Below are positions 1-64,000 of a DNA stretch of 64,000 nucleotides, one piece after another (positions within the stretch are counted from its first letter, which is position 1; each line of letters begins with the position of its first letter). This DNA comes from Treponemataceae bacterium. Lineage in GTDB: Bacteria; Spirochaetota; Spirochaetia; Treponematales; Rectinemataceae. The stretch spans positions 1,920,001 through 1,984,000 of the forward strand of contig CAXXHO010000003.1 of the NCBI GenBank assembly GCA_963667725.2. The letters run 5' to 3'. The notes under the pieces are model-generated. The model saw only the letters and a program-made list of their open reading frames with translations, was not told the DNA's origin and made no database searches. Made by a program: the position numbers and the translations under genes.

Positions 1-379
1 GCTTGTCCTTTCTCTCCTCCGAATGGCCGATGAGAGCCCACTCGCAGCCGAGGGCCGCGGCGGCCTTGGCGGGGAAATTGGCGGTGAAGGCGCCGAAGTT
101 CCCGCCAGGCATGACATCTTCCCTGAAAACCCCCTGGCTGCCCAGCGCCAGCGTATCGCGGGAGGTCAAAGCCGCAGCCAGAAGAGCTTCCCTGGCCGGG
201 ATAATAAGGCTCTGGGGAAAGAAGTAGATGATACGCAGGTCCTTCCTGGAATGAAGACCCCGCGCGACAGTCCCGCCGATGACATTCCTCGCCCACGAGG
301 CGGAATCCTTCTCGGGACATATGCCCCCCAGTTCGGAGGGGATATCGAAGCGTTTGAGGTTGACGAATATGCTTGTCAT
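1..379 (-). CDS. Divergent triosephosphate-isomerase-family protein, truncated by the window edge (not in ORF track)
   Basis: Manual translation from ATG at 379: MTSIFVNLKRFDIPSELGGICPEKD...GGNFGAFTANFPAKAAAALGCEWALIGHSEERKDK. NLK, GAFT and IGHSEER correspond to TIM motifs. The start overlaps the upstream stop (TGATG). Confidence 0.8.
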   Translation of the reverse strand, partial: MTSIFVNLKRFDIPSELGGICPEKDSASWARNVIGGTVARGLHSRKDLRIIYFFPQSLIIPAREALLAAALTSRDTLALGSQGVFREDVMPGGNFGAFTANFPAKAAAALGCEWALIGHSEERKDK

Positions 380-1278
380 CAAGGACTCCCTGCTGAATTA
401 TCGCCACTCGCATATTTTTCATGCTCTCCGGATCGATCGCGGGGCAGTTCACCTTCCAAAGCCCTGAGGTATTCCAGGGATTCCCTCGCCGCGACATGGG
501 GGCTGGGCTTGGGAAGTATTTCAACGCCTATCCATCCGGGGTATTTCATCGCATCGAGGCTCTGGAGTATCGATGGGAAATCGATGTTTCCTTTCCCCGG
601 CGCGAGCCTGTTGCTGTCGGCGAAATGAATGTATCCGAGAACGTCAGCGTATTCCTTCAAGGTTTTCGGCAGATCCACATCCTCGATATTCATGTGGAAA
701 AGATCGGCATGGATCTTCAGGTTGGGAATTCCGATCTTCCTGATATAATCACCGACCTCGGCGCAGCTGAACAGATAGTTTGTCTCGTACCGGTTCATCT
801 GTTCCAGAAGGATGGCGAGGCCATAAGCTCGAGCCTTCGCGCAGACGCGATCCAGGCACTGGGTGAGCTTTTCAAGACCTTCCTCATACGAATCATCCGG
901 ATCCAGAGAACCGCGCACCCTACTCACGTTGACATCGGCTCCCAATTCGGCGGCAATTTCTATGATACCCTCAAAGTCCTCGACAGCCCTTTCCCTGACT
1001 CCCCTATCCGGATGGGTGAACGAGACCTTCCCCATCGTATACATCTGCCCCGTCGATATCACGGGAATGGCCATATTGTAGCGGCCGGCAAGCACTCTCA
1101 AGGCTTTGGCATCGACATTGCCCTTGTGGTAAAGCGCCAATTCGATCCCATCGTAGCCTATCTCCGAAGCCGCTTTCAGGCTTTCCTCAAGCCCCCTGAA
1201 TACGACGAGAGCCTTGGGATGGCTTTCCACGATCGTGGAAGTGATGCATAGCCTATGCCTTCTGTTCATATATTCCAT
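379..1278 (-). CDS. Sugar-phosphate isomerase/epimerase, D-tagatose 3-epimerase family (IolO/5-keto-L-gluconate epimerase-like)
   Basis: Motifs GYDGIEL, STGQMY, EQMNRYET, ADLFHMNIED, HFADSNRLAPG, GVEILP. Start chosen at MEYMN (1278); 1269 is possible. Confidence 0.8.
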   Translation of the reverse strand: MEYMNRRHRLCITSTIVESHPKALVVFRGLEESLKAASEIGYDGIELALYHKGNVDAKALRVLAGRYNMAIPVISTGQMYTMGKVSFTHPDRGVRERAVEDFEGIIEIAAELGADVNVSRVRGSLDPDDSYEEGLEKLTQCLDRVCAKARAYGLAILLEQMNRYETNYLFSCAEVGDYIRKIGIPNLKIHADLFHMNIEDVDLPKTLKEYADVLGYIHFADSNRLAPGKGNIDFPSILQSLDAMKYPGWIGVEILPKPSPHVAARESLEYLRALEGELPRDRSGEHEKYASGDNSAGSP

Positions 1279-2182
1279 GGTATTCCCTGACGACAGCCTC
1301 GAATTCCCGCAGAATTTCGGCGGGAGGCGAAAGGCAGGGTTCGGAGACCTTCGAGCCGCATACGCCAAGAATCTCGAGCGCCTTCTTTCTCATGATGACG
1401 CCGCGCAGCGATGAATTTATCTGCATATTGAAGCGGTTGACATCATCGACCTGGTTTTGGATCGTCCGTGCGCTCTCCCAGTCCCCTTTTATGGCAGCTT
1501 GCCAGAAGGCAACCATCATGCGCGGAAAAACATTGCCTATCGATGGAACAAGACCGTCGGCTCCGGCCAGCAAGGAATCGAAGGCCACCCTTTCGTTGCC
1601 GCAGAGTACCTTCCAGTCCTGTCTTGCCGTCTTGAACTCAAGCAGGGCATTGAAATATTCCTTCTCGCCTCCGGAATCCTTGATCCCAATAAGCAAAGGA
1701 TGCGGCAGCAGCTGACGGATCGTCTCGACATGAATCTTGGAGCCGACGGTTTCTGGCATATTGTAGAGAATTATCGGAATATCGCTGCCATCGAGAATCG
1801 AGCGGAAGAAAGCTACCTGTTCACTCACTTCAATGACTTTGTAGTAGAAAGGAAGCGTGCTTACGAGGAAATCCGTTCCGCATCCCTGCGCCAGCCTGGC
1901 CAGCTCCAGGGATTTACGGGTTCCGCACTCCCCAATGCCCACGCAGACGGGGATTTTACCATCCGCGGCTTCAGTCACTGCTGTGATGAGCCGTTTCTTA
2001 TCTTCGTCGGCGAGTCTCGGGAATTCCCCCGTGGTTCCGAGGACAAAAAGGCTGTCAACGGCGCCGGCGAGAAGGTAATCGACAAGTCTGCGAAGCCCGG
2101 TAAAATCGACATGCTCCTGGTCATCGAGGGGGGTCACCAGGGGGACGACGATTCCACCCAGAGCGCATGGCGTTTTCATCAT
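1253..2182 (-). CDS. DapA/N-acetylneuraminate lyase-family class I aldolase
   Basis: VPLVTP, GTTGEF, ILYNMP, GIKDS (Schiff-base Lys). ATGA overlap with the upstream SIS gene fixes the start at 2182. Confidence 0.88.
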   Translation of the reverse strand: MMKTPCALGGIVVPLVTPLDDQEHVDFTGLRRLVDYLLAGAVDSLFVLGTTGEFPRLADEDKKRLITAVTEAADGKIPVCVGIGECGTRKSLELARLAQGCGTDFLVSTLPFYYKVIEVSEQVAFFRSILDGSDIPIILYNMPETVGSKIHVETIRQLLPHPLLIGIKDSGGEKEYFNALLEFKTARQDWKVLCGNERVAFDSLLAGADGLVPSIGNVFPRMMVAFWQAAIKGDWESARTIQNQVDDVNRFNMQINSSLRGVIMRKKALEILGVCGSKVSEPCLSPPAEILREFEAVVREYHGIYEQKA

Positions 2183-2790
2183 GGCTTTTCCCTTTTCCCA
2201 AGCTGGCCGGAGGGATGCCATTGGAGGTATTCTTCCTGGTCGATCCCCTTCCGGGCTTGCAGGATGACACTGAGGTTCATCAGCATGAAAAGGCTTACGA
2301 GCATGCTTATCCGAGGCGGCTTGTTGAGGTAGTCGCCCTCGCGTTCCACATGCACATCCAGATGCGCATCTCCCATCCGGGCGATTTCCGATTCGGGAAA
2401 GCCTGTCACGGAGATGATGCGGGCGCCGTTGCGCTTCAGTGTCTTCACGGTGGCCACAAGCTCGGCGACATTTCCGAAATACGAAATCGCTATGACCACA
2501 TCGCCCTTTTTTACCTGGCCGGCCGATCCGTGGGTAGCCTCCGTCCCGTCGAGAAAGTAGCACGACGTCCCCGTGGAGGAAAACAGCGAAGCCATATAGT
2601 TGGCGATATGGTGCGGCTTCCCAATGCCGGTAACATGCAGACGTCCTCCGCTCGCTTCCGCGTCGGACAGCAGGCGCAACGCTTCTTCGTAATAGTTCAG
2701 CGTGAAGCGCTTGGCCGCCGAGGCGATCGCCTTGCTCGCTTCCTCGCCGAATACATTCGCTTGCGCTTCAAGAGATTCCATCATTTGCAT
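2179..2790 (-). CDS. SIS-domain sugar-phosphate isomerase (KpsF/GutQ-like, no CBS domain)
   Basis: LHVTGIGKP, SSTGT, EATHGS, IAISYFG, WHPSGQLG. Confidence 0.85.
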   Translation of the reverse strand: MQMMESLEAQANVFGEEASKAIASAAKRFTLNYYEEALRLLSDAEASGGRLHVTGIGKPHHIANYMASLFSSTGTSCYFLDGTEATHGSAGQVKKGDVVIAISYFGNVAELVATVKTLKRNGARIISVTGFPESEIARMGDAHLDVHVEREGDYLNKPPRISMLVSLFMLMNLSVILQARKGIDQEEYLQWHPSGQLGKREKP

Positions 2791-2804
2791 CCCCTTTTAC
2801 TATT

Positions 2805-4091
2805 CTAGCGCATGAAAGTCTGCGGCAAAAACAGGACCAGGCTCGGAAAATATGTCGTGAGAAGCAGGACCAGAATAAGGACACCAAGCATGGGCAGCAA
2901 TTCTTTTATGATTGTCCCGAGCGGAGTTCCCGAAATTCCGCTGGTGACGAACAAGAGCCCCCCATAGGGAGGAGTCGAGAGTCCGATCATCATGTTCAGC
3001 ACGATGACAACCCCAAAATGGACGAGATCTATTCCGAGCGCGCTTACCATGGGGAGGACTATCGGTATGAATACGAGAGTGATCGTATTCACGTCGATGA
3101 ACATGCCAAGAACGAGGAAGGCCAGGTTGATCAGCGCGAGGAAGACATACTTGTTCGTCGTTATGCCGAGCAGGGCTGTCGCGACGAGATCCGGAATGCG
3201 TTCATAGGAAACCACGAACGACATCCCGAAAGAAGCGGCGACGATTATCGAAATCGTCCCTGTCGATTTGATCGTCTCGAAGAGCATCTTGCCCAGGGAT
3301 TTTATATCAATGCTCTTGTAGAACAGGACGGAAATCAGGATGCCATAGAAAGCCGCGAGCGCTCCCGCTTCAGTAGGGGTCACGATCCCTGTATAGATGC
3401 CGCCGAGCAGGATGACTGGGGTGAGAAGAGCGGGAATCGCCTCAAAAGTGGAGGCCAGAAACTCCTTGAAAGTCTTCATCTCTCCCTTGGGGTAATGCCT
3501 TTTTTTCGAGACGATCGCGACATATACCATCAGTGCCGCGGCGATCAAGACTCCCGGCACCATCCCGCCGAGGAACAGCGCGCCTATCGAGGCGCCGGAC
3601 AACATCGAATACATGATCATCGGGATGCTGGGAGGAAATATCGGGCCTATTGTGGCGGATGCCGCGGTGATCGCGCAGGAGAATCCGTCATCGTAGCCCT
3701 GCTTTCTCATCGCCTCTATCTCCATTATCCCGAGCCCGGAAGCATCGGCGAGAGCTGAGCCTGTCATGCCGGAAAAAATCAGGGAAGCCAGGACATTCAC
3801 ATGTCCCAAGCCCCCGTCGAGTCGCCCGACGAAAGCGTTGGCGAACATGAATATCTTGTCTGTCACCTTCCCGGTATTCATGATCTGGGCGGCAAAAATG
3901 AAGAGCGGGACAGCGATCAGCAAATACGAAGAGAACATGTTCGTAACAATTTTCTCCGCGACCAGAAGAAGCGGCAGACCTTTCAGCATGCAATACACCG
4001 ATACGGCGGTAATGAAGCCGAGAGGGATGGGAATGCGCAGGATGAATATGAGACAGAAAATCGCGAGGAATGCCATGAGCGCGAAATTCAT
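2805..4091 (-). CDS. dctM: TRAP transporter large permease
   Basis: AVPLF, SGSALAD-like, PPSIPMI, TPTEAG and TPPYG motifs; very hydrophobic, 428 aa. Confidence 0.93.
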   Translation of the reverse strand: MNFALMAFLAIFCLIFILRIPIPLGFITAVSVYCMLKGLPLLLVAEKIVTNMFSSYLLIAVPLFIFAAQIMNTGKVTDKIFMFANAFVGRLDGGLGHVNVLASLIFSGMTGSALADASGLGIMEIEAMRKQGYDDGFSCAITAASATIGPIFPPSIPMIMYSMLSGASIGALFLGGMVPGVLIAAALMVYVAIVSKKRHYPKGEMKTFKEFLASTFEAIPALLTPVILLGGIYTGIVTPTEAGALAAFYGILISVLFYKSIDIKSLGKMLFETIKSTGTISIIVAASFGMSFVVSYERIPDLVATALLGITTNKYVFLALINLAFLVLGMFIDVNTITLVFIPIVLPMVSALGIDLVHFGVVIVLNMMIGLSTPPYGGLLFVTSGISGTPLGTIIKELLPMLGVLILVLLLTTYFPSLVLFLPQTFMR

Positions 4092-4103
4092 GTGCCGTTC
4101 TCC

Positions 4104-4577
4104 TTATTTTCGTGAGGTCCTGATATCGAGGATGATGTCATGCACCGTATGCCCCAGTATCAGGATGAAGAAAATCAGCACCGGACCGTAGCCGATGCTG
4201 AGAGGGATACGCAGGACGGATGATTTTTCGAGGTGTATCGCTTTCAGGTATTTGAAAATGGAGGGCAATGGCACAAGAAAAGCGAAAAATACCAGGACGT
4301 TGGAGGAAAGTCGGGCGACCTTTCTCATCGCTTCCGGAAGCTTGTCGTAGACAAGCGTAAATGCTACGTGGCCGTGGACTCTCCTGATATATCCGGCCGA
4401 TAGGAGCGTCGTCCAGATAAAGGCCAGGCTCGTGAGTTCCTCCGGCCACATAAGCGGATTTCTCAGGGCATAGCGGAAGAATATTTGGATAATGAAGGTC
4501 AGAAAAAGGCACGCGAAGGTGGCCATGGGAAGGTAGATTTCTATAAAATCCAGTAAAAACTTCAGGACCTTTTTCAT
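4104..4577 (-). CDS. dctQ: TRAP transporter small permease
   Basis: Four TM segments, FFRY..WPEEL, HV motif; lies between dctP and dctM. Confidence 0.9.
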   Translation of the reverse strand: MKKVLKFLLDFIEIYLPMATFACLFLTFIIQIFFRYALRNPLMWPEELTSLAFIWTTLLSAGYIRRVHGHVAFTLVYDKLPEAMRKVARLSSNVLVFFAFLVPLPSIFKYLKAIHLEKSSVLRIPLSIGYGPVLIFFILILGHTVHDIILDIRTSRK

Positions 4578-4597
4578 CGCTATATTCTCTTGCTAAT

Positions 4598-4626
4598 AAA
4601 AATGAGCATCTCGAAAAGAGATGCTC
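4598..4626 (-). terminator. Intra-operon hairpin after dctP (partial terminator or mRNA stabiliser)
   Basis: GAGCATCTC-N5-GAGATGCTC followed by ATTTTT on the minus strand. Confidence 0.55.
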
Positions 4627-4646
4627 CGATGCTTATCTTCTTCTTC

Positions 4647-5672
4647 TCAGTCAACCATGGCGGAAATTTCCTCGAGGAGAGCGAGATCCCAAGTCTTTGA
4701 GATTTCTTTATTGCCCAGATAATAATCCCGGGCATACTTCATCCAGACGCTCTTGTCGATGTCGTAGACGGTAAGTCCTTTTTCCTTAAGGGTCGCGATC
4801 CCATTCTCTTCAATCCTAAGATTCTCCGCGTCACAGAATTCCCTGCCCTTTTCTGCCGCCTTTACGAGAATATCCTGGTCTTCCTTGCTCAGGGATTGCC
4901 ATTTTTTCTCGTTTATCACAGGCATGATCGTGTCGACAAGATGCCCCGTCAAGATCATGTATTTCGTGACTTCGTAGAATTTTCTAAGAAGTGTGGCGGG
5001 AATCGGGTTTTCCTGCCCATCGACGGCGGAGGTTTTCAGCGCGAGGTATACTTCCGAAATGGCGATCGGGGTCGGATTGGCTCCAAGAGCTTTGCCCATG
5101 GCTATCCAAGAGGGGCTGTTCGCCATCCTGAGCTTGATGCCCTTCATGTCCGCCGGGACTTTCACGACTTTGCCGACATCCCTCAAATTAAGGTTTCTGG
5201 TGCCCATATACCAGGCGGAAAGCGGCCGCACTCCGATCTTGTCGATCACCATGCCATTGATCTTCTTGCCGATATCACCGTTCAGCACCCTTGTCATGTG
5301 GGCATAATCCTTGAAAATGTAAGCTGCCGAGAACATGGAGATGGAGGGCACCAGTTCGGAGAACCAACTAGGGCTTCCGTCGGCCATGTCGAGCGTTCCC
5401 ATGCGAACACCGCTGATCTGCCCTTCCTGGGTAAAAAGCGTGCCGTCGAGATGGACATCGATCGTAATGCGGCCGCCTGAGAGGCGTTTGGCTTCCTCCG
5501 CCATGACATGCGCAGCTTTCCCGTGAGAGGCAGTCGACGCCGCTGTCGAGGAGTACACAAGTTTTACTGGTTTGCCGCCGCCTGCCGTCGCGGAGGCGTC
5601 TTTCTGGTTTTGAGCGAAGAGTTGTCCGCCTAAAAACACGATGCACAACATGGCGACTATCGATTTCCCCAT
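4647..5672 (-). CDS. dctP: TRAP transporter substrate-binding protein
   Basis: Signal peptide, GTRN, DMKGIKLR (carboxylate-binding Arg), VDGQENP. Confidence 0.93.
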   Translation of the reverse strand: MGKSIVAMLCIVFLGGQLFAQNQKDASATAGGGKPVKLVYSSTAASTASHGKAAHVMAEEAKRLSGGRITIDVHLDGTLFTQEGQISGVRMGTLDMADGSPSWFSELVPSISMFSAAYIFKDYAHMTRVLNGDIGKKINGMVIDKIGVRPLSAWYMGTRNLNLRDVGKVVKVPADMKGIKLRMANSPSWIAMGKALGANPTPIAISEVYLALKTSAVDGQENPIPATLLRKFYEVTKYMILTGHLVDTIMPVINEKKWQSLSKEDQDILVKAAEKGREFCDAENLRIEENGIATLKEKGLTVYDIDKSVWMKYARDYYLGNKEISKTWDLALLEEISAMVD

Positions 5673-5720
5673 GATTGCCTCCTTTCTTCTTTCTGCAGTT
5701 CAGGTCAGGAATTAAAGCTT

Positions 5721-5768
5721 TGCAACCGGTTTCATTTTTAGTGTAGTCCCCAATTTTTTACCTGTCAA
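5721..5768 (-). promoter_or_regulatory. Sigma70 promoter plus LacI-family operator for the TRAP operon
   Basis: Minus strand TTGACA(5768-5763)-N17-TACACT(5745-5740). TGAAACCGGTTGCA at 5734-5721 fits the LacI consensus TGnAAnCGnTTnCA. Confidence 0.8.
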
Positions 5769-5806
5769 GTTTTTCCATGCAATCCGATTATTTTTTTTCC
5801 GGCATG

Positions 5807-6826
5807 CTAGCCTTGTATGTTGATACGACAAGAATCGCGTATGATCAGCTCAGTCCTCAGCGTATGTCTTTCAACCTGGAGTAGGGGGTTGCCTATCAAG
5901 GCCAATAGAGTGCGTACCGCTTTCCTGCCCATCTCATGCTCGGGTACGCGAATGGTCGTTAATGGCGGATCACAATATGATGCCAGATCGACATCATCGA
6001 AGCCGGCAAGAGAGATGTCGTCGGGAACCTTCAGTCCTGCTTCCTTGATTGCCCGCAGGGCGCCCAATGCCATTGTATCGCTCGCCGCAAAAATAGCGCT
6101 GGGAGGATTCGCCGCGGACAGGATTGTCCTTGCGGCAATCCTGCCGTTTTCAAGCGTCGGTTCGGCTCCGACGACGAGAGTCGGATCCAGTTCAACGCCG
6201 TATTCATGAAGGGCGTCCTTGTAACCCTGATATCGCATACTCGCCCGCTTGACCTTCTCGATTGGCCCTGTTATCAGCGCGATCCGCCGGTGCTTCAGCT
6301 CGAGGAGATATCTTGTCATGCGATATGCCGCTTCCCTGTTGTCAAACCCGACAAAACTGATCTCGGGGTCTTCAGCCATTTCCCAAATGACGACGCAAGG
6401 CAATCCTGATTTCGAAAATTCCTTAATCAGACTCGAGGTGGAATCGGTGACGCCCGTCAGTATCATTCCCGCAAGCCTACGCTGGCGAAATAGATTCATA
6501 TACCCAACTTCATCCTCCGCGCTGTAGTCGGTGTTCGCGATCAACAATGCCAGATCGTGGAGATGGGCTTCCTGCTGAATGCCGCGAATCGATTCCGCGT
6601 GGATGGAGCTTTTTATCGTGGGAATGATGAGTCCAATAATGGATGTCTGCTTTTTTGAAAAATCGGCCGCGTTCACGTTGTAGACATATTTGTGCTCTTC
6701 TATGACCTTCAGGACTCGCCTCCTCGTGGAGTCCTTCAGCAAGTCCGGTCGATGGAGAGCACGAGAAACCGTAGCCTTGGAGACATGTGCCAGAGCCGCG
6801 ATTTCAGACATAGTGAGTTTGGTCAT
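5807..6826 (-). CDS. LacI-family transcriptional regulator
   Basis: LTMSEIAALAHVSKATVSRAL HTH, AIFAASD, GFDD, PPLTTI; AAGGA upstream of ATG at 6826. Confidence 0.93.
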   Translation of the reverse strand: MTKLTMSEIAALAHVSKATVSRALHRPDLLKDSTRRRVLKVIEEHKYVYNVNAADFSKKQTSIIGLIIPTIKSSIHAESIRGIQQEAHLHDLALLIANTDYSAEDEVGYMNLFRQRRLAGMILTGVTDSTSSLIKEFSKSGLPCVVIWEMAEDPEISFVGFDNREAAYRMTRYLLELKHRRIALITGPIEKVKRASMRYQGYKDALHEYGVELDPTLVVGAEPTLENGRIAARTILSAANPPSAIFAASDTMALGALRAIKEAGLKVPDDISLAGFDDVDLASYCDPPLTTIRVPEHEMGRKAVRTLLALIGNPLLQVERHTLRTELIIRDSCRINIQG

Positions 6827-6942
6827 AATTTCCTTGACATAGTACACGAAATAAACCCTGGCAGAAAGTAGAAGAACAAAGGCTTCAGCGCAAATGACCA
6901 GGTCTCGAAAGAAATGTAGTCACGCCGCCTGCGCGTGAAAAA

Positions 6943-9900
6943 TCAAGCACGCAAAAGGCTCTCGATGGTGAGGCTCACGGCGCCCCTGTTGTTCTCGACG
7001 AGGCCGGCTATCCAAAGCGGATGTTCTTCGAAGAGCAGGTGGCGATATTTGCGGTAGGCCTCGGGAAAGAGAACCGCTTCGAAGATGGCTGTCTCGTCTT
7101 CGAAGGAAACGAACTCCATGGTTTCCTCGCTGGCGGTGAGGACGGGCTTGGCCGTTATGGGCCAGCCGAGGAGGCGGACGCGGCGGCCCACCTTGCGCCG
7201 CAGGTCGATGGCGCGCTCGCGGGGAGCGGCGAAGGCGCGCGGCCAGAGCTCCAGTGGATGGGAATCGAGGGTGGTACCGAGATATTTGAGCTCGGCGACG
7301 CGCTTCTTGCGTGTGGAGCCTGGGGGCGGCTCGGGGGCGCAGGACGCCTGATGAGCGCGCGGCGCCGAGGCGCGGGGCTCCGGGGCGAGGCTTTCGCCAT
7401 CGGGCGCGAAAAGTTCGAGCGGCCTGCCAGCGGCAAGGGAAGCGCCTGAGGCCCCGGGGCCGCCCGAGGCGGCGGGGCCTCCTGCCGCGCCCTCGCGCGC
7501 CGCGCAGAGGGAAAGGAGAGCCATGAGGGCGTCGGAGCGTTTCGCGCCTCCAAGGAGACTGTCGAAGGCGCCCGAGCCCACCAGGGCTTCGGCATCGGAC
7601 CGCTCGAAGCGCTGGCGACGCGCAAAGTCCTCGACGGAAAGGTAAGGCCCTCCTCGCTTCCGTTCGCGGAGCATGTCGGCGGCGACGCCCGCGCCGAGCG
7701 AGGAGAGCATGCAGAAGCCGAAGCGGATCCTGCCTCGTCGCCCTCTGCATCGCTGTTCGCTCAGGTTGATGTCGGGAGGAAGGAGGGCGATTCCCATCCG
7801 CCTCGATTCGCTCGCGTAGGCAAGCGTGGAGTAGAATCCCCCGTGGTTGGAGAGGACAGCCGCCATGAACTCGGCGGGATAGTGGGCGCGCAGATAGGCG
7901 GACTGGAAGGAGAGCATGGCATAGCTGGCTGAATGGGCCTTCACGAAGGAATAGCCTGAGAACGAACAGATCATGGCCCAGACCGCCTCGGTGCTGGCCT
8001 CGTCGGCGCCCCGCGCCGCGGCGCCCTCGAAAAAAGCGCTCCTGTATTCCTGGAGCCTGGTGTCGGCGTCTTTCTTCGAAAGGATCTTGCGGATGCCATC
8101 GGCTTCGGAAGAGGAGAAGCCCGCGAGGGCTATGGCCGCCTTCGACACGTCCTCCTGGTAGCAGAGGATGCCGTAGCTTTCGTCGAAAAGCCCCGCAAGG
8201 AGGGGATGAAAGGCCTTCCAGTGCTTGCCCCGCAGACGATCGACATATTCGTCTATATATTTGTTCGCAGCGGGACGGATGATGGATGAGTGGATGACGA
8301 GGTGCTCGAAATCCCCCCTCCCCGTCTTGATCTGCAGAAGGCGCATAGCGGGACTCTCCACATAGAAGACGCCCATCGTGTCCCCCCTCGCGAGAAGGGC
8401 GACCGTGGCGGCGTCGTCGATCGGCTTCCATTTCCCCGTATCGAAGGACGGATCGTTTTCGCGCAGGTCGGCGAGCGCGTCCCTGACGACGGCGAGGGAA
8501 CGGTTCCCGAGGAGGTCTATTTTCACGAGGCCGGCTTCCTCCGCCCCTTCCTTGTCCCAGGCGATCACCCTTATGCCGTTGCCCGTCTCCTCGATGGGGA
8601 CATGGTCGGCCAGAAGGTCCGGCACGATGATGACGCCGCCCGAATGCGTGCCCAGATGCCGCGGCAGGCCGACGATGCTCGCCGCTCGCCGCGCGATGAT
8701 CTTCCATTCCGGATCGGCCGAAGAGAGGGTTCCGTCGGTATCCACCTTGAGGGAGCGCTCGAAGTCCGAAATCTCGGCGTCGGGCATGCCGAAGGCCCTG
8801 GCGGTTTCGCGCAGGCCCGAGCGCGAGCGGAAGCAATTGTGGTTGGCCACCCTGGCCGTATGCTCGGGCCCGTAGGCCTTCACCACTTCGTCCAGAAGCG
8901 CGTCGCGCTCGTCCCAGGCGAAATCCACGTCGATGTCGGGCGGGTCTTTCCTCCCCGGGTTCAGGAAGCGTTCAAAGTAAAGGGAATGGCGGATAGGATC
9001 GACCTCGGTGATGCCGAGGCAGTAGGCGACGATGCTCGCGGCCGCGCTGCCGCGGCCGCAGATGCGCGAGGCCTTCTTTATTATGTCCCAGACCACGAGA
9101 AAATAGTCGCAGAATCCCTTGGACTCGATGAGCGCAAGTTCGCGCTCGATTCTCGCTTCCACCTCGGCGGTCACGGGCGAGTAGCGCCGCGCCGCTCCTT
9201 CGTAGACGAGGCTGCGAAGGAGTTCGGAGGATGATGCCTCGGGGCTTGCCCTATGCGTCGCTTCCGAAACGGCGTCGGCCGCCATTCCGAAACGGGGAAA
9301 GACAAAGCCCGAAAAGGGCTCTCCCAGGGCCTCGCGCGCGATGAGGGCGTTGGAGGCGAAAGCTTTTTCCATCCACGCGGCCTGGGAAGGGAGAACGGCC
9401 CAGGGGCCGGTGTCTGGGGCAACGACTGGGGCAGAGGCTGAAGCGGCGGCCGGAACGGCATTCCAGAGCGCCTCGGGCGGGTCCAGCATGTCGTCGCCGA
9501 TATCGTGGACCGTGAGGTTCGCCCCGATGGCGAGCAGTAGCCGCTGGACTTCGCGCTGCTCAGGCTCGAGAAAGCTCGCCTCGGGCGTCGCGACGGGCCT
9601 GTGGCCCGAGGCGGCGAGGCGGCGCCACTTGGCTCTGTTGCAGGGCGTGACGAGGGCGAAGAGGCAATCGCGGGGCGAAAAACGCGCGAGGAGGTTCTCG
9701 TCGTCCGTGAGGATGAAGAGGCCGCCAAGCCGGTCCGCACCTTCAGCACCGCGCGCGGCTTCCAGGATGCCGGCCACGGCTTCCCGGAGATCGTAGGGGG
9801 GACGGCGGCCCTTCCCTCGCCGCTTCGTCGGCCTGCCGGCCTTTTCGGCCGCCTCCGCGGCTGCCCTCGCGGTCAGGAGCCGCGAAATCGCCGAAAAACC

Positions 9901-10143
9901 CGCCTTCGTCGCGGCGATGAGGACGGCGCGGCCTCCTTCATAAACAAGCTCCGTTCCGACGATCGGCTTCAAGCCCGCCTTTCGGCAGGCCTCCGTGAAG
10001 GTGGGGACGCCATAGACGCCATTCCGGTCCGTCAGCCCGAGACGCGGCAGGCCCGCCGCCTTCGCCGCCGCAGCCCACGCCGCGGGCTGGACGACGCCGC
10101 GCATCATCGAGTAGGAGGAACGGACGACGAGGGGCACGAGCAT
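6943..10143 (-). CDS. dnaE2: Error-prone DNA polymerase III alpha (DnaE2-type)
   Basis: CGRGSAA, FERFLNP, PDIDVDF and KIDLLG catalytic Asp motifs, ESPAMR, GYSFVKAH, C-terminal OB fold. PHP metal ligands are degenerate (LVVRS, TDRN). Confidence 0.9.
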   Translation of the reverse strand: MLVPLVVRSSYSMMRGVVQPAAWAAAAKAAGLPRLGLTDRNGVYGVPTFTEACRKAGLKPIVGTELVYEGGRAVLIAATKAGFSAISRLLTARAAAEAAEKAGRPTKRRGKGRRPPYDLREAVAGILEAARGAEGADRLGGLFILTDDENLLARFSPRDCLFALVTPCNRAKWRRLAASGHRPVATPEASFLEPEQREVQRLLLAIGANLTVHDIGDDMLDPPEALWNAVPAAASASAPVVAPDTGPWAVLPSQAAWMEKAFASNALIAREALGEPFSGFVFPRFGMAADAVSEATHRASPEASSSELLRSLVYEGAARRYSPVTAEVEARIERELALIESKGFCDYFLVVWDIIKKASRICGRGSAAASIVAYCLGITEVDPIRHSLYFERFLNPGRKDPPDIDVDFAWDERDALLDEVVKAYGPEHTARVANHNCFRSRSGLRETARAFGMPDAEISDFERSLKVDTDGTLSSADPEWKIIARRAASIVGLPRHLGTHSGGVIIVPDLLADHVPIEETGNGIRVIAWDKEGAEEAGLVKIDLLGNRSLAVVRDALADLRENDPSFDTGKWKPIDDAATVALLARGDTMGVFYVESPAMRLLQIKTGRGDFEHLVIHSSIIRPAANKYIDEYVDRLRGKHWKAFHPLLAGLFDESYGILCYQEDVSKAAIALAGFSSSEADGIRKILSKKDADTRLQEYRSAFFEGAAARGADEASTEAVWAMICSFSGYSFVKAHSASYAMLSFQSAYLRAHYPAEFMAAVLSNHGGFYSTLAYASESRRMGIALLPPDINLSEQRCRGRRGRIRFGFCMLSSLGAGVAADMLRERKRGGPYLSVEDFARRQRFERSDAEALVGSGAFDSLLGGAKRSDALMALLSLCAAREGAAGGPAASGGPGASGASLAAGRPLELFAPDGESLAPEPRASAPRAHQASCAPEPPPGSTRKKRVAELKYLGTTLDSHPLELWPRAFAAPRERAIDLRRKVGRRVRLLGWPITAKPVLTASEETMEFVSFEDETAIFEAVLFPEAYRKYRHLLFEEHPLWIAGLVENNRGAVSLTIESLLRA

Positions 10144-10145
10144 GG

Positions 10146-11339
10146 TCAGGCGCTCCCTTCCGACAGGCGCGGGCCCAGGATGCCAGCCGTCATGAACGCG
10201 CAGGGAGTCAGGGCGACAAACCCATATTTTCGGTGAACCTTGTCCAGGGCCGTCTGCAGCCGCGCCGACTTCGATTCCGAAGGCTCGAAGAGATCGAGCT
10301 CCGGCCCCGCCGCGCCGAACTCGGAAAGCTCGACGCCGAGGCGGCGCACCCGCACGCGGCGTTCCATGGCTCGCTGGGCTATGTCCCAGGCCATGGCGGC
10401 GATCTCGTCGTCCCTCGTGAGGATGCGCGGCGACCGAGCCGAAGCGGAGGCGAAGCGCCCGTCGCTGTAGTCGATCCTGAGCGTCACCTTCCGCGCGCCG
10501 AGATTTTCCTTGCGCGCGGCGAAGCCGAGTGTCGCCGCGAGATAGGCGAGATGAAGGCGGAGCGCCTCCTGCTCGGCGGTGTCGGGCTCGAGAACCGCGG
10601 AATCCCTGAGGCAGCGCCTTTCAGGGGGCTCGGGATTGACCGGCGAGTCGTCGATACCTCTCGCCCTCGCCACGAGTTCGGGCCCGCGGGGACCGATGGC
10701 TCTCGCCTGGAAGGCTCCAAGGTCGGCGATGCCGCCGATATCGTCGATATCGAGGAGACTGAGCCTATCCTTGAGCACCGGGCCCACGCCGGGCAGAAGC
10801 TCCACGGGCTGAAGCCTGACAAGGCTGGCTTCCTCGTGCGGAAGGAGAGCGACGAAGCCGCCCGGCCTGAACACCCTGGTGGCCACCTTCGAAACCGTCT
10901 TGTTCGAGGCGAGAGCGAGGCTCGGCTGGACGCCCGTCTCCTCCATTATTCTCATCCGGATCTTCTGCGTCGCGTCCTCCGGCACGCCGTTTATGCGAGA
11001 GGTTCCCGCCAGATCGATGAATAGATGCCCCTGCCCTGCCTTCTCGACGAGGGGAGAAAAGGACATGCCGATCTCCCACATGGCGGCGTCAGCTTTTCGG
11101 TACAGGTCGGGGTGAGGCGGCCTCACCGCGAGGCCGGGAAGACGGTGCCGCGCCAGCGACAGCATCATGCCCCGCCTGATGCCTTCCCTGTGCGCTTCCG
11201 GCGAAAGATCGAGGACGATGGCGCGAGCAGCTCCCTCTCTCGCGACCACAAAGGGACGCGACCTGAGGCCGCGGTCCAGCCCCTCCTCGATGGCTGCCAT
11301 GAGACCCACGGCGTTGACGTGGAGGACCGTGCCGCCCAT
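10146..11339 (-). CDS. Y-family polymerase homologue, probably inactive (ImuB/DinB-like)
   Basis: DinB-like fold motifs (GIRRGM, ASNKTVSKVA, LPGVG), but the catalytic acids are lost (HVNAVG for HxDxDxF; AGQGHL for SxDEA). Clamp motif ELDLF; C-terminal LDKVHRKYG. TGATG coupling with the upstream gene. Confidence 0.8.
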   Translation of the reverse strand: MGGTVLHVNAVGLMAAIEEGLDRGLRSRPFVVAREGAARAIVLDLSPEAHREGIRRGMMLSLARHRLPGLAVRPPHPDLYRKADAAMWEIGMSFSPLVEKAGQGHLFIDLAGTSRINGVPEDATQKIRMRIMEETGVQPSLALASNKTVSKVATRVFRPGGFVALLPHEEASLVRLQPVELLPGVGPVLKDRLSLLDIDDIGGIADLGAFQARAIGPRGPELVARARGIDDSPVNPEPPERRCLRDSAVLEPDTAEQEALRLHLAYLAATLGFAARKENLGARKVTLRIDYSDGRFASASARSPRILTRDDEIAAMAWDIAQRAMERRVRVRRLGVELSEFGAAGPELDLFEPSESKSARLQTALDKVHRKYGFVALTPCAFMTAGILGPRLSEGSA

Positions 11340-12241
11340 CAGCCGCCTCCTGCCGAATCTTCGGCGCGCTTCGAGACCCCGTCCCCGGAGAGCCCGGCCC
11401 ACAGTTCGGCCATGAGAACCGCGCTCGCCGCCGCTTCATTTCCGTCACCTGCCGCCCCGCCGTCTTCGCCCGCCGCGCTCCCCTCGCCCGCCGCGAAAAT
11501 CACCCTGAGCTTGGCCGCCTGGGCCGCGAGCGCCTCGAGCCGGGGCAGCCAAGAGAACAAATCGGTCCTGCCGTTGAGTTTCAGGTACACGAGGGAAGAA
11601 GTCACGACATCGATGGAAGGGGGCGATCCCGGCTTTCTCGGCATGTCGAGGAGGCAAAGAGCCACGCCGCGCGTCTTCAGGCCCTCGATGACCCTCGCCG
11701 AATACCAGTCGGCGCCATAGAAAGCCACGGCGAGGGGCAGGCCCGAAAGATCCTTCGTCACGCGGTCGAGATGCCGGCGCGCGGCGGCGCCGTAGGAGCA
11801 GCAAGCGGGAAATTCGATGAGGAGAGCGGCTATGGCGGCCTTGGCCCAGGGCTTCTCCATGAGACGGCGGCAATCGGCGACGGCTTTCGCATAGGCGGCT
11901 TCCCTGTCCGCCGCCGTCGGCCTTCCCTTCGCCAGTCCTCCCTCCTCCAACATTCCCCCGGCCGGCCCGATGAAGTCTTCGCCCAGGCGGAGACAAAGAT
12001 CGGAGAAGCCTCGCGCCAAGGTCGGCGCGGGCGCCAAGGTCGGCGCGGGCTGAGAGGCGCCCTCCGGGACGGGCAACGGGGCCAGGGCAGAGGGCGCCAG
12101 GGTCCGCGCCCAGACCCCGAAAGGCAGCTCCACCGTCGTGATACCCGGGGCAGGCGACGCGCCTAACTCGCGGGGCCTATTCCCCGCGGGCGCGATGCCA
12201 AAGTGGACATCGGGCGATATCATCCACCTGTCTCCGATCAT
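11339..12241 (-). CDS. Degenerate DUF72 (YecE-like) family protein
   Basis: Ordered DUF72-like blocks TTVEL, LLIEFP, LPLAVAF..W, VALCLLDMP, VYLKLNGR, LRVIF, with the usually conserved E/H/NN residues substituted. Confidence 0.6.
   Translation of the reverse strand: MIGDRWMISPDVHFGIAPAGNRPRELGASPAPGITTVELPFGVWARTLAPSALAPLPVPEGASQPAPTLAPAPTLARGFSDLCLRLGEDFIGPAGGMLEEGGLAKGRPTAADREAAYAKAVADCRRLMEKPWAKAAIAALLIEFPACCSYGAAARRHLDRVTKDLSGLPLAVAFYGADWYSARVIEGLKTRGVALCLLDMPRKPGSPPSIDVVTSSLVYLKLNGRTDLFSWLPRLEALAAQAAKLRVIFAAGEGSAAGEDGGAAGDGNEAAASAVLMAELWAGLSGDGVSKRAEDSAGGG
12013..12050. repeat. In-frame 18-bp tandem duplication (PAPTLA x2)
   Basis: GCGCCAAGGTCGGCGCGG occurs twice in tandem. Confidence 0.9.
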
Positions 12242-12247
12242 ACTTCA

Positions 12248-12277
12248 ATTATAACTATACATTTGTTAAGTATTCAA
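12248..12277 (-). promoter_or_regulatory. Leaderless sigma70 promoter with palindromic spacer (candidate LexA box)
   Basis: TTGAAT-N18-TATAAT-N6-ATG. The spacer ACTTAACAAATGTATAGT is an imperfect palindrome. Confidence 0.65.
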
Positions 12278-12344
12278 GGGTGAAAAACAAGCCTTTTGTT
12301 GATCGATATCCTGATACGTCGCTAGGTAATTCTCACATCTATTG

Positions 12345-12402
12345 TTGACTGGTCCTAAAAACCGTGTTACAAATAATTTATTATTACGATGTTTTTTTAT
12401 TA
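12345..12402 (+). promoter_or_regulatory. Promoter plus shared 38-bp operator element, copy 1
   Basis: TTGACT-N17-TACAAA. 12365-12402 is 33/38 identical to the reverse complement of 22301-22338. Confidence 0.7.
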
Positions 12403-12431
12403 CTAGATTTTTACGACGTATGGGGGTGCCC

Positions 12432-13598
12432 ATGTATGACTTTGATTCGCTTCTCTCGAGAAGAGGAACTTCCTCCACCAAATGGGATGCCCTTTCCAGA
12501 GACTACGGCAACGCTAAACTGCTGCCTTTTTGGGTCGCTGATATGGATTTCGAGCTCCCGCCGGAACTAAACGAAGCATTGAGACAACGCACTATCGACG
12601 CAACGTATGGATATACCTTTGCCAGCGATTCATACTTCCATAGCATTGAAAAGTGGTATGCGGTGCGTCATGAGATGTCGGTAAAGAAAGAAGAAATCGT
12701 CAACGTTCCCGGCGTGCTCACCGGACTCAGCCTGTCGATAAGCGCCTTATGTGGAAAGAACGACAGAATCCTCATCAATACTCCCGCATACCCTCCCTTT
12801 TTAGGGCTTACAAAAAACAGTGACCTCGAGTTGATTCACTCGCCCCTTCTCAAGAAAAAGACCGGATATGAATTTGATTTCCAGGATCTTGAGAGAAACC
12901 TTGAGCGGGGAATACGTTGTCTCGTTTTATGTAGCCCTCATAATCCGGTAGGCCGCGTCTGGACTCGGAACGAGCTCGCCAGAATTGTGGAATTGTGCGA
13001 TTCGTATGGAACCTTCATCCTTTCGGACGAAATACATTGCGACCTTGTCTATCCAGGCCATCGGCACCTGCCATTGATGAGCATATCGGAACGCGCGAAA
13101 CAAATTTCCCTGATCGCTTCCGCCCCGAGCAAGACATTCAATGTCGCCGGCCTGAAAAGCTCTTATCTGATCATCCGGAATAGCGAGGTTCGCGAAAAGA
13201 TAAAAGCGATGGTCGAGAAATATCATCTCTATACCAACCTTTTCGGGCTATTAGCAACCGAGATCGCCTATAGCCATGGCGACGAATGGCTGGACGAACT
13301 ATTGGCCTATCTCTGGAAGAACGCGTGCTTCGTACGCGATTTTGTGGCACACAGAAAGCTAAAAATCAAAGTAGAGCTGCCTGAAGCGACCTATTTGATG
13401 TGGATGGATTTCTCCAAATATGGCATGAGTCAAGAAGCGCTGATGGAAAGACTTAAAAATGTCGCCGGGGTCGCGCTGAACAACGGCCTAGATTTTGGGG
13501 ACCAAGGTCTTGGGTACGCGCGATTGAATATCGGCACGACGAGAAAATTTCTCGAGGAAGGCATGGAGCGCATCGCCGATGCCTTCATGGGCCTTTGA
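12432..13598 (+). CDS. MalY/PatB-family PLP-dependent C-S lyase (cystathionine beta-lyase-like)
   Basis: STKWD, WVADMDF, CSPHNPVGR, SDEIHCD, APSKTFN (PLP Lys), ATYLMW. Confidence 0.9.
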   Translation: MYDFDSLLSRRGTSSTKWDALSRDYGNAKLLPFWVADMDFELPPELNEALRQRTIDATYGYTFASDSYFHSIEKWYAVRHEMSVKKEEIVNVPGVLTGLSLSISALCGKNDRILINTPAYPPFLGLTKNSDLELIHSPLLKKKTGYEFDFQDLERNLERGIRCLVLCSPHNPVGRVWTRNELARIVELCDSYGTFILSDEIHCDLVYPGHRHLPLMSISERAKQISLIASAPSKTFNVAGLKSSYLIIRNSEVREKIKAMVEKYHLYTNLFGLLATEIAYSHGDEWLDELLAYLWKNACFVRDFVAHRKLKIKVELPEATYLMWMDFSKYGMSQEALMERLKNVAGVALNNGLDFGDQGLGYARLNIGTTRKFLEEGMERIADAFMGL

Positions 13599-13639
13599 AA
13601 TACATCGTATGCAGACGATCACAGGATGGAGGTGAAGCA

Positions 13640-14749
13640 ATGGATCGAAAAGCCATAGATCTCGTTTTTCTTTCTGAAAAAGACATGATCGAATCCGGAG
13701 TGCAGGATACAAAAAAATGCCTTGCCGTGATGGAAGAAACCTTCCGCTTGCTTGGGGAAGGTGACTACATCATGGGCGGCCCGAACGAGAATAGCCATGG
13801 TAGTCTTCTATGGTTTCCCGAACGAAGTCCATTCCCGAAGATGCCGATCGCGGGCCCTGACAGGCGATATATGGCAATGCCAGCATATCTGGGCGGACGA
13901 TTCAACATGACAGGCGTTAAATGGTACGGATCAAACATCAAAAATCCGGAAAAAGGTTTGCCTCGTTCTGTACTGCTTGTCTGCCTTAATGACGCGGATA
14001 CCGGCGAGCCTTTGGCCATAATGTCGGCGAATCTCCTTAGCGCCATGAGAACCGGCTGCGTTCCGGGAGTAGCCACCAAGTATCTCGCCAGAAAGAACGC
14101 GAAAACGCTTGGGATAGTCGGATGTGGGGTGATGAACAAAGCCTGCTCCAAAGCGATTTTGGAAAATCTGCCATGGGGAGAAAAAGTCTATATTTACGAT
14201 ATAGTCCGGCAAAACGCTGAAAGATTCGCTTCGGAACTATCAGAAGAATACGGATTGGAGATGATTATCGCCGAGAACCTTGAGGCTGCGATCATCGATT
14301 CCGATGTCGTCAGCATCGCGGCTTCAGGAGCGGTTGCGGTCAAAGTAGAAAAGGATTGGCTGAAGAAAGGGTGTTTATTCACGGTAACCGGACATGTCGA
14401 CCTGGAAGACAGCTGCTATATCGAAAACAAGCTCATATTTGACGATTGGAAGATGCATAAAGCCTGGCTCGAAGAGGGCTTGATGCATGAAAAAGGAATT
14501 ATAAGCATTTCAAAATGGGTTCCGTCTTACCAGATATTGAAATTATACGATGACGGACTATTGACCGATGACAGGATGGTCAGTCTCGGGGATGTCGTAT
14601 TCGGCAAGGAACCGGGCAGAAAAAACGATGAAGAGATTATCATTTTCTCCGCGGGTGGGTTACCGGTTGAAGATGTCTCCTGGGGTTATTCTGTGTATCA
14701 AGAAGCTTTGGCTAAGGGTTTGGGCCAAAAGCTCGCGCTTTGGGGTTGA
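13640..14749 (+). CDS. Ornithine cyclodeaminase/mu-crystallin family protein
   Basis: MAMPAYLGG, GVKWYGSN, SAMRTG, GIVGCG Rossmann motif, GGLPVED; RBS GGAGG. Confidence 0.85.
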   Translation: MDRKAIDLVFLSEKDMIESGVQDTKKCLAVMEETFRLLGEGDYIMGGPNENSHGSLLWFPERSPFPKMPIAGPDRRYMAMPAYLGGRFNMTGVKWYGSNIKNPEKGLPRSVLLVCLNDADTGEPLAIMSANLLSAMRTGCVPGVATKYLARKNAKTLGIVGCGVMNKACSKAILENLPWGEKVYIYDIVRQNAERFASELSEEYGLEMIIAENLEAAIIDSDVVSIAASGAVAVKVEKDWLKKGCLFTVTGHVDLEDSCYIENKLIFDDWKMHKAWLEEGLMHEKGIISISKWVPSYQILKLYDDGLLTDDRMVSLGDVVFGKEPGRKNDEEIIIFSAGGLPVEDVSWGYSVYQEALAKGLGQKLALWG

Positions 14750-14831
14750 ACAGCTTAAGTTGGGTTTCCTTTCACCATATATCACGGTAGTGAATGATGG
14801 TGATTATTTTATCGCAAGGGGGAGGATAGCT

Positions 14832-16343
14832 ATGAAACTTGGAACAAAGGGGCTTGTGGTTCTATTGCTTTTCTGCATGACCTTTTCGCCGTTCGCTCAG
14901 GGCGCGCAGGGTAAAAACCTGAAAGATACGGTAACGGTGGTCTTGAAAGGAGAGCCCAGCAATATCGATCCGCATGGCAACGGGGAACTTGTCGCATTTA
15001 CAACGCAGATGCAGATTTACGACAACCTGCTAAAAAAAGACGCGAACGGCGCCATTGTGCCGGAGCTGGCGACCAAGTGGCAAGTAATTGACAAACAGAC
15101 CATCCGATTTTTCTTGAGAGAAGACGTATATTTCCATAATGGAGAAAAACTGACTGCCGAAGACGTCAGGTTTTCAATAGCAAGGGCAACCCAGAAACCT
15201 TCCAGTTCCGCCATATTCAAAGGCTTCGATGGAGAAAAGACAAAGGTCGTCAATGATTATACGATTGATATCGTCACGAAAGGACCTTTTGCCGGCATCT
15301 ACAATTACCTCTGTTCTTCCCGAGGCAATATTCTCAGCAAGAAAGCGGTTATGGAGATGGGTGATGCCAAATTTGGACGAAATCCAGTAGGAAGCGGCCC
15401 TTTCATCTTCGACACCTGGAGGACCGGCACCGATATCAAGCTAGTCAGGAATGAAAAATATTGGGGCACCAAACCTACTTTCTCCACCATGATCCTCAAG
15501 TTTGTCCCCGAAACCGCTTCGAGAGCGATAGAAATAGAGAGCGGCAATGCCGATGTCATCTTCGATCCAGATCCTGCCGATATTCCCAGACTGAGCAAGA
15601 ACAAGAATCTCAAGGTCATATCCGGACCTAGCTACGCGAATAGCTACATAGTATTCAAAATGTCCGATCCGGTTTTTAGCGATATAAAGCTTAGGCAAGC
15701 TCTTTCTCTTGCCCTCAACAAGGCGGGCATCGTGCAAGCGATCTATGGTGAGCTCGGGAAGCCTTCACAGAGTGTTTTCGCCAGCACTATATTTTCGTAT
15801 AAACCGATGGGCGTGACGGAATACAATGTTGAAAAGGCCGCGGCGCTTGTGAAGGAAGCTGGCTACAAGAACGGACTCGATGTCGTGCTAGCCACCCCGA
15901 ACACAAAACAGCTTATGGATATCGCCGAAATCGCACAGAACATGTGGAAGAAAATCGGAGTAAACGCGACGATCAAAACGACAGCAATGGCGGAATTCCT
16001 TGCCGCGGGACGACGCGGAGAAAACCAAATAGCTATTTCCGCCGCAAATTATACTACGGGTGATCCCGGACACGCTCTTGCCGATTTCGATACTCGAAGC
16101 GATGGATTCTTCAAGCCGATAGATAAGAAAATCGACGCTTATCTGGATCAGGGCGCTTCGACGTTCGAGACGGAAGCAAGGAAGAAAGTCTACCAAGAAG
16201 TCCAGCAATATATCTATAATCAGTACTATATGCTGCCAATCGCCGATACGAACGTCAATTACGTCACGACGAGCAAAGTTGAGAATTTCTTCTGCGATCC
16301 GGGAAATTCGCCTTATCTCGGCGATATTAAAGTATATCAGTAA
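14832..16343 (+). CDS. ABC transporter substrate-binding protein, Opp/Dpp family 5
   Basis: Signal peptide, PELATKW, LREDVYFHNG, PVGSGPF, RNEKYWG; RBS GGAGG. Confidence 0.9.
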   Translation: MKLGTKGLVVLLLFCMTFSPFAQGAQGKNLKDTVTVVLKGEPSNIDPHGNGELVAFTTQMQIYDNLLKKDANGAIVPELATKWQVIDKQTIRFFLREDVYFHNGEKLTAEDVRFSIARATQKPSSSAIFKGFDGEKTKVVNDYTIDIVTKGPFAGIYNYLCSSRGNILSKKAVMEMGDAKFGRNPVGSGPFIFDTWRTGTDIKLVRNEKYWGTKPTFSTMILKFVPETASRAIEIESGNADVIFDPDPADIPRLSKNKNLKVISGPSYANSYIVFKMSDPVFSDIKLRQALSLALNKAGIVQAIYGELGKPSQSVFASTIFSYKPMGVTEYNVEKAAALVKEAGYKNGLDVVLATPNTKQLMDIAEIAQNMWKKIGVNATIKTTAMAEFLAAGRRGENQIAISAANYTTGDPGHALADFDTRSDGFFKPIDKKIDAYLDQGASTFETEARKKVYQEVQQYIYNQYYMLPIADTNVNYVTTSKVENFFCDPGNSPYLGDIKVYQ

Positions 16344-16360
16344 ATAGAATATCGCCAGTT

Positions 16361-16396
16361 GATGGCTGGCTGGAATATACCCAGTCAGCCATCTTT
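16361..16396 (+). terminator. Hairpin after the SBP gene
   Basis: GATGGCTGGCTGG-N7-CCAGTCAGCCATC-TTT. Confidence 0.55.
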
Positions 16397-16428
16397 GCGG
16401 TTACATAAAATTCCAAAGAGAGGATTCC

Positions 16429-17175
16429 ATGGATGTTTTGATTATCGACCAGATGACCTGGCCCGAACTGAACGATGAGATGAAGAATATAAAGTTGGCG
16501 ATCGTTCCGGTAGGATCTTGCGAGCAGCATGGACCCAACACTACCTTTGCGACGGATACCGCGAGGGCGGCAGCCTATTCAAAATTGTTAGCAAAAAGGT
16601 TGGGAAGCAAAGTCGTGGTTTTCCCCGCGGTCAATTATGGCTTATCCTTGCACCACATGGATTTCCCGGGTACGGTGACATTACGTGTCGAAACTATGCT
16701 GCATCTCCTTGAAGATATCGCGGTCTCGATAAGCAAGCATGGAATCAAGAAAATACTGTTCCTCAACGCTCACGGCGGGAATTTCCCGGCCCTCGACGGC
16801 GCGATCATCAAATTAAAACAAGAACATTCGATAGACGCGTATTGGTCCGCAATCGGATCGGAAATATCCACCGGCGGGCTTGTCGGTCTTCCGAAACTGA
16901 TCGGGCATGCCTGCGAGGTAGAAACCTCCCAGACGTTGTATCTATGCCCAGAAATAGTCAGGAAAAACAGAGTCCCTTCCCAAATGCAAGACAGTATGCT
17001 TACGCGAGATTCGTTCGTGAAAGGAAATGCCGCCTGGAGCTGGAAATACGACGCATCGCTGAATGGCGCTCTTGGAGACGCGAGAAAGGCGACTGCGGAA
17101 ATTGGCAGGGAGATGACTGAAGCTTCCCTTGAATATATGGAAAAGATCGTGGATGAAATCATTGCCAGAAAATGA
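16429..17175 (+). CDS. Creatininase-family amidohydrolase
   Basis: PVGSCEQHGP..TD, NAHGGN and GHACEVETS metal-binding motifs. Confidence 0.9.
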   Translation: MDVLIIDQMTWPELNDEMKNIKLAIVPVGSCEQHGPNTTFATDTARAAAYSKLLAKRLGSKVVVFPAVNYGLSLHHMDFPGTVTLRVETMLHLLEDIAVSISKHGIKKILFLNAHGGNFPALDGAIIKLKQEHSIDAYWSAIGSEISTGGLVGLPKLIGHACEVETSQTLYLCPEIVRKNRVPSQMQDSMLTRDSFVKGNAAWSWKYDASLNGALGDARKATAEIGREMTEASLEYMEKIVDEIIARK

Positions 17176-17308
17176 ACGACAGGTGTTCCGGTCAATAGGC
17201 TTTTGAAACATTGCGCGGAAATAGCCAATGAACGGAACACCGCTTCTTTTATTATTTACACATGCATCTGATCGCTCTTATCTCAATCAAGTATTTTTTC
17301 GCTCCATG

Positions 17309-18277
17309 TCAACTTGGGGAGTTTATCTCTTCGTAATAGTGACAGGCGACAAAATGGTTACTCTCCACTTCCCTAAGTTCCGGTTGGCTTATGCCGCACT
17401 TTTCCTTCGCGTAGATGCATCTCGGAAAGAACCTGCATTTCTCTTCAGGATTGATCGGTGACGAAATTTCTCCCTTCAGAATCACCCTCTTAATTTTATT
17501 TTTCATCACTTTAGGTCGGGGTATAGCTGAGAGCAGTGCTTTTGTATATGGGTGATATTGTTTCCTGAACAATTCCTTTGATTCAGCTTTCTCAACAATC
17601 TTACCGAGATACATGACCGCTATCTCATCGGAAATATGGCGTACAACCGATAAGTCATGCGTTATGAAGAGGTACGTGAGTCCCAGTTCAGCCTGTAGAT
17701 CCTGCATCAGATTCAGTATCTGAGCCCTGATGGAGACATCAAGGGATGATACCGGCTCATCGCATACAATAAACTTCGGATTTAATGCGAGAGCTCTCGC
17801 GATGCCGACGCGTTGTCTTCTTCCTCCGTCGAGTTCATGAGGATACGCATTCACTAGCCGTTGTGCGATTCCTACGGTCTCCATGAGTTTGTTAACCCGC
17901 TTGTTCAGATCGGCGGGATTCTGGAATTTATTGTATATGATCAAAGGCTCGCCAACGATTTCCCCTATTGTCATCCTTGGGTTTATCGAGGAATATGGAT
18001 CCTGGAAAATCATCTGCATATCTTGCCGAATAGTCTTTAGCTCGTTTTTTCCGATGTCAGAAATATCTTTGCCATTAAACGCCATCATTCCTGCGGTGGG
18101 TTCGAGCAGATGCAGTATCACTCTTCCCAGCGTCGACTTCCCGCATCCTGATTCTCCGACGACGCCAAGCGTTGTTCCCCGAGCCAATCCAAAGCTCACT
18201 CCATCGACCGCATGAAGGAATCCGTTTGGCGTTTTGAAATACTTCTTCAGATCCTTCACCTCAAGTAAAGTATCCAT
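17309..18277 (-). CDS. oppF: Oligopeptide ABC ATPase (OppF/DppF)
   Basis: GESGCGKST, FQDPY, DGGRRQR, CDEP, C-terminal Cys motif. Confidence 0.9.
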   Translation of the reverse strand: MDTLLEVKDLKKYFKTPNGFLHAVDGVSFGLARGTTLGVVGESGCGKSTLGRVILHLLEPTAGMMAFNGKDISDIGKNELKTIRQDMQMIFQDPYSSINPRMTIGEIVGEPLIIYNKFQNPADLNKRVNKLMETVGIAQRLVNAYPHELDGGRRQRVGIARALALNPKFIVCDEPVSSLDVSIRAQILNLMQDLQAELGLTYLFITHDLSVVRHISDEIAVMYLGKIVEKAESKELFRKQYHPYTKALLSAIPRPKVMKNKIKRVILKGEISSPINPEEKCRFFPRCIYAKEKCGISQPELREVESNHFVACHYYEEINSPS

Positions 18278-18288
18278 AAATTCCTCTC

Positions 18289-19260
18289 CTAGATCTTGTT
18301 TTTGGCAAGAATGCACTTGACTGAATGACCAGGAGATACTTCGATCATTTCTGGCGACATTTCTGCACATTCTCTCTTAGCATGCGGGCATCGAGGATGG
18401 AAAGGACAACCGGCGGGCAAGTTCGCCGGATCAGGCATCAATCCTTCGATTGGCTTGAGCCTATCCGCGTCAGAATCCAGATCGGGAATCGAACCGAATA
18501 ATCCCAACGTATATGGATGCTGGGCGTTTTCATAAATATCTTCGATATTTCCGATTTCCACGATATTACCCGCGTACATTATCGCGACTCGATTGCATAT
18601 TTCGGCCACGACGCCGAGATCGTGAGAAATAAGAATCATAGAGGTGTCGAAGTTGCTCTTGAGCTCGCTCATCATCTCAAGAACCTGAGCTTGTATCGTT
18701 ACATCAAGTGCGGTTGTTGGCTCGTCAGCTATCAATATTTTCGGATTGCATGCAAGAGAGATCGCGATGACAACTCTCTGCTTCATGCCGCCAGAAAACT
18801 GATGCGGATAATCGTTGAATCTGTCGGAAGTGATTCCAACCATTCCCAGCATCTTGATCGCTTCTCTGTCCGCGTCTTTTCGCGATACTTTCTTATGGAT
18901 ACGAATGACTTCTGAAATCTGTTCGCCGACTTTCTGAACAGGATTTAAGGATGTCATCGGATCCTGAAAGATCATCGATATATCCCGCCCTCTCATGAGG
19001 CGCAAGCCAAGCTTGCTGAAATTCAAGATATTCTTGCCTTTATAGAGGATCTCGCCGCTGATTATCTTGCCGGGAGGATTGGGGATCAAGCGCATAATGC
19101 TCTTAGCGGTCGTGGTTTTCCCCGCGCCGGTTTCTCCTACTATCCCCAGTGTCTCTCGATAGCCTAAGTCGAAAGAAAGCCCATTGACGGCTTTCACCAC
19201 CGTCTTATCCTTGACATAGTGCACAGTCAGGTTTCGAATCGAAAGGATCTGTTCACTCAT
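18289..19260 (-). CDS. oppD: Oligopeptide ABC ATPase (OppD/DppD)
   Basis: GETGAGKT, FSGGMKQR, ADEPTTALD, HPYT, CPFHPRC. Confidence 0.9.
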   Translation of the reverse strand: MSEQILSIRNLTVHYVKDKTVVKAVNGLSFDLGYRETLGIVGETGAGKTTTAKSIMRLIPNPPGKIISGEILYKGKNILNFSKLGLRLMRGRDISMIFQDPMTSLNPVQKVGEQISEVIRIHKKVSRKDADREAIKMLGMVGITSDRFNDYPHQFSGGMKQRVVIAISLACNPKILIADEPTTALDVTIQAQVLEMMSELKSNFDTSMILISHDLGVVAEICNRVAIMYAGNIVEIGNIEDIYENAQHPYTLGLFGSIPDLDSDADRLKPIEGLMPDPANLPAGCPFHPRCPHAKRECAEMSPEMIEVSPGHSVKCILAKNKI

Positions 19261-19292
19261 TGATCTTCTCCAAAGGCATAAACATGCTCATC

Positions 19293-20198
19293 TTAACGTT
19301 TGAGCTTAGGATCGAGGGCATCCCGAAGACCGTCCCCGAAAAGGTTCAGCCCGAATATAATCGCCATAATCGCGAGTCCAGGAAAGGTGATGACATGCCA
19401 ATGATCTCGTATATACGGCCGCGCCGCTGAAAGCATGGCTCCCCATTCCGGGGACGGCGGCTGGACGCCCATGCCTATAAAGCTTAAGGAAGCCGCTTCC
19501 AGTATCGATCTTGCGACGCTCATCGTCATATTCACTATTATTGGAGCCATGCAATTCGGCAGAATATGTCGCATTATAATCCTGTAATCGTTGGCGCCAA
19601 TCGATCTGGCCGCTTCGATATACTCCTGTTCCTTTACCGAGAGTATCGAAGCTCTGACGATGCGGGCATAGCCGGGGATCATGCCTATGCCAACCGCAAT
19701 GATGACATTGTTCATTCCAGGTCCGAGCGCCGCTACTATGGATATAGCGAGCAACATGCTCGGTATCGCCATCATGATATCGATTCCGCGCATTATCAGA
19801 TTATCCAGCTTCCCGCCATAGAAGCCTGCCAGAGATCCGAAAAAAATGCCGACACCTGCCGAAAAAAGCGCGGAAAATAGTCCAATCATTAAAGATACTC
19901 TTCCGCCAAAAAGAACACGACTGAATATATCCCTTCCAAGGTTATCCGTTCCAAAGATGTGCGATTTAGAAGGCGATACGAATCTGTTCAGAAGATCTTG
20001 GTCGTCAATACCATAGGGAGCGATGAAATCGGCGAATATTACGGAAAACAAAATGGCAACTATCAGAAAAAGACCGAATAAGGCAAGATTATTCTTCTTG
20101 AGGCTACTCCACGTCTCCCTTAATAGTCCGATCTTTTTGACAGGTTCAATGTCAATTTCCGTAGGGGCTGGAGTATTCGAGAACTCATCTTGAAACAT
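19293..20198 (-). CDS. oppC: Oligopeptide ABC permease (OppC/DppC)
   Basis: FGTDNLGRD, EAARSIGA EAA loop, GDGLRDALDP. Confidence 0.92.
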   Translation of the reverse strand: MFQDEFSNTPAPTEIDIEPVKKIGLLRETWSSLKKNNLALFGLFLIVAILFSVIFADFIAPYGIDDQDLLNRFVSPSKSHIFGTDNLGRDIFSRVLFGGRVSLMIGLFSALFSAGVGIFFGSLAGFYGGKLDNLIMRGIDIMMAIPSMLLAISIVAALGPGMNNVIIAVGIGMIPGYARIVRASILSVKEQEYIEAARSIGANDYRIIMRHILPNCMAPIIVNMTMSVARSILEAASLSFIGMGVQPPSPEWGAMLSAARPYIRDHWHVITFPGLAIMAIIFGLNLFGDGLRDALDPKLKR

Positions 20199-20214
20199 GC
20201 TATCCTCCAGGATG

Positions 20215-21183
20215 TCAAGCTTTTGCCGGAGCGGGTACCGCAGTCTTTCTGTGTTTTTTATACTGCGCTTTTATCCTTGGGTCGATAAACGCATAGAGAA
20301 TATCCACGAGAAGGTTGACTATGCTGAAACCAAGGGCTATGAACAGTACGCCGCCCTGGACCATTGGGTAATTCTTGACATTTATCGAATCGATCATAAG
20401 CTTCCCTATTCCGGGAATGGAAAAGATTGATTCGGTAAGAATCGCGCCGCCTAGCATCCCTCCGAAGGAAATGCCCACGACGGTTACGATAGGAATCAAT
20501 GCATTTCGCAGAGCGTGATTGAATATTATATTCAATTCGTTTTGTCCCTTAGCCCTGGCGGTGTTGATGTAGTCCTGCCTGATCACCTCGAGCATGCTTG
20601 ACCTTGTCTGACGCATTATATTTGCGGTCGATGCCAATCCCACGGTTATGGAAGGAAGAATCCACTGTATCGGTTTCGAAAATCCAGACGACGGAAACCA
20701 TCCGAGATATACGGAAAATACTATAATCAGCATTAATCCCGTCCAAAAGTTTGGCATGGAGACGCCGGTCAAGGCAAAAACAGTGGCAACATTGTCGAAA
20801 ATTGAGTATTGCTTAGTCGCCGCGATAATTCCTGTAATTATTCCTATTAACGTAGCCAGTCCAATACTGAGGCATGCAAGCGTCACTGTCGTTGGCAGTC
20901 TCTCCAATATTTCTGTTGTGACGGATCGACGCGTGGTATATGAAGTGCCAAAATCACCGTGCAGCAATATGTCTTTAAGATAATTGAAGAATTGGACGGG
21001 GAACGATTTATTTAATCCAAGCTCTTCTCTCAGCGCCGCGACGCTGGTCTCATTCGCGTCCATACCTAACATATATTCTGCTGGATCACCTGGAGTAAAA
21101 TAGATCATGCTGAATACGATCAGAGATACTCCAAACAAGACAGGCACCATCATCAGAAGCCTTTTCATTATATATCTCAGCAT
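20215..21183 (-). CDS. oppB: Oligopeptide ABC permease (OppB/DppB)
   Basis: PGDP, GDFGTS, TARAKG, HALRNA, DPRI. Confidence 0.92.
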   Translation of the reverse strand: MLRYIMKRLLMMVPVLFGVSLIVFSMIYFTPGDPAEYMLGMDANETSVAALREELGLNKSFPVQFFNYLKDILLHGDFGTSYTTRRSVTTEILERLPTTVTLACLSIGLATLIGIITGIIAATKQYSIFDNVATVFALTGVSMPNFWTGLMLIIVFSVYLGWFPSSGFSKPIQWILPSITVGLASTANIMRQTRSSMLEVIRQDYINTARAKGQNELNIIFNHALRNALIPIVTVVGISFGGMLGGAILTESIFSIPGIGKLMIDSINVKNYPMVQGGVLFIALGFSIVNLLVDILYAFIDPRIKAQYKKHRKTAVPAPAKA

Positions 21184-21246
21184 CGCTTTCTCCTGTAATT
21201 CAAGAAAAAAAACAGCTTATACGAATAGCAGCAGATATTTTCCTAA

Positions 21247-21633
21247 TCATCGCTTTATCGCGATGGCATCTATCTCAATAAGCGCGTTTTTCGGAAGCCG
21301 AGCCACTTGAACCGCAACTCTAGCCGGAAAATCAACAGTAAAAAATTCTTTATACACTTCATTCATAGAATTGAAATCGTCCATGTTCATCATATAAACA
21401 GTCACTTTAACGATATCTGACATATGTAAATCACACGCCTCAACAACCGCCATCAAGTTATCAAGGACTCGCCGGGTTTGGATGGAAATATCGCTTTGTA
21501 CGATAGATCCTGTTGCCGGATCTATCGGGAGTTGCCCGGATACGAATAGAAAGCCATCAACCCAAACACCTTGCGAGTAAGGGCCAATCGCGGAAGGTGC
21601 ATTGGTAGTCGAGACAATCCGCTTTGTATTCAT
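21247..21633 (-). CDS. ridA: RidA/YjgF enamine/imine deaminase
   Basis: APSAIGPYSQ, SGQLP, FPAR (catalytic Arg), LPK..IEIDAIA. Confidence 0.9.
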   Translation of the reverse strand: MNTKRIVSTTNAPSAIGPYSQGVWVDGFLFVSGQLPIDPATGSIVQSDISIQTRRVLDNLMAVVEACDLHMSDIVKVTVYMMNMDDFNSMNEVYKEFFTVDFPARVAVQVARLPKNALIEIDAIAIKR

Positions 21634-21634
21634 C

Positions 21635-22279
21635 CTAGTTCTCCTTTTTAATCCCATTTAAATACCTGTATACGGTGGCTTCCGATACATTCAGCCTGGA
21701 AGCCACTTTCATGACCGTACCTTTCAAGAGGAAGACTCCCCCCTCGTTCAATTTTTTGATTATCTCGATCTTTTCGGATTGCGACATTCTATCAGGAGGA
21801 ACACCATAAGCCTCAATGACATTTTCGATGCTATCATAGGCCAGTACATCGACCGTACGGCTAAATCTCTCTATTGGATCGGTCTTATCTTGCTGTTTCG
21901 GCTGCTGGAGAATACTGTCCAGATAATCCCTGAATTGGACGAGTTTTTCATCGTCTATGTTTATGCAAAGGAGCCCGATTATCTTCTGCGTATCATCACG
22001 TATAAAAAAAGTCGAAGAACGCAGCTTCTTGCCAAAAGTTGACACACCTTTATAGTTCGTCAGAGCATGCGAATTTTCCGCACTCCCATCCTTCAGGATC
22101 TTAAGAACAAGGTTCGTAGCTGGAGATCCTACCTCCCTGCCGCTAATGTGATTATTCGCTATGGCAATTATAGACTTGTCTATATCCAGTACGTCGTGAA
22201 GCACGATTTCGGTATCTTTGCCTAATACTACGGCGAGAAAATCAACCAAAGGAAGAAAGGGCTTTAAATATGGGTTCAT
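21635..22279 (-). CDS. YheO/DauR-like PAS-HTH transcriptional regulator
   Basis: EIVLHD, HISGREVGSP, LRSST, LCINID, GVFLLKG, C-terminal VSEATVYRYL HTH. Confidence 0.9.
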   Translation of the reverse strand: MNPYLKPFLPLVDFLAVVLGKDTEIVLHDVLDIDKSIIAIANNHISGREVGSPATNLVLKILKDGSAENSHALTNYKGVSTFGKKLRSSTFFIRDDTQKIIGLLCINIDDEKLVQFRDYLDSILQQPKQQDKTDPIERFSRTVDVLAYDSIENVIEAYGVPPDRMSQSEKIEIIKKLNEGGVFLLKGTVMKVASRLNVSEATVYRYLNGIKKEN

Positions 22280-22300
22280 AGTGGATCCTCATGCTTATTA

Positions 22301-22358
22301 TAATAAAATAGTATCGTGATAATAAATTATTTGTATCATGAGAATTGTGTTCCGTCAA
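22301..22358 (-). promoter_or_regulatory. Promoter plus shared 38-bp operator element, copy 2
   Basis: Minus strand TTGACG-N17-TACAAA followed by the same element as copy 1. Confidence 0.7.
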
Positions 22359-22463
22359 CTCTTTTCGTGATAATAATAGCTTATGGAATTCCCAATATTT
22401 TACGTGACGAATCTATAATAGAAGACTTGATAAATAGTGAGGATCGGTGTCAAACCTGTTTAT

Positions 22464-22499
22464 AAAAACGACCCCCGGAAGAAAATCCTCCGGAGGTCG
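22464..22499 (-). terminator. Rho-independent terminator downstream of ilvD
   Basis: CGACCTCCGGAGG-N5-CTTCCGGGGGTCG-TTTTT on the minus strand. Confidence 0.75.
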
Positions 22500-22582
22500 C
22501 CTGTCGATGCGCGGGGCAGCGCGGCGCCACCATGCGAAGCCGGCGCGGCGCGGCAGGAGCAGCGCGCCGGCCCGCTAAGCAA

Positions 22583-24241
22583 TCACTCCAGCACGGCGCC
22601 CTTCATTCCCGAGGTGACAACGCGCCTGTAGCGGGTGAGGAAGGGACTTTCGGTGGGCTGGACATAGGGCTTCCACTCTGCCTTGCGGCGCGCCAGCTCG
22701 GCGGCGTCCACGAGGAGGTCGAGCCTCTTGGCTGGTATGTCGATGCTGATCGTGTCGCCTTCGCGCACGAGGGCGATGGGGCCGCCGCCGGCGGCCTCGG
22801 GCGAGACATGGCCGATCGCGGCGCCTCGCGACGCGCCGGAGAACCTTCCGTCGGTGATGAGGGCAACGGTCTTGTCCATGCCCATGCCAGCCAGGGCCGA
22901 TGTGGGCGTGAGCATCTCGCGCATGCCGGGGCCGCCCTTGGGCCCTTCGTAGCGGATGACCAGCACGTCACCGTCGACGATTTTCCTGGCCTGGATCGCC
23001 GCGAAAGCTTCTTCCTCGCTGTTGAACACCCTCGCCGGTCCCGTGTGGACAAGCATTTCGGGCGCCACGGCGGCCTGTTTGACCACGCTGCCGTCGGGGG
23101 CGAGAGAGCCGCGCAGGATGGCAAGACCGCCAGTCGCGTGGTATGGCCTGTCCAGAGGACGGATCACTTCCGGGTTTTTCACCCATGCGCCAGCGAGATT
23201 TTCCTTCACAGTCTTGCCCGTGACTGTGATCAAATCGTCCTTGAGGAGGCCCCCCGCGGCAAGCTGGGCCATCAGCGCCTGTACGCCGCCCGCCTGATAC
23301 AGGTCCTGGATATGATGGGATCCGCCGGGCGACATGGAGCAGAGATGAGGCACCTTGCTCCCTATCCTGTTGAAGAGTTCGATGTCAAAGTCCACGCCAG
23401 CGGCCCAGGCGATGGCGGGCAGATGGAGCGTCGTGTTCGTGGAGCCTCCAAGGGCAAGATCCACCGCCACGGCGTTCTCGAAGGCCGCGCGCGTGAGAAT
23501 ATCTCTCGGCTTGATGTCCTTTTCGACGAGATTCATGATGGCCCTTCCCGCTTCCTTGGCCAGGCGATCGCGCGCGGAGTAGACCGCCGGAATCGTGCCG
23601 TTGCCGGGCAGGCCGAGGCCGAGGGCTTCCATCATGCAGTTCATCGTGTTGGCGGTGAACATGCCCGAGCAGGAACCGCAGCCCGGACAAGCCGCGTTTT
23701 CGACCTCCAGGAGGTCCGCGTCGCTCGCCGTGCCGGCGATGTGCTTGCCCACGGTCTCGAACACCGTATTGAGGTCGATTTCCTTCCCGTTGAGCATTCC
23801 CGTGAGCATGGGTCCGCCGGAAATGACGACGGAGGGAATACTCAGCTTCGCCGCCGCCATCGCCATGCCCGGAATGATCTTGTCGCAGTTGGTCACCATG
23901 ACGAGACCGTCGAAGGCATGCCCCTGCGCCATGACCTCGATCGAGTCCATGATAAGCTCGCGCGAAGGCAGGGAAAACTTCATGCCCATGTGGTTCATGG
24001 CTATGCCATCGCAGACGCCGATCGTCGGGAACTCTATGGGCAGGCCGCCGGCCGCGTAGATGCCGGCCTTCACCGCGTCCACGATCCGGTTTAAATGGAC
24101 GTGGCCGGGAATGATCTGGTTGTAGGAATTGGCGACCCCGATCCAAGGCCGCTCAATCTCCCAGTCTGTATAGCCCGCTGCCTTGAGCAGAGCCCGATGA
24201 GGAGCCCTCTGAGGACCTAGTTTCGCTCTATCGCTTCGCAT
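22583..24241 (-). CDS. ilvD: IlvD/Edd-family dehydratase (dihydroxy-acid dehydratase-like; possibly a sugar-acid dehydratase)
   Basis: [49 protein letters not shown]. Confidence 0.88.
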
Positions 24242-24278
24242 TGTTAATCTCCTTGATATATCGCTTCGAATCCCGCTA

Positions 24279-25550
24279 TCAGCCGAGCCCAGGCAGGAAG
24301 AGCACCAATTGCGGCACATAGGTTATGAGCAGGAAAACCGAGATCAGTATGATAACCATGGGGATGATGGGCTTCGTTATTCTTCCCATCGGCAGCCCTG
24401 TAATCGCGCTCGCCACGTAAATATCGATGGCGACGGGAGGCGTGGCCATGCCGATGGCGAGTCCCACGGTGAGGACGACGCCGAAATGTATCAGGTTGCC
24501 GCCCACGCCCAGTATGGCCGGAAGGAATATCGGCGTCAGGATGATGAGCGCCGAGGCTGTCTCCATGAACATTCCCGACAGAAGGATGATGACGTCGATC
24601 ATCAGGTAAACCAGGATGGCGTTGTTGTTCGTCACGCTGAGCATGGCGCCCGCTATCGCCTGGGGAATCTGGTAAAACGCGAGGCCCCAGCCGAACACCT
24701 TCGATGTCGCGATGATGAACATGATGAGGGCTGAGGTGACCCCTGACCCCACCACAAGCTTATAGAATTTCTTGAAGTCGAGGGCTTTATAGACGAAGAT
24801 CGCCACGATGAGGGTATAGACTACGGCGATGGCCGCGGCCTCCGAGGGCGTGAAGACGCCCGAGAAGATGCCGCCGAGGATGATGATCGGGCACATGAGT
24901 CCCCAGGTAGCCGTCCCGAATCGCTTCAGGATTTCCCTGGCGGAATATTTCTTTCCGGCGGGGTAATTCCGTTTTTTCGCGATGTAGATAGCCCAGACGA
25001 TAAGGCCTACACCCATGAGAGTGCCGGGGATGAATCCGCCCAGGAAGAGTTTGGCCACCGATTCGCCGGCGATAACGGCATAGAGAACCATGGGAACCGA
25101 TGGGGGTATGACGACGCCGATCGTACCAGCCGACGCGATAAGCGCGGCCGAGAAGTCCACGTCGTACTTCCTCTCCTCGAGCTCGGGCAGGAGTGAGGCG
25201 CCAACGGCGGCCGTCGTCGCGGCGCCCGAACCGGAAATGGCCGCGATGAACATGGATGCCAGCACCGACACGATGGACAGTCCGCCCCTAATCCGTCCGA
25301 GACAGGCTTCCGCGAAGGCTACGATGCGCTCTGAAATACCTCCCCGCGCGAGGACGTCGCCGGCGAGGATAAAGAAGGGAACCGCCACGAGGGAGAAGGA
25401 GTTGTTACCTTCGAACAGCGTCTGGGGAACCATCTGCAGAGGGATGCCGCTCGTGATGAACACGACGAGAGCGGAAAGGCCGATGGAAAGGCCGATGGGC
25501 ACGCCGATCAGCAGGAAGAGGAAAAAAGCGCCGAATATCAGGTAACCCAT
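24279..25550 (-). CDS. dctM: TRAP transporter large permease
   Basis: AVPFF, SGSGAA, IPPSVPM, TPSEAA, TPPVA. Confidence 0.93.
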
Positions 25551-25551
25551 A

Positions 25552-26052
25552 TCAGCTCCTTTTCCAGATCGTCGCGAGGGAATCGGCGATATGAATCAGC
25601 ACGATGCACCCCACCAGGGGATACATGAGATAAATCCACTTCATGGACACCATCATGGCCGGGGAAAGCTGGCCGGCTTCCGTCTTCATGAGATAGGCGC
25701 CGTAATACGCCACGACCGTGAAAAACAGGACACCCAGAAGGCCGATAACCGTCCGCATGACGTTCTTCGCGACCGGCGGCAACTTATCGAGCACGAAGGT
25801 GACGGCGATATGGTTGCCCTTCTTGAAGGCGACCGCTGTCCCCAGGAGGCTGGCGAAGACGAGGAGGAAGCAGGCCAGCTCCTCGGACCAGGTGAGGGCG
25901 TCGAAGAAAAACCTGAAAACGACCTGGGCCACGGTCACGATCACCATGAGGACGAGCGTTACGAATAATGCCGCCTCGGTGATCGTGTTGATCCGGTCGC
26001 TCAGTGAATGGAGGAAGCTTGAAGGATGCTTCCCCTCTTCAGTTGAGGACAT
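25552..26052 (-). CDS. dctQ: TRAP transporter small permease
   Basis: QVVFRF..WSEEL, four TM segments; RBS GGAG before MSSTEE. Confidence 0.9.
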   Translation of the reverse strand: MSSTEEGKHPSSFLHSLSDRINTITEAALFVTLVLMVIVTVAQVVFRFFFDALTWSEELACFLLVFASLLGTAVAFKKGNHIAVTFVLDKLPPVAKNVMRTVIGLLGVLFFTVVAYYGAYLMKTEAGQLSPAMMVSMKWIYLMYPLVGCIVLIHIADSLATIWKRS

Positions 26053-26065
26053 TATTGTCTCCTGT

Positions 26066-27025
26066 TCATTTCGTCGCGAGAATGGCGTCCAGGAAATCCT
26101 GGCCATATTCGGCCGCGTATTTCGCGTAGACCGGCTTTACGGCTTCCAGGAAAGGCTTGAGGCTGGGGGTCGCGATCTGCATGCCCTTGGCCGTCAGGTC
26201 TTTCATCCACTGAGCCTCGCTCGCGTTGTTGAAGTCGCGCTCGAACTGGGCCGCTTCCTTCGCCGCCTTCATCACCGCATCCTTCTGGGCGGGCTTGAGC
26301 TTGTCCCAGGTTTTCATGCTCATGATGAGAGGAGCCGGCGCATAGGCGTGGCGGGTGATCGTCATGTATTTCTGGCTGTCGTAAAGCTTGAAGGAGACGA
26401 TGACGTTGAGGGGATTTTCCTGCCCGTCGATCGTGCCCTGCTGAAGGGCGGTAAGCGCCTCAGTCCAGGCCATCGGCACAGCGTTGGCTCCCAGAGCCTT
26501 GAACGAATCCACGTAAATGGGGTTCTGCATCAGTCTGATCTTGAGGCCTTTCATGTCGGCCGGCGAATTGACCGCGTGCTTGCTGTTGGTCAGGTTCCTG
26601 AAACCGCGCTCGGCCCAGGCGAGTCCCTTCCATCCCTGCTTTTCAGCTTCCGCGAAGAGCTGGTCGCCGATGGGTCCGTCGAGAACGGCGTAGGCATGCT
26701 GGGGGTCCCTGAAGAGGAAGGGCAGGTCGATGGCGCCGAACCTCGGAACGAAATTGATGAAAGGTCCGTTCGTGATGATGGCCGAGTCGACGATGCCCAT
26801 CTTCATGCGTTCGAGGAGGGTTCTCTCGTCGCCCAGGACGGCGTTCGGGAAAATCGTGACCTTGACTTCACCGTTCGTGTACTTTTCCGTCAGTTCCTTG
26901 AATTTGGTCGCCGCCAAATGGAAAGAATCCTGCTCGTTGACTACATGGGCCAGTTTAATGTCGATCGCGAAGCTCGGGGTGATGAGAGCCGCCGCGAGAA
27001 CCAGGATGAGAAGCGCGCGTTTCAT
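26066..27025 (-). CDS. dctP: TRAP transporter substrate-binding protein
   Basis: Signal peptide, GFRN, KGLKIR, DGQENP. Confidence 0.93.
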   Translation of the reverse strand: MKRALLILVLAAALITPSFAIDIKLAHVVNEQDSFHLAATKFKELTEKYTNGEVKVTIFPNAVLGDERTLLERMKMGIVDSAIITNGPFINFVPRFGAIDLPFLFRDPQHAYAVLDGPIGDQLFAEAEKQGWKGLAWAERGFRNLTNSKHAVNSPADMKGLKIRLMQNPIYVDSFKALGANAVPMAWTEALTALQQGTIDGQENPLNVIVSFKLYDSQKYMTITRHAYAPAPLIMSMKTWDKLKPAQKDAVMKAAKEAAQFERDFNNASEAQWMKDLTAKGMQIATPSLKPFLEAVKPVYAKYAAEYGQDFLDAILATK

Positions 27026-27047
27026 AGTTTCCTCCTAATAAACGCCT

Positions 27048-27109
27048 TGGTACTACCTTGGTAGTACCATGTTGCCTGAAATGCTAAACCAGGTATATAA
27101 TCATGTCAA
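27048..27109 (-). promoter_or_regulatory. Promoter and FadR-type palindromic operator for the TRAP-ilvD operon
   Basis: TTGACA(27109-27104)-N17-TAGCAT; TGGTACTACC-TT-GGTAGTACCA at 27048-27069. Confidence 0.75.
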
Positions 27110-27120
27110 GGTATTTTACG

Positions 27121-27819
27121 ATGGAAAAGAAAAGAGAAGAGCTCGTAAGAAAAGTTTTAGACATGATACAGGATCCCCAGGGTTTCCAGGACGGGAAGCT
27201 GCCGCCAGAGCGAGAGCTCGCCCTCCAGCTGGGCATAAGCCGCAACCTCCTGCGCGAGGTGATCATCACCCTCGAAGCCATGGGCTATATTTCCATACGG
27301 GAACGGCAGGGAGCCTTCATCGTCAAGCCCAACCCTGACGATTTTACCGCCAGCCTCAAGCTGGCCTCCTTCTGGCCCGACGACATGCTCATCAACGTCA
27401 TGGAGATGCGCCTCATCATCGAACCGCCCATCGCCGGCCTCGCCGCCCTCAGACGAAGCGAGGAAGAACTCGCGAAAATGAAGGAGTGCGTCGCCAAACT
27501 CGTCGCCATGCACGCGAGCCCCAGCCATGGCGCCTCGAGCGGAGGCCAGTGGGATTCGATGCTCCACATGCTGATCGTCCAGGCGGCGCGCAATCCCCTT
27601 CTCGCCCGCCTTTACGAAGGCCTGTCTTCCACGATGGACCAGTATATCGTCCTCAGCCGCGTCAAGCTGCTCGCCCTGCCCCAATGGCCGCAGAAAATCA
27701 TCGAGGAACATTCAGCCCTCGTCGCGGCCATCGAGGCCAAGGACGAGACTGCCGCCAGGGAGGCGCAGAGCAGGCATCTGGGAAGCGCCCTCGCCATGCT
27801 CAAGGAAATCTCGAAATGA
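27121..27819 (+). CDS. GntR/FadR-family regulator
   Basis: KLPPERELA..GISR..LRE wHTH; FCD domain with H..IV, NPLL, EHSAL. Confidence 0.92.
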   Translation: MEKKREELVRKVLDMIQDPQGFQDGKLPPERELALQLGISRNLLREVIITLEAMGYISIRERQGAFIVKPNPDDFTASLKLASFWPDDMLINVMEMRLIIEPPIAGLAALRRSEEELAKMKECVAKLVAMHASPSHGASSGGQWDSMLHMLIVQAARNPLLARLYEGLSSTMDQYIVLSRVKLLALPQWPQKIIEEHSALVAAIEAKDETAAREAQSRHLGSALAMLKEISK

Positions 27820-28232
27820 ATGTGGATCTCATAGCGGCTTCCATAGAAGCATCGATCGAGGTGGATTTCTCCAGGGCTGGAGGTCCGGGCGGGCAGAACG
27901 TCAACAAAGTAAACACGAAAGTGACCGCGAGGCTCGCTATCGACGCGATACAGGGCCTGAACGCCGCCGAACGGCGCATCATGGCCTCGAAACTCGCTAA
28001 CCGCATCACCACCGAGGGCTTTCTCACCATCCAGGTAAGCGATGAGCGCACCCAGGGCGCCAACAGGCAGATAGCCTTCGAAAGGCTCCTCTCCCTCATC
28101 GTCGCCGCGGCGAAGCGCGATCCGCCCCGAATCCCCACAAAACCCGGCCGCGCCGCCCGCGAACGGCGCATGGCTTCCAAAAAAGTCCGCGGCCGCACGA
28201 AACAGGACAGGCGCGGCCCCCTCGCCGACTGA
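27816..28232 (+). CDS. arfB: Alternative ribosome rescue factor B (peptidyl-tRNA hydrolase)
   Basis: SRAGGPGGQNVNKV, RTQGAN, basic C-terminal tail PTKP..RERR..KK; ATGA overlap with gntR. Confidence 0.92.
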   Translation: MNVDLIAASIEASIEVDFSRAGGPGGQNVNKVNTKVTARLAIDAIQGLNAAERRIMASKLANRITTEGFLTIQVSDERTQGANRQIAFERLLSLIVAAAKRDPPRIPTKPGRAARERRMASKKVRGRTKQDRRGPLAD

Positions 28233-28233
28233 A

Positions 28234-28270
28234 AAGTTAAAAAATGGGGTCAGACCCCATTTTTTAACTT
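28234..28270. terminator. Perfect 18-bp inverted repeat between convergent arfB and bcp (bidirectional terminator or REP-like)
   Basis: AAGTTAAAAAATGGGGTC-A-GACCCCATTTTTTAACTT. Confidence 0.75.
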
Positions 28271-28733
28271 AAAGCCCTTCCAGGATCTTCGCGGCGTGGC
28301 CTGCGGGCGTCACCTTCGGGAAGACCTTCGCCACGATGCCGTCGCCGCCGATCACGAAGGTGGAGCGGATCACTCCCAGCACCTTCTTGCCGTACATCAT
28401 CTTCTCGCCCCAGGCGCCATATGCCGCAAGGACCTTTTTCTCCGGATCGGAGAGGAGGATGAAAGGAAGCTCGTATTTTTTCCTGAACTTCGCGTGGGCG
28501 GCAGGCGAATCCGGACTCACGCCTACGACACGAATGCCTCGCTTCGCGAATTCGCCATAATTGTCGCGGAAGGAACAAGCTTCCACCGTGCATCCGGGCG
28601 TATCGTCGCGGGGATAGAAATACAGGATAAAACCGGGCGATCCGGAACCGCCGCACAGCTCGCCGAGGGTCCAGATCCTGCCCTCCGAATCCGACAGGGA
28701 AAAATCGGGCGCCTTCATGCCTTTTTCGATCAT
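28269..28733 (-). CDS. bcp: Thioredoxin-dependent peroxiredoxin Bcp
   Basis: YFYPRDDTPGCTVEACSFRD, GVSPD, RSTFVI. Confidence 0.93.
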   Translation of the reverse strand: MIEKGMKAPDFSLSDSEGRIWTLGELCGGSGSPGFILYFYPRDDTPGCTVEACSFRDNYGEFAKRGIRVVGVSPDSPAAHAKFRKKYELPFILLSDPEKKVLAAYGAWGEKMMYGKKVLGVIRSTFVIGGDGIVAKVFPKVTPAGHAAKILEGL

Positions 28734-28842
28734 GCCGAGCCTCCGTGTGTTCCATACTACCGTTCAGTCCGTGCGCCGGCAATGTGATGTGCGAGCATGG
28801 CAGAATAATTGCCATTAACGCGACAGGCTTATATAGAAATTC

Positions 28843-28872
28843 TTGACAATCCGCAATACAATTGCATATTAT
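28843..28872 (+). promoter_or_regulatory. Leaderless promoter with a palindrome in its spacer
   Basis: TTGACA-N18-TATTAT-N7-ATG; GCAAT-ACA-ATTGC lies in the spacer. Confidence 0.6.
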
Positions 28873-28879
28873 CAAGAAT

Positions 28880-30127
28880 ATGAAGGAATCAACATCGCAC
28901 AAATCGTCCGTCATTGACGCAAAGACGAATCTCATCCCCCGCACACAGGAAAGAGAACTGCGCCGCAAAGTGGAAGAACGCCCCTGTATCCTTGTCACCG
29001 GAGCTCGCCAGACGGGAAAAACGACCCTTCTTCGGTCTTCATTCCCCGGTATTGAATATGTTTCATTCGACAGCATACTCCAGGCAGCCTCGGCATCCGA
29101 ATCCCCAGAAGCTTTTTTGCAGCGGTTTACCAAGTCGGTAATATTCGATGAAATCCAATATGCCTCCCCTCTTTTCCGCGCGCTTAAAGCCAGTATCGAT
29201 GCCGATAGGGACATGAAAGGCCAATACTTGCTCACGGGAAGCCAAACATTCGAGCTTATGAAGGGAGTGTCCGACAGTCTGGCCGGAAGAATCGGCATCA
29301 TGAGGCTGGAAACACTCTCGGCGCGTGAAATTGCCGATTCGGGCCGCTTCGACCGCGAGGCTCTGCTCCAGACACCTTTCCGCGGCGGATATCCCGAGCT
29401 ATGGCGAAGCCCCGACATCGATGCCGGTTCCTGGTTCGAAGATTATATACGTACCTATATCGAGCGCGATCTCAAGGAACTTGTGCAGGTCAGGGATCTT
29501 GTCGAATTCCGCCGATTTCTATCCGCCGCGGCTAATCGAGCAGGGCAACTCGTCAACTTCACGGATCTAGGCAGATCCTGCGGGGTTAGTCCGAATACGG
29601 CAAAAGCCTGGACAGCCGCGTTGGAGACATCAGGTATCATGTACGTCTTGCCGCCATGGTTCACGAATGCGGAAACTCGCCTCATCAAGTCGCCCAAACT
29701 ATATTTCGCCGATACAGGACTTCTCTGTGCCCTCTTGAATATCGAACATGCCGAAGATTTTGAAAAATCTTCTTCATCCGGAGCCATATGGGAAAACTTC
29801 GTATTCATAGAGTTGGTTAAAACTGGAGGCTGGATACCGGGACGAACGCTTTTTTTCTATAGGGACCACAGTGGCAATGAAGTGGATTTTGTTGGGTTTT
29901 CCGTCAATAGGCGAATTCTTGTTGAGGCCAAGTTTTCGCAACGAATCAGGCCTGAACTGCTTGGCTTTTCAGCGATAAGTCTTTCGGGAGTCGATGGCGC
30001 CAGCTTCGAGGAGGCCAAGAAAAACAAACCGGCTTGTTTTGTCGCCGCCCCGACAGCCGAGGCCGCGTTCCTGTCGATGAAAGACTTCACTCTTTACGAC
30101 CCCCGAATGGGATTGGTTCCCAATTAA
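28880..30127 (+). CDS. AAA+ ATPase (AAA_14) with DUF4143 and PD-(D/E)xK-like C-terminus
   Basis: GARQTGKT, FDEIQ, LTGS, LAGR, GGYP, KSPKLYFADTG, EVDF...VEAK. Confidence 0.88.
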   Translation: MKESTSHKSSVIDAKTNLIPRTQERELRRKVEERPCILVTGARQTGKTTLLRSSFPGIEYVSFDSILQAASASESPEAFLQRFTKSVIFDEIQYASPLFRALKASIDADRDMKGQYLLTGSQTFELMKGVSDSLAGRIGIMRLETLSAREIADSGRFDREALLQTPFRGGYPELWRSPDIDAGSWFEDYIRTYIERDLKELVQVRDLVEFRRFLSAAANRAGQLVNFTDLGRSCGVSPNTAKAWTAALETSGIMYVLPPWFTNAETRLIKSPKLYFADTGLLCALLNIEHAEDFEKSSSSGAIWENFVFIELVKTGGWIPGRTLFFYRDHSGNEVDFVGFSVNRRILVEAKFSQRIRPELLGFSAISLSGVDGASFEEAKKNKPACFVAAPTAEAAFLSMKDFTLYDPRMGLVPN

Positions 30128-30213
30128 TGGACAGCGATATCCTCTCGAGAAAACTTTAATTTATCGCGTTTTATCCGCCTGCCGATATTCACTGCAGGAA
30201 TAAAAAAATATGG

Positions 30214-30405
30214 GGCATCACTGTCTCCGCTATCGCTTCCAGATTCGAAATCTGCATAAGGCAAGCCAAGCGAGACATCGAATATATGAGAGACCAGCTG
30301 GACGCGCCCATCGTCTGGGCGGCAGACCACCGCCGGTACGAATATACTTCTTCCTGGGATAGCCTGCGATCTGCCGACGAAAAATCCTTTCTCGCCTTGC
30401 TATAA
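30214..30405 (+). pseudogene. N-terminal HTH remnant of a WYL-domain regulator
   Basis: Manual translation GITVSAIASRFEICIRQAKRDIEYMRDQLDAPIVW...RRYEY...L*. There is no start codon upstream of the HTH (in-frame stop at 30157) and no WYL domain follows. Confidence 0.75.
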
Positions 30406-30503
30406 AAGTTTTCTCCACACCTGATACGACCAAAGCGGCAAAGGATTTTTCTGATTACAGGGTCGCCCTCGATAGCGTCGAATTGAAAGAGTTAAATCCA
30501 TAG
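30399..30503 (+). pseudogene. Probable C-terminal remnant of type I-C cas7 (csd2)
   Basis: AIKVFSTPDTTKAAKDFSDYRVALDSVELKELNP* resembles the Cas7c C-terminus pattern (V/I)KV...PARSFxDYxV...GVExKE. Confidence 0.6.
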
Positions 30504-30526
30504 TACCTGTAGTGTAAAGAAACCCC

Positions 30527-30587
30527 TTGACCGCCAATATAGTTGGCGTTTATCATGACAAACGCCAACTATATTGGCATTTATCAT
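30527..30587 (+). promoter_or_regulatory. Promoter inside a 46-bp near-perfect palindrome (tandem operators)
   Basis: TTGACC-N18-TATCAT; GCCAATATAGTTGGCGTTT-ATCATGAC-AAACGCCAACTATATTGGC at 30533-30578. Confidence 0.75.
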
Positions 30588-30609
30588 AACCGTTTGAATG
30601 GAGGGCGAT

Positions 30610-31785
30610 ATGAGCAACGGCTATCGGAAGAGGGCCTTGGACCTGAGCTCAACACTTGCCCAAAGATCGGCATTCTTTTTCGGTCCTCGCCAGACGGGAA
30701 AGTCATCCTATGTCCGAGAGCAGCTCGGCTCGCTGCCCGCGGCAAGCTTCAATCTTTTGGATGCTGGCTTGCGCTTGCGGCTCTTGGCTGATCCGACGCT
30801 CATGCGTCAGGAGATAGAGGCGCGACAGCTTCGGGATTGCGTCGTATTCATCGACGAGATCCAGAAGTGTCCGGAACTTCTCGACGAAGTACAGCTTCTG
30901 ATCGAGGAGAGAGGCATACGTTTTCTCCTTTCGGGCTCGAGCGCGCGAAAACTGAAACGGGCGGGTACGAACTTACTAGGCGGGCGGGCGCGGACGAAAC
31001 ACCTCCACCCCTTCGTCTACCCCGAGGTGTCAGGAGACGAGGATCTTCTCGACAGGGTCATGGCGCGGGGTTTGTTGCCTCCCCATTACCTGTCGGAGGC
31101 ACCGGATGAGGACCTGCGATCGTACGTGGACACTTATCTGTCGGAGGAAATCGCGGCGGAGGGGCAAGCGCGGAACTTGCCAGCCTTTGCCCGTTTTCTG
31201 CAAACCGCGGCGACACTCAACGCGAAGATGATCAACTACACGAACGTCGCAAACGACGCTCAAGTTCCGCGGCAGACAGTCCGTCTTTGGTTCCAGATCC
31301 TCGTCGATACGATGCTGGGCTACGAACTCCCGTCATATACATCCACGGTGAAACGAAAATCGGTGAAGACCGCGAAGTTCTATTTCTTCGATACGGGGAT
31401 CGTGCGGACGCTGCGAAGGCTCCCCTCCATCCTTCCCGAAAGCGCCGACTTCGGGGAGTTCTTTGAACAGTACATCTTCATGGAGCTGCGGGCTTGGATC
31501 GATTATCGGAAGCCAGAGGAGCGACTCACTTATTGGCGCTCGCTTTCAGGGTACGAAGTCGACTTTCTTCTAGGCGAGGCGGTGGCGATAGAAGTAAAGT
31601 CTACGACCCTCGCCCAGGAGAAACATCTTTCGGGTCTTCGGGCTCTACGAGACGAGGGCAAATTCAAACGCTTCATCCTCGTGTGCAGAGATGAGCGCCC
31701 CCGGAAGCGCGACGGCATCGAGATACTGCCCTGGCGGGAATTTCTTGGCCGGCTCTGGGCAAACGAGTTTTCCCAAAGAGGATAA
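30610..31785 (+). CDS. AAA+ ATPase (AAA_14) with DUF4143 and PD-(D/E)xK-like C-terminus
   Basis: GPRQTGKS, IDEIQK, SGSSARKL, LLGGRA, KFYFFDTG, YWR..EVDF..IEVK; RBS GGAGG. Confidence 0.88.
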   Translation: MSNGYRKRALDLSSTLAQRSAFFFGPRQTGKSSYVREQLGSLPAASFNLLDAGLRLRLLADPTLMRQEIEARQLRDCVVFIDEIQKCPELLDEVQLLIEERGIRFLLSGSSARKLKRAGTNLLGGRARTKHLHPFVYPEVSGDEDLLDRVMARGLLPPHYLSEAPDEDLRSYVDTYLSEEIAAEGQARNLPAFARFLQTAATLNAKMINYTNVANDAQVPRQTVRLWFQILVDTMLGYELPSYTSTVKRKSVKTAKFYFFDTGIVRTLRRLPSILPESADFGEFFEQYIFMELRAWIDYRKPEERLTYWRSLSGYEVDFLLGEAVAIEVKSTTLAQEKHLSGLRALRDEGKFKRFILVCRDERPRKRDGIEILPWREFLGRLWANEFSQRG

Positions 31786-31787
31786 CC

Positions 31788-31832
31788 TTGTGCAACGAAT
31801 ACGACCTTATTCCGATCTCCGCGCTCCAGCAA
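31788..31832 (+). pseudogene. Probable N-terminal remnant of type I-C cas4
   Basis: AGAGGA RBS, then TTG-CNEYDLIPISALQQ, resembling the Cas4(I-C) start M..EDDLIPISALQH. The following Cys motif and nuclease domain are absent. Confidence 0.6.
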
Positions 31833-31879
31833 GTTCACTTCTACGACCGACGCCATCGCCGAGTGCTGTCAGTTCAAGA

Positions 31880-32332
31880 TCAACTCTTCTTTATCGGAAA
31901 GTAGATCACCGTCTCTAGCTTATCGGGAGGCGTGTCCTCGGGGGAATTGAGATATTCCTCGAACATGAAGGTTTCCATCTGGGCGCCTTTTTCCTTTACG
32001 AAAGCCGTCAGGGCATTGTAGGTTTCCTCGAGAGTCGCGTACGGCCCCGTATGCTTGGCCGTCGCGAAAGAACCTCCATGCAAAACGCTCGCCGCGACCC
32101 TGCCCTCGCCGGCCGCGGCCTTGGCCAAGGGGAAGCCGACCTCCACGTCCAGGTCATTCATGTCCATGTTGTAGTAAATGACGAAAGGCGCTCCCGCGAA
32201 GGGAATGCCGCTTTTCCCCATGTACGCGGCGATCTCCCCGTACATCGCGCCCATCGTGTCCGGCAGCGCCGACACCGGCGTCCGGTAGCGGATGGAAAGC
32301 GTGGGTGTTTCCTTCCTTTCAATGATCTGCAT
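31880..32332 (-). CDS. GyrI-like small-molecule-binding protein
   Basis: GAPF.IYY, DVEVGFP, HTGPY..LEETY, EEYLNSP..LETVIYFP. Confidence 0.9.
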   Translation of the reverse strand: MQIIERKETPTLSIRYRTPVSALPDTMGAMYGEIAAYMGKSGIPFAGAPFVIYYNMDMNDLDVEVGFPLAKAAAGEGRVAASVLHGGSFATAKHTGPYATLEETYNALTAFVKEKGAQMETFMFEEYLNSPEDTPPDKLETVIYFPIKKS

Positions 32333-32379
32333 GCCAACCTCCATAATCTAATGATGGTTCGATGATGGCATGGGGTATA

Positions 32380-32395
32380 TGACATCTGTATGTCG
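32380..32395 (-). promoter_or_regulatory. Candidate WYL-activator binding palindrome upstream of the gyrI-like gene
   Basis: TGACA-N6-TGTCG; no canonical -35 element seen. Confidence 0.5.
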
Positions 32396-32408
32396 GGGAT
32401 AAAATCGA

Positions 32409-33344
32409 TTATTCGTACATTCGCGAAATTTCTCCGGCCATGGTCTTGATTATGTCTCGCAGGTGGGGAGGTTCGAGCACTTCAACATAGGCGCCGTAGC
32501 TGAGGATGTAGCCGTACATCCACCCGTCCTCAGGCATACGCGTCCTGACGATGAGCCCGCCGTCCTCGGTTCGTTCCATATCTTCCTTATTGTAGAACTC
32601 TTCCACCAAGGGAACCATCTTTTCCGAGAATTTCAAGGTCAATTCCAAGACATTCCCCGTCTTCTCCGGAGCGTTGTCGCGGGAAAAATCCTCAAAGCTG
32701 TGACTCCGCCGCCGGAACCGCTCGCCCAGAATTTCCGGCTCCCGAATCCGCGATATCCGGAACAGTCGATACCCTTCCCGCAGGCGGCAGTAGGCGTAGA
32801 GATACCAGGCGCGCCACTGGAACACGATCGTCATCGGTTCCACGATCCGCGATTCGCGTTCCAGCCGGTTGTTGGTATAGTCCATCTTGAGAAGCCGTCC
32901 CGAGTTCACCGCGGCCTGGACGGTCTTGAATGCCTGCCGCTGGTCAGGTCCTCCGCCGAGCATGCTGAAATCGATGTGGAGCTTTTCTTCCCGATCCTTG
33001 AAATCCCCATCCTCGGCCGTCGGCACGAGGCCGCGCATCTTCTCCAGGGTATCGTCGATCCGCCTGTCGTCCAGCGAGTCGCCGATGCCGCGCAGGGCGG
33101 TGATGATGAAGAAGAGGTCGTCCACGGTCACCAAGCGCCGGTCCATCTTATAACCTTCCATGATGCCGTAGCCACCCGACGGCCCCTGGACGCTGATCAC
33201 CGGTATGCCCGCGAGGTTTATGGCTTCCATGTCCCGCTGGATGGTCCTGACCGAAACGCCGAAGCGCTCGGCCAGTTTGCCGGCGCTCGCCAGATCACGG
33301 TTGAGAAGGTAGACGACGATGGACAGGAGCCGGTCAATTTTCAT
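32409..33344 (-). CDS. YafY-family HTH-WYL-WCX transcriptional regulator
   Basis: MKIDRLLSI, LAERFGVSVRTIQRD, GGYGI, RIVEP, WYLYAYC, FRISRI, VEVLEP. Confidence 0.93.
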   Translation of the reverse strand: MKIDRLLSIVVYLLNRDLASAGKLAERFGVSVRTIQRDMEAINLAGIPVISVQGPSGGYGIMEGYKMDRRLVTVDDLFFIITALRGIGDSLDDRRIDDTLEKMRGLVPTAEDGDFKDREEKLHIDFSMLGGGPDQRQAFKTVQAAVNSGRLLKMDYTNNRLERESRIVEPMTIVFQWRAWYLYAYCRLREGYRLFRISRIREPEILGERFRRRSHSFEDFSRDNAPEKTGNVLELTLKFSEKMVPLVEEFYNKEDMERTEDGGLIVRTRMPEDGWMYGYILSYGAYVEVLEPPHLRDIIKTMAGEISRMYE

Positions 33345-33412
33345 GATGATTGGCTTGAAGCATGGTTCGCGCGGCTTCCCCTTGTCAAGGTAAACCGCCG
33401 ACAGGTGTGGGC

Positions 33413-33455
33413 ATTCTTTGCAATTTGTCAATGCCACTGACATTTTGCAAAGAAT
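33413..33455. repeat. Inverted repeat, 16/18 match with 7-bp spacer
   Basis: ATTCTTTGCAATTTGTCA-ATGCCAC-TGACATTTTGCAAAGAAT. Confidence 0.7.
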
Positions 33456-33465
33456 CTTAAATATT

Positions 33466-33565
33466 TGTTACAATTCTTCTATATCTAGTTGTTTTTTGTA
33501 ACATTGTGACTTGACACTTTTCCAAACAGTTACATATACTCAATACATAGTTGATTTCAGTAACA
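33466..33565 (+). promoter_or_regulatory. Promoter flanked by two GTTAC-N26-GTAAC operators
   Basis: GTWACA motifs start at 33467, 33498, 33529 and 33560 (31-bp period); TTGACA(33511)-N18-TATACT(33535). Confidence 0.7.
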
Positions 33566-33578
33566 AGAGGAGTGCGTC

Positions 33579-33821
33579 ATGCCCAAGTTTACCTTCAATC
33601 TCGGCAGTTTTATCGTGAATGTGGCGATCGGATGGTTTCTCATGTCCTTCATGCAGGCGGCGGTGAGCGCTTTACGCGCGGGGGCGCGAAACGATATCAT
33701 TCCACGCTTCAAGACTATCGCCTTTTTCCACGATAGGCCTGCCGCGATACTCAATATCGCCATCATGGCGGGGATCTGGATCGTTACGACGACGCTGTAT
33801 TTCACCCTGAAGCGAAGGTAG
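33579..33821 (+). CDS. Small membrane protein (80 aa, two TM segments)
   Basis: Strong promoter, GAGGAG RBS, two hydrophobic stretches, KRR tail. Confidence 0.7.
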   Translation: MPKFTFNLGSFIVNVAIGWFLMSFMQAAVSALRAGARNDIIPRFKTIAFFHDRPAAILNIAIMAGIWIVTTTLYFTLKRR

Positions 33822-33830
33822 GGCCACCCG

Positions 33831-34655
33831 ATGGCGAATACGCCCGCATTCATGACAGCCTTTCCCCTCACCGCGAGGGCGGCGGTACACACCCCGCTCG
33901 TCTTCCGCGCGGGGCTCTACGCAGCGGACGGCCTGCCCTTGCCCTCGCTCGAGGGCATACGAGACTTCGCCCATTTCGCGGGGATAGAGGATGGGGCCAT
34001 CCGCACAGCCCTTTCGCGGGGCAAGCGCGACGGATCGCTTGTCGTGGAAGCCGATCCCGCCGGCCGCAATCGGTATTCTCTCGCGCCCGCGACCTTCGCC
34101 ATGGGAACAGCCCAGATCCGCGCGGATCAGAGGCCTGAAGGGTTTCTGCTCGCGGTTTTCTCGTTTACGACGCCGGAACAGGAGGAGCGCGCCTCGCTGC
34201 GCGCGCTGCTTAAATCCTTCGGCTTCCATAAGCTGGCGCAGAACACCTATATCCATGGCAGGATCGAAACCGAAGGGCTCAAGACCGCCATTCGCGAGCT
34301 CGGGCTCGAGAATAATTTTTTCCTTTTCACCTGTCCTGATATCGATGACGAAAACCTAGTCGCCCGCGTGCTTTCGCTCTTCGATCTGGAGTCGCGACGG
34401 AAGAAGCTGAGCGAATATCTTTGCCTCCTGGAGGATTTCCTTCACCAGGATCTATCGGGCGACGAATTCGCCCGAAGGCTTCTCTACGTCGGCGCGGTGC
34501 ATTGGGAGCATGTCGAGGCGAGCGAGCCGCCCATTCCCGTAAAGTATCTTCCGGCCGACTATGCCTTCAAGGAGATCCAGGCCTTCTACGGCCTTAAGCT
34601 CGAGGAAGGGCGCGCCGCGATGCTTGGATACTTCCGGAGAGTATTCGGCGGGTAA
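33831..34655 (+). CDS. Divergent PaaX-like transcriptional regulator
   Basis: GIEDGAIRTALSR wHTH, RYSL, central LAVFSF..E.R..LR..L..GF..LAQNTYI block, C-terminal P.P..YLPAD. Confidence 0.6.
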   Translation: MANTPAFMTAFPLTARAAVHTPLVFRAGLYAADGLPLPSLEGIRDFAHFAGIEDGAIRTALSRGKRDGSLVVEADPAGRNRYSLAPATFAMGTAQIRADQRPEGFLLAVFSFTTPEQEERASLRALLKSFGFHKLAQNTYIHGRIETEGLKTAIRELGLENNFFLFTCPDIDDENLVARVLSLFDLESRRKKLSEYLCLLEDFLHQDLSGDEFARRLLYVGAVHWEHVEASEPPIPVKYLPADYAFKEIQAFYGLKLEEGRAAMLGYFRRVFGG

Positions 34656-34733
34656 AACCCCCCGACGATAGTCGATACGGGAAATGCTTTCCCATATTGC
34701 CCACGAGGCCCCGCGCGTATACAATATCGCATC

Positions 34734-36536
34734 ATGGAATACCAGAAACGCACGGTCACCTGCGGCGATCTTGGCGCCGTCGACATCGGCAAAACTGTTG
34801 TGCTGAACGGATGGGTCCATCGCAAACGCGATCACGGTGGGATTTCCTTCATAAACCTTCGCGACCGATACGGGATAACCCAGGTCGTCGTCGACGATGA
34901 CGCCCCGGCCGACCTCCTCGCGGTGGCGGCCGAACTCAAGAGCGAATACTGCGTCGCCATCCGCGGCACGGTGCGTGGCAGACCCGAGCCCATGGTGAAT
35001 CCGGACATGACCACCGGCGCGATCGAAGTCAAGGCCGACGCCATCACCATACTTTCCAAATGCGCCACCCTTCCCTTCCAGATCGACGAGAAGAGCGACG
35101 CCAAGGAAGACACGCGCCTCACCTACCGCTACCTCGACCTGCGCTCCTTTTCCATGCAGAAAAAACTGAAGCTGAGGCACGAGACCGCCTTCGCCGTCCG
35201 CGAATATCTGGTCGGCCAGGGTTTCTACGAGATCGAGACGCCTACCTTCATCCGCTCGACCCCCGAGGGCGCGCGCGATTACCTCGTCCCCTCGCGTCTC
35301 TATCCCGGCAAATTCTACGCCCTGCCCCAGTCGCCCCAGCTCTACAAGCAGATCCTCATGGTGTCGGGCTTCGATAAATACTTCCAGCTCGCCCGCTGCT
35401 ACCGCGACGAGGACGCCCGCGGCGACCGCCAGCCCGAGTTCACCCAGATCGACATCGAGATGTCCTTCGTCAAGCGCGACGATATTCTCGCCATGTGCGA
35501 AGGCCTCATGGGCTATGTCTTCAAAAAGACGCTCAACGTCGAGCTGCCCGCGCAGTTCGTGCGCATCGCCTACGACGATTCCATCGACCGCTTCGGCTCG
35601 GACAAGCCTGACCTCCGCTTCGGCATGGAGATGCAGGATTTCGCCCCCTACGTCGAAGCCTGTACATTCCAGGCCTTCAAGGAAGCCCTCGCGGCCGGCG
35701 GCAAGGTTAAAGCCCTCGTCGTGCCCGGCAAGGCCGACTACTCGCGCAAGCAGATAGAGGAACTGGAAGCCCAGGCCAAGATCTACAAGGCAAAGGGCAT
35801 GGCGTGGATGAAAGTCGCGCCAGCGTCGCAGGGCACTGGAGTCGTCCTCGAAGGTGGAGCCTCGAAATTCTTCGCCGCCAACGCCTCCGCCGTGGTGGAA
35901 GGCCTGGGCGCCAAGCCCGGCGATCTCATCCTCCTCGTGGCCGACGCCAAAGCCAAGGTGGCTTGCGTATCCCTGGGCGCCGTGCGCTCCAAACTGGGCC
36001 GCGACCTCGGACTCCTCGATCCTTCTGTCTTCAAGTTCGCCTGGATCGTCGACTTCCCTATGTTCGAATGGAACGAGGAAGAGAACAAGTGGGACACCGC
36101 CCACCATATGTTCACGATGCCTCAGGAACGGTACCACGCCACCCTCGAATCCGATCCAGGCGCCGTCAAGGGCGATCTCTACGACCTCGTCCTCAACGGT
36201 TTCGAAATCGCCTCTGGCTCCATCCGAATCCACGATCCAGACCTGCAGAACCGCATTTTCAAGATCGTCGGATTTTCCGCTGAGGAAGCGCAGAAAAAGT
36301 TCGGATTCCTCGTCGATGCCTTCAAGTACGGCCCCCCTCCCCACGGCGGCATAGCCCCCGGCTTCGACAGGCTCGTCATGCTGATGGCCGGCGAAACATC
36401 CATAAAGGAAGTGATCGCCTTCCCGAAGAACACCTTCGCCGTCAGTCCGATGGACCAGTGCCCGAACGAAGTGGACGAAAAACAGCTCAAGGAGATCCAC
36501 ATCCGCATCGTCCCCAAAGAAGAAAAGCAGGTTTGA
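34734..36536 (+). CDS. aspS: Aspartate-tRNA ligase
   Basis: RDHGG, STPEGARDY, LPQSPQLYKQ, RQPEFTQ, GAD domain, GPPPHGG. Confidence 0.97.
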   Translation: MEYQKRTVTCGDLGAVDIGKTVVLNGWVHRKRDHGGISFINLRDRYGITQVVVDDDAPADLLAVAAELKSEYCVAIRGTVRGRPEPMVNPDMTTGAIEVKADAITILSKCATLPFQIDEKSDAKEDTRLTYRYLDLRSFSMQKKLKLRHETAFAVREYLVGQGFYEIETPTFIRSTPEGARDYLVPSRLYPGKFYALPQSPQLYKQILMVSGFDKYFQLARCYRDEDARGDRQPEFTQIDIEMSFVKRDDILAMCEGLMGYVFKKTLNVELPAQFVRIAYDDSIDRFGSDKPDLRFGMEMQDFAPYVEACTFQAFKEALAAGGKVKALVVPGKADYSRKQIEELEAQAKIYKAKGMAWMKVAPASQGTGVVLEGGASKFFAANASAVVEGLGAKPGDLILLVADAKAKVACVSLGAVRSKLGRDLGLLDPSVFKFAWIVDFPMFEWNEEENKWDTAHHMFTMPQERYHATLESDPGAVKGDLYDLVLNGFEIASGSIRIHDPDLQNRIFKIVGFSAEEAQKKFGFLVDAFKYGPPPHGGIAPGFDRLVMLMAGETSIKEVIAFPKNTFAVSPMDQCPNEVDEKQLKEIHIRIVPKEEKQV

Positions 36537-36553
36537 CCCCGAGCCTGTAAACT

Positions 36554-36600
36554 AAAAATACCGCAGAAAATAGATACACTATTTTCTGCGGTATTTTTTT
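36554..36600 (+). terminator. Terminator after aspS
   Basis: Perfect 20-bp stem AAAAATACCGCAGAAAATAG/CTATTTTCTGCGGTATTTTT plus T run. Confidence 0.8.
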
Positions 36601-36662
36601 GACCTTTTGTCAAAAAAAAGAGTGAATCGGTTTTTATATATACTATTTACACTATAAACATC

Positions 36663-36690
36663 TTGCAAATTTAATGGATAATGCTATAAT
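36663..36690 (+). promoter_or_regulatory. Extended -10 promoter of the cytochrome operon
   Basis: TTGCAA-N16-TATAAT with TGn immediately before the -10. Confidence 0.6.
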
Positions 36691-36755
36691 TTCCCCATCC
36701 GTCGAACGCATCAGCGCTCAGATCATCAATTTAGCTTTTTAACCTGGAGGGTGAA

Positions 36756-37574
36756 ATGTCCGATTCCGAAAAGACACTCGACAAAGAAGTTTCCCGCCGA
36801 AGCTTTCTGAAAACCGTTGGATCCGGCATCGGGCTTGCGGCCGGAGCCCTCGTGCTCGGCACCGGCAAACTCGGCGCCCAGACCCCCGCACCGGCCGGAG
36901 CCGTGGCGGAAAGTCCATTCCCCTATGCCGAACTTGATTCCGCGGAAGCCTTTCTCAGGGGCCACGCCGGATACTATAAAGCAGGCTGCGCCTATGGCGG
37001 TTTTTACGCCGTTCTCTCTCTGCTGAGGGATAAAGTGGGCGGTCCCTACAACCAGGTTCCCCTTCGCATGCTTCGTTACGGCGGCGCGGGCATCGCCGGC
37101 TGGGGCACGATCTGCGGAGCGCTCAATGGCGCCTGCGCCGCGATCGCCCTCACCGTTCCCGACGCTGATATCGCCAAGGTCTGCGGAGAACTTCTCGGCT
37201 GGTACACGAAGTACCCCTTCCCCAGCGCCAAATCAAACGCCCTGGCCGCTTCCGGCGGCTTCAAGTATTCCCCGGCCACCCATCCCAAGATGAGCCTCGT
37301 GACCTCGGTTTCCAATTCCCCCCTCTGCCACGCTTCCAATGCCAAGTGGATCGACGAATCGGGCTTTGGACTGTCCACGCCCGAGCGCAAGGAACGCTGC
37401 GCCCGCCTCACCGCCGACGTGGCGGAAAAAGCCGTCGAACTGCTCAACGCCTACAAGGCGGGCAAGTTCGCGCCCACCTTCAAGATCGACGAGGAAACGG
37501 CCAACTGCCTGTCCTGCCATGCCGACGACCAGGAAGGCAAAATGGCTTGCACGACTTGCCACGACCCTCACTGA
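36756..37574 (+). CDS. Tat-exported split-Soret-type diheme cytochrome c (C-GCAxxG-C-C family)
   Basis: SRRSFLK twin-arginine signal; GCAYG, GTICGALNGA, PLCH, ERCARL; CLSCH and CTTCH heme motifs. Confidence 0.82.
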   Translation: MSDSEKTLDKEVSRRSFLKTVGSGIGLAAGALVLGTGKLGAQTPAPAGAVAESPFPYAELDSAEAFLRGHAGYYKAGCAYGGFYAVLSLLRDKVGGPYNQVPLRMLRYGGAGIAGWGTICGALNGACAAIALTVPDADIAKVCGELLGWYTKYPFPSAKSNALAASGGFKYSPATHPKMSLVTSVSNSPLCHASNAKWIDESGFGLSTPERKERCARLTADVAEKAVELLNAYKAGKFAPTFKIDEETANCLSCHADDQEGKMACTTCHDPH

Positions 37575-37625
37575 TCGATAGTATTTGCCGCTAGAGAAGC
37601 CGCCCTTGGGCTGCCTAAAAAAATG

Positions 37626-37652
37626 AGGGCGGGGGTTCACCCCCGCCCTTTT
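37626..37652 (+). terminator. GC-rich hairpin between the cytochrome and maturation genes
   Basis: AGGGCGGGGGT-TC-ACCCCCGCCCT-TTT. Confidence 0.6.
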
Positions 37653-37669
37653 CATATCTTGGGAGCATC

Positions 37670-38635
37670 ATGAAAAGATTTTCGGATACGGTCTACGACG
37701 CGCTGCGATCGGTGAAGCTCGCGACAGTCCTTATCGTCCTCATCGCCGTTTTCGCTGTGGCAGGCGGCATAATTCCGCAAGGCAGGGATGAATCCTTCTA
37801 TCTCCACAAGTTTCCCGGCGCTCCCGCCCGAATCATCCTGGCCCTCGACCTCGACGGAATATTTTCCGGCATGCCCTTCCTCCTCCTCGCGACGCTTTTC
37901 ACCACGAACCTCACGGTCTGCAGCTTTCACCGCTTCACCAAAGAGCTGAAAAAGCCGCGCGGAAACAGACGCCACGGACCCGACATCCTCCATATCGGCC
38001 TTCTCGTTTTCATTTTCGGCGGCCTTCTTACCGCGAGGACGAGATCAGAAACCCTCATCTACCTCGGCAAGGGACAGGAAGCCCGGCTTCCTGAAGGCTC
38101 CAGCATCGTGCTGATGGATCTTCGGGAAGAGCGTTATCCTGACGGGAGACCGAAATCCTGGGAGTCCGCCATTTCCATCGACGAGAAAGAAAGCACCATA
38201 AAAGTGAACAGCCCCCTGCGCTACAAAGGGTACACCATCTATCAGCAGGACTGGAAATCCGCGCAGCGCGCCGTCTTCGAGGACGCGGCGGGCATGAGGC
38301 TCAGCCTCGACCAGGGAGCCAAGGCTAAGATGGCCGAAGGTTCCGTTTTCTTCATGACCATTGAAAAGGGCGTGCCCACGGAGATCGGGACGGATGAATA
38401 CGCCAACGCAGAGGCGGTTTTCCTTCTGGAAAACGACTCAGGCCGTAAGATACTCAGGGCCAGGAAAGGCGACGCCATCGGACTCTTCACCTTCGCGGGA
38501 TTCGAAGAGGAGGCTATATCGGGACTCAAGATCGTCCGCGACAAAGGCTTCCCCCTCGTCGCCGCCGGCCTCGCCCTGGTCCTCCTGGGTACTTTTCTTA
38601 CCTATATCCGTAAACTGAAAGGAATGCTCGCATGA
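37670..38635 (+). CDS. Cytochrome c biogenesis protein, ResB/CcsB-like (System II)
   Basis: LRSVKLA, IIPQ, NLTVCS, conserved His (LHIGLL), IKVNSPLRYKGYTIYQ, SGLKIVRDKG. Confidence 0.85.
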   Translation: MKRFSDTVYDALRSVKLATVLIVLIAVFAVAGGIIPQGRDESFYLHKFPGAPARIILALDLDGIFSGMPFLLLATLFTTNLTVCSFHRFTKELKKPRGNRRHGPDILHIGLLVFIFGGLLTARTRSETLIYLGKGQEARLPEGSSIVLMDLREERYPDGRPKSWESAISIDEKESTIKVNSPLRYKGYTIYQQDWKSAQRAVFEDAAGMRLSLDQGAKAKMAEGSVFFMTIEKGVPTEIGTDEYANAEAVFLLENDSGRKILRARKGDAIGLFTFAGFEEEAISGLKIVRDKGFPLVAAGLALVLLGTFLTYIRKLKGMLA

Positions 38636-39417
38636 TATCAACCATCTCCTTTGCCCTGCTTCTCGTCAGCCTGACTGTCCAGGCAGTCTATCTTTTCCGA
38701 AAGGATGGAGCCAAGGATCCCGTTTCGAACTGGCTCGCGCTGGGGGCAGGCATTCTTCTCCTCGCGGAAATAATAAGGCGGAGCGTCGCCATACGCTTCA
38801 TCGCGCTGACGGGCATGTTCGAGTCGCTGGTTTTCTTAGCCTGCCTCGTTTCCATCCTTGTCTTCGCGCTGCGGTACCTCAGAAGCCTGCGTGCCGAGCG
38901 GGCCATCGCTTTCGGGGCCACGGCCCTGGCTGTCGTCTTCCTCGCCCTTGCCAGCTCCCCGCTCGCCCCCGCCGACATAAAGCCGCCCGTCCCGGCGCTC
39001 CAATCGGGATGGCTCATCCTTCACGTGTCATTTACCTTCATCGGGGAAGTGTTCTTCGCCGCGGGATTCGTGAGCGCCGTGCTCCAGCTCGCCACCAGGA
39101 ACGAGGAAAAGCGCAAAAATTACGACAGGCTGGCCTATACGAGCATCGCCATAGGCTACCCCATCTTCACGGCGGGAGCCCTGGTATTCGGAGCCGTCTG
39201 GGCGCAGAAAGCATGGGGAATATGGTGGAGCTGGGATCCCAAGGAAACTTGGGCACTGATAACCTGGCTGACCTACACGGCATACCTGCATTTCAGGCTC
39301 GTGCGCAAGAACACCAGCAAGGTGATGCCCCTCCTGGTTATCGCGGGATTCCTCATCGCGATGTTCACCTTCTTCGGGGTCAACTTCCTGCTCTCCGGCC
39401 TGCACAGCTACGCCTGA
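38632..39417 (+). CDS. ccsA: Cytochrome c biogenesis protein CcsA/ResC (System II)
   Basis: PALQSGWLILHV, WAQKAWG.WWSWDPKETW, YLH, GLHSY. Confidence 0.93.
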   Translation: MISTISFALLLVSLTVQAVYLFRKDGAKDPVSNWLALGAGILLLAEIIRRSVAIRFIALTGMFESLVFLACLVSILVFALRYLRSLRAERAIAFGATALAVVFLALASSPLAPADIKPPVPALQSGWLILHVSFTFIGEVFFAAGFVSAVLQLATRNEEKRKNYDRLAYTSIAIGYPIFTAGALVFGAVWAQKAWGIWWSWDPKETWALITWLTYTAYLHFRLVRKNTSKVMPLLVIAGFLIAMFTFFGVNFLLSGLHSYA

Positions 39418-39449
39418 TACGAGGCGCGTATTCGTCTACTATGGGATTG

Positions 39450-39581
39450 GACAGGATAACAGGACTTAAGAGGATCAACAGGAAAGAATTTTAAGTAAAG
39501 AAAGATTCCCTTTTCCCTTGTTCTCTTTCTTTGTAAAAATTCTTCCGCATGTAAATCATCCTAGGTCATGTAGATCGTGTC
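39450..39581. repeat. ~130-bp imperfect hairpin built from ACAGGA(T/C)-like units
   Basis: Left GACAGGAT-AACAGGAC-..AGGAT-CAACAGG; right CATGTAAATCATCCTAGGTCATGTAGATCGTGTC; inner arms GGAAAGAATTTT..AAAGAAAGA / TCTTTCTTT..AAAATTCTTCC. Confidence 0.6.
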
Positions 39582-39614
39582 TGGATTCTTTTTCGCACTC
39601 GTTGAGCGGGAGCC

Positions 39615-40817
39615 TTATTCGGGCAGTTCCTCGATCACCTTCCAGCGGCCTTCGGAATACTTGAACCGCTCGGCCTTCATGTCCAGGACGCGGCCGTCCT
39701 CTCCCGCCATCTTGACCGTGCCCGAGAGGGCATTCACTTCCACGACCTTGAAAAGCGTCCCGTCGTAGATGAACTTGACGCCCTCCTGGGGCAATTCGCG
39801 CCTGGCATCCTTGTAGAACTGGAATTCATAGCTCAGGCAGCAGAGAAGGCGGCCGCAGGGACCGGATATTTTGAGAGAGTTGAGCGAAAGATTCTGGTCT
39901 TTCGCCATCTTGATCGACACGGGATTGAGCCGGTCCGAGATGCCATGGCAGCAAAGGACGCGGCCGCAGACGCCGCAGCCTCCCGTGACTCGCGCCTCGT
40001 CGCGGACGCCGATCTGGCGCAGCTCGATACGCATCTTGAACAGCGACACGAGATCCTTGACCAATTCCCTGAAATCGACGCGGGACTCGGCGGTGAAATA
40101 GAAGAGGATCTTGGGCTCGTCGAGGAGATAATGGGCCGAGACAAGCTTCATGGGAAGGTTGCGCGCCCATATCTTGTCCCTGCAGAGCTCGTAGGCGTGT
40201 TTTTCCTTTTCCTTGTTGTCCTTGAGTTTGCGGAGATCGTCGATTCCGGCGGGTCGCTCTATGAGAACGATTTCGTCGGGATTGATGAAGGCGGTATCGG
40301 TCGCCAAGCCCTGGACTTCGACCACATCCCTGCCGTATTTCGTCGGCGCGATCACGAGAGCCCTGGCCGGGATATGCCGAACGGCCTCCGGCGCAGCTTT
40401 AGACGCGGCTTCAGACGCGGCTTCCGGTTTAGCCTCTGGCATGACCACCGGTTCGACCTCCGGTTCAGCTTCCTGGACGACTTCCGGTATGGCAGCAGCC
40501 ATAGCCTCAGCGGAAGCTTCCGCGGGAGCGATCACCGTACTCGGTTCCGGGTCAGCAAAGGGCCCCTCGAGCATCGCTTCGAGTTCGCGCTCCGTGCGGA
40601 AATTCGGCCACTCCGTTCCCGCCGCGACATAATAGCCGTAGGAAGTCTCGCTGGAATGGATGGTCTTCAGCCTATAGAGAACTTCCGGCAACTCATCCAG
40701 GCTCTTGGCGCGTATTCTGGGAGCGACTTCCTGCATCTCGGATTCGAACATCTCGTAGTCTTCCGCGTGCCCATTATTATTATTGTTTGTATGGTTGCCG
40801 TTATGGTGATTGGACAT
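39615..40817 (-). CDS. ricT: PSP1/RicT (YaaT) family Fe-S protein with low-complexity N-terminal extension
   Basis: RVDFRELVK, RIELRQIG.RDEAR, GCGVCGRVLCC, ISGPCGRLLCCL.YE. Confidence 0.85.
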   Translation of the reverse strand: MSNHHNGNHTNNNNNGHAEDYEMFESEMQEVAPRIRAKSLDELPEVLYRLKTIHSSETSYGYYVAAGTEWPNFRTERELEAMLEGPFADPEPSTVIAPAEASAEAMAAAIPEVVQEAEPEVEPVVMPEAKPEAASEAASKAAPEAVRHIPARALVIAPTKYGRDVVEVQGLATDTAFINPDEIVLIERPAGIDDLRKLKDNKEKEKHAYELCRDKIWARNLPMKLVSAHYLLDEPKILFYFTAESRVDFRELVKDLVSLFKMRIELRQIGVRDEARVTGGCGVCGRVLCCHGISDRLNPVSIKMAKDQNLSLNSLKISGPCGRLLCCLSYEFQFYKDARRELPQEGVKFIYDGTLFKVVEVNALSGTVKMAGEDGRVLDMKAERFKYSEGRWKVIEELPE

Positions 40818-40923
40818 AAATTCGTCTCCTTGGGATCCATGGCGAAACGTCGATGCCATAGTCTAAACGTCATCATACTATCATGAAAAGTCGGGAATTA
40901 AAACCGCGTCGAAAACAGGCGCT

Positions 40924-41313
40924 TCACCCGGCATTTTCCGGTTCAACAGCGCCCAGGACGCTGCCCAGAAAAAGCGCTCCGTCTTCCAGCATGAAGCCAG
41001 GCGATTGTATGTCGGCCTTTACCTGGGCGGTGGAAGCCAGGCGCACCGATTTTCTCCCTTTGATCAAGCCGGAGACCTTTCCCGCCACGATAATGTCATC
41101 AGCCTCGATCTCGGCCTCAGCCTTGGCGCCTTCGGCTATCACCAGTGCGCCTGTGGCGGAGAGCTTCCCGACGCATTCGCCTTCGAGGCGGAGCAGGCCT
41201 ACGCAGGAGAGGCTCCCCTCGAGACGGGAACCTTTCCCGATTACGCATGCTGAAATGCCGGATTTGCCGGACGATACAACTGCCTTGACCTTTTTCAAAG
41301 GATTTTTTTTCAT
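40924..41313 (-). CDS. Bactofilin (polymer-forming cytoskeletal protein)
   Basis: VIGKGSRLEGSL..LRLEG..G.L..LVI..A.IEA..IIVAGKV.G beta-helix repeats. Confidence 0.85.
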   Translation of the reverse strand: MKKNPLKKVKAVVSSGKSGISACVIGKGSRLEGSLSCVGLLRLEGECVGKLSATGALVIAEGAKAEAEIEADDIIVAGKVSGLIKGRKSVRLASTAQVKADIQSPGFMLEDGALFLGSVLGAVEPENAG

Positions 41314-42356
41314 GGAGCACCCGCCTTTTTGACATTCAGGAAACGCAAGGGATCGATGACACTCGTCCCCAGATGCACTTCGTAATGAAGATGCGGTCCC
41401 GTGGTCTTGCCCGTGTTCCCCAAGGTGCCCAAAACCTGCCCCTGCTCGACTTGCTGCCCCTTTCTCACCTTGAAAGAGCGCATGTGGCCGTATCGCGTAA
41501 GGAATCCATGACTATGCTGTATCGTGACGCAGTTCCCGAGCCCCGCGTCGTAGCTGGCGTCGATTACCTTGCCGTCGGCCGTGGCAATGATGGGATCGCC
41601 TACCCTGAACGTCGATATGTCGATGCCGTTGTGGAGGTACCATTGTCCGCCGGAAAAAGGATTCTCGTTCTGCCCGAAGTACATCGAGATATGGCCGATG
41701 CCGCTCTGTATGGGCCAAATATTGGGAATCTCGGACATGATCTCTTTCTGTCCTGCGATGACCGTCGCTATCTGCTCGAGACCGGGCGCGGACGAATCGA
41801 GATAGTCGGCCAGACCCCGCAGCCGCTCCAGCTCCCTGTACGCCAGCCCGCCCGAATCGGGCATATTGAGAAGCCCCGAAAGACCGGCGGCGCGAAGGGC
41901 ATCCTCGCCCGAAAGATCCGCGCCCGGCTGCCCCTTCTTGCGCGCGGCGATCGACAATAGCTCGGAAAGCCGCGTCTCGAACCTGAGCGCGGAACCCGTC
42001 AGAGCCTCGGCGCTGTCCCGGAGTTCGTCGATCGCCGCGCGGGACAGGGCAAGCTCGTGTTTCGCGCTCTCCAGCATCGCGACAGCGGCGAGATACCGCC
42101 CCGTCGCGAAAACGGAAAAGCCGACAAGCAGCAGAAAGGCCAGGCCAGCCAGTACAAGGACAAAGCGACTCGCCTGGAAGCGCTTCGACGCGGCCTCGGC
42201 ATGAGGCATGACGATAATGCTCGTCCTCTGCCTTGCCCAGGCGAAAAACCGCCGGGGAAGATTGATGAAGGCCTTGAAGAATGCCTTGGTGCCGGCCACA
42301 AGCCTCGCGTAGAAGATTTTTTCCTGTCTCTTGATCTCGCGCAGGCCCTCGAGCAC
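41310..42356 (-). CDS. M23-family metallopeptidase
   Basis: N-terminal TM and coiled coil; HNGID, YGHM, GNTG.TTGPHLHYEV. Confidence 0.9.
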   Translation of the reverse strand: MLEGLREIKRQEKIFYARLVAGTKAFFKAFINLPRRFFAWARQRTSIIVMPHAEAASKRFQASRFVLVLAGLAFLLLVGFSVFATGRYLAAVAMLESAKHELALSRAAIDELRDSAEALTGSALRFETRLSELLSIAARKKGQPGADLSGEDALRAAGLSGLLNMPDSGGLAYRELERLRGLADYLDSSAPGLEQIATVIAGQKEIMSEIPNIWPIQSGIGHISMYFGQNENPFSGGQWYLHNGIDISTFRVGDPIIATADGKVIDASYDAGLGNCVTIQHSHGFLTRYGHMRSFKVRKGQQVEQGQVLGTLGNTGKTTGPHLHYEVHLGTSVIDPLRFLNVKKAGAP

Positions 42357-42524
42357 TCGCCTCTCCTTGCTTTACCCCAATAAAGTGCCTGTACTCTACC
42401 ACCCGCCCGAAGAAAATGTCAAACCGCGACCCCAAATACGGGCTCCACGGCATTTATCAAAGCGGGAAAATTTAGTATATTTTCATTACACGCTTTACAC
42501 TACCCTATCTCCGGAGAGGTCTGT

Positions 42525-44426
42525 ATGTCGAAATACGCATTTAAAACCGAAGTATCCCAACTTCTCGAACTCATCACCCATTCCCTGTACTCGCACAAGG
42601 AAATTTTCCTACGGGAACTCGTCTCCAACGCCTCGGACGCCATAGACAAGCTCCGCTACCTGAGCATCTCGGACGACGCCTACAAATCCATCTCCGTCGA
42701 TCCCAAGATCACCATTTTCGTCGACAACGAAGCCAAGACCATCGTCGTGTCCGACAACGGCGTCGGAATGAACGAGGAAGAGCTGGCGGGCAACCTGGGC
42801 ACCATAGCCCGTTCCGGCACAAAGGCTTTTATCGAAAAACTCTCCGATACTGAACGCAGGAATTCGAACCTCATCGGCCAGTTCGGCGTCGGTTTCTACT
42901 CCGTCTTCATGATTTCGGACAATGTCGAAGTGATAAGCCGCAAGGCGGGCAGCGACGAAGCCTTCTGCTGGTCAAGCACGGGCAAGGGCGAATTCTCCAT
43001 CGAGCCCTCCAAGCGCGATAGCTTCGGCACCGACGTCAAGATCCACGTAAACGAGGACGGCGGCGAATACCTGAGCCGCTGGGCTCTCGACGGCCTCCTC
43101 AAGAAGTACTCCAACCATATCGCCTACCCCATTCATCTCATTTCCCAGGAACCCAAATACGACAAGGACGGCAAGGAAGAGGGCAAGGAATTCAAGGACG
43201 AGCAGACCAACACCGCGAGCGCCCTCTGGCGCAGGCCGAAGTCCGAGCTGGCCGACAAGGACTACATCGATTTCTATAAATCTTTCACGGGCGAGGACGA
43301 CGAACCTCTCATCTGGCTCCATACGAAGGCCGAGGGAACGATCGAGTACAATTCGCTCTTCTATATCCCCTCCAAGGTTCCCGGGGATCTCTACTATCCC
43401 GTAAGCCAACAGGGCATCAAGCTCTATATCAGAAGAGTTTTTATCACCGACAAGGAAACGAACATCCTGCCCCAGTATCTGCGCTTCGTGCGCGGCGTCA
43501 TCGATTCAGACGATCTGCCGCTCAACGTAAGCCGCGAGATTCTTCAGCAGAACAGGGTCATGACGACGATCCAGCAGGCTTCGCTCAAGAAAATCTTCTC
43601 CGAACTTGAGTCACTGGTCAAGAACAATCCCGAGAAGTACAGGAAATTCGCCGACCTCTTCAACACCCAGATCAAGGAAGGCCTCTGCTCCGACTGGCAG
43701 AACCAGAAGACACTCCTCGGCCTCGTGCGCTACAAGAGCACAAGCGTCGAAGGCTGGACAAGCCTCGAAGAGTACAAGGCGAGAGCCGGCGAGCGGAAAG
43801 TCATCTACTACATAACCGGCAACAACGAGGAGCGCCTGCGGGCCAGCCCCCTCCTCGAGGCCTTCGCGGCCAAAGGCATCGAAGTGCTCGTCGGCTCGGA
43901 CGAGATCGACGAGCTCGCCTTCGCCACCCTGGGCCAGTTCGACGGCATGTCCTTCAAGAGCGTGAATCACGCCGACAGCGACGAGGATCTCGGTACGGGC
44001 AAGGAAGGCGCCGACGCGGCCCAGGACGAGGAAGTCGGGAAGAAGGCCGCCGAGGCAGCCAAACGCATTCTCGGCGCAAAGGTCAAGGATGTCCGCCTCT
44101 CTAAGCGCCTGGAGAAAAGCCCCTCCTGCGTCGTCATGGACAAGGACGACCCCACCCTCCAGTACCGGGAGCTGATGAAGAGAATTTCCAACGTGGACAT
44201 GCCCGAATCGGCGCCCATCCTGGAGATCAATCCCGGACACGCCCTCGTGAGAAAGCTGGCCGAGCTCGAGGGAAAGCGCCTGGCGGCCCCGGAAGATGCC
44301 TCCATGGCCCAGGACGCCGAGGACATAGCGAACATTCTCCTCGACCAGGCCCTGCTCGCCGAGGGACACAAGTTCATCAGGCCCGCCGAGTTCATCGAAA
44401 GGCTCAACCGCCAGCTGGCGAAATAA
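42525..44426 (+). CDS. htpG: Chaperone HtpG (Hsp90)
   Basis: FLRELVSNASDA, NLGTIARSGT, IGQFGVGFYS, LPLNVSREILQ. Confidence 0.97.
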   Translation: MSKYAFKTEVSQLLELITHSLYSHKEIFLRELVSNASDAIDKLRYLSISDDAYKSISVDPKITIFVDNEAKTIVVSDNGVGMNEEELAGNLGTIARSGTKAFIEKLSDTERRNSNLIGQFGVGFYSVFMISDNVEVISRKAGSDEAFCWSSTGKGEFSIEPSKRDSFGTDVKIHVNEDGGEYLSRWALDGLLKKYSNHIAYPIHLISQEPKYDKDGKEEGKEFKDEQTNTASALWRRPKSELADKDYIDFYKSFTGEDDEPLIWLHTKAEGTIEYNSLFYIPSKVPGDLYYPVSQQGIKLYIRRVFITDKETNILPQYLRFVRGVIDSDDLPLNVSREILQQNRVMTTIQQASLKKIFSELESLVKNNPEKYRKFADLFNTQIKEGLCSDWQNQKTLLGLVRYKSTSVEGWTSLEEYKARAGERKVIYYITGNNEERLRASPLLEAFAAKGIEVLVGSDEIDELAFATLGQFDGMSFKSVNHADSDEDLGTGKEGADAAQDEEVGKKAAEAAKRILGAKVKDVRLSKRLEKSPSCVVMDKDDPTLQYRELMKRISNVDMPESAPILEINPGHALVRKLAELEGKRLAAPEDASMAQDAEDIANILLDQALLAEGHKFIRPAEFIERLNRQLAK

Positions 44427-45053
44427 ATGGCAGGATACGACAAGCCCGATTTCTGGTCCATCAAAGCCCGGAAGGAGGGCTACCCGGCCCGCTCCGTGTA
44501 TAAGCTTGAGGAGATGGTCGCTAAGTTCAACCTCATAAAAAAGACAGGATCACAGGATCATGCGGGACAGCCTACAGGACTACGCATCCTGGACATAGGC
44601 GCCGCTCCGGGCTCCTGGAGCCTCTGGATCCTGCGCAACCTGGCGGGCGCGGGGCAGCTCACGGCCGTAGACATCCAGGACCTCGGCATCTCGCCCAAGG
44701 ACGCCAATTTCACCTTCATAAAGGGTAGCATCCTCGACGAGACCGTCCGCGCCCGCCTCCGCGAGACCGGCCCCTACTCCCTCGTCGTCTCGGACGCGGC
44801 ACCCAACACCACGGGCAACCGCCTCGTGGACCAGGGCCGCTCGGAGGAACTTGTCGAATCCGTGATGGGCCTCGCCCTCGAAGTGCTGGCGCCGGGCGGT
44901 TCGCTCGTGATGAAGATATTCCAGGGCGGGGAGGAGAAGCGCCTCATCACCGATCTTAAGACGCGCTTCGACCAGGCGCGCGGCTTCAAGCCTGAGGCAT
45001 GCCGGGCCATATCCTTCGAGACCTATCTCGTGGCGATGGGATTCAAGGGCTGA
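44427..45053 (+). CDS. rlmE: 23S rRNA Um2552 methyltransferase RlmE/FtsJ
   Basis: ARSVYKL, LDIGAAPGSWS, VSDAAP, MKIFQG, KP..R..S.ETY. Confidence 0.93.
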   Translation: MAGYDKPDFWSIKARKEGYPARSVYKLEEMVAKFNLIKKTGSQDHAGQPTGLRILDIGAAPGSWSLWILRNLAGAGQLTAVDIQDLGISPKDANFTFIKGSILDETVRARLRETGPYSLVVSDAAPNTTGNRLVDQGRSEELVESVMGLALEVLAPGGSLVMKIFQGGEEKRLITDLKTRFDQARGFKPEACRAISFETYLVAMGFKG

Positions 45054-45059
45054 CGAAAC

Positions 45060-45581
45060 TCAGCAGGGCAGGTTCTTCAGGTATTCGACCAGTTCTTTCT
45101 TGGAAGGCCGTTTGGCCATGAACGATCGGAACTCTTTTTTTCCGATAAGGCAGGCAATGCCCGAGAGCGCCGAAAGATGATGCTGCACACCCGCCGACAG
45201 GATGAGGAAAAGCGTCGTGACGGGCTTGCCGTCCGGAGCGCCCCAATCGAGCGGCGTATCCAGATAGCCTATAGCCATGATGGCGCTTTCCTCGCTGGCC
45301 GCTTCCTGTTTCCGCGAATGGGGAATGGCGAATCCTTCGCCTATCGCCGTCGTACCCAGACCTTCCCTTTCGATTAGCGCGTTTTTCAGCGCCGTCCGGT
45401 CAACGGACTTGGGCAGGCGCAGCACTTTCGCGAAGGAAGAAATCGCCTCTTCCGCGCTTCCTCCCTGGATGTTGTAATATACGTCGCCATTTTCCATGAG
45501 AGAACAGACAAGGGTTTTTTTGGGAATTCCCGATCCATCGACTTTAGGCGCGTCATCCTTCTGCTCAGCGGATTGCTTCAT
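45060..45581 (-). CDS. PTS EIIA component (PtsN/fructose-type)
   Basis: REGLGTTAIGEGFAIPH (phospho-His), DWGAPDGKPV, HL. Confidence 0.88.
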   Translation of the reverse strand: MKQSAEQKDDAPKVDGSGIPKKTLVCSLMENGDVYYNIQGGSAEEAISSFAKVLRLPKSVDRTALKNALIEREGLGTTAIGEGFAIPHSRKQEAASEESAIMAIGYLDTPLDWGAPDGKPVTTLFLILSAGVQHHLSALSGIACLIGKKEFRSFMAKRPSKKELVEYLKNLPC

Positions 45582-45692
45582 GGATATTATTCTATAGAGC
45601 GAACGAGGTTTCAGCAAGAGACAGACAGACGCGCCTCATGAAGCCGGTTTGGGGTAGACTGAGTTTTTCAATGCTCGCGCAGAGGGCTTCAG

Positions 45693-46979
45693 CTACCGCT
45701 CCATATCGTAATAGTGAGCCAGGTTCAGTTTTTGGATAAGAATGTCATAGTCGATCTTCTGAGCGTCGATTTTCTCGATGGCAAGGTCGATTCTCGCTAT
45801 CACGAGATCTTCCTCGCTGGCGTATCCCCCATTGTAGAGCCGCTCTGTGATTTGCAAATCCTCTTCGGCGTCGGCTATGTCGAGTTCCTGGATTTTTCTG
45901 TCCAATTCAAGCGCTTTGAGGGTCTCCTTAACCATTCTTATGCCATCCGTGAGTTCATCGCGGGCATCCTCGAGTTTAATCCTGTAAATTGTGGGATACT
46001 CCTCTCGCTTCAGCGCGTCCAGGGAGTTTTGGCCTTTGTTGAGGGCATCATAGGACAACTTGAAGGACAGTCCCCAGCCGATCTCATTCTTCTCCGTGTC
46101 GTAGTTTACGGAAGCGGTGATGCTGGGGTTCGGCAGATAGGGAAAGATCGAAAAAGCCTTTCTCTTGTCCGCTGCGGCGAGGGAAAGCTCAAGGGCGCGT
46201 ATCGCCAAGGTGCTTTCAGGCTCTTTCGCCTCGATCGCCGCAATCCATTGGGCCTGCAGCCGAAGGACATCCTCATAAAGGGCATCGGCGTTCTTTTTGA
46301 CATCGTCATCCAGATTATCCAAGGCGCTGGAAGCGGTGAGTATGGATTTTTGCGCTTCAAAGAGACGCCTGTCCAACTCGCGGAGCGAGGTCGTATCTAT
46401 GGTCGCCTTTCTCACCTTTTCGAGGACCTCGAGATTTTCTTTGTTCGCCTCGAGGAGGCGCCGATAATACATCGCGTTGAGGATGTCCGTAGCGAGCGCC
46501 GTGCGCACGGTATCCTCCGAGCTTTTTATCGCGGCCCGCGCCGTCATGACGTTCGCCTCTGCCTCCATGCGATCCGCGCCCGTTTCCGTGAAAAGCTTGC
46601 GGGTTAGGCTCAAGCTGGGACTCCCCAGGCTAATCGCGCCGGAAGTGGAGGCTTCCAAGGGTACTTTAAGCGACAGATCGGCTCCGAAAAGGTTTTCCAG
46701 GGTCACGGAAGGGATCAGGCTCCCCGCGAAAAACCCATCGCTGCCGATACCCAGAAATTCGTCAGTATACGATGTGCCAGTACTCGTGGCGATGGATACG
46801 GCAGGGATATAAGGCTTCGTATAGTTATTTAGGGCGACCTCGGCGGATTTGAGATCGAGTTTCGACTCGAGGTAGGCCGCGGAAGCGTTCAAGCGGGCTT
46901 TATAGATGTCGTCCCAGCCTTCCGCGGCTGCCGCCCAGGCGCTCAGGGCGAGAATAAGCACTAGGTAAAATCGTCGCAT
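45693..46979 (-). CDS. TolC-like outer-membrane efflux protein
   Basis: Signal peptide, helical coiled-coil repeats alternating with beta strands, RLYNGGYAS motif; RND operon context. Confidence 0.65.
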   Translation of the reverse strand: MRRFYLVLILALSAWAAAAEGWDDIYKARLNASAAYLESKLDLKSAEVALNNYTKPYIPAVSIATSTGTSYTDEFLGIGSDGFFAGSLIPSVTLENLFGADLSLKVPLEASTSGAISLGSPSLSLTRKLFTETGADRMEAEANVMTARAAIKSSEDTVRTALATDILNAMYYRRLLEANKENLEVLEKVRKATIDTTSLRELDRRLFEAQKSILTASSALDNLDDDVKKNADALYEDVLRLQAQWIAAIEAKEPESTLAIRALELSLAAADKRKAFSIFPYLPNPSITASVNYDTEKNEIGWGLSFKLSYDALNKGQNSLDALKREEYPTIYRIKLEDARDELTDGIRMVKETLKALELDRKIQELDIADAEEDLQITERLYNGGYASEEDLVIARIDLAIEKIDAQKIDYDILIQKLNLAHYYDMER

Positions 46980-46981
46980 AG

Positions 46982-47995
46982 TTAGATTCCTAAAGGGTTT
47001 TCTCCCATTGCGCTCAGGTAGGAGCCGATCGACTTAATGTAGCTCTTTTGAGAGGCGAGCAGGTTCATCCGGGCGGTGAGGACGGCGATCGCCTTTACGT
47101 TTTTATCGCTCAGGGAGATCATACCACTCTCATATTGCCGCAAAGCATCCTGGTACGCGAGTTCCTCGAGGGAATATTCATCCGCCCTTATCTGAAGGAG
47201 GGTGGCCTGATTCTTGAGGGTGGAAAGCGAGCTTTCGTAAGCCCTTCTGGCATCGCTTTCCGCGTTCGACAGGGAAACTTTCGCTTTTTGGTTTTCCGTC
47301 TCTTGGATACGTCTGTCGTAAACCGAAGTGTTCGTCGCGAGGGAGGCGGTCTTGAGCCCCTGGATCTTCTGCGAAAGGAGAGCCATCTCAAGCGTGAGAT
47401 CCTTCGCGATCCAATCCTCCACTTTCGCGTTCGCCTCGAAGGAAGGTATTTCCGGGATGAGGCTTGAGTTCCATTCCAATCCGGTGACGAGGCGGACCTT
47501 ATCTTTGGCGTCCTTCAAGGTCCAGGCCGACAATTCCTGATTGGTCGATGTCGTCTTGTAGGTGATATCGATCTCCTTGAAAATATCTTCGGAAATGAGG
47601 CCGTTCTTATACCGGGATTCGGCGTACTTTTTATCCTCTTCAGCGTTCTGAAGGCTGAACCCGATCGATTCGATGTTGAGTTCGGCAGTCGCCGCGGCGA
47701 ACACCGCGTCGATCACCTCATTGTAGAAGCTCAGAACCGAACTCCTGTAGCCCGCCAAAGCCGATACGTAGGAATACTGCGCGTTGACCCGATCCAGCTC
47801 GACCTTAGCCTCGATCTCGCCCTTGTTCTTCTTGAGCTGCGCAAGTTCGAGATCGATCGTGTAAATAGAATAATCCTGATTCGACTGGGTAGCTGCCGCG
47901 AACAGATCCTTGAGCGATTCCGCGGTCAAAGGGGAGACGGCAGAGATCAGCAAAAGCGCGAACAGCGATCGAAAAACAATGCTTCCAGATTTCAT
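46982..47995 (-). CDS. Second, shorter TolC-like protein
   Basis: Signal peptide; RYKNGLIS and QYESGMIS OEP-repeat motifs. Confidence 0.65.
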   Translation of the reverse strand: MKSGSIVFRSLFALLLISAVSPLTAESLKDLFAAATQSNQDYSIYTIDLELAQLKKNKGEIEAKVELDRVNAQYSYVSALAGYRSSVLSFYNEVIDAVFAAATAELNIESIGFSLQNAEEDKKYAESRYKNGLISEDIFKEIDITYKTTSTNQELSAWTLKDAKDKVRLVTGLEWNSSLIPEIPSFEANAKVEDWIAKDLTLEMALLSQKIQGLKTASLATNTSVYDRRIQETENQKAKVSLSNAESDARRAYESSLSTLKNQATLLQIRADEYSLEELAYQDALRQYESGMISLSDKNVKAIAVLTARMNLLASQKSYIKSIGSYLSAMGENPLGI

Positions 47996-48033
47996 GTTTT
48001 ACTCCTTGCGTGATAATAAAAAGCGATAGACAT

Positions 48034-48333
48034 CTATCGATCCCCGACGAAAGCGTCCGCTTCATACTGGAAAACCTTTATGCCTTCCCTGGGAAAGGCT
48101 TTTTTGACTTCGCTCACCGCCTCATCGATCAGGGAAGCGTCATGTTTGTTTCCAAAGAGGATATAGAGGACGTTCAGCTCCGGCCAGATCGCGGTGCCGT
48201 GGCGGACGCCGCTCCTTCCCCTTCCTTTCACATCCTCGACGAGGGAATAGCTGAAGCCCGGAATACGCTTTTCTATCTCCTCGAAGATATCTTCCTCCAC
48301 GGAACGGTTCGCGTAGATTTCAGTTCGTATCAT
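48034..48333 (-). CDS. PII-like transporter-associated protein (PG0541-like)
   Basis: VKGRGRSG...GTAIWPELN T-loop-like segment; 99 aa; overlaps the RND stop. Confidence 0.7.
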   Translation of the reverse strand: MIRTEIYANRSVEEDIFEEIEKRIPGFSYSLVEDVKGRGRSGVRHGTAIWPELNVLYILFGNKHDASLIDEAVSEVKKAFPREGIKVFQYEADAFVGDR

Positions 48334-51300
48334 CGCCTGCCTCCATCGCGCCTTCCGCTCCGCGCCATTTCTCTATCTCCCTCTCTTTTTTCCTGTTCTT
48401 CTTCTCGCGTCTTTCGTTGAACAGCGAATAAAGGACAGGGGTGAGAAAAAGGGTCATGATGGAACTGACGATAAGTCCGCCGAACATGGTTTTCGCGATA
48501 GGCTGGATGCTTTCCGTCCCTTCTCCCGGGAAAAGAGCGAGGGGCATGATGCCTAGAATGGTCGTGAGCGTCGACATGAGAATGGGCCGCAAGCGGTGGC
48601 GGCCCGCTTCGCTGCAAGCCTCGAAGAGGCCGAGCCCGCGAGCCCTGAGCGTGTTCGTATAATCGACGAGGACGATGCCGTTGTTCACCACGATTCCCGC
48701 CAAAGCCACGACGCCAATCAGCGAAAAGAGAGAGAAGGTATCATTTGTGATCTTGTATATCCAAACAACCCCGATGAACATGAGGGGGATTGAAAAAAAG
48801 ATTATGAGGGGGTCTATGAAGGATTCGAATTGGCTGGCCATGATGCCGTACACCAGGAAAACGGCGAGGAGAACAATCAGGACGAATATGGGCAAGTAAG
48901 TGCCCACGTCCATGTTCTCTCCCCCAAGAGATACCGTGACATTTTCGCGCTGGATGTATTTATCGTCCAACACATTCTGTACCATTTTCGCCATTTCCGT
49001 CGAGGTGAGTTTAGATGAGGCGGGAAGATCGCCCTCGACGTGAATTATCCTCTCCTTGTTCTCGCGGTTGATCTGCTGAGGAGCGGTGCTGTTGGATATG
49101 GTCACGAAGGTGGAGACGGGTATCCTCGCTCCCGAAGCCCCGATGAGGAATATCGACTTGAGGTCGGAGAGCGTCTGCCTGTCCTCCTCCCGGAGCTTGA
49201 CCACGACATCGATGGTCTCCCCAGCCGAGTCGTACGTAGTGGCGGTCGTGCCGTAGACCGAACTGCGTATCTCCTTCGCTATTTGGGAGACTGAGAAGCC
49301 GAACATCGCCGCCCGGTCGCGGTCGATGCTGATGAGAAGTTCTGGCGACCCCTGCTCAAGGGAGATGCTGAGGTTCTCCACTTGAGGCAGTTCCGCTGCG
49401 ATAATCCGCTTGATCTCTTTCGCCGCCTCGAGCGAGGTGTCCTGATCCTTCGAATGTATCTCCACGTCGACCGCGGAACTGGAAGAGAATTGGCGACCCG
49501 CCGAGTAGGAGAAACTGGCGCCGGGAACGGATCCGATATAGGCTGCCAACTTAGTCTTAATCGATGAAGGCGTATCGACCTGATCTTTGGGGTCGGGAAG
49601 CAGGATCTCGAGCGAGCCTTCGCTGTTGGAAGTCCCGCCAAAAGGACCGCTCCCCCCGATGGTGATGACGAGACTCTCGTAAGCCTTGACGCTTCCTTTT
49701 ACATAAGCCTGCAAGTCCTCGAGAACTTTCTGGGTATGCTCGGCGGTCGTGCCGAGCGGCATGGTGAGATTTACCGTGAGCGTATCGTCGGTATTCGAGC
49801 GGGGGAAAAGATTCATGCCGAAGGCGGTCAGCTGGATAAGGGCACTGGTGAGTATAACCGCCACGAGGGCGATGATCAGCAATCGGTTTCTCAGGCAAAA
49901 CTCGAGGGCCTTCTTATAGCCTTTTTCCTGAGCCGCGAAAAAGGTCTCGAGCATATTATCGATCTTTTTCAGGAGCGGATTTTTAAGAGGCTTCTGCACG
50001 CGGGTGTTGAGATGCATCACAGGGCCGCAGAGTACGGGGACGAGGGTTAATGCAACGAGGAGAGACGAAGCGAGGGAAAAACAGACCGTAAACACAAGAT
50101 CGTTGAAAAGTTGGCCCATCATGCCGAGTTTGTCGCGGAAAAGGATGATCGGGATGAACACGCAGAGCGTCGTCAAGGTCGAACCCGAGATCGCCACGAT
50201 CATCTCCTGGCTTCCGAGTATGGCGGCAATCCTGGGCTTAGTTCCTCGCTCGCGGTAGCGGAAGATATTGTCCAGGATGACGATCGACGCGTCGACGACC
50301 ATGCCGAGCCCCATGATGAGCCCGGTGAGGCTTATCGTGTTGAGCGTGAGCCCCATGAAATACATGCAGAGCAAGGTGATGAGGATGCAGATGGGAATGG
50401 ATATCCCTATGATAAAGGTAGCTTTGAGATTTCTTAGGTATAACAATAGAATGAACACGGCTAAGAGGATTCCCTGCCATGCCGAATTGTACACTTCTTT
50501 CAAGGTGGAGCTGACGAGGGTCGTATCGTCCGACATGAATTCCACCGACACTCCCGGGGGAAGCGACGTATTGATGTCAGCGAGCGCGGCGTGAACCTCG
50601 CGGGATATCTGCACGGCATTGCTCTCGCTCTCCCTCACTATCTGGATGTTGATGCCCTGCTTACCGTCTATGTAGATGATCTTCTCCGGGTCATCCGCGA
50701 TTTCCTTCACATCGGCGAGGTCTTCGAGGCGGATCACGCGCTGATTACCCGAACTTTCCGAAACCATCGTTTTTATTACCAGGCTCTTCACCTCTTCAAT
50801 GGATGAAAGCTTTTCGTGCGTGCGGATCTGATATTCCGTTGTGCCCCTGACGATATCTCCTCCGGAGAGGAGGATATTCTGCGTCCCTAGGGCACTGGCC
50901 ACCGCGGTGAGCGTCAGGCCATGGGCGGCGAGGCGGTTCTGGGAGACTTCCACGGAAATGATCTTGTCGCTCCCGCCGACGACGCTCGCTGTAGCCACAC
51001 CCTCTATCCTTTCAAGCTGGGGCTGTATCGTATCCTCGCCTATCGCTTTGAGCTCTTCGAGGGAGCGATTGCCCTTGATGGCCAGCTTGATGATCGGCAT
51101 CGAAGACATATCGAATTGCCTGATGGTCGGGGTATCGCAATCCTCCGGCAGCCTATCCAAGACTCCGTTTATGGTGGATTCGACCTCGTTCTGCGTCACA
51201 TCGAGGTCCACGTCGTAGCCAAATTCGAGCATGATAAAGCTAGAATCCTGAGAAGAAGTCGAGGACATCGTCTCTAGCCCTTCGACGGAAGAAAGCGCGT

Positions 51301-51505
51301 TCTCGAGAACCTTGGTGACGTTCTGTTCCACATCTTCCGGACCGGCGCCCGAATAGGTAGTGTTCACCGAAAGCACTGGCATATTGACGTCCGGATTGAG
51401 GGAGACGGCGAGCTGCGTGACGAATACCGCGGCAAGTCCGCATATGAGAACGTATATCATAATGATGGTGACAGGATGATCGATGGACTTTCGAACCACG
51501 CTCAT
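48320..51505 (-). CDS. RND efflux permease (AcrB/SwrC-like)
   Basis: YSGAGPEDVE, GMVVDASIV, GIVVNNGIVLVD, RLRPILM; 1061 aa. Confidence 0.93.
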   Translation of the reverse strand: MSVVRKSIDHPVTIIMIYVLICGLAAVFVTQLAVSLNPDVNMPVLSVNTTYSGAGPEDVEQNVTKVLENALSSVEGLETMSSTSSQDSSFIMLEFGYDVDLDVTQNEVESTINGVLDRLPEDCDTPTIRQFDMSSMPIIKLAIKGNRSLEELKAIGEDTIQPQLERIEGVATASVVGGSDKIISVEVSQNRLAAHGLTLTAVASALGTQNILLSGGDIVRGTTEYQIRTHEKLSSIEEVKSLVIKTMVSESSGNQRVIRLEDLADVKEIADDPEKIIYIDGKQGINIQIVRESESNAVQISREVHAALADINTSLPPGVSVEFMSDDTTLVSSTLKEVYNSAWQGILLAVFILLLYLRNLKATFIIGISIPICILITLLCMYFMGLTLNTISLTGLIMGLGMVVDASIVILDNIFRYRERGTKPRIAAILGSQEMIVAISGSTLTTLCVFIPIILFRDKLGMMGQLFNDLVFTVCFSLASSLLVALTLVPVLCGPVMHLNTRVQKPLKNPLLKKIDNMLETFFAAQEKGYKKALEFCLRNRLLIIALVAVILTSALIQLTAFGMNLFPRSNTDDTLTVNLTMPLGTTAEHTQKVLEDLQAYVKGSVKAYESLVITIGGSGPFGGTSNSEGSLEILLPDPKDQVDTPSSIKTKLAAYIGSVPGASFSYSAGRQFSSSSAVDVEIHSKDQDTSLEAAKEIKRIIAAELPQVENLSISLEQGSPELLISIDRDRAAMFGFSVSQIAKEIRSSVYGTTATTYDSAGETIDVVVKLREEDRQTLSDLKSIFLIGASGARIPVSTFVTISNSTAPQQINRENKERIIHVEGDLPASSKLTSTEMAKMVQNVLDDKYIQRENVTVSLGGENMDVGTYLPIFVLIVLLAVFLVYGIMASQFESFIDPLIIFFSIPLMFIGVVWIYKITNDTFSLFSLIGVVALAGIVVNNGIVLVDYTNTLRARGLGLFEACSEAGRHRLRPILMSTLTTILGIMPLALFPGEGTESIQPIAKTMFGGLIVSSIMTLFLTPVLYSLFNERREKKNRKKEREIEKWRGAEGAMEAGDDTN

Positions 51506-52527
51506 TGCGCGACTCCCGTTTCGACATCTATGATTTTTACGCTATCTCCGTTGGTGATCGAGCTCTTCCCTTCGGTCACGACCTTCTCGCCAGGAGCAAG
51601 CCCTTTCTTCACCTCGAATGAGTCCTCTCCCTCGAGCCCCAGCACGATACCTCTCCGCTCGACCGTATTGTCGTCCTTGATGACGAAGACGTAGTCTTCA
51701 GACGAATCGAGGATAACGGAGGATCGTGGCGCCACGATGACGTTTTTTCTGCTTTCGGTTACGAGCCTGACTGTGGCAAACATACCAACAAGCACCCGTG
51801 AATTCGCCTTTTCAAGATCGAGCTTGATGTCGAGGGTGCGGCTTGACGCGTCGAGAATGGGACTCATTTCCGAGACCTTCGCGGCGAACGTAAGGCCGGG
51901 AATCGCGTCGAAGCTGATTTCCGCGAGCGTGCCGATCTTGAGATTGGCGAGGTAGCGTTCGGGGACAGAGGTGCTGATTTTGATTCGGGATAGGTTCCCG
52001 ATAGTCGCGATGATAGTGTTGGTCGTTATGGTGTCGCCTTCGTGGACGGGGATGGAGAGCACCGTTCCCGAGACCGTCGATTCGACCGCATTGGGCATGT
52101 AGTTCTCGCCAACTTTCGAGGGGTCTATGAGGGCGATCGCGCTTCCCTTGGAAATCCAGTCTCCGACGGAAACCTTCCTCTCCAAAAGCTTTCCTCCGAC
52201 ATTCGGGTAGATATTGACCTCGTTATCGGAAACGACATCGCCAAGGATCTTTGTATAATTGCTTACGGAGCCCGAGGCGATCGCGCTCGCGCGCACCGCG
52301 ACCGCGTGCGTCTCTCCTTTTCCCGCACTTAAGGATTGATCAAAAACTCCGGCTTGCGGCATCTGACCGGAGGGCGCCCCGCCCTGAGGCAGGGGTCCCA
52401 TCGCTGTCGAGTTTGATCTCCCGGAAAAGGAAATTCCGAGTTCTTTCAACACGATCGCGGCCCCGACGGCAACGATCACCGCTACTATTATGATGTTCGG
52501 TAAGGATCGCGAGATCGCGTTCTTCAT
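51502..52527 (-). CDS. RND periplasmic adaptor (MFP)
   Basis: N-terminal TM, lipoyl half-motifs, GMFA, GL.PGEKVVTEG; lacks a long alpha-hairpin. Confidence 0.88.
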   Translation of the reverse strand: MKNAISRSLPNIIIVAVIVAVGAAIVLKELGISFSGRSNSTAMGPLPQGGAPSGQMPQAGVFDQSLSAGKGETHAVAVRASAIASGSVSNYTKILGDVVSDNEVNIYPNVGGKLLERKVSVGDWISKGSAIALIDPSKVGENYMPNAVESTVSGTVLSIPVHEGDTITTNTIIATIGNLSRIKISTSVPERYLANLKIGTLAEISFDAIPGLTFAAKVSEMSPILDASSRTLDIKLDLEKANSRVLVGMFATVRLVTESRKNVIVAPRSSVILDSSEDYVFVIKDDNTVERRGIVLGLEGEDSFEVKKGLAPGEKVVTEGKSSITNGDSVKIIDVETGVAQ

Positions 52528-52649
52528 TCCTCCCAACTCCTTCTTTTTTGGCGAAACGGTGCCGCCTTTCGGGGCACCCTATTCCCAGAACGTTAAGCGA
52601 TGCTAGTTCAGCGAATTCAATGCAGCCAGTCCCTCGTGTCATAAACTCA

Positions 52650-52665
52650 TATGACCGGCGTCATA
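52650..52665. promoter_or_regulatory. Palindrome, candidate response-regulator site
   Basis: TATGAC-CGGC-GTCATA between the divergent efflux and two-component genes. Confidence 0.5.
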
Positions 52666-52720
52666 CGAGAGATAACCGGCGGCACTGTGCAACGGGAACA
52701 GAGTGACATATAGTTGCTGA

Positions 52721-54034
52721 ATGGCTGGTTATTCGCCGAAACCCCGCACCGAACGGGATTTCGCCCGCATCATCCTCATGACGCTGTTTTTTCTCTTCCA
52801 TTTCATGCTGACGCTGCAACCGCTGTTTTCCATAAGACGGATAATGGAAGATCCCAACGGCTTTCCTGCTTTGCTGCCGACCTTCGACATCGCGATCATA
52901 GCGTTCTGGTTCATTCTCGAAGTCTTCGAATTCCTGGTATGGAATTACAAGTGGCCGAAAACGCGCTATGGGGTGGAGATTACTGTGTTACGGTGCGCGC
53001 CCTTACTCGTCTGTGTCGTCTTTTCTCCCCGATTAACGCCCGGGATGATGACCTTGATGGCCCCTCTCCTGACCTTCTACTTCTCACTTTTCGTCCAGCC
53101 CATATGGCAGTATGGGATCATGATTTTCTTTTGTGCCGTGCAACTGTTCCTGACGTACTGGGTTTGGCCGCGGACGGTTCTGCCTGAATCCAACAAGCAG
53201 CATGTGATCGTGATCCTCCTGTATCAGCTCATGAGCATCCTCCTCATGTTCCTTTTCGCGAAATTTTGGAAGGAGGACAGGAAAAACCGCGAACGCCAGC
53301 GCATGCTGACGATGGAAATCCAGGCGAGCCAAAAGGAGCTGAGAAAATACGCGTCCCATGTATCGCGCGTGGTAGCCCTGGAGGAGAGAACGAGGATAGC
53401 CCGCGACATTCACGACAGCCTTGGACATACGCTCACCGCCGTCTCCATACAGCTCAATAAGGCCGAGGCGTTTTTCGAGAAGGATCCCAAGGTATCGACG
53501 AGGGCAATCAGCGACGCGAGGCTGAGCATGCATGAAGCGATGATCGATATCCGCTCAACCCTTGATACGCTGAATGCTCAATCTGAGGGTTTCGACTTGT
53601 TCGCGCAGGTGCGCAAGCCGCTCGGAAGCCTCAGCCAAGCGGGGATTCACGTGCGTCGCGATTTCGTAGGCAATACGGAAGGATACAATATCGCTGTGCT
53701 CCTCGCCCTCTATCGCTTCGTCCAGGAGGGAGCGACGAACATTCTTAAGCATGCCGACGCCCATGAAGTGAGCCTGGAAATCATTTTGGACGGCCATCAA
53801 GCATACGCCGAGTTGCGTGACAATGGGGTGGGGTTCGATTCGAATGAGCATGGAAGCAAAGGCAAGGAACTCTCGGGATACGGACTCACGGGCCTTGCCG
53901 ACAGGATAGCGCTCGTTCGGGGTACTTTCTCTGTCGAATCGTCTGCCGGCCATGGAACGACATTGAAGTTAAGCATGCCGAAGGATCCCGTAGCCTTGAT
54001 CGGAAGGGGAAGCGCCGATGACATCGACAGGTAG
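52721..54034 (+). CDS. Membrane sensor histidine kinase (HisKA_3, NarX/DesK type)
   Basis: EERTRIARDIHDSLGH, QEGATNILKHA, DNGVGF, GYGL..L.DR. Confidence 0.93.
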   Translation: MAGYSPKPRTERDFARIILMTLFFLFHFMLTLQPLFSIRRIMEDPNGFPALLPTFDIAIIAFWFILEVFEFLVWNYKWPKTRYGVEITVLRCAPLLVCVVFSPRLTPGMMTLMAPLLTFYFSLFVQPIWQYGIMIFFCAVQLFLTYWVWPRTVLPESNKQHVIVILLYQLMSILLMFLFAKFWKEDRKNRERQRMLTMEIQASQKELRKYASHVSRVVALEERTRIARDIHDSLGHTLTAVSIQLNKAEAFFEKDPKVSTRAISDARLSMHEAMIDIRSTLDTLNAQSEGFDLFAQVRKPLGSLSQAGIHVRRDFVGNTEGYNIAVLLALYRFVQEGATNILKHADAHEVSLEIILDGHQAYAELRDNGVGFDSNEHGSKGKELSGYGLTGLADRIALVRGTFSVESSAGHGTTLKLSMPKDPVALIGRGSADDIDR

Positions 54035-54713
54035 GAAAATAAAGGTTCTCGTGGTCGACGATCAGAGACTTGTCAGGGACGGAATTGCCTCGCTTTTGGG
54101 ACTCGACGAGGAGATTGCCGTGATCGGGACAGCGGAGAACGGAAAGGAAGCCCTCGCCCTCGCCCGCGAGTTTCGGCCCGATGTCTGCCTGTTGGATATC
54201 CAGATGCCGGTCATGGACGGCATCTCCACCCTCGAGAGGATACGCGCGGAAGGAATCGTTCCGTATGTTGTCATGCTCACTACATTCGACGACAGGGAAT
54301 ACATCGTACGTTCGCTCCGTTCGGGTGCGGTGGGCTATCTTCTCAAGGATCTGCCGAGCGAGGAGTTCGTGCGGGCAATCAAGCAGGTCGTGAAAGGGGT
54401 TTTCCTCGCGAATGGAGAGGTCATAAACAAGCTGCTCGGATCGCTCAAGGACGAAGAGGATTCGGGGAAAAACCCGGTCTCGGATTCGAACGCGCTTGAA
54501 CAATATGAATTTCTCACCCTGCGCGAACAAAAGGTGCTCAGCCTTCTTGGGACAGGGGCGACGAATTCGGAGATCGCCGATATCTTGTCGCTGAGCGAAG
54601 GCACGGTCAAGAACTACGTCTCGAGCATTCTCACGACGCTCGGCTTCAGGGACAGGATTCAGACCGCGCTTTTCGCCGCGAGGAATGGTTTGACGAGCAA
54701 AGAACAAGAATGA
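54018..54713 (+). CDS. NarL/LuxR-family response regulator
   Basis: VVDDQ, LDIQMP.MDG, LTTF, YLLKD, LT.RE..SEGTVKNY. Confidence 0.94.
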   Translation: MTSTGRKIKVLVVDDQRLVRDGIASLLGLDEEIAVIGTAENGKEALALAREFRPDVCLLDIQMPVMDGISTLERIRAEGIVPYVVMLTTFDDREYIVRSLRSGAVGYLLKDLPSEEFVRAIKQVVKGVFLANGEVINKLLGSLKDEEDSGKNPVSDSNALEQYEFLTLREQKVLSLLGTGATNSEIADILSLSEGTVKNYVSSILTTLGFRDRIQTALFAARNGLTSKEQE

Positions 54714-54780
54714 TAAGAAATCATCCTGACGATTGTCGAATGCTACAATACTCCCGCCAATAGGATTAAACGGCTCGAAC

Positions 54781-55341
54781 TCACTCCAGCTTGTACTCGA
54801 AAATGGTGGGTTCGCCGCTGCCGGTGGAAACCTGAATATAAATAGTGGCTGGGCGGGGGATTGGGTTTTTGCCGACCATCGGTAAGAACATAGTTCTTTG
54901 TCCGGCTTTCTGAATAAACTGCATTGAAGGTACGCAAGTCTGGGCAATAGTGTTCATTTGTTTATTGAAATTCTTGCCTTCAGCATTGCTACCGCCCGCG
55001 AAGGTCCAAAAATCCTTGAATCCATCCTGATCGTATGAATTTGCCACTTTCGTTCCATCCGGAGCAAAGGCCTCCGCGATGATCGCGATCCGACTTTCCT
55101 CCCGAAGATTGAGCGACAGCTTTACAATGAAAAACTCGTTCAACTTGCCTCGCAGAAGCGTCTTGGGTTCAAGATAGGGATTGGATTCAAAGCTCTGACC
55201 GTAACGACTGAAATCCGCCGATTCCGCTCTAGCCATGATCACTTGAGGCAGCGATGGATTGTACTCGGGGACGGTAGCGCAAGACGCTAAAAAAACCATG
55301 CCCAACAATGCGATAAGGAGACAGGATTTTGTCAATTTCAT
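54781..55341 (-). CDS. Hypothetical lipoprotein
   Basis: Signal peptide with lipobox LASC. Confidence 0.7.
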   Translation of the reverse strand: MKLTKSCLLIALLGMVFLASCATVPEYNPSLPQVIMARAESADFSRYGQSFESNPYLEPKTLLRGKLNEFFIVKLSLNLREESRIAIIAEAFAPDGTKVANSYDQDGFKDFWTFAGGSNAEGKNFNKQMNTIAQTCVPSMQFIQKAGQRTMFLPMVGKNPIPRPATIYIQVSTGSGEPTIFEYKLE

Positions 55342-55354
55342 GTCACCGTTATAC

Positions 55355-55386
55355 AAAAAAAAAGCCGACCCCGCAATGGGGTCGGC
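55355..55386 (-). terminator. Strong rho-independent terminator
   Basis: GCCGACCCC-N5-GGGGTCGGC followed by T9 on the minus strand. Confidence 0.9.
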
Positions 55387-55411
55387 AATTCTACTTGATT
55401 AGCCTTCTAGA

Positions 55412-56386
55412 TTAGAGAGCAACCTTGTAGTAGAGCTTGAGAGCAGCATAGAGCGCGCCATCATAACCGACAACGCCGATACCAGTCATGCCGGGGAGGC
55501 AAGCATAGTCGACTTCGGCATACACATCGTAGCCAGCGTCGCCGTATTTGCCGCCGACGATGCCGGTGAGCTTATCGGTGACCGCGTAGTCGCCTTCGGC
55601 GAACACAGTGTAACCAAATGCGGCACCGAACTTGGCATCGGCTTCGACATAGAGGTCGAGCTTGTCAACGCCGGTGAAGTCCGTACCAACGGAAGCCCTG
55701 TAGTCATTGGCATTGACCTGTCCCTTGAAGATGGCGGTGATGGGGAGAGTCTTGATGCCGGTGTATTTCACGCCAGCGTTGATGATCGTGGCAGCGGGAG
55801 CCACGAGGTCGAGGTTTACCATCGTGAATGCGGTGATGGCGTCCTTGGCGTACTTGGCGCCGATGTCGGCGTTCTGGAGAACGTCAACGAACTTGGCGGA
55901 GGTGGTTCCTATCGGGAGATTGACGCCGAAGGAGAGTCCGTTGACCGGGAGGGTCTCAATCAAGACTCCGTAGCCGGTGATGCGATCGGTAGCGCCGAGA
56001 TAATCGGTGCCCTGATATGCCTGGCCAAGGCGGAAATCTGCATTGCGGAGGTTACCGGCGATGACTTTGGCGAACTTTCCGGTCGCCCAGACGTTCCAGT
56101 CGCGAATGGCTTCTACGTCGGCAGTAAGGGAGGGCTCCAGAGACGCATACAGTTTTGCAAAACCGTTCAGAATATTCTGATCAGTGATGGAGAAACCGTA
56201 CGTTCCATCTTTGTTTTTCGCGGAGAGCGTGAACAGATCATAGCCGTTACCCTTGGGCTTGAATACCGAATTTCCAGCCTGGTCAACGATAGTCACGTTA
56301 CCCTCGAGGGTGATCGCGGTCGTTACCTGGGCGGATACGGCGCCGACCATAGCAAAAGCGAGAAGCAGGACGATAAGCTTCTTCAT
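55412..56386 (-). CDS. Probable major outer-membrane beta-barrel protein/porin
   Basis: MKK signal peptide (VSA-Q), alternating amphipathic strands rich in G/A/Y/V, terminal ALKLYYKVAL; own promoter, GGAGG RBS and terminator. Confidence 0.7.
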   Translation of the reverse strand: MKKLIVLLLAFAMVGAVSAQVTTAITLEGNVTIVDQAGNSVFKPKGNGYDLFTLSAKNKDGTYGFSITDQNILNGFAKLYASLEPSLTADVEAIRDWNVWATGKFAKVIAGNLRNADFRLGQAYQGTDYLGATDRITGYGVLIETLPVNGLSFGVNLPIGTTSAKFVDVLQNADIGAKYAKDAITAFTMVNLDLVAPAATIINAGVKYTGIKTLPITAIFKGQVNANDYRASVGTDFTGVDKLDLYVEADAKFGAAFGYTVFAEGDYAVTDKLTGIVGGKYGDAGYDVYAEVDYACLPGMTGIGVVGYDGALYAALKLYYKVAL

Positions 56387-56459
56387 TAGAAGTCCTCCTT
56401 GCAATTTCGAAGGGGGCCGCGCCGACGGCTCGGTAATCCCCTTTCCTAGGTTCCGTTAG

Positions 56460-56489
56460 AGTATATATCGGCAAAATTTTAGGTGTCAA
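56460..56489 (-). promoter_or_regulatory. Sigma70 promoter of the OMP gene
   Basis: TTGACA-N18-TATACT. Confidence 0.7.
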
Positions 56490-56668
56490 GCACATTTTAT
56501 TCAAGTTTTTTAAACAAAAAGTCAGAATCTGTCAAATACTTTCATATTTTGTTAGATAAGTATCGAAAGAATTCGACTTTATTGATGAGGCCATCAGAAT
56601 ATGCGTTAATTATAGACTAATAACGTAAAAAAAGCGAATAAATGCGCCGGAGCGCTCAAATATAACAA

Positions 56669-56705
56669 ATGAGGGGCGACCGGGAAAATCCAGGTCACCC
56701 CTCAT
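56669..56705 (-). terminator. Hairpin downstream of ackA
   Basis: ATGAGGGGTGACC...GGTCGCCCCTCAT-TTGTT on the minus strand. Confidence 0.6.
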
Positions 56706-56740
56706 GGCGCTCGAAAGCGGCGCGAAACGGAAACGGACGA

Positions 56741-58078
56741 TCAGGGAATCTGGGCGATGATGTCCTTGAGCCAGGGCTTCTTGGCGAGGTCTCGCTCGAG
56801 GCCCTCGGCGCGCGCCTTGTTCACGTAGTCCCTGTTCTCGAAGTAGTAGTGGTAGTTGGTATGGACATCGTAGGTGCCCTTCATGAGGGCGAAGGCGTCT
56901 TCCGTCATGACGAGTTCCTCATCGGTGGGGATCACGAAGACCTTCACCTTGGAGCCGGGGCCGGTGATGTCGAGTTCCGCGTTGCGGCACTTGGCGAGGG
57001 CGTTCTTCTTCTCGTCGATGGCGATGCCCATCTCCTCGAGTCCCTGCGTCGCCAGATGGCGGATGGCCGGGCCCATCTCTCCCACGCCGGCGGTGAAGAT
57101 GAGGGCGTCGACATGGCCGAGGGCCGCGTAATAGGAGCCGATGTATTTTTTGATCCTGTAGCTCTCCATCTGCTGGGCGAGGATGGCGATGGGGTCGCCC
57201 TTCTCGGCAGCCAGCTCGATGTCGCGGCGATCGGCCCATTTGCCGGTGATGCCGAGGACGCCCGATTCCTTGTTGAGCTTCTTCTCGACGTCGGCGGCGC
57301 TCATGCCCGTCCTGCGCATCATGTGGAAAATGATTCCGGGATCGATGTCGCCCGACCTCGTGCCCATGATAAGGCCCTCGAGGGGCGTGAGGCCCATCGA
57401 TGTATCGAAGGAGCAGCCGTTCTTCACCGCGTTGATGGAGGCGCCGTTGCCGATATGGGCGGTGATGACATTGGTCTCGAAGGGATCCTTGCCGAGGAGG
57501 ACGGCGGCTCTTTTGGCGTTGTAGAGGAAGCTGGTTCCGTGGAAGCCGTAGCGGCGGACCATGTGCTTTTCGTACCATTCCTGGGGGAGCGCGTACATGT
57601 AGCTCGACGCGGGCATGGTCTGATGCCATGCGGTGTCCATGATGGCGCAATGGGGGACATCGGGCAGCACTTCGCGCGCCGCTTCGACGCCCATCAGGTT
57701 GGCGGGATTGTGCAGGGGAGCCAGGTCGATGAGTTCGCGGAAGGTGGCCAGGAATTCGTCGTTTATGATGGAGGAACGGGCGAAGCGCGAGCCGCCGTGA
57801 ACCATGCGATGGCCGACCGCCTTGATCATACCCATGTCGGATATGACGCCGTATTCGGGATCGACGAGGGTATTGAGGATGAGCTGTATGGCGATGGTAT
57901 GGGTCGGGCATTCGTGATCGACGACGTAGTCGGCTTTGCCGCGCGCCTTGTGCGTGATGGAAGAACCGCCGATGGTGACGCGTTCGACGATGCCGGTGGC
58001 CAGGATGTCTTTATTGTCCCAGTCGTACACCTGGTATTTGACGGAAGAAGATCCGCAGTTCAGTGTCAGTATGACCAT
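56741..58078 (-). CDS. ackA: Acetate kinase
   Basis: [50 protein letters not shown]-terminal extension. Confidence 0.96.
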
Positions 58079-58176
58079 ATTCGCTCCTGTGAGGTTTTGC
58101 CCATCCTAGCATCCAGCCGGGGTTTTTCACAAGATGATAAGAAAGATGCTCGTCACGAAACTTTGTTAAGGTGGGA

Positions 58177-60180
58177 TCAGAGGAGCTGTACGGGATCTAT
58201 GTCCACTTCGAGGCGGACCGAGGATGGGGTCTTGTAGCCGCCAAGGAGGGAGCGCATGGAAGCATGGAGCTTCGCGAGGCTTGTCGCTCGAAGGAGGATC
58301 TGCCAGCGATGCGAACCCGCTATCATGCCGAGGGCGCATTCGGCGGGACCGAGCAGTTCCACGTCGGCGGGGAGGGTTGCCGCGCCTTTCCGCGCGAGCT
58401 CCCTTGCCGCCCCCACGCAATGGTCGCGCTCCCGCGATCGGACCACGATGCGCGCCATGCGGGAGAAGGGGGGGAAACCCTGGGCTTCGCGAAGGACGAG
58501 TTCGCCCGAATAGAAGGCTTGCATGTCGAGGGTCGAGGCTAGCCTGATGACGGGGTTTTCGGGCCTGAAGGTCTGTATGAAAACGCGCCCGTCGGGATCG
58601 TAGCGCCCCGCCCTGCCCGCCACTTGGACGATGAGCGAAAAGACGCGCTCGGCGGCGCGGAAGTCGGGCAGGTTGAGGCCCGCGTCGGCAAGGACGACGC
58701 CTACGGTCTTCACGCCCGGGAAGTTCAGGCCTTTGGCGACCATCTGGGTGCCCAGGAGGATGTCGATTTTTCCGCTCCTGAATTCCTCAAGGGTCGATTC
58801 GAGGGAGCCTTTCTTCGATACGGTGTCGGCATCCAGGCGCCTGATTGTCCAGTCGGGAAACATTTCGGCCACTTCTTCCTCGATGCGTTCGGTTCCGAAA
58901 CCGCGCCAGCCTATGTCGAGGGAACTGCATTCGGGACAGGCGCTCGGGGGCGTCGTCCGGTAACCGCAGTAGTGGCAGATGAGCTGGTTCTGCTCTTTGT
59001 GATAGGTGAGAGCGACCGAGCAATGTTTACATTTGAGCTCGGCGCCGCAGGTGTCGCAGACGAAGAAGTGGGAAAATCCCCGGCGGTTAAGAAAGAGGAT
59101 GGACTGCCGTCCTTCGGCCTTCGTTTCGATGAGCGCTTTTTTCAGCCTTTCGGAGATTGTCGAGGCTTCGGCTCTCATGTCGACCACTTCGATTTCCGGG
59201 AAATCCCCGCCGCCTGGGCGCTGGCTCAGGGTCTGGCGGTTCATGGCGCCTGTCTCGCAGGAATGCCAGGCTTCGACTGAAGGGGTGGCGCTTCCCAGGA
59301 TGAGCCGCGCCTTCTCTTTGCCCGCGCGGTACATGGCCACCTGGCGCGCGTGGTAGCGTGGGGCGTTGCCGGCCTTGTAGCTTCCCTCGTGTTCCTCGTC
59401 TATGACGAGAAGTCCCAGGTTCTGAACAGGAGCGAAAATGGCGCTGCGCGCGCCGATCACCATATGGGCTTCTCCCTTGAGGATGCGGCGCCATTCCGAC
59501 AGTTTCTGCGATGGGGTCAGTCGCGAGTGGATGACGGCACAGTCGTCGCCGAAACGCTGCCTGGCCGAGCGGATGACCTGGCCGGTCAGGGCAATCTCCG
59601 GCACGAGGTAGATGACGGAACGCCCCGCCGCGAGCGTACGTTCGGCGGCCTGCAGGAAGACTTCCGTTTTGCCCGTCCCGGTAGGCCCGTAGAGGTAGGT
59701 GGTACCCGATTCGGAAGCGAGAATCCCATCGAGGGCCGCGCGCTGTTCTTCCATGAGGGCAAGCGCCTTGTCGCCGATCTGGAAATCCTCGATTTCGGCA
59801 TAGGACTGGAGGCTTTCCCTCCTCCCCGTCGGCAGCATGGAGCCCAGGGCTTCGCCCAGGGAACAGAAATACATGCGCGCCACCCAGGCGGCCAGTTGGA
59901 CCGTGGATTCGGCGAAAATCGCTTCGGTGTCGACGGCTCGCTTTATCGGCTTTATGAGGGTTGGATCGAGGGAGCAGGTCGGAGCCGTCTCGACGACGAA
60001 GCCGGCGAGGCCGCGCCTCCCGAAGGGAGCCTCGGCCCTGCATCCCATCCTCGCCGGCTTCTCGTCATCGTTTCTGTACCAATAGGTATCGTCGATGGGC
60101 AGAGGAAAGGCTATGCGCACATAGGCATCGGCGCGGGCTTCCGGTTCCGCCCGGTCAGGGCTTTCTGCGGCTTCAGTCAT
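58177..60180 (-). CDS. priA: Primosomal protein N'
   Basis: GPTGTGKTE, DEEH, SATPS, two Zn fingers, GTQMVAKG, QVAGRAGR. Confidence 0.96.
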   Translation of the reverse strand: MTEAAESPDRAEPEARADAYVRIAFPLPIDDTYWYRNDDEKPARMGCRAEAPFGRRGLAGFVVETAPTCSLDPTLIKPIKRAVDTEAIFAESTVQLAAWVARMYFCSLGEALGSMLPTGRRESLQSYAEIEDFQIGDKALALMEEQRAALDGILASESGTTYLYGPTGTGKTEVFLQAAERTLAAGRSVIYLVPEIALTGQVIRSARQRFGDDCAVIHSRLTPSQKLSEWRRILKGEAHMVIGARSAIFAPVQNLGLLVIDEEHEGSYKAGNAPRYHARQVAMYRAGKEKARLILGSATPSVEAWHSCETGAMNRQTLSQRPGGGDFPEIEVVDMRAEASTISERLKKALIETKAEGRQSILFLNRRGFSHFFVCDTCGAELKCKHCSVALTYHKEQNQLICHYCGYRTTPPSACPECSSLDIGWRGFGTERIEEEVAEMFPDWTIRRLDADTVSKKGSLESTLEEFRSGKIDILLGTQMVAKGLNFPGVKTVGVVLADAGLNLPDFRAAERVFSLIVQVAGRAGRYDPDGRVFIQTFRPENPVIRLASTLDMQAFYSGELVLREAQGFPPFSRMARIVVRSRERDHCVGAARELARKGAATLPADVELLGPAECALGMIAGSHRWQILLRATSLAKLHASMRSLLGGYKTPSSVRLEVDIDPVQLL

Positions 60181-61018
60181 GGTCGATCAGGTCGCGCAGC
60201 CGTTTCAGGTCTTCCCAGGCGGGACGCTTGAGCGTCGGATCCCGCAAGAGGGCCGATGGATGGAAGCTGGCGACGACGGGGATGCCCTCATATTCGTGCA
60301 TTCTGGTCCTGAGCCGGTTTATGCCTTCCGTCGTGGAAAGGAGGGCTTGGGCCGCCGTCCTGCCCGCGCAGAGGATGGCCTTGGGGGAAAGGAGGCGTAT
60401 CTGCTGGCGCAGGTAGGGCATGCACGCGGCTCTTTCGTCGGGCGCCGGTTCCCTGTTGTTGGGAGGCCTGCATTTCACGACATTGGCGATATAGCAGTTT
60501 TTCCGTCTGTCGAGCCCGATGGAGAAAAGCATTTTGTCGAGGAGTTGGCCTGAAGCGCCGACGAAAGGGAGGCCCTGGCTGTCTTCCTCGGCTCCCGGGC
60601 CTTCTCCCACAACCAGGACCAGGGGCTTTGCGACGCCCTGGCCGAACACGACGTTTTTGCGCGCGCTGGAGAGAACGCATCGGGCACAGGTCAGAGCCTT
60701 TTGCCCCAAGGTTTCGAGCGTCTCTCCCTCTTCGTTGGGCGGTGCTGCTGCTGCGGCGGTCACGTTGGGGGCCTTAAAAGCGGCGGCTGCGGGGGTTGAA
60801 GCGACGCCAGGCGCCGAGCCAGGCGCCGCGATGGACGCGGAGCGCAGTCTTTTCAGCAGTTCGCCGGAAGGCCGCTCGATCCTCATGCCCGTCGACAGGG
60901 CGCTTCCGATGGTATCGAGGGATAGGAAGAGATCGGCCAGGTCGGGCGCCGCCGCCGCCTTCTCTGTCGCGGCCGCGGCCGGGCCGGGCGCGGTCCGGGA
61001 GTTTTCATTGTCCATCAT
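60173..61018 (-). CDS. udg: Family-4 uracil-DNA glycosylase with Ala/Pro-rich N-terminal linker
   Basis: CARCVL, VGEGPG..ED..G.PFVG, KCRPPNNR, FHPSALLR. Confidence 0.9.
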   Translation of the reverse strand: MMDNENSRTAPGPAAAATEKAAAAPDLADLFLSLDTIGSALSTGMRIERPSGELLKRLRSASIAAPGSAPGVASTPAAAAFKAPNVTAAAAAPPNEEGETLETLGQKALTCARCVLSSARKNVVFGQGVAKPLVLVVGEGPGAEEDSQGLPFVGASGQLLDKMLFSIGLDRRKNCYIANVVKCRPPNNREPAPDERAACMPYLRQQIRLLSPKAILCAGRTAAQALLSTTEGINRLRTRMHEYEGIPVVASFHPSALLRDPTLKRPAWEDLKRLRDLIDHD

Positions 61019-63479
61019 GGGCGATCTCCGCTTTCATGCTCAATTTTTTCGCGCCGAAACGTCCGCTCGAGACCTTGACGACGATCTCCCCTTCCCTGCC
61101 GATGGAAGCGATCCAGAAGGCGGCCGAACCGCCCAGGAAGCTGATTTCGGAGGGTCCGACCAGCCTGCCCGCGCCAGACACTCCGATCCGCAACGGTTCG
61201 AAGATGAATGAACAGGGATTGTCATACTGATCGAGAACGCGCGCCGTGACGCGCTGGGTATCCCATTCGTCGCCGGTCCTGACATGGAGGACGGTTGCGT
61301 CGGCCGTCAGTTCAAGCCTTGAGGCTGAAGCGTCGGCGCCGTATCTCCTGCGCGCTACTTCGGCGCCATCGAAGATTCCAACCAGCTCGAAGACATCGTC
61401 GGGGCAGCCCCAGGCCATTCCATACTTCAGGATAAGGGCTTCGGCGTCCTTGAGTTTCATGCGCCGGTTGAGGGCGAGGCGGAGGAAGCGGAGCTTGTCG
61501 GCCGGCCGCAGGTTCGCGGCGCCCTTCTTCATGGCTTCCGACGCCAGCGAGAGGAAAAGCTCCTTGTCTTTCGTGGCGAAGCCTTCCCTGTCGATCCGAT
61601 CTCCGATGAAATCGTCCATCGTCACGGGCGGATGTTCGAGGTGAGGATATGTTTTCCGGTCCGGCAGAAATCGCCCAACTTTCTCCCCGGAACGATAGAG
61701 ATCGACGGCATCGCAATTGGTGTAGACTTCTACGGGCAAAGGAAGCATCGCGCTCCGCTCGCCCTTGGCGAAAAGCGTCGCCGGTTCGAGGATGACTTTT
61801 ATTTTCGGATCAGCCTGGCTCGCGTAGAGCGCGGCCGCGTACTTGGGTATCCGGAACATGTCGGCGACGCCGTGATAGCAGATCCTGTCGCCGGAGCCGA
61901 AGTCTTTGTGGGTATTGTAATCGAAGGCGCACCAGCCTATGGCGCCGGAGACCGCTGAATCGCCCATCGCGGCGTCGAGAACGCGCGCGTGCCGCCGGGC
62001 GTGCTCCGCGAGCCGTTCTTCCTGGTCGTAGCGTTTCGTCGGGAACATGTGGCCGTTGTGTTCGGTTATGAGATAGGGCGCGTCCTTGCTCTTGCCCTTG
62101 ACGGATGCCGGCGACGCTATGGCGAGCTTGCCGCCGTCATGGGTGAAGTCGTTGTAGGTATAGACATCTTCCAGAAGCCTGCTGCCCCGGAAATTCCGCA
62201 CCCCGCCCCTCTGCCTGTCCGGATCGAGGGCGGCGGCCAGCGCGTTGGTTCTCGCGTAAAGCTCGTCGTCGTCCGGCGATTCGTTGACGCGGACGCCCCA
62301 AAGGATTATCGAGGGGTGATGCCTGTCGCGCCGGATGAGGTCTCCCAAGTCGGCCAGGGCCTGGTCCTTCCATGCCGAGTCGCCTATATGTTGCCATCCG
62401 GGGAGTTCGGTCAGGACGAGGAGTCCCAGTTCGTCGCAGGCGTCGAGGAAATGTCTCGACTGCGGATAGTGGCTGGTGCGCACGATGGTCAGTCCCAGTT
62501 CCCGCTTGAGGATTTCGGCGTCCCGGCGCTGCGCCCCCGGTCCCATCGCATAGCCGACATAGGGCCAGGATTGATGCCTGTTCAGGCCGCGCAGGAATAC
62601 TTTTCTACCATTTAAATAAAAGCCCTGTCCCGTGAAGCGCGCGTCCCTGAATCCGATGCGTTCTTTCAGGCTGTCCGCGTCATGGTCCCCGATCCGAAGG
62701 ATCACATCGAGATCGTAGAGTTCGGGCGAATCGATATCCCAAAGCTTTATCCCGCTCAGGCCGTCGAAATCGAGCCGAAGCTCTCTTTCCCACTCGGTTC
62801 CGGCGCCGGGAATTTCCTTCCAGGCCTCGGCTACGACCGCTCCATTCTTGGCGAGCCTGGCCAGGATATTCGCTCCCGACCAATCCGAGCCTCCCATCGT
62901 CACGTCGATGGAGAGTCGGGCTTCCTGGGCCGTCCCATCGGATGCCGCTCCTTCGGGCGCCTCCCCTACCCGGGGACGGGCATGGATTCTTTCGATATAC
63001 GCTTTTTCCTGGACGCGAAGAGAGACAGCCCGGTAGATCCCCCCATAAACGAGGTAATCCACGACGTCGCCGAAGGGAGGGATGCCCGGATTTTCCCGCG
63101 CGTCGACTTCCACGATAAGCCGGTTGAGGCCGTCGGGCTTCACCGCCTCGTCGATATTCACGGAGAAAGGCGTGTATGGCCCGGAATGGCTTCCCACTTT
63201 TCGCCCATTGAGCCAGATTTTGCAGGATACGGCGACTCCCTCGAAATCCAGGAAGATTCTTCCGCCCTCGGGAAGCTTGGGGGTTTCGAAGTCGCGAGAG
63301 TAACAGCCCTTTTTCTGATACGATCTTTCGTCGAAATGGTTGAAGGGGAGTTCCAGCAGGCTGTGAGGCAGGTCCACGCATTCCCAGTCGGCCGGGGAGA
63401 AAGCATCGCCCAGCCAGGATTCGTCCAGAGGGGAACCGAGGAATAGCCAGCCCGCCGAAAGGGGATAAATACCGCGCAT
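61005..63479 (-). CDS. GH2 beta-galactosidase
   Basis: GGIYR, GLNRHQ, RTSHYPQ, VRVNES (acid/base), ITEHNGH (nucleophile), GWCAFDY. Confidence 0.9.
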   Translation of the reverse strand: MRGIYPLSAGWLFLGSPLDESWLGDAFSPADWECVDLPHSLLELPFNHFDERSYQKKGCYSRDFETPKLPEGGRIFLDFEGVAVSCKIWLNGRKVGSHSGPYTPFSVNIDEAVKPDGLNRLIVEVDARENPGIPPFGDVVDYLVYGGIYRAVSLRVQEKAYIERIHARPRVGEAPEGAASDGTAQEARLSIDVTMGGSDWSGANILARLAKNGAVVAEAWKEIPGAGTEWERELRLDFDGLSGIKLWDIDSPELYDLDVILRIGDHDADSLKERIGFRDARFTGQGFYLNGRKVFLRGLNRHQSWPYVGYAMGPGAQRRDAEILKRELGLTIVRTSHYPQSRHFLDACDELGLLVLTELPGWQHIGDSAWKDQALADLGDLIRRDRHHPSIILWGVRVNESPDDDELYARTNALAAALDPDRQRGGVRNFRGSRLLEDVYTYNDFTHDGGKLAIASPASVKGKSKDAPYLITEHNGHMFPTKRYDQEERLAEHARRHARVLDAAMGDSAVSGAIGWCAFDYNTHKDFGSGDRICYHGVADMFRIPKYAAALYASQADPKIKVILEPATLFAKGERSAMLPLPVEVYTNCDAVDLYRSGEKVGRFLPDRKTYPHLEHPPVTMDDFIGDRIDREGFATKDKELFLSLASEAMKKGAANLRPADKLRFLRLALNRRMKLKDAEALILKYGMAWGCPDDVFELVGIFDGAEVARRRYGADASASRLELTADATVLHVRTGDEWDTQRVTARVLDQYDNPCSFIFEPLRIGVSGAGRLVGPSEISFLGGSAAFWIASIGREGEIVVKVSSGRFGAKKLSMKAEIAHDGQ

Positions 63480-63496
63480 AGAGCCGCTCCTGGGAG

Positions 63497-64000
63497 TTAT
63501 CCCGCCACCATCACCTGAACGATCTGGATAACGGGAAGGACAATGCAGACGACAATGAATACGATTTCCAGCGTGAGCATTCTCCGTTCCGCCGTATCGT
63601 TCTTGAGCAGTTCGTAGACGTTCTGCAAGGCGTCGAGACGTTTGGCGACCGACACTTTCCAGCTTTCCGTATTGAAAATCGAACAGAGACGTTCATAAAT
63701 AAGGCCAAGGAAGTAGTCGCCGATGATTTTCGACGAATTGTCGAGGTTTTCCAAGGTGAAGAGCGCGTCGAAGCGCAGGGTCTGCAATTTTCCCAGCTTT
63801 ATCTTCACCGCGCGCTGGCCGAAACGCGTCTTGCCGCCGCTCAGGTATATCTTGCGGATATCCTTTTCGGCCTCGTCCAGCCACTTGTCCAGGAGAGAGT
63901 CCAAGGCGCGGAGCTCGATCAGTCGATAATTGGCGTGCTCGGCGATGAGAAGCACGTCCTCGTAATCCCGCGAGGGATCGATGATGATGCAGCGGTCGAA
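63497..64000 (-). CDS. Hypothetical membrane-anchored protein (DUF155/RMD1-like C-terminus), N-terminus outside the window
   Basis: Frame stays open to the window edge (FDRCIIIDPSRDYEDV...); helical region, then LEIVFIVV TM segment. Confidence 0.6.
   Translation of the reverse strand, partial: FDRCIIIDPSRDYEDVLLIAEHANYRLIELRALDSLLDKWLDEAEKDIRKIYLSGGKTRFGQRAVKIKLGKLQTLRFDALFTLENLDNSSKIIGDYFLGLIYERLCSIFNTESWKVSVAKRLDALQNVYELLKNDTAERRMLTLEIVFIVVCIVLPVIQIVQVMVAG

Follow-up and report, generated by a model that had tools for sequence, protein, structure and literature searches.

Remnant of a type I-C CRISPR–Cas locus around an intact PDC-S01 candidate defence gene in a Treponemataceae genome

Among the defined CRISPR–Cas subtypes, type I-C (Dvulg) with an associated WYL regulator is the closest counterpart of the locus described here, the likeness lying in gene order and in the sequences of Cas7c and Cas4. 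The locus differs from such systems in that only stumps of the WYL, cas7 and cas4 genes are present and in that an ATPase–nuclease gene stands between cas7 and cas4. Two ATPases are encoded here, and both share the AAA_14 + DUF4143 make-up of the PADLOC entry PDC-S01. In the consulted sections of PMC12988326, PDC-S01 is presented as an ATPase fused to a PD-(D/E)xK domain and as the fourth most common defence entry, validation being pending for most PDCs, while the consulted part of PMC13356809 gives only the abundance of PDC-S01. DUF4143/COG1373 is classed as PD-(D/E)XK, function unknown, in the excerpted text of PMC3424549, and other AAA ATPases accompany type III systems according to the part consulted of Shah et al. 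(PMC6546367). The literature searched held no report of anti-phage or nuclease activity of PDC-S01 and no description of a cas7–ATPase–cas4 arrangement; the supplementary tables of Payne, which lay outside the search, may bear on PDC-S01 contexts. Compared with PDC-S01 at large, the clade considered below is tied to the cas7–cas4 junction of type I-C loci, where it likely supplies the promoter of the adaptation genes. The arrangement also resembles that of embedded defence genes, in that a candidate defence gene is nested co-directionally in a larger immune operon; here, the host is CRISPR–Cas and both directions of loss are seen.

The window, a 64,000-nt stretch of Treponemataceae DNA, comes from a genome of 4.2 Mb that is 97% complete, with 6.3% contamination. 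We read the features listed in Table 1, with a probability of about 0.7, as the remnant of a WYL-associated type I-C CRISPR–Cas locus in the bcp–aspS interval, left around an intact AAA_14/DUF4143 (PDC-S01) gene, ATPase2, which, judging from sequence comparison, is likely self-promoted and would be a stand-alone defence candidate rather than a Cas protein. The scar itself is a real CRISPR–Cas scar, more layered than first stated. The original prediction, made from the DNA letters, had recognized three fragments in the order of a WYL–cas3–cas5–cas8c–cas7–[X]–cas4–cas1–cas2 operon; all three turned out to be real, on the plus strand and in the order claimed, and this ancestral order is present in relatives (e.g. 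L021), with ATPase homologues located between cas7 and cas4 in their intact loci. Neither Pfam nor NCBIfam recognized any of the three fragments; profiles made from the relatives matched both the Cas7c and the Cas4 peptides. Indeed, in a search of the genome as 123,757 translated segments, the best match of a 36-aa Cas7-tail profile (tails of nine relatives) was the scar (E 2.9e-8; next 0.41), as was that of a 30-aa Cas4-start profile (starts of 16 relatives; E 1e-3, next 0.25), so that a chance match is unlikely, as had been argued from collinearity. The stumps are 80–89% identical in DNA to intact genes. Furthermore, one contig of the probable source run spans 28852–31964 with no differences, and a groundwater metagenome of a separate study carries the entire region, all junctions included, in a single contig. 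No complete cas gene was found in the genome: L017 proteins used as queries gave no tblastn match to cas3, cas5, cas8, cas7, cas4, cas1 or cas2 at E 1e-3, TIGR00287 detected no cas1, and a pattern search found no I-C repeat. With cas7 and cas4 reduced to a tail and a start, the locus is not a functional type I-C system; it is a type I-C remnant, its fragments being homologous to and collinear with an intact I-C locus beside the same bcp (L021).

Table 1. Features of the scar and its surroundings (positions in the window)
Feature	Position	Strand	Description
bcp	28269..28733	-	AhpC/TSA peroxiredoxin (Pfam AhpC-TSA); left backbone gene; also adjoins the intact I-C locus in L021
Variable segment	28761..31847		Replaced by 52 different bases in congener G002, which aligns with the window as far as 28760 and resumes at 31848; congener-type loose end at 31848 in run X1
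Predicted ATPase1 promoter	28838..28879	+	TTGACA at 28843, imperfect inverted repeat; 91% nt match upstream of the G015 homologue
ATPase1	28880..30127	+	Second intact AAA_14 + DUF4143 (PDC-S01) gene; 25% identical to ATPase2
Intergenic DNA preceding the WYL promoter in relatives	30145..30210	+	74% to L023, 72% to L028, 67% to L021
WYL regulator stump	30211..30398	+	HTH region, about codons 19–80
Filler	30399..30423	+	30408–30423 probably first half of a type I-E-like repeat; overlaps the cas7 tail by CTG
cas7c 3′ stump	30421..30517	+	Last ~32 codons; 1-nt frameshift near 30494
Predicted ATPase2 promoter and putative operators	30527..30578	+	TTGACC at 30527–32, TATCAT at 30551–56
ATPase2	30610..31785	+	Intact, 391 aa; AAA_14 + DUF4143, COG1373-type, PADLOC PDC-S01
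cas4 5′ stump	31788..31851	+	21 codons; RBS within the last codons of the ATPase; 4-nt CGAC overlap with backbone (31848–31851)
GyrI-like gene	31880..32344	-	Right backbone; common to congeners G001 and G002

Loss of DNA on both sides of the ATPase, earlier ascribed to two deletions, is borne out, but the scar has four junctions (30210/11, 30398/99, 30421–23 and 31848–51; J1–J4). At J1, intergenic DNA (30145–30210), which aligns with what lies ahead of the WYL promoter in L023, L028 and L021, is fused to about codon 19 of WYL, ~150 nt with the operator, RBS, start and first ~18 codons being deleted. The ATG at 30127 was rejected as the WYL start, since the DNA there corresponds to upstream intergenic sequence in relatives. 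The stump protein is 85% identical to the WYL regulator of L021 and 73% identical to that of L013 (E 3e-29; PADLOC WYL, E 5.5e-4), which agrees with the WYL assignment first made. Only the HTH region is left: the start and the C-terminal ~245 codons are gone, and neither WYL/WCX domains nor an own promoter are present. Homology ends at 30398 (J2) and not, as initially placed, at 30405; nor does WYL run directly into Cas7c, a 22-nt filler (30399–30420) lying between them. Within the filler and the overlap that joins it to the cas7 tail at J3, positions 30408–30423 match both repeats of a mini-array in L023 at 14 of 16 nt. This two-repeat mini-array stands before the same ATPase, and a related repeat forms a nine-copy array with a 61-nt period in G046, as would fit type I-E. 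Type I-E repeats are palindromic, 28–29 nt long and arranged in arrays of 61-nt period. Judged by these matches, the 3′ part of the filler is probably half of a type I-E-like repeat, of which only the 16-nt half is present. The exact leader-plus-half-repeat junction occurs in none of 68 other family genomes, and the full L023-type repeat was found in two of 251 order genomes, in single copies. The cas7 tail is 80% identical in nucleotides to L022 and 77% to L028 over 111 nt; it is a Cas7c C-terminus as proposed, except that the end read at 30503, ‘...ELNP*’, is a product of the frameshift, the native cas7c end being ‘...SIVPVV*’ at 30517. For cas4, the TTG start at 31788 and its RBS (AGAGGA, 31777–31782) hold, and the match, 89% in nucleotides to L028, extends to 31851, not 31832; it is here, at J4, that the stump meets the backbone. 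Two of the four junctions have overlaps of 3–4 nt; the locus was likely trimmed in several deletion events whose ends overlapped by a few nucleotides.

A scan of genome contigs gave 53 loci, in which cas genes were named by NCBIfam TIGR01876/01863/02589/00372/03640/01573. One of these, L021, reads bcp–WYL–cas3–cas5c–cas8c–cas7c–ATPase–cas4–cas1–cas2–array, with an ATPase 95% identical in amino acids; the ATPases found with the full cassette are 95–96% identical, one of them standing beside the same bcp. An intact I-C locus between bcp and aspS of a relative, which the original prediction envisaged, is thus matched on one side: L021 abuts bcp, but its aspS side is unassembled in G037. The order cas7–ATPase–cas4–cas1–cas2 is found in L017 (G030), L021, L028, L029 and L031, and L028, L029, L031 and L017 have the same cas order as L021 at other genomic sites, L031 having one additional gene ahead of the ATPase; the sequence of L027 breaks off within cas4, and those of L022 and L026 open shortly before the ATPase. 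In intact relatives, Cas5c, Cas8c, Cas7c and Cas1c score above the NCBIfam cut-offs and the array has a 32-nt repeat. Assignment of the divergent Cas7 of L027, L028 and L031 to type I-B was considered and discarded, as all score as I-C. Between L021 and L028, Cas7 is ~30% identical, whereas Cas4 and Cas1 are 89–91% identical. In addition, the intact loci L017, L028 and L121/L168 have a complete cas7 of another kind and, stranded behind it, the cas7 tail found in the window. The slot between WYL and the ATPase has therefore been refilled several times, and because of this the cas7 tail of the window may possibly have been a relic already before CRISPR was lost. In L028, 7,978 nt separate the positions equivalent to J2 and J3. 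Removal of cas3, cas5, cas8c and most of cas7 had been predicted; DNA was indeed lost, but it need not have been a simple cas3–5–8c–7 run, given the probable type I-E-like half repeat and the relic tail. Among side observations on these loci, second cas7c 3′ ends behind a complete unrelated cas7c lie at L017:8154–8310, L028:9631–9910 and L168:5554–5852 and look like footprints of interference-module replacement; L031, otherwise intact, has at 8931–9900 a DinD-like gene and an apparent short cas4 5′ fragment, which separate cas7 from the ATPase; and L022, from a record labelled Candidatus Shapirobacteria, has a cassette 95% identical to the spirochaete one, which suggests misbinning or recent transfer.

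In a tree of 36 rows, 16 rows form one clade (95/91) with all CRISPR-linked and orphan copies; for the 20 rows outside it, the flanks fetched gave no cas match. Within the clade, eight copies precede cas4 and eight are orphans. CRISPR traces accompany six of the orphans (the window, L023, L024, L025, L030 and L101), and an identical pair (G070/G071), without CRISPR traces, occupies the same site as L101. We infer that the ATPase entered a type I-C locus once. Since the orphans had been found by an ATPase search, which favours survivors, the control was anchored on cas4. Across 68 family genomes, 20 cas4 loci were found: the ATPase is intact in 5, reduced to an internally deleted stub in 6 and absent from 9. 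The stubs keep the promoter region and, in four of five independent events (L114, L115, L120 and L127, from G053, G057, G064 and G034), an in-frame mini-ORF ending at most 17 nt from cas4 (P about 0.045, post hoc), which is possibly kept for translational coupling. The stub of L115 carries two in-frame internal deletions. In L123 the stub is frameshifted and other genes are inserted, and in L129, the sister of L127, the mini-ORF has since been broken. Arrays of 19–57 repeats are found in loci without an intact ATPase (L163, L164 and L168–L170). The cas4-anchored control rules out one-way retention or addiction by the ATPase: losses have gone in both directions, and thus CRISPR does not need the ATPase, nor does the ATPase need CRISPR to be kept. 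The two likely work independently, and the ATPase is best read as an independent embedded passenger, likely lending its promoter to the adaptation genes. Its survival of CRISPR loss, the central point of the original prediction, stands in so far as the gene is intact, but is neither special to this genome nor one-way, as relatives drop the ATPase and keep CRISPR.

ATPase2 matches AAA_14 (PF13173) with 67.8 bits (cut-off 27) and DUF4143 (PF13635) with 115.8 bits, and the two ATPases match seven PADLOC PDC-S01 models, with best E values of 4e-55 and 5e-94. Walker A (GPRQTGKS) and Walker B (FIDE) are intact; across 25 rows, G25, K31, D82 and E83 are invariant. PD-(D/E)xK-type residues are likewise present, E286, D318 and E328 being invariant and K330 conserved in at least 90% of the same rows. 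The predicted model has a pLDDT of 92. A fold search with residues 1–270 gave the archaeal Walker-type ATPases 2qen and 2fna as closest (Z 15.7 and 15.0), followed by NLR/STAND proteins, and no PDB relative was found by sequence. The predicted promoter is sigma-70-like and overlaps with two 15-nt palindromes (30533–47 and 30564–78) at a distance of 31 nt from each other. Similar palindromic elements lie upstream of CRISPR-linked and of several non-CRISPR homologues; therefore, the promoter and palindromes are part of the ATPase gene. Where the locus is intact, cas4 begins ~6 nt past the ATPase stop and has its RBS inside the ATPase end, and thus the ATPase promoter likely serves cas4–cas1–cas2.

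Selection to keep ATPase2 is modestly supported, and that the gene, though dispensable, has been retained for a function of its own seems to us slightly better than an even bet. Compared with the three closest copies, its dN/dS is 0.056–0.081, a pairwise estimate that includes the time before the deletion. In a strain that has undergone the same deletions, ATPase2 differs at five positions, four of them silent and the fifth V329I (P=0.014), and the g10 orphans G067 and G070/G071 diverge at dS 0.505 and dN 0.045 (dN/dS about 0.09). The cas4 stump has accumulated 6.5 replacement and 0.5 silent changes relative to L028 (P=0.0008 vs ATPase), an excess that is not significant in its first 14 codons alone (P=0.15). 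Alternatively, the scar may be the same and the ATPase may have survived by chance, as a neutral or selfish passenger still undecayed since CRISPR loss is recent. This we consider rather unlikely. The WYL stump shows no decay (dN/dS 0.10 vs L021), and CRISPR loss may therefore be recent. Moreover, among the 37 of 38 strain differences listed, none falls within 30128–30609, where several would be expected of neutral DNA changing at the silent rate of the ATPase; the ATPase differences may therefore be recombination imports. A passenger is also compatible with the orphans that have been deleted (G079), turned into a pseudogene (G062) or deprived of the catalytic lysine and so probably broken (G075), with the six deletions among the 20 cas4 loci and with ten further tblastn matches to the family in the genome. 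Weighing against chance survival, the gene and its promoter were spared on both sides with differing breakpoints in the window, L023, L024, L025, L030 and L101, and the differences cited above, both from the same-deletion strain and between the g10 orphans, are predominantly silent. Two of three strain differences in ATPase1 are replacements. The groundwater strain has 24 differences in bcp (28374–28694) and few elsewhere, which suggests a recombination tract.

As to the history of the locus, an ATPase with its own promoter and twin palindromes would have been acquired a single time by a type I-C locus, in the position between cas7 and cas4, after which its promoter would likely have driven cas4–cas1–cas2. 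The upstream interference block would then have been swapped repeatedly, leaving the old cas7 tail stranded; a type I-E-like block probably once occupied the slot between WYL and the ATPase in the window, and CRISPR would finally have been deleted on both sides of the ATPase. At the protein level, the AAA+ domain would respond to a phage or DNA trigger by activating the C-terminal nuclease, whereas a helix-turn-helix-like middle region would repress the gene's own promoter at the palindromes. It is conceivable that the ATPase is instead a true CRISPR accessory, repressing or assisting cas4–cas1–cas2 through the operators, in which case the window holds a regulator now purposeless. Its fixed place 6 nt before cas4, its staying with cas4–cas1–cas2 through interference-module swaps and the retention of the promoter region and of most mini-ORFs upon deletion would fit such a role. 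We nevertheless regard it as improbable, because 15 of the 20 cas4 loci have no intact ATPase, several of them with long arrays, half of the copies in the clade are orphans, similar palindromes precede non-CRISPR homologues and the mini-ORF of L129 is broken. A more elaborate version, in which the PDC-S01 ATPase–nuclease is a phage-responsive autorepressor that gates spacer acquisition, is doubtful: the twin operators would cover the promoter of ATPase–cas4–cas1–cas2, a trigger would switch acquisition on, and lineages would either trim the ATPase to an in-frame leader peptide, making adaptation constitutive, or keep the ATPase alone. If true, it would give one of the commonest untested defence candidates its first function and add a new level to the regulation of CRISPR.

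The bcp–aspS interval is a variable site, as G009 and G012 have bcp next to aspS. This adjacency, the lack of the ATPase and cas pieces at the site in both congeners and the company that the cas7 tail keeps with the ATPase in other loci could mean that the fragments (cas7 tail–ATPase–cas4 start) arrived already truncated, by recombination into a hot spot. Such an arrival is very improbable, given that the ancestral order is preserved in the WYL stump and the DNA upstream of it, that L021 has the whole locus beside bcp and that no terminal repeats or recombinase gene were seen. An origin of the fragments from chance matching or chimeric assembly, as their absence from Pfam and NCBIfam matches and the 6.3% contamination might suggest, is already refuted by their DNA identity to intact genes, by the top profile matches of the genome falling at the scars and by single contigs of two studies crossing all junctions. 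Several further features of the interval deserve mention. ATPase1 is absent from this place in L021; it has a palindromic promoter, with the ATG 7 nt past the −10 box, and is likely leaderless, and its closest match (G015) sits among cell-surface polysaccharide genes. In run X1, a loose end hints at a further copy of the ATPase1 promoter elsewhere in the sample. The rest of the bcp–aspS interval is filled by genes common to congeners, namely, the GyrI-like gene with an intact HTH–WYL–WCX regulator (31880–33443) and a PaaX-like regulator (33579–34655). In L175 (G017:C131, about 5980–7227), the aspS contig has, past a PaaX-like gene and beside a transposase-like ORF, a CRISPR array whose repeat is 36 nt long; it is probably in the same interval, a different CRISPR type at the hot spot. 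At the end of G001:C63 (L019:6394–6961), unrelated DNA with insertion-sequence-like ends occupies the site, and the G001 contig breaks there. A REP-like element of ~38 nt (28232–28270), with several near copies on contigs C4 and C5, stands between an arfB-like gene and bcp.

As CRISPR–Cas decay is common, the scar itself is ordinary, and the gene that survives in it represents a CRISPR-embedded variant of a known family; what is added here is the scar, together with the losses in both directions and the in-frame stubs. The value of the locus lies in the natural experiment that it offers on PDC-S01, a very widespread family and a candidate for defence. Within one clade, the gene is found embedded in CRISPR, left as an orphan after CRISPR was lost, or deleted while its promoter region persisted; these three states are evidence against an essential Cas role. 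Near-identical alleles (95–96% in amino acids) exist in intact and orphan contexts, and the putative operator points to a testable site. The locus also illustrates interference modules swapped beside a constant adaptation unit, and it extends the notion of embedded defence genes to CRISPR operons.
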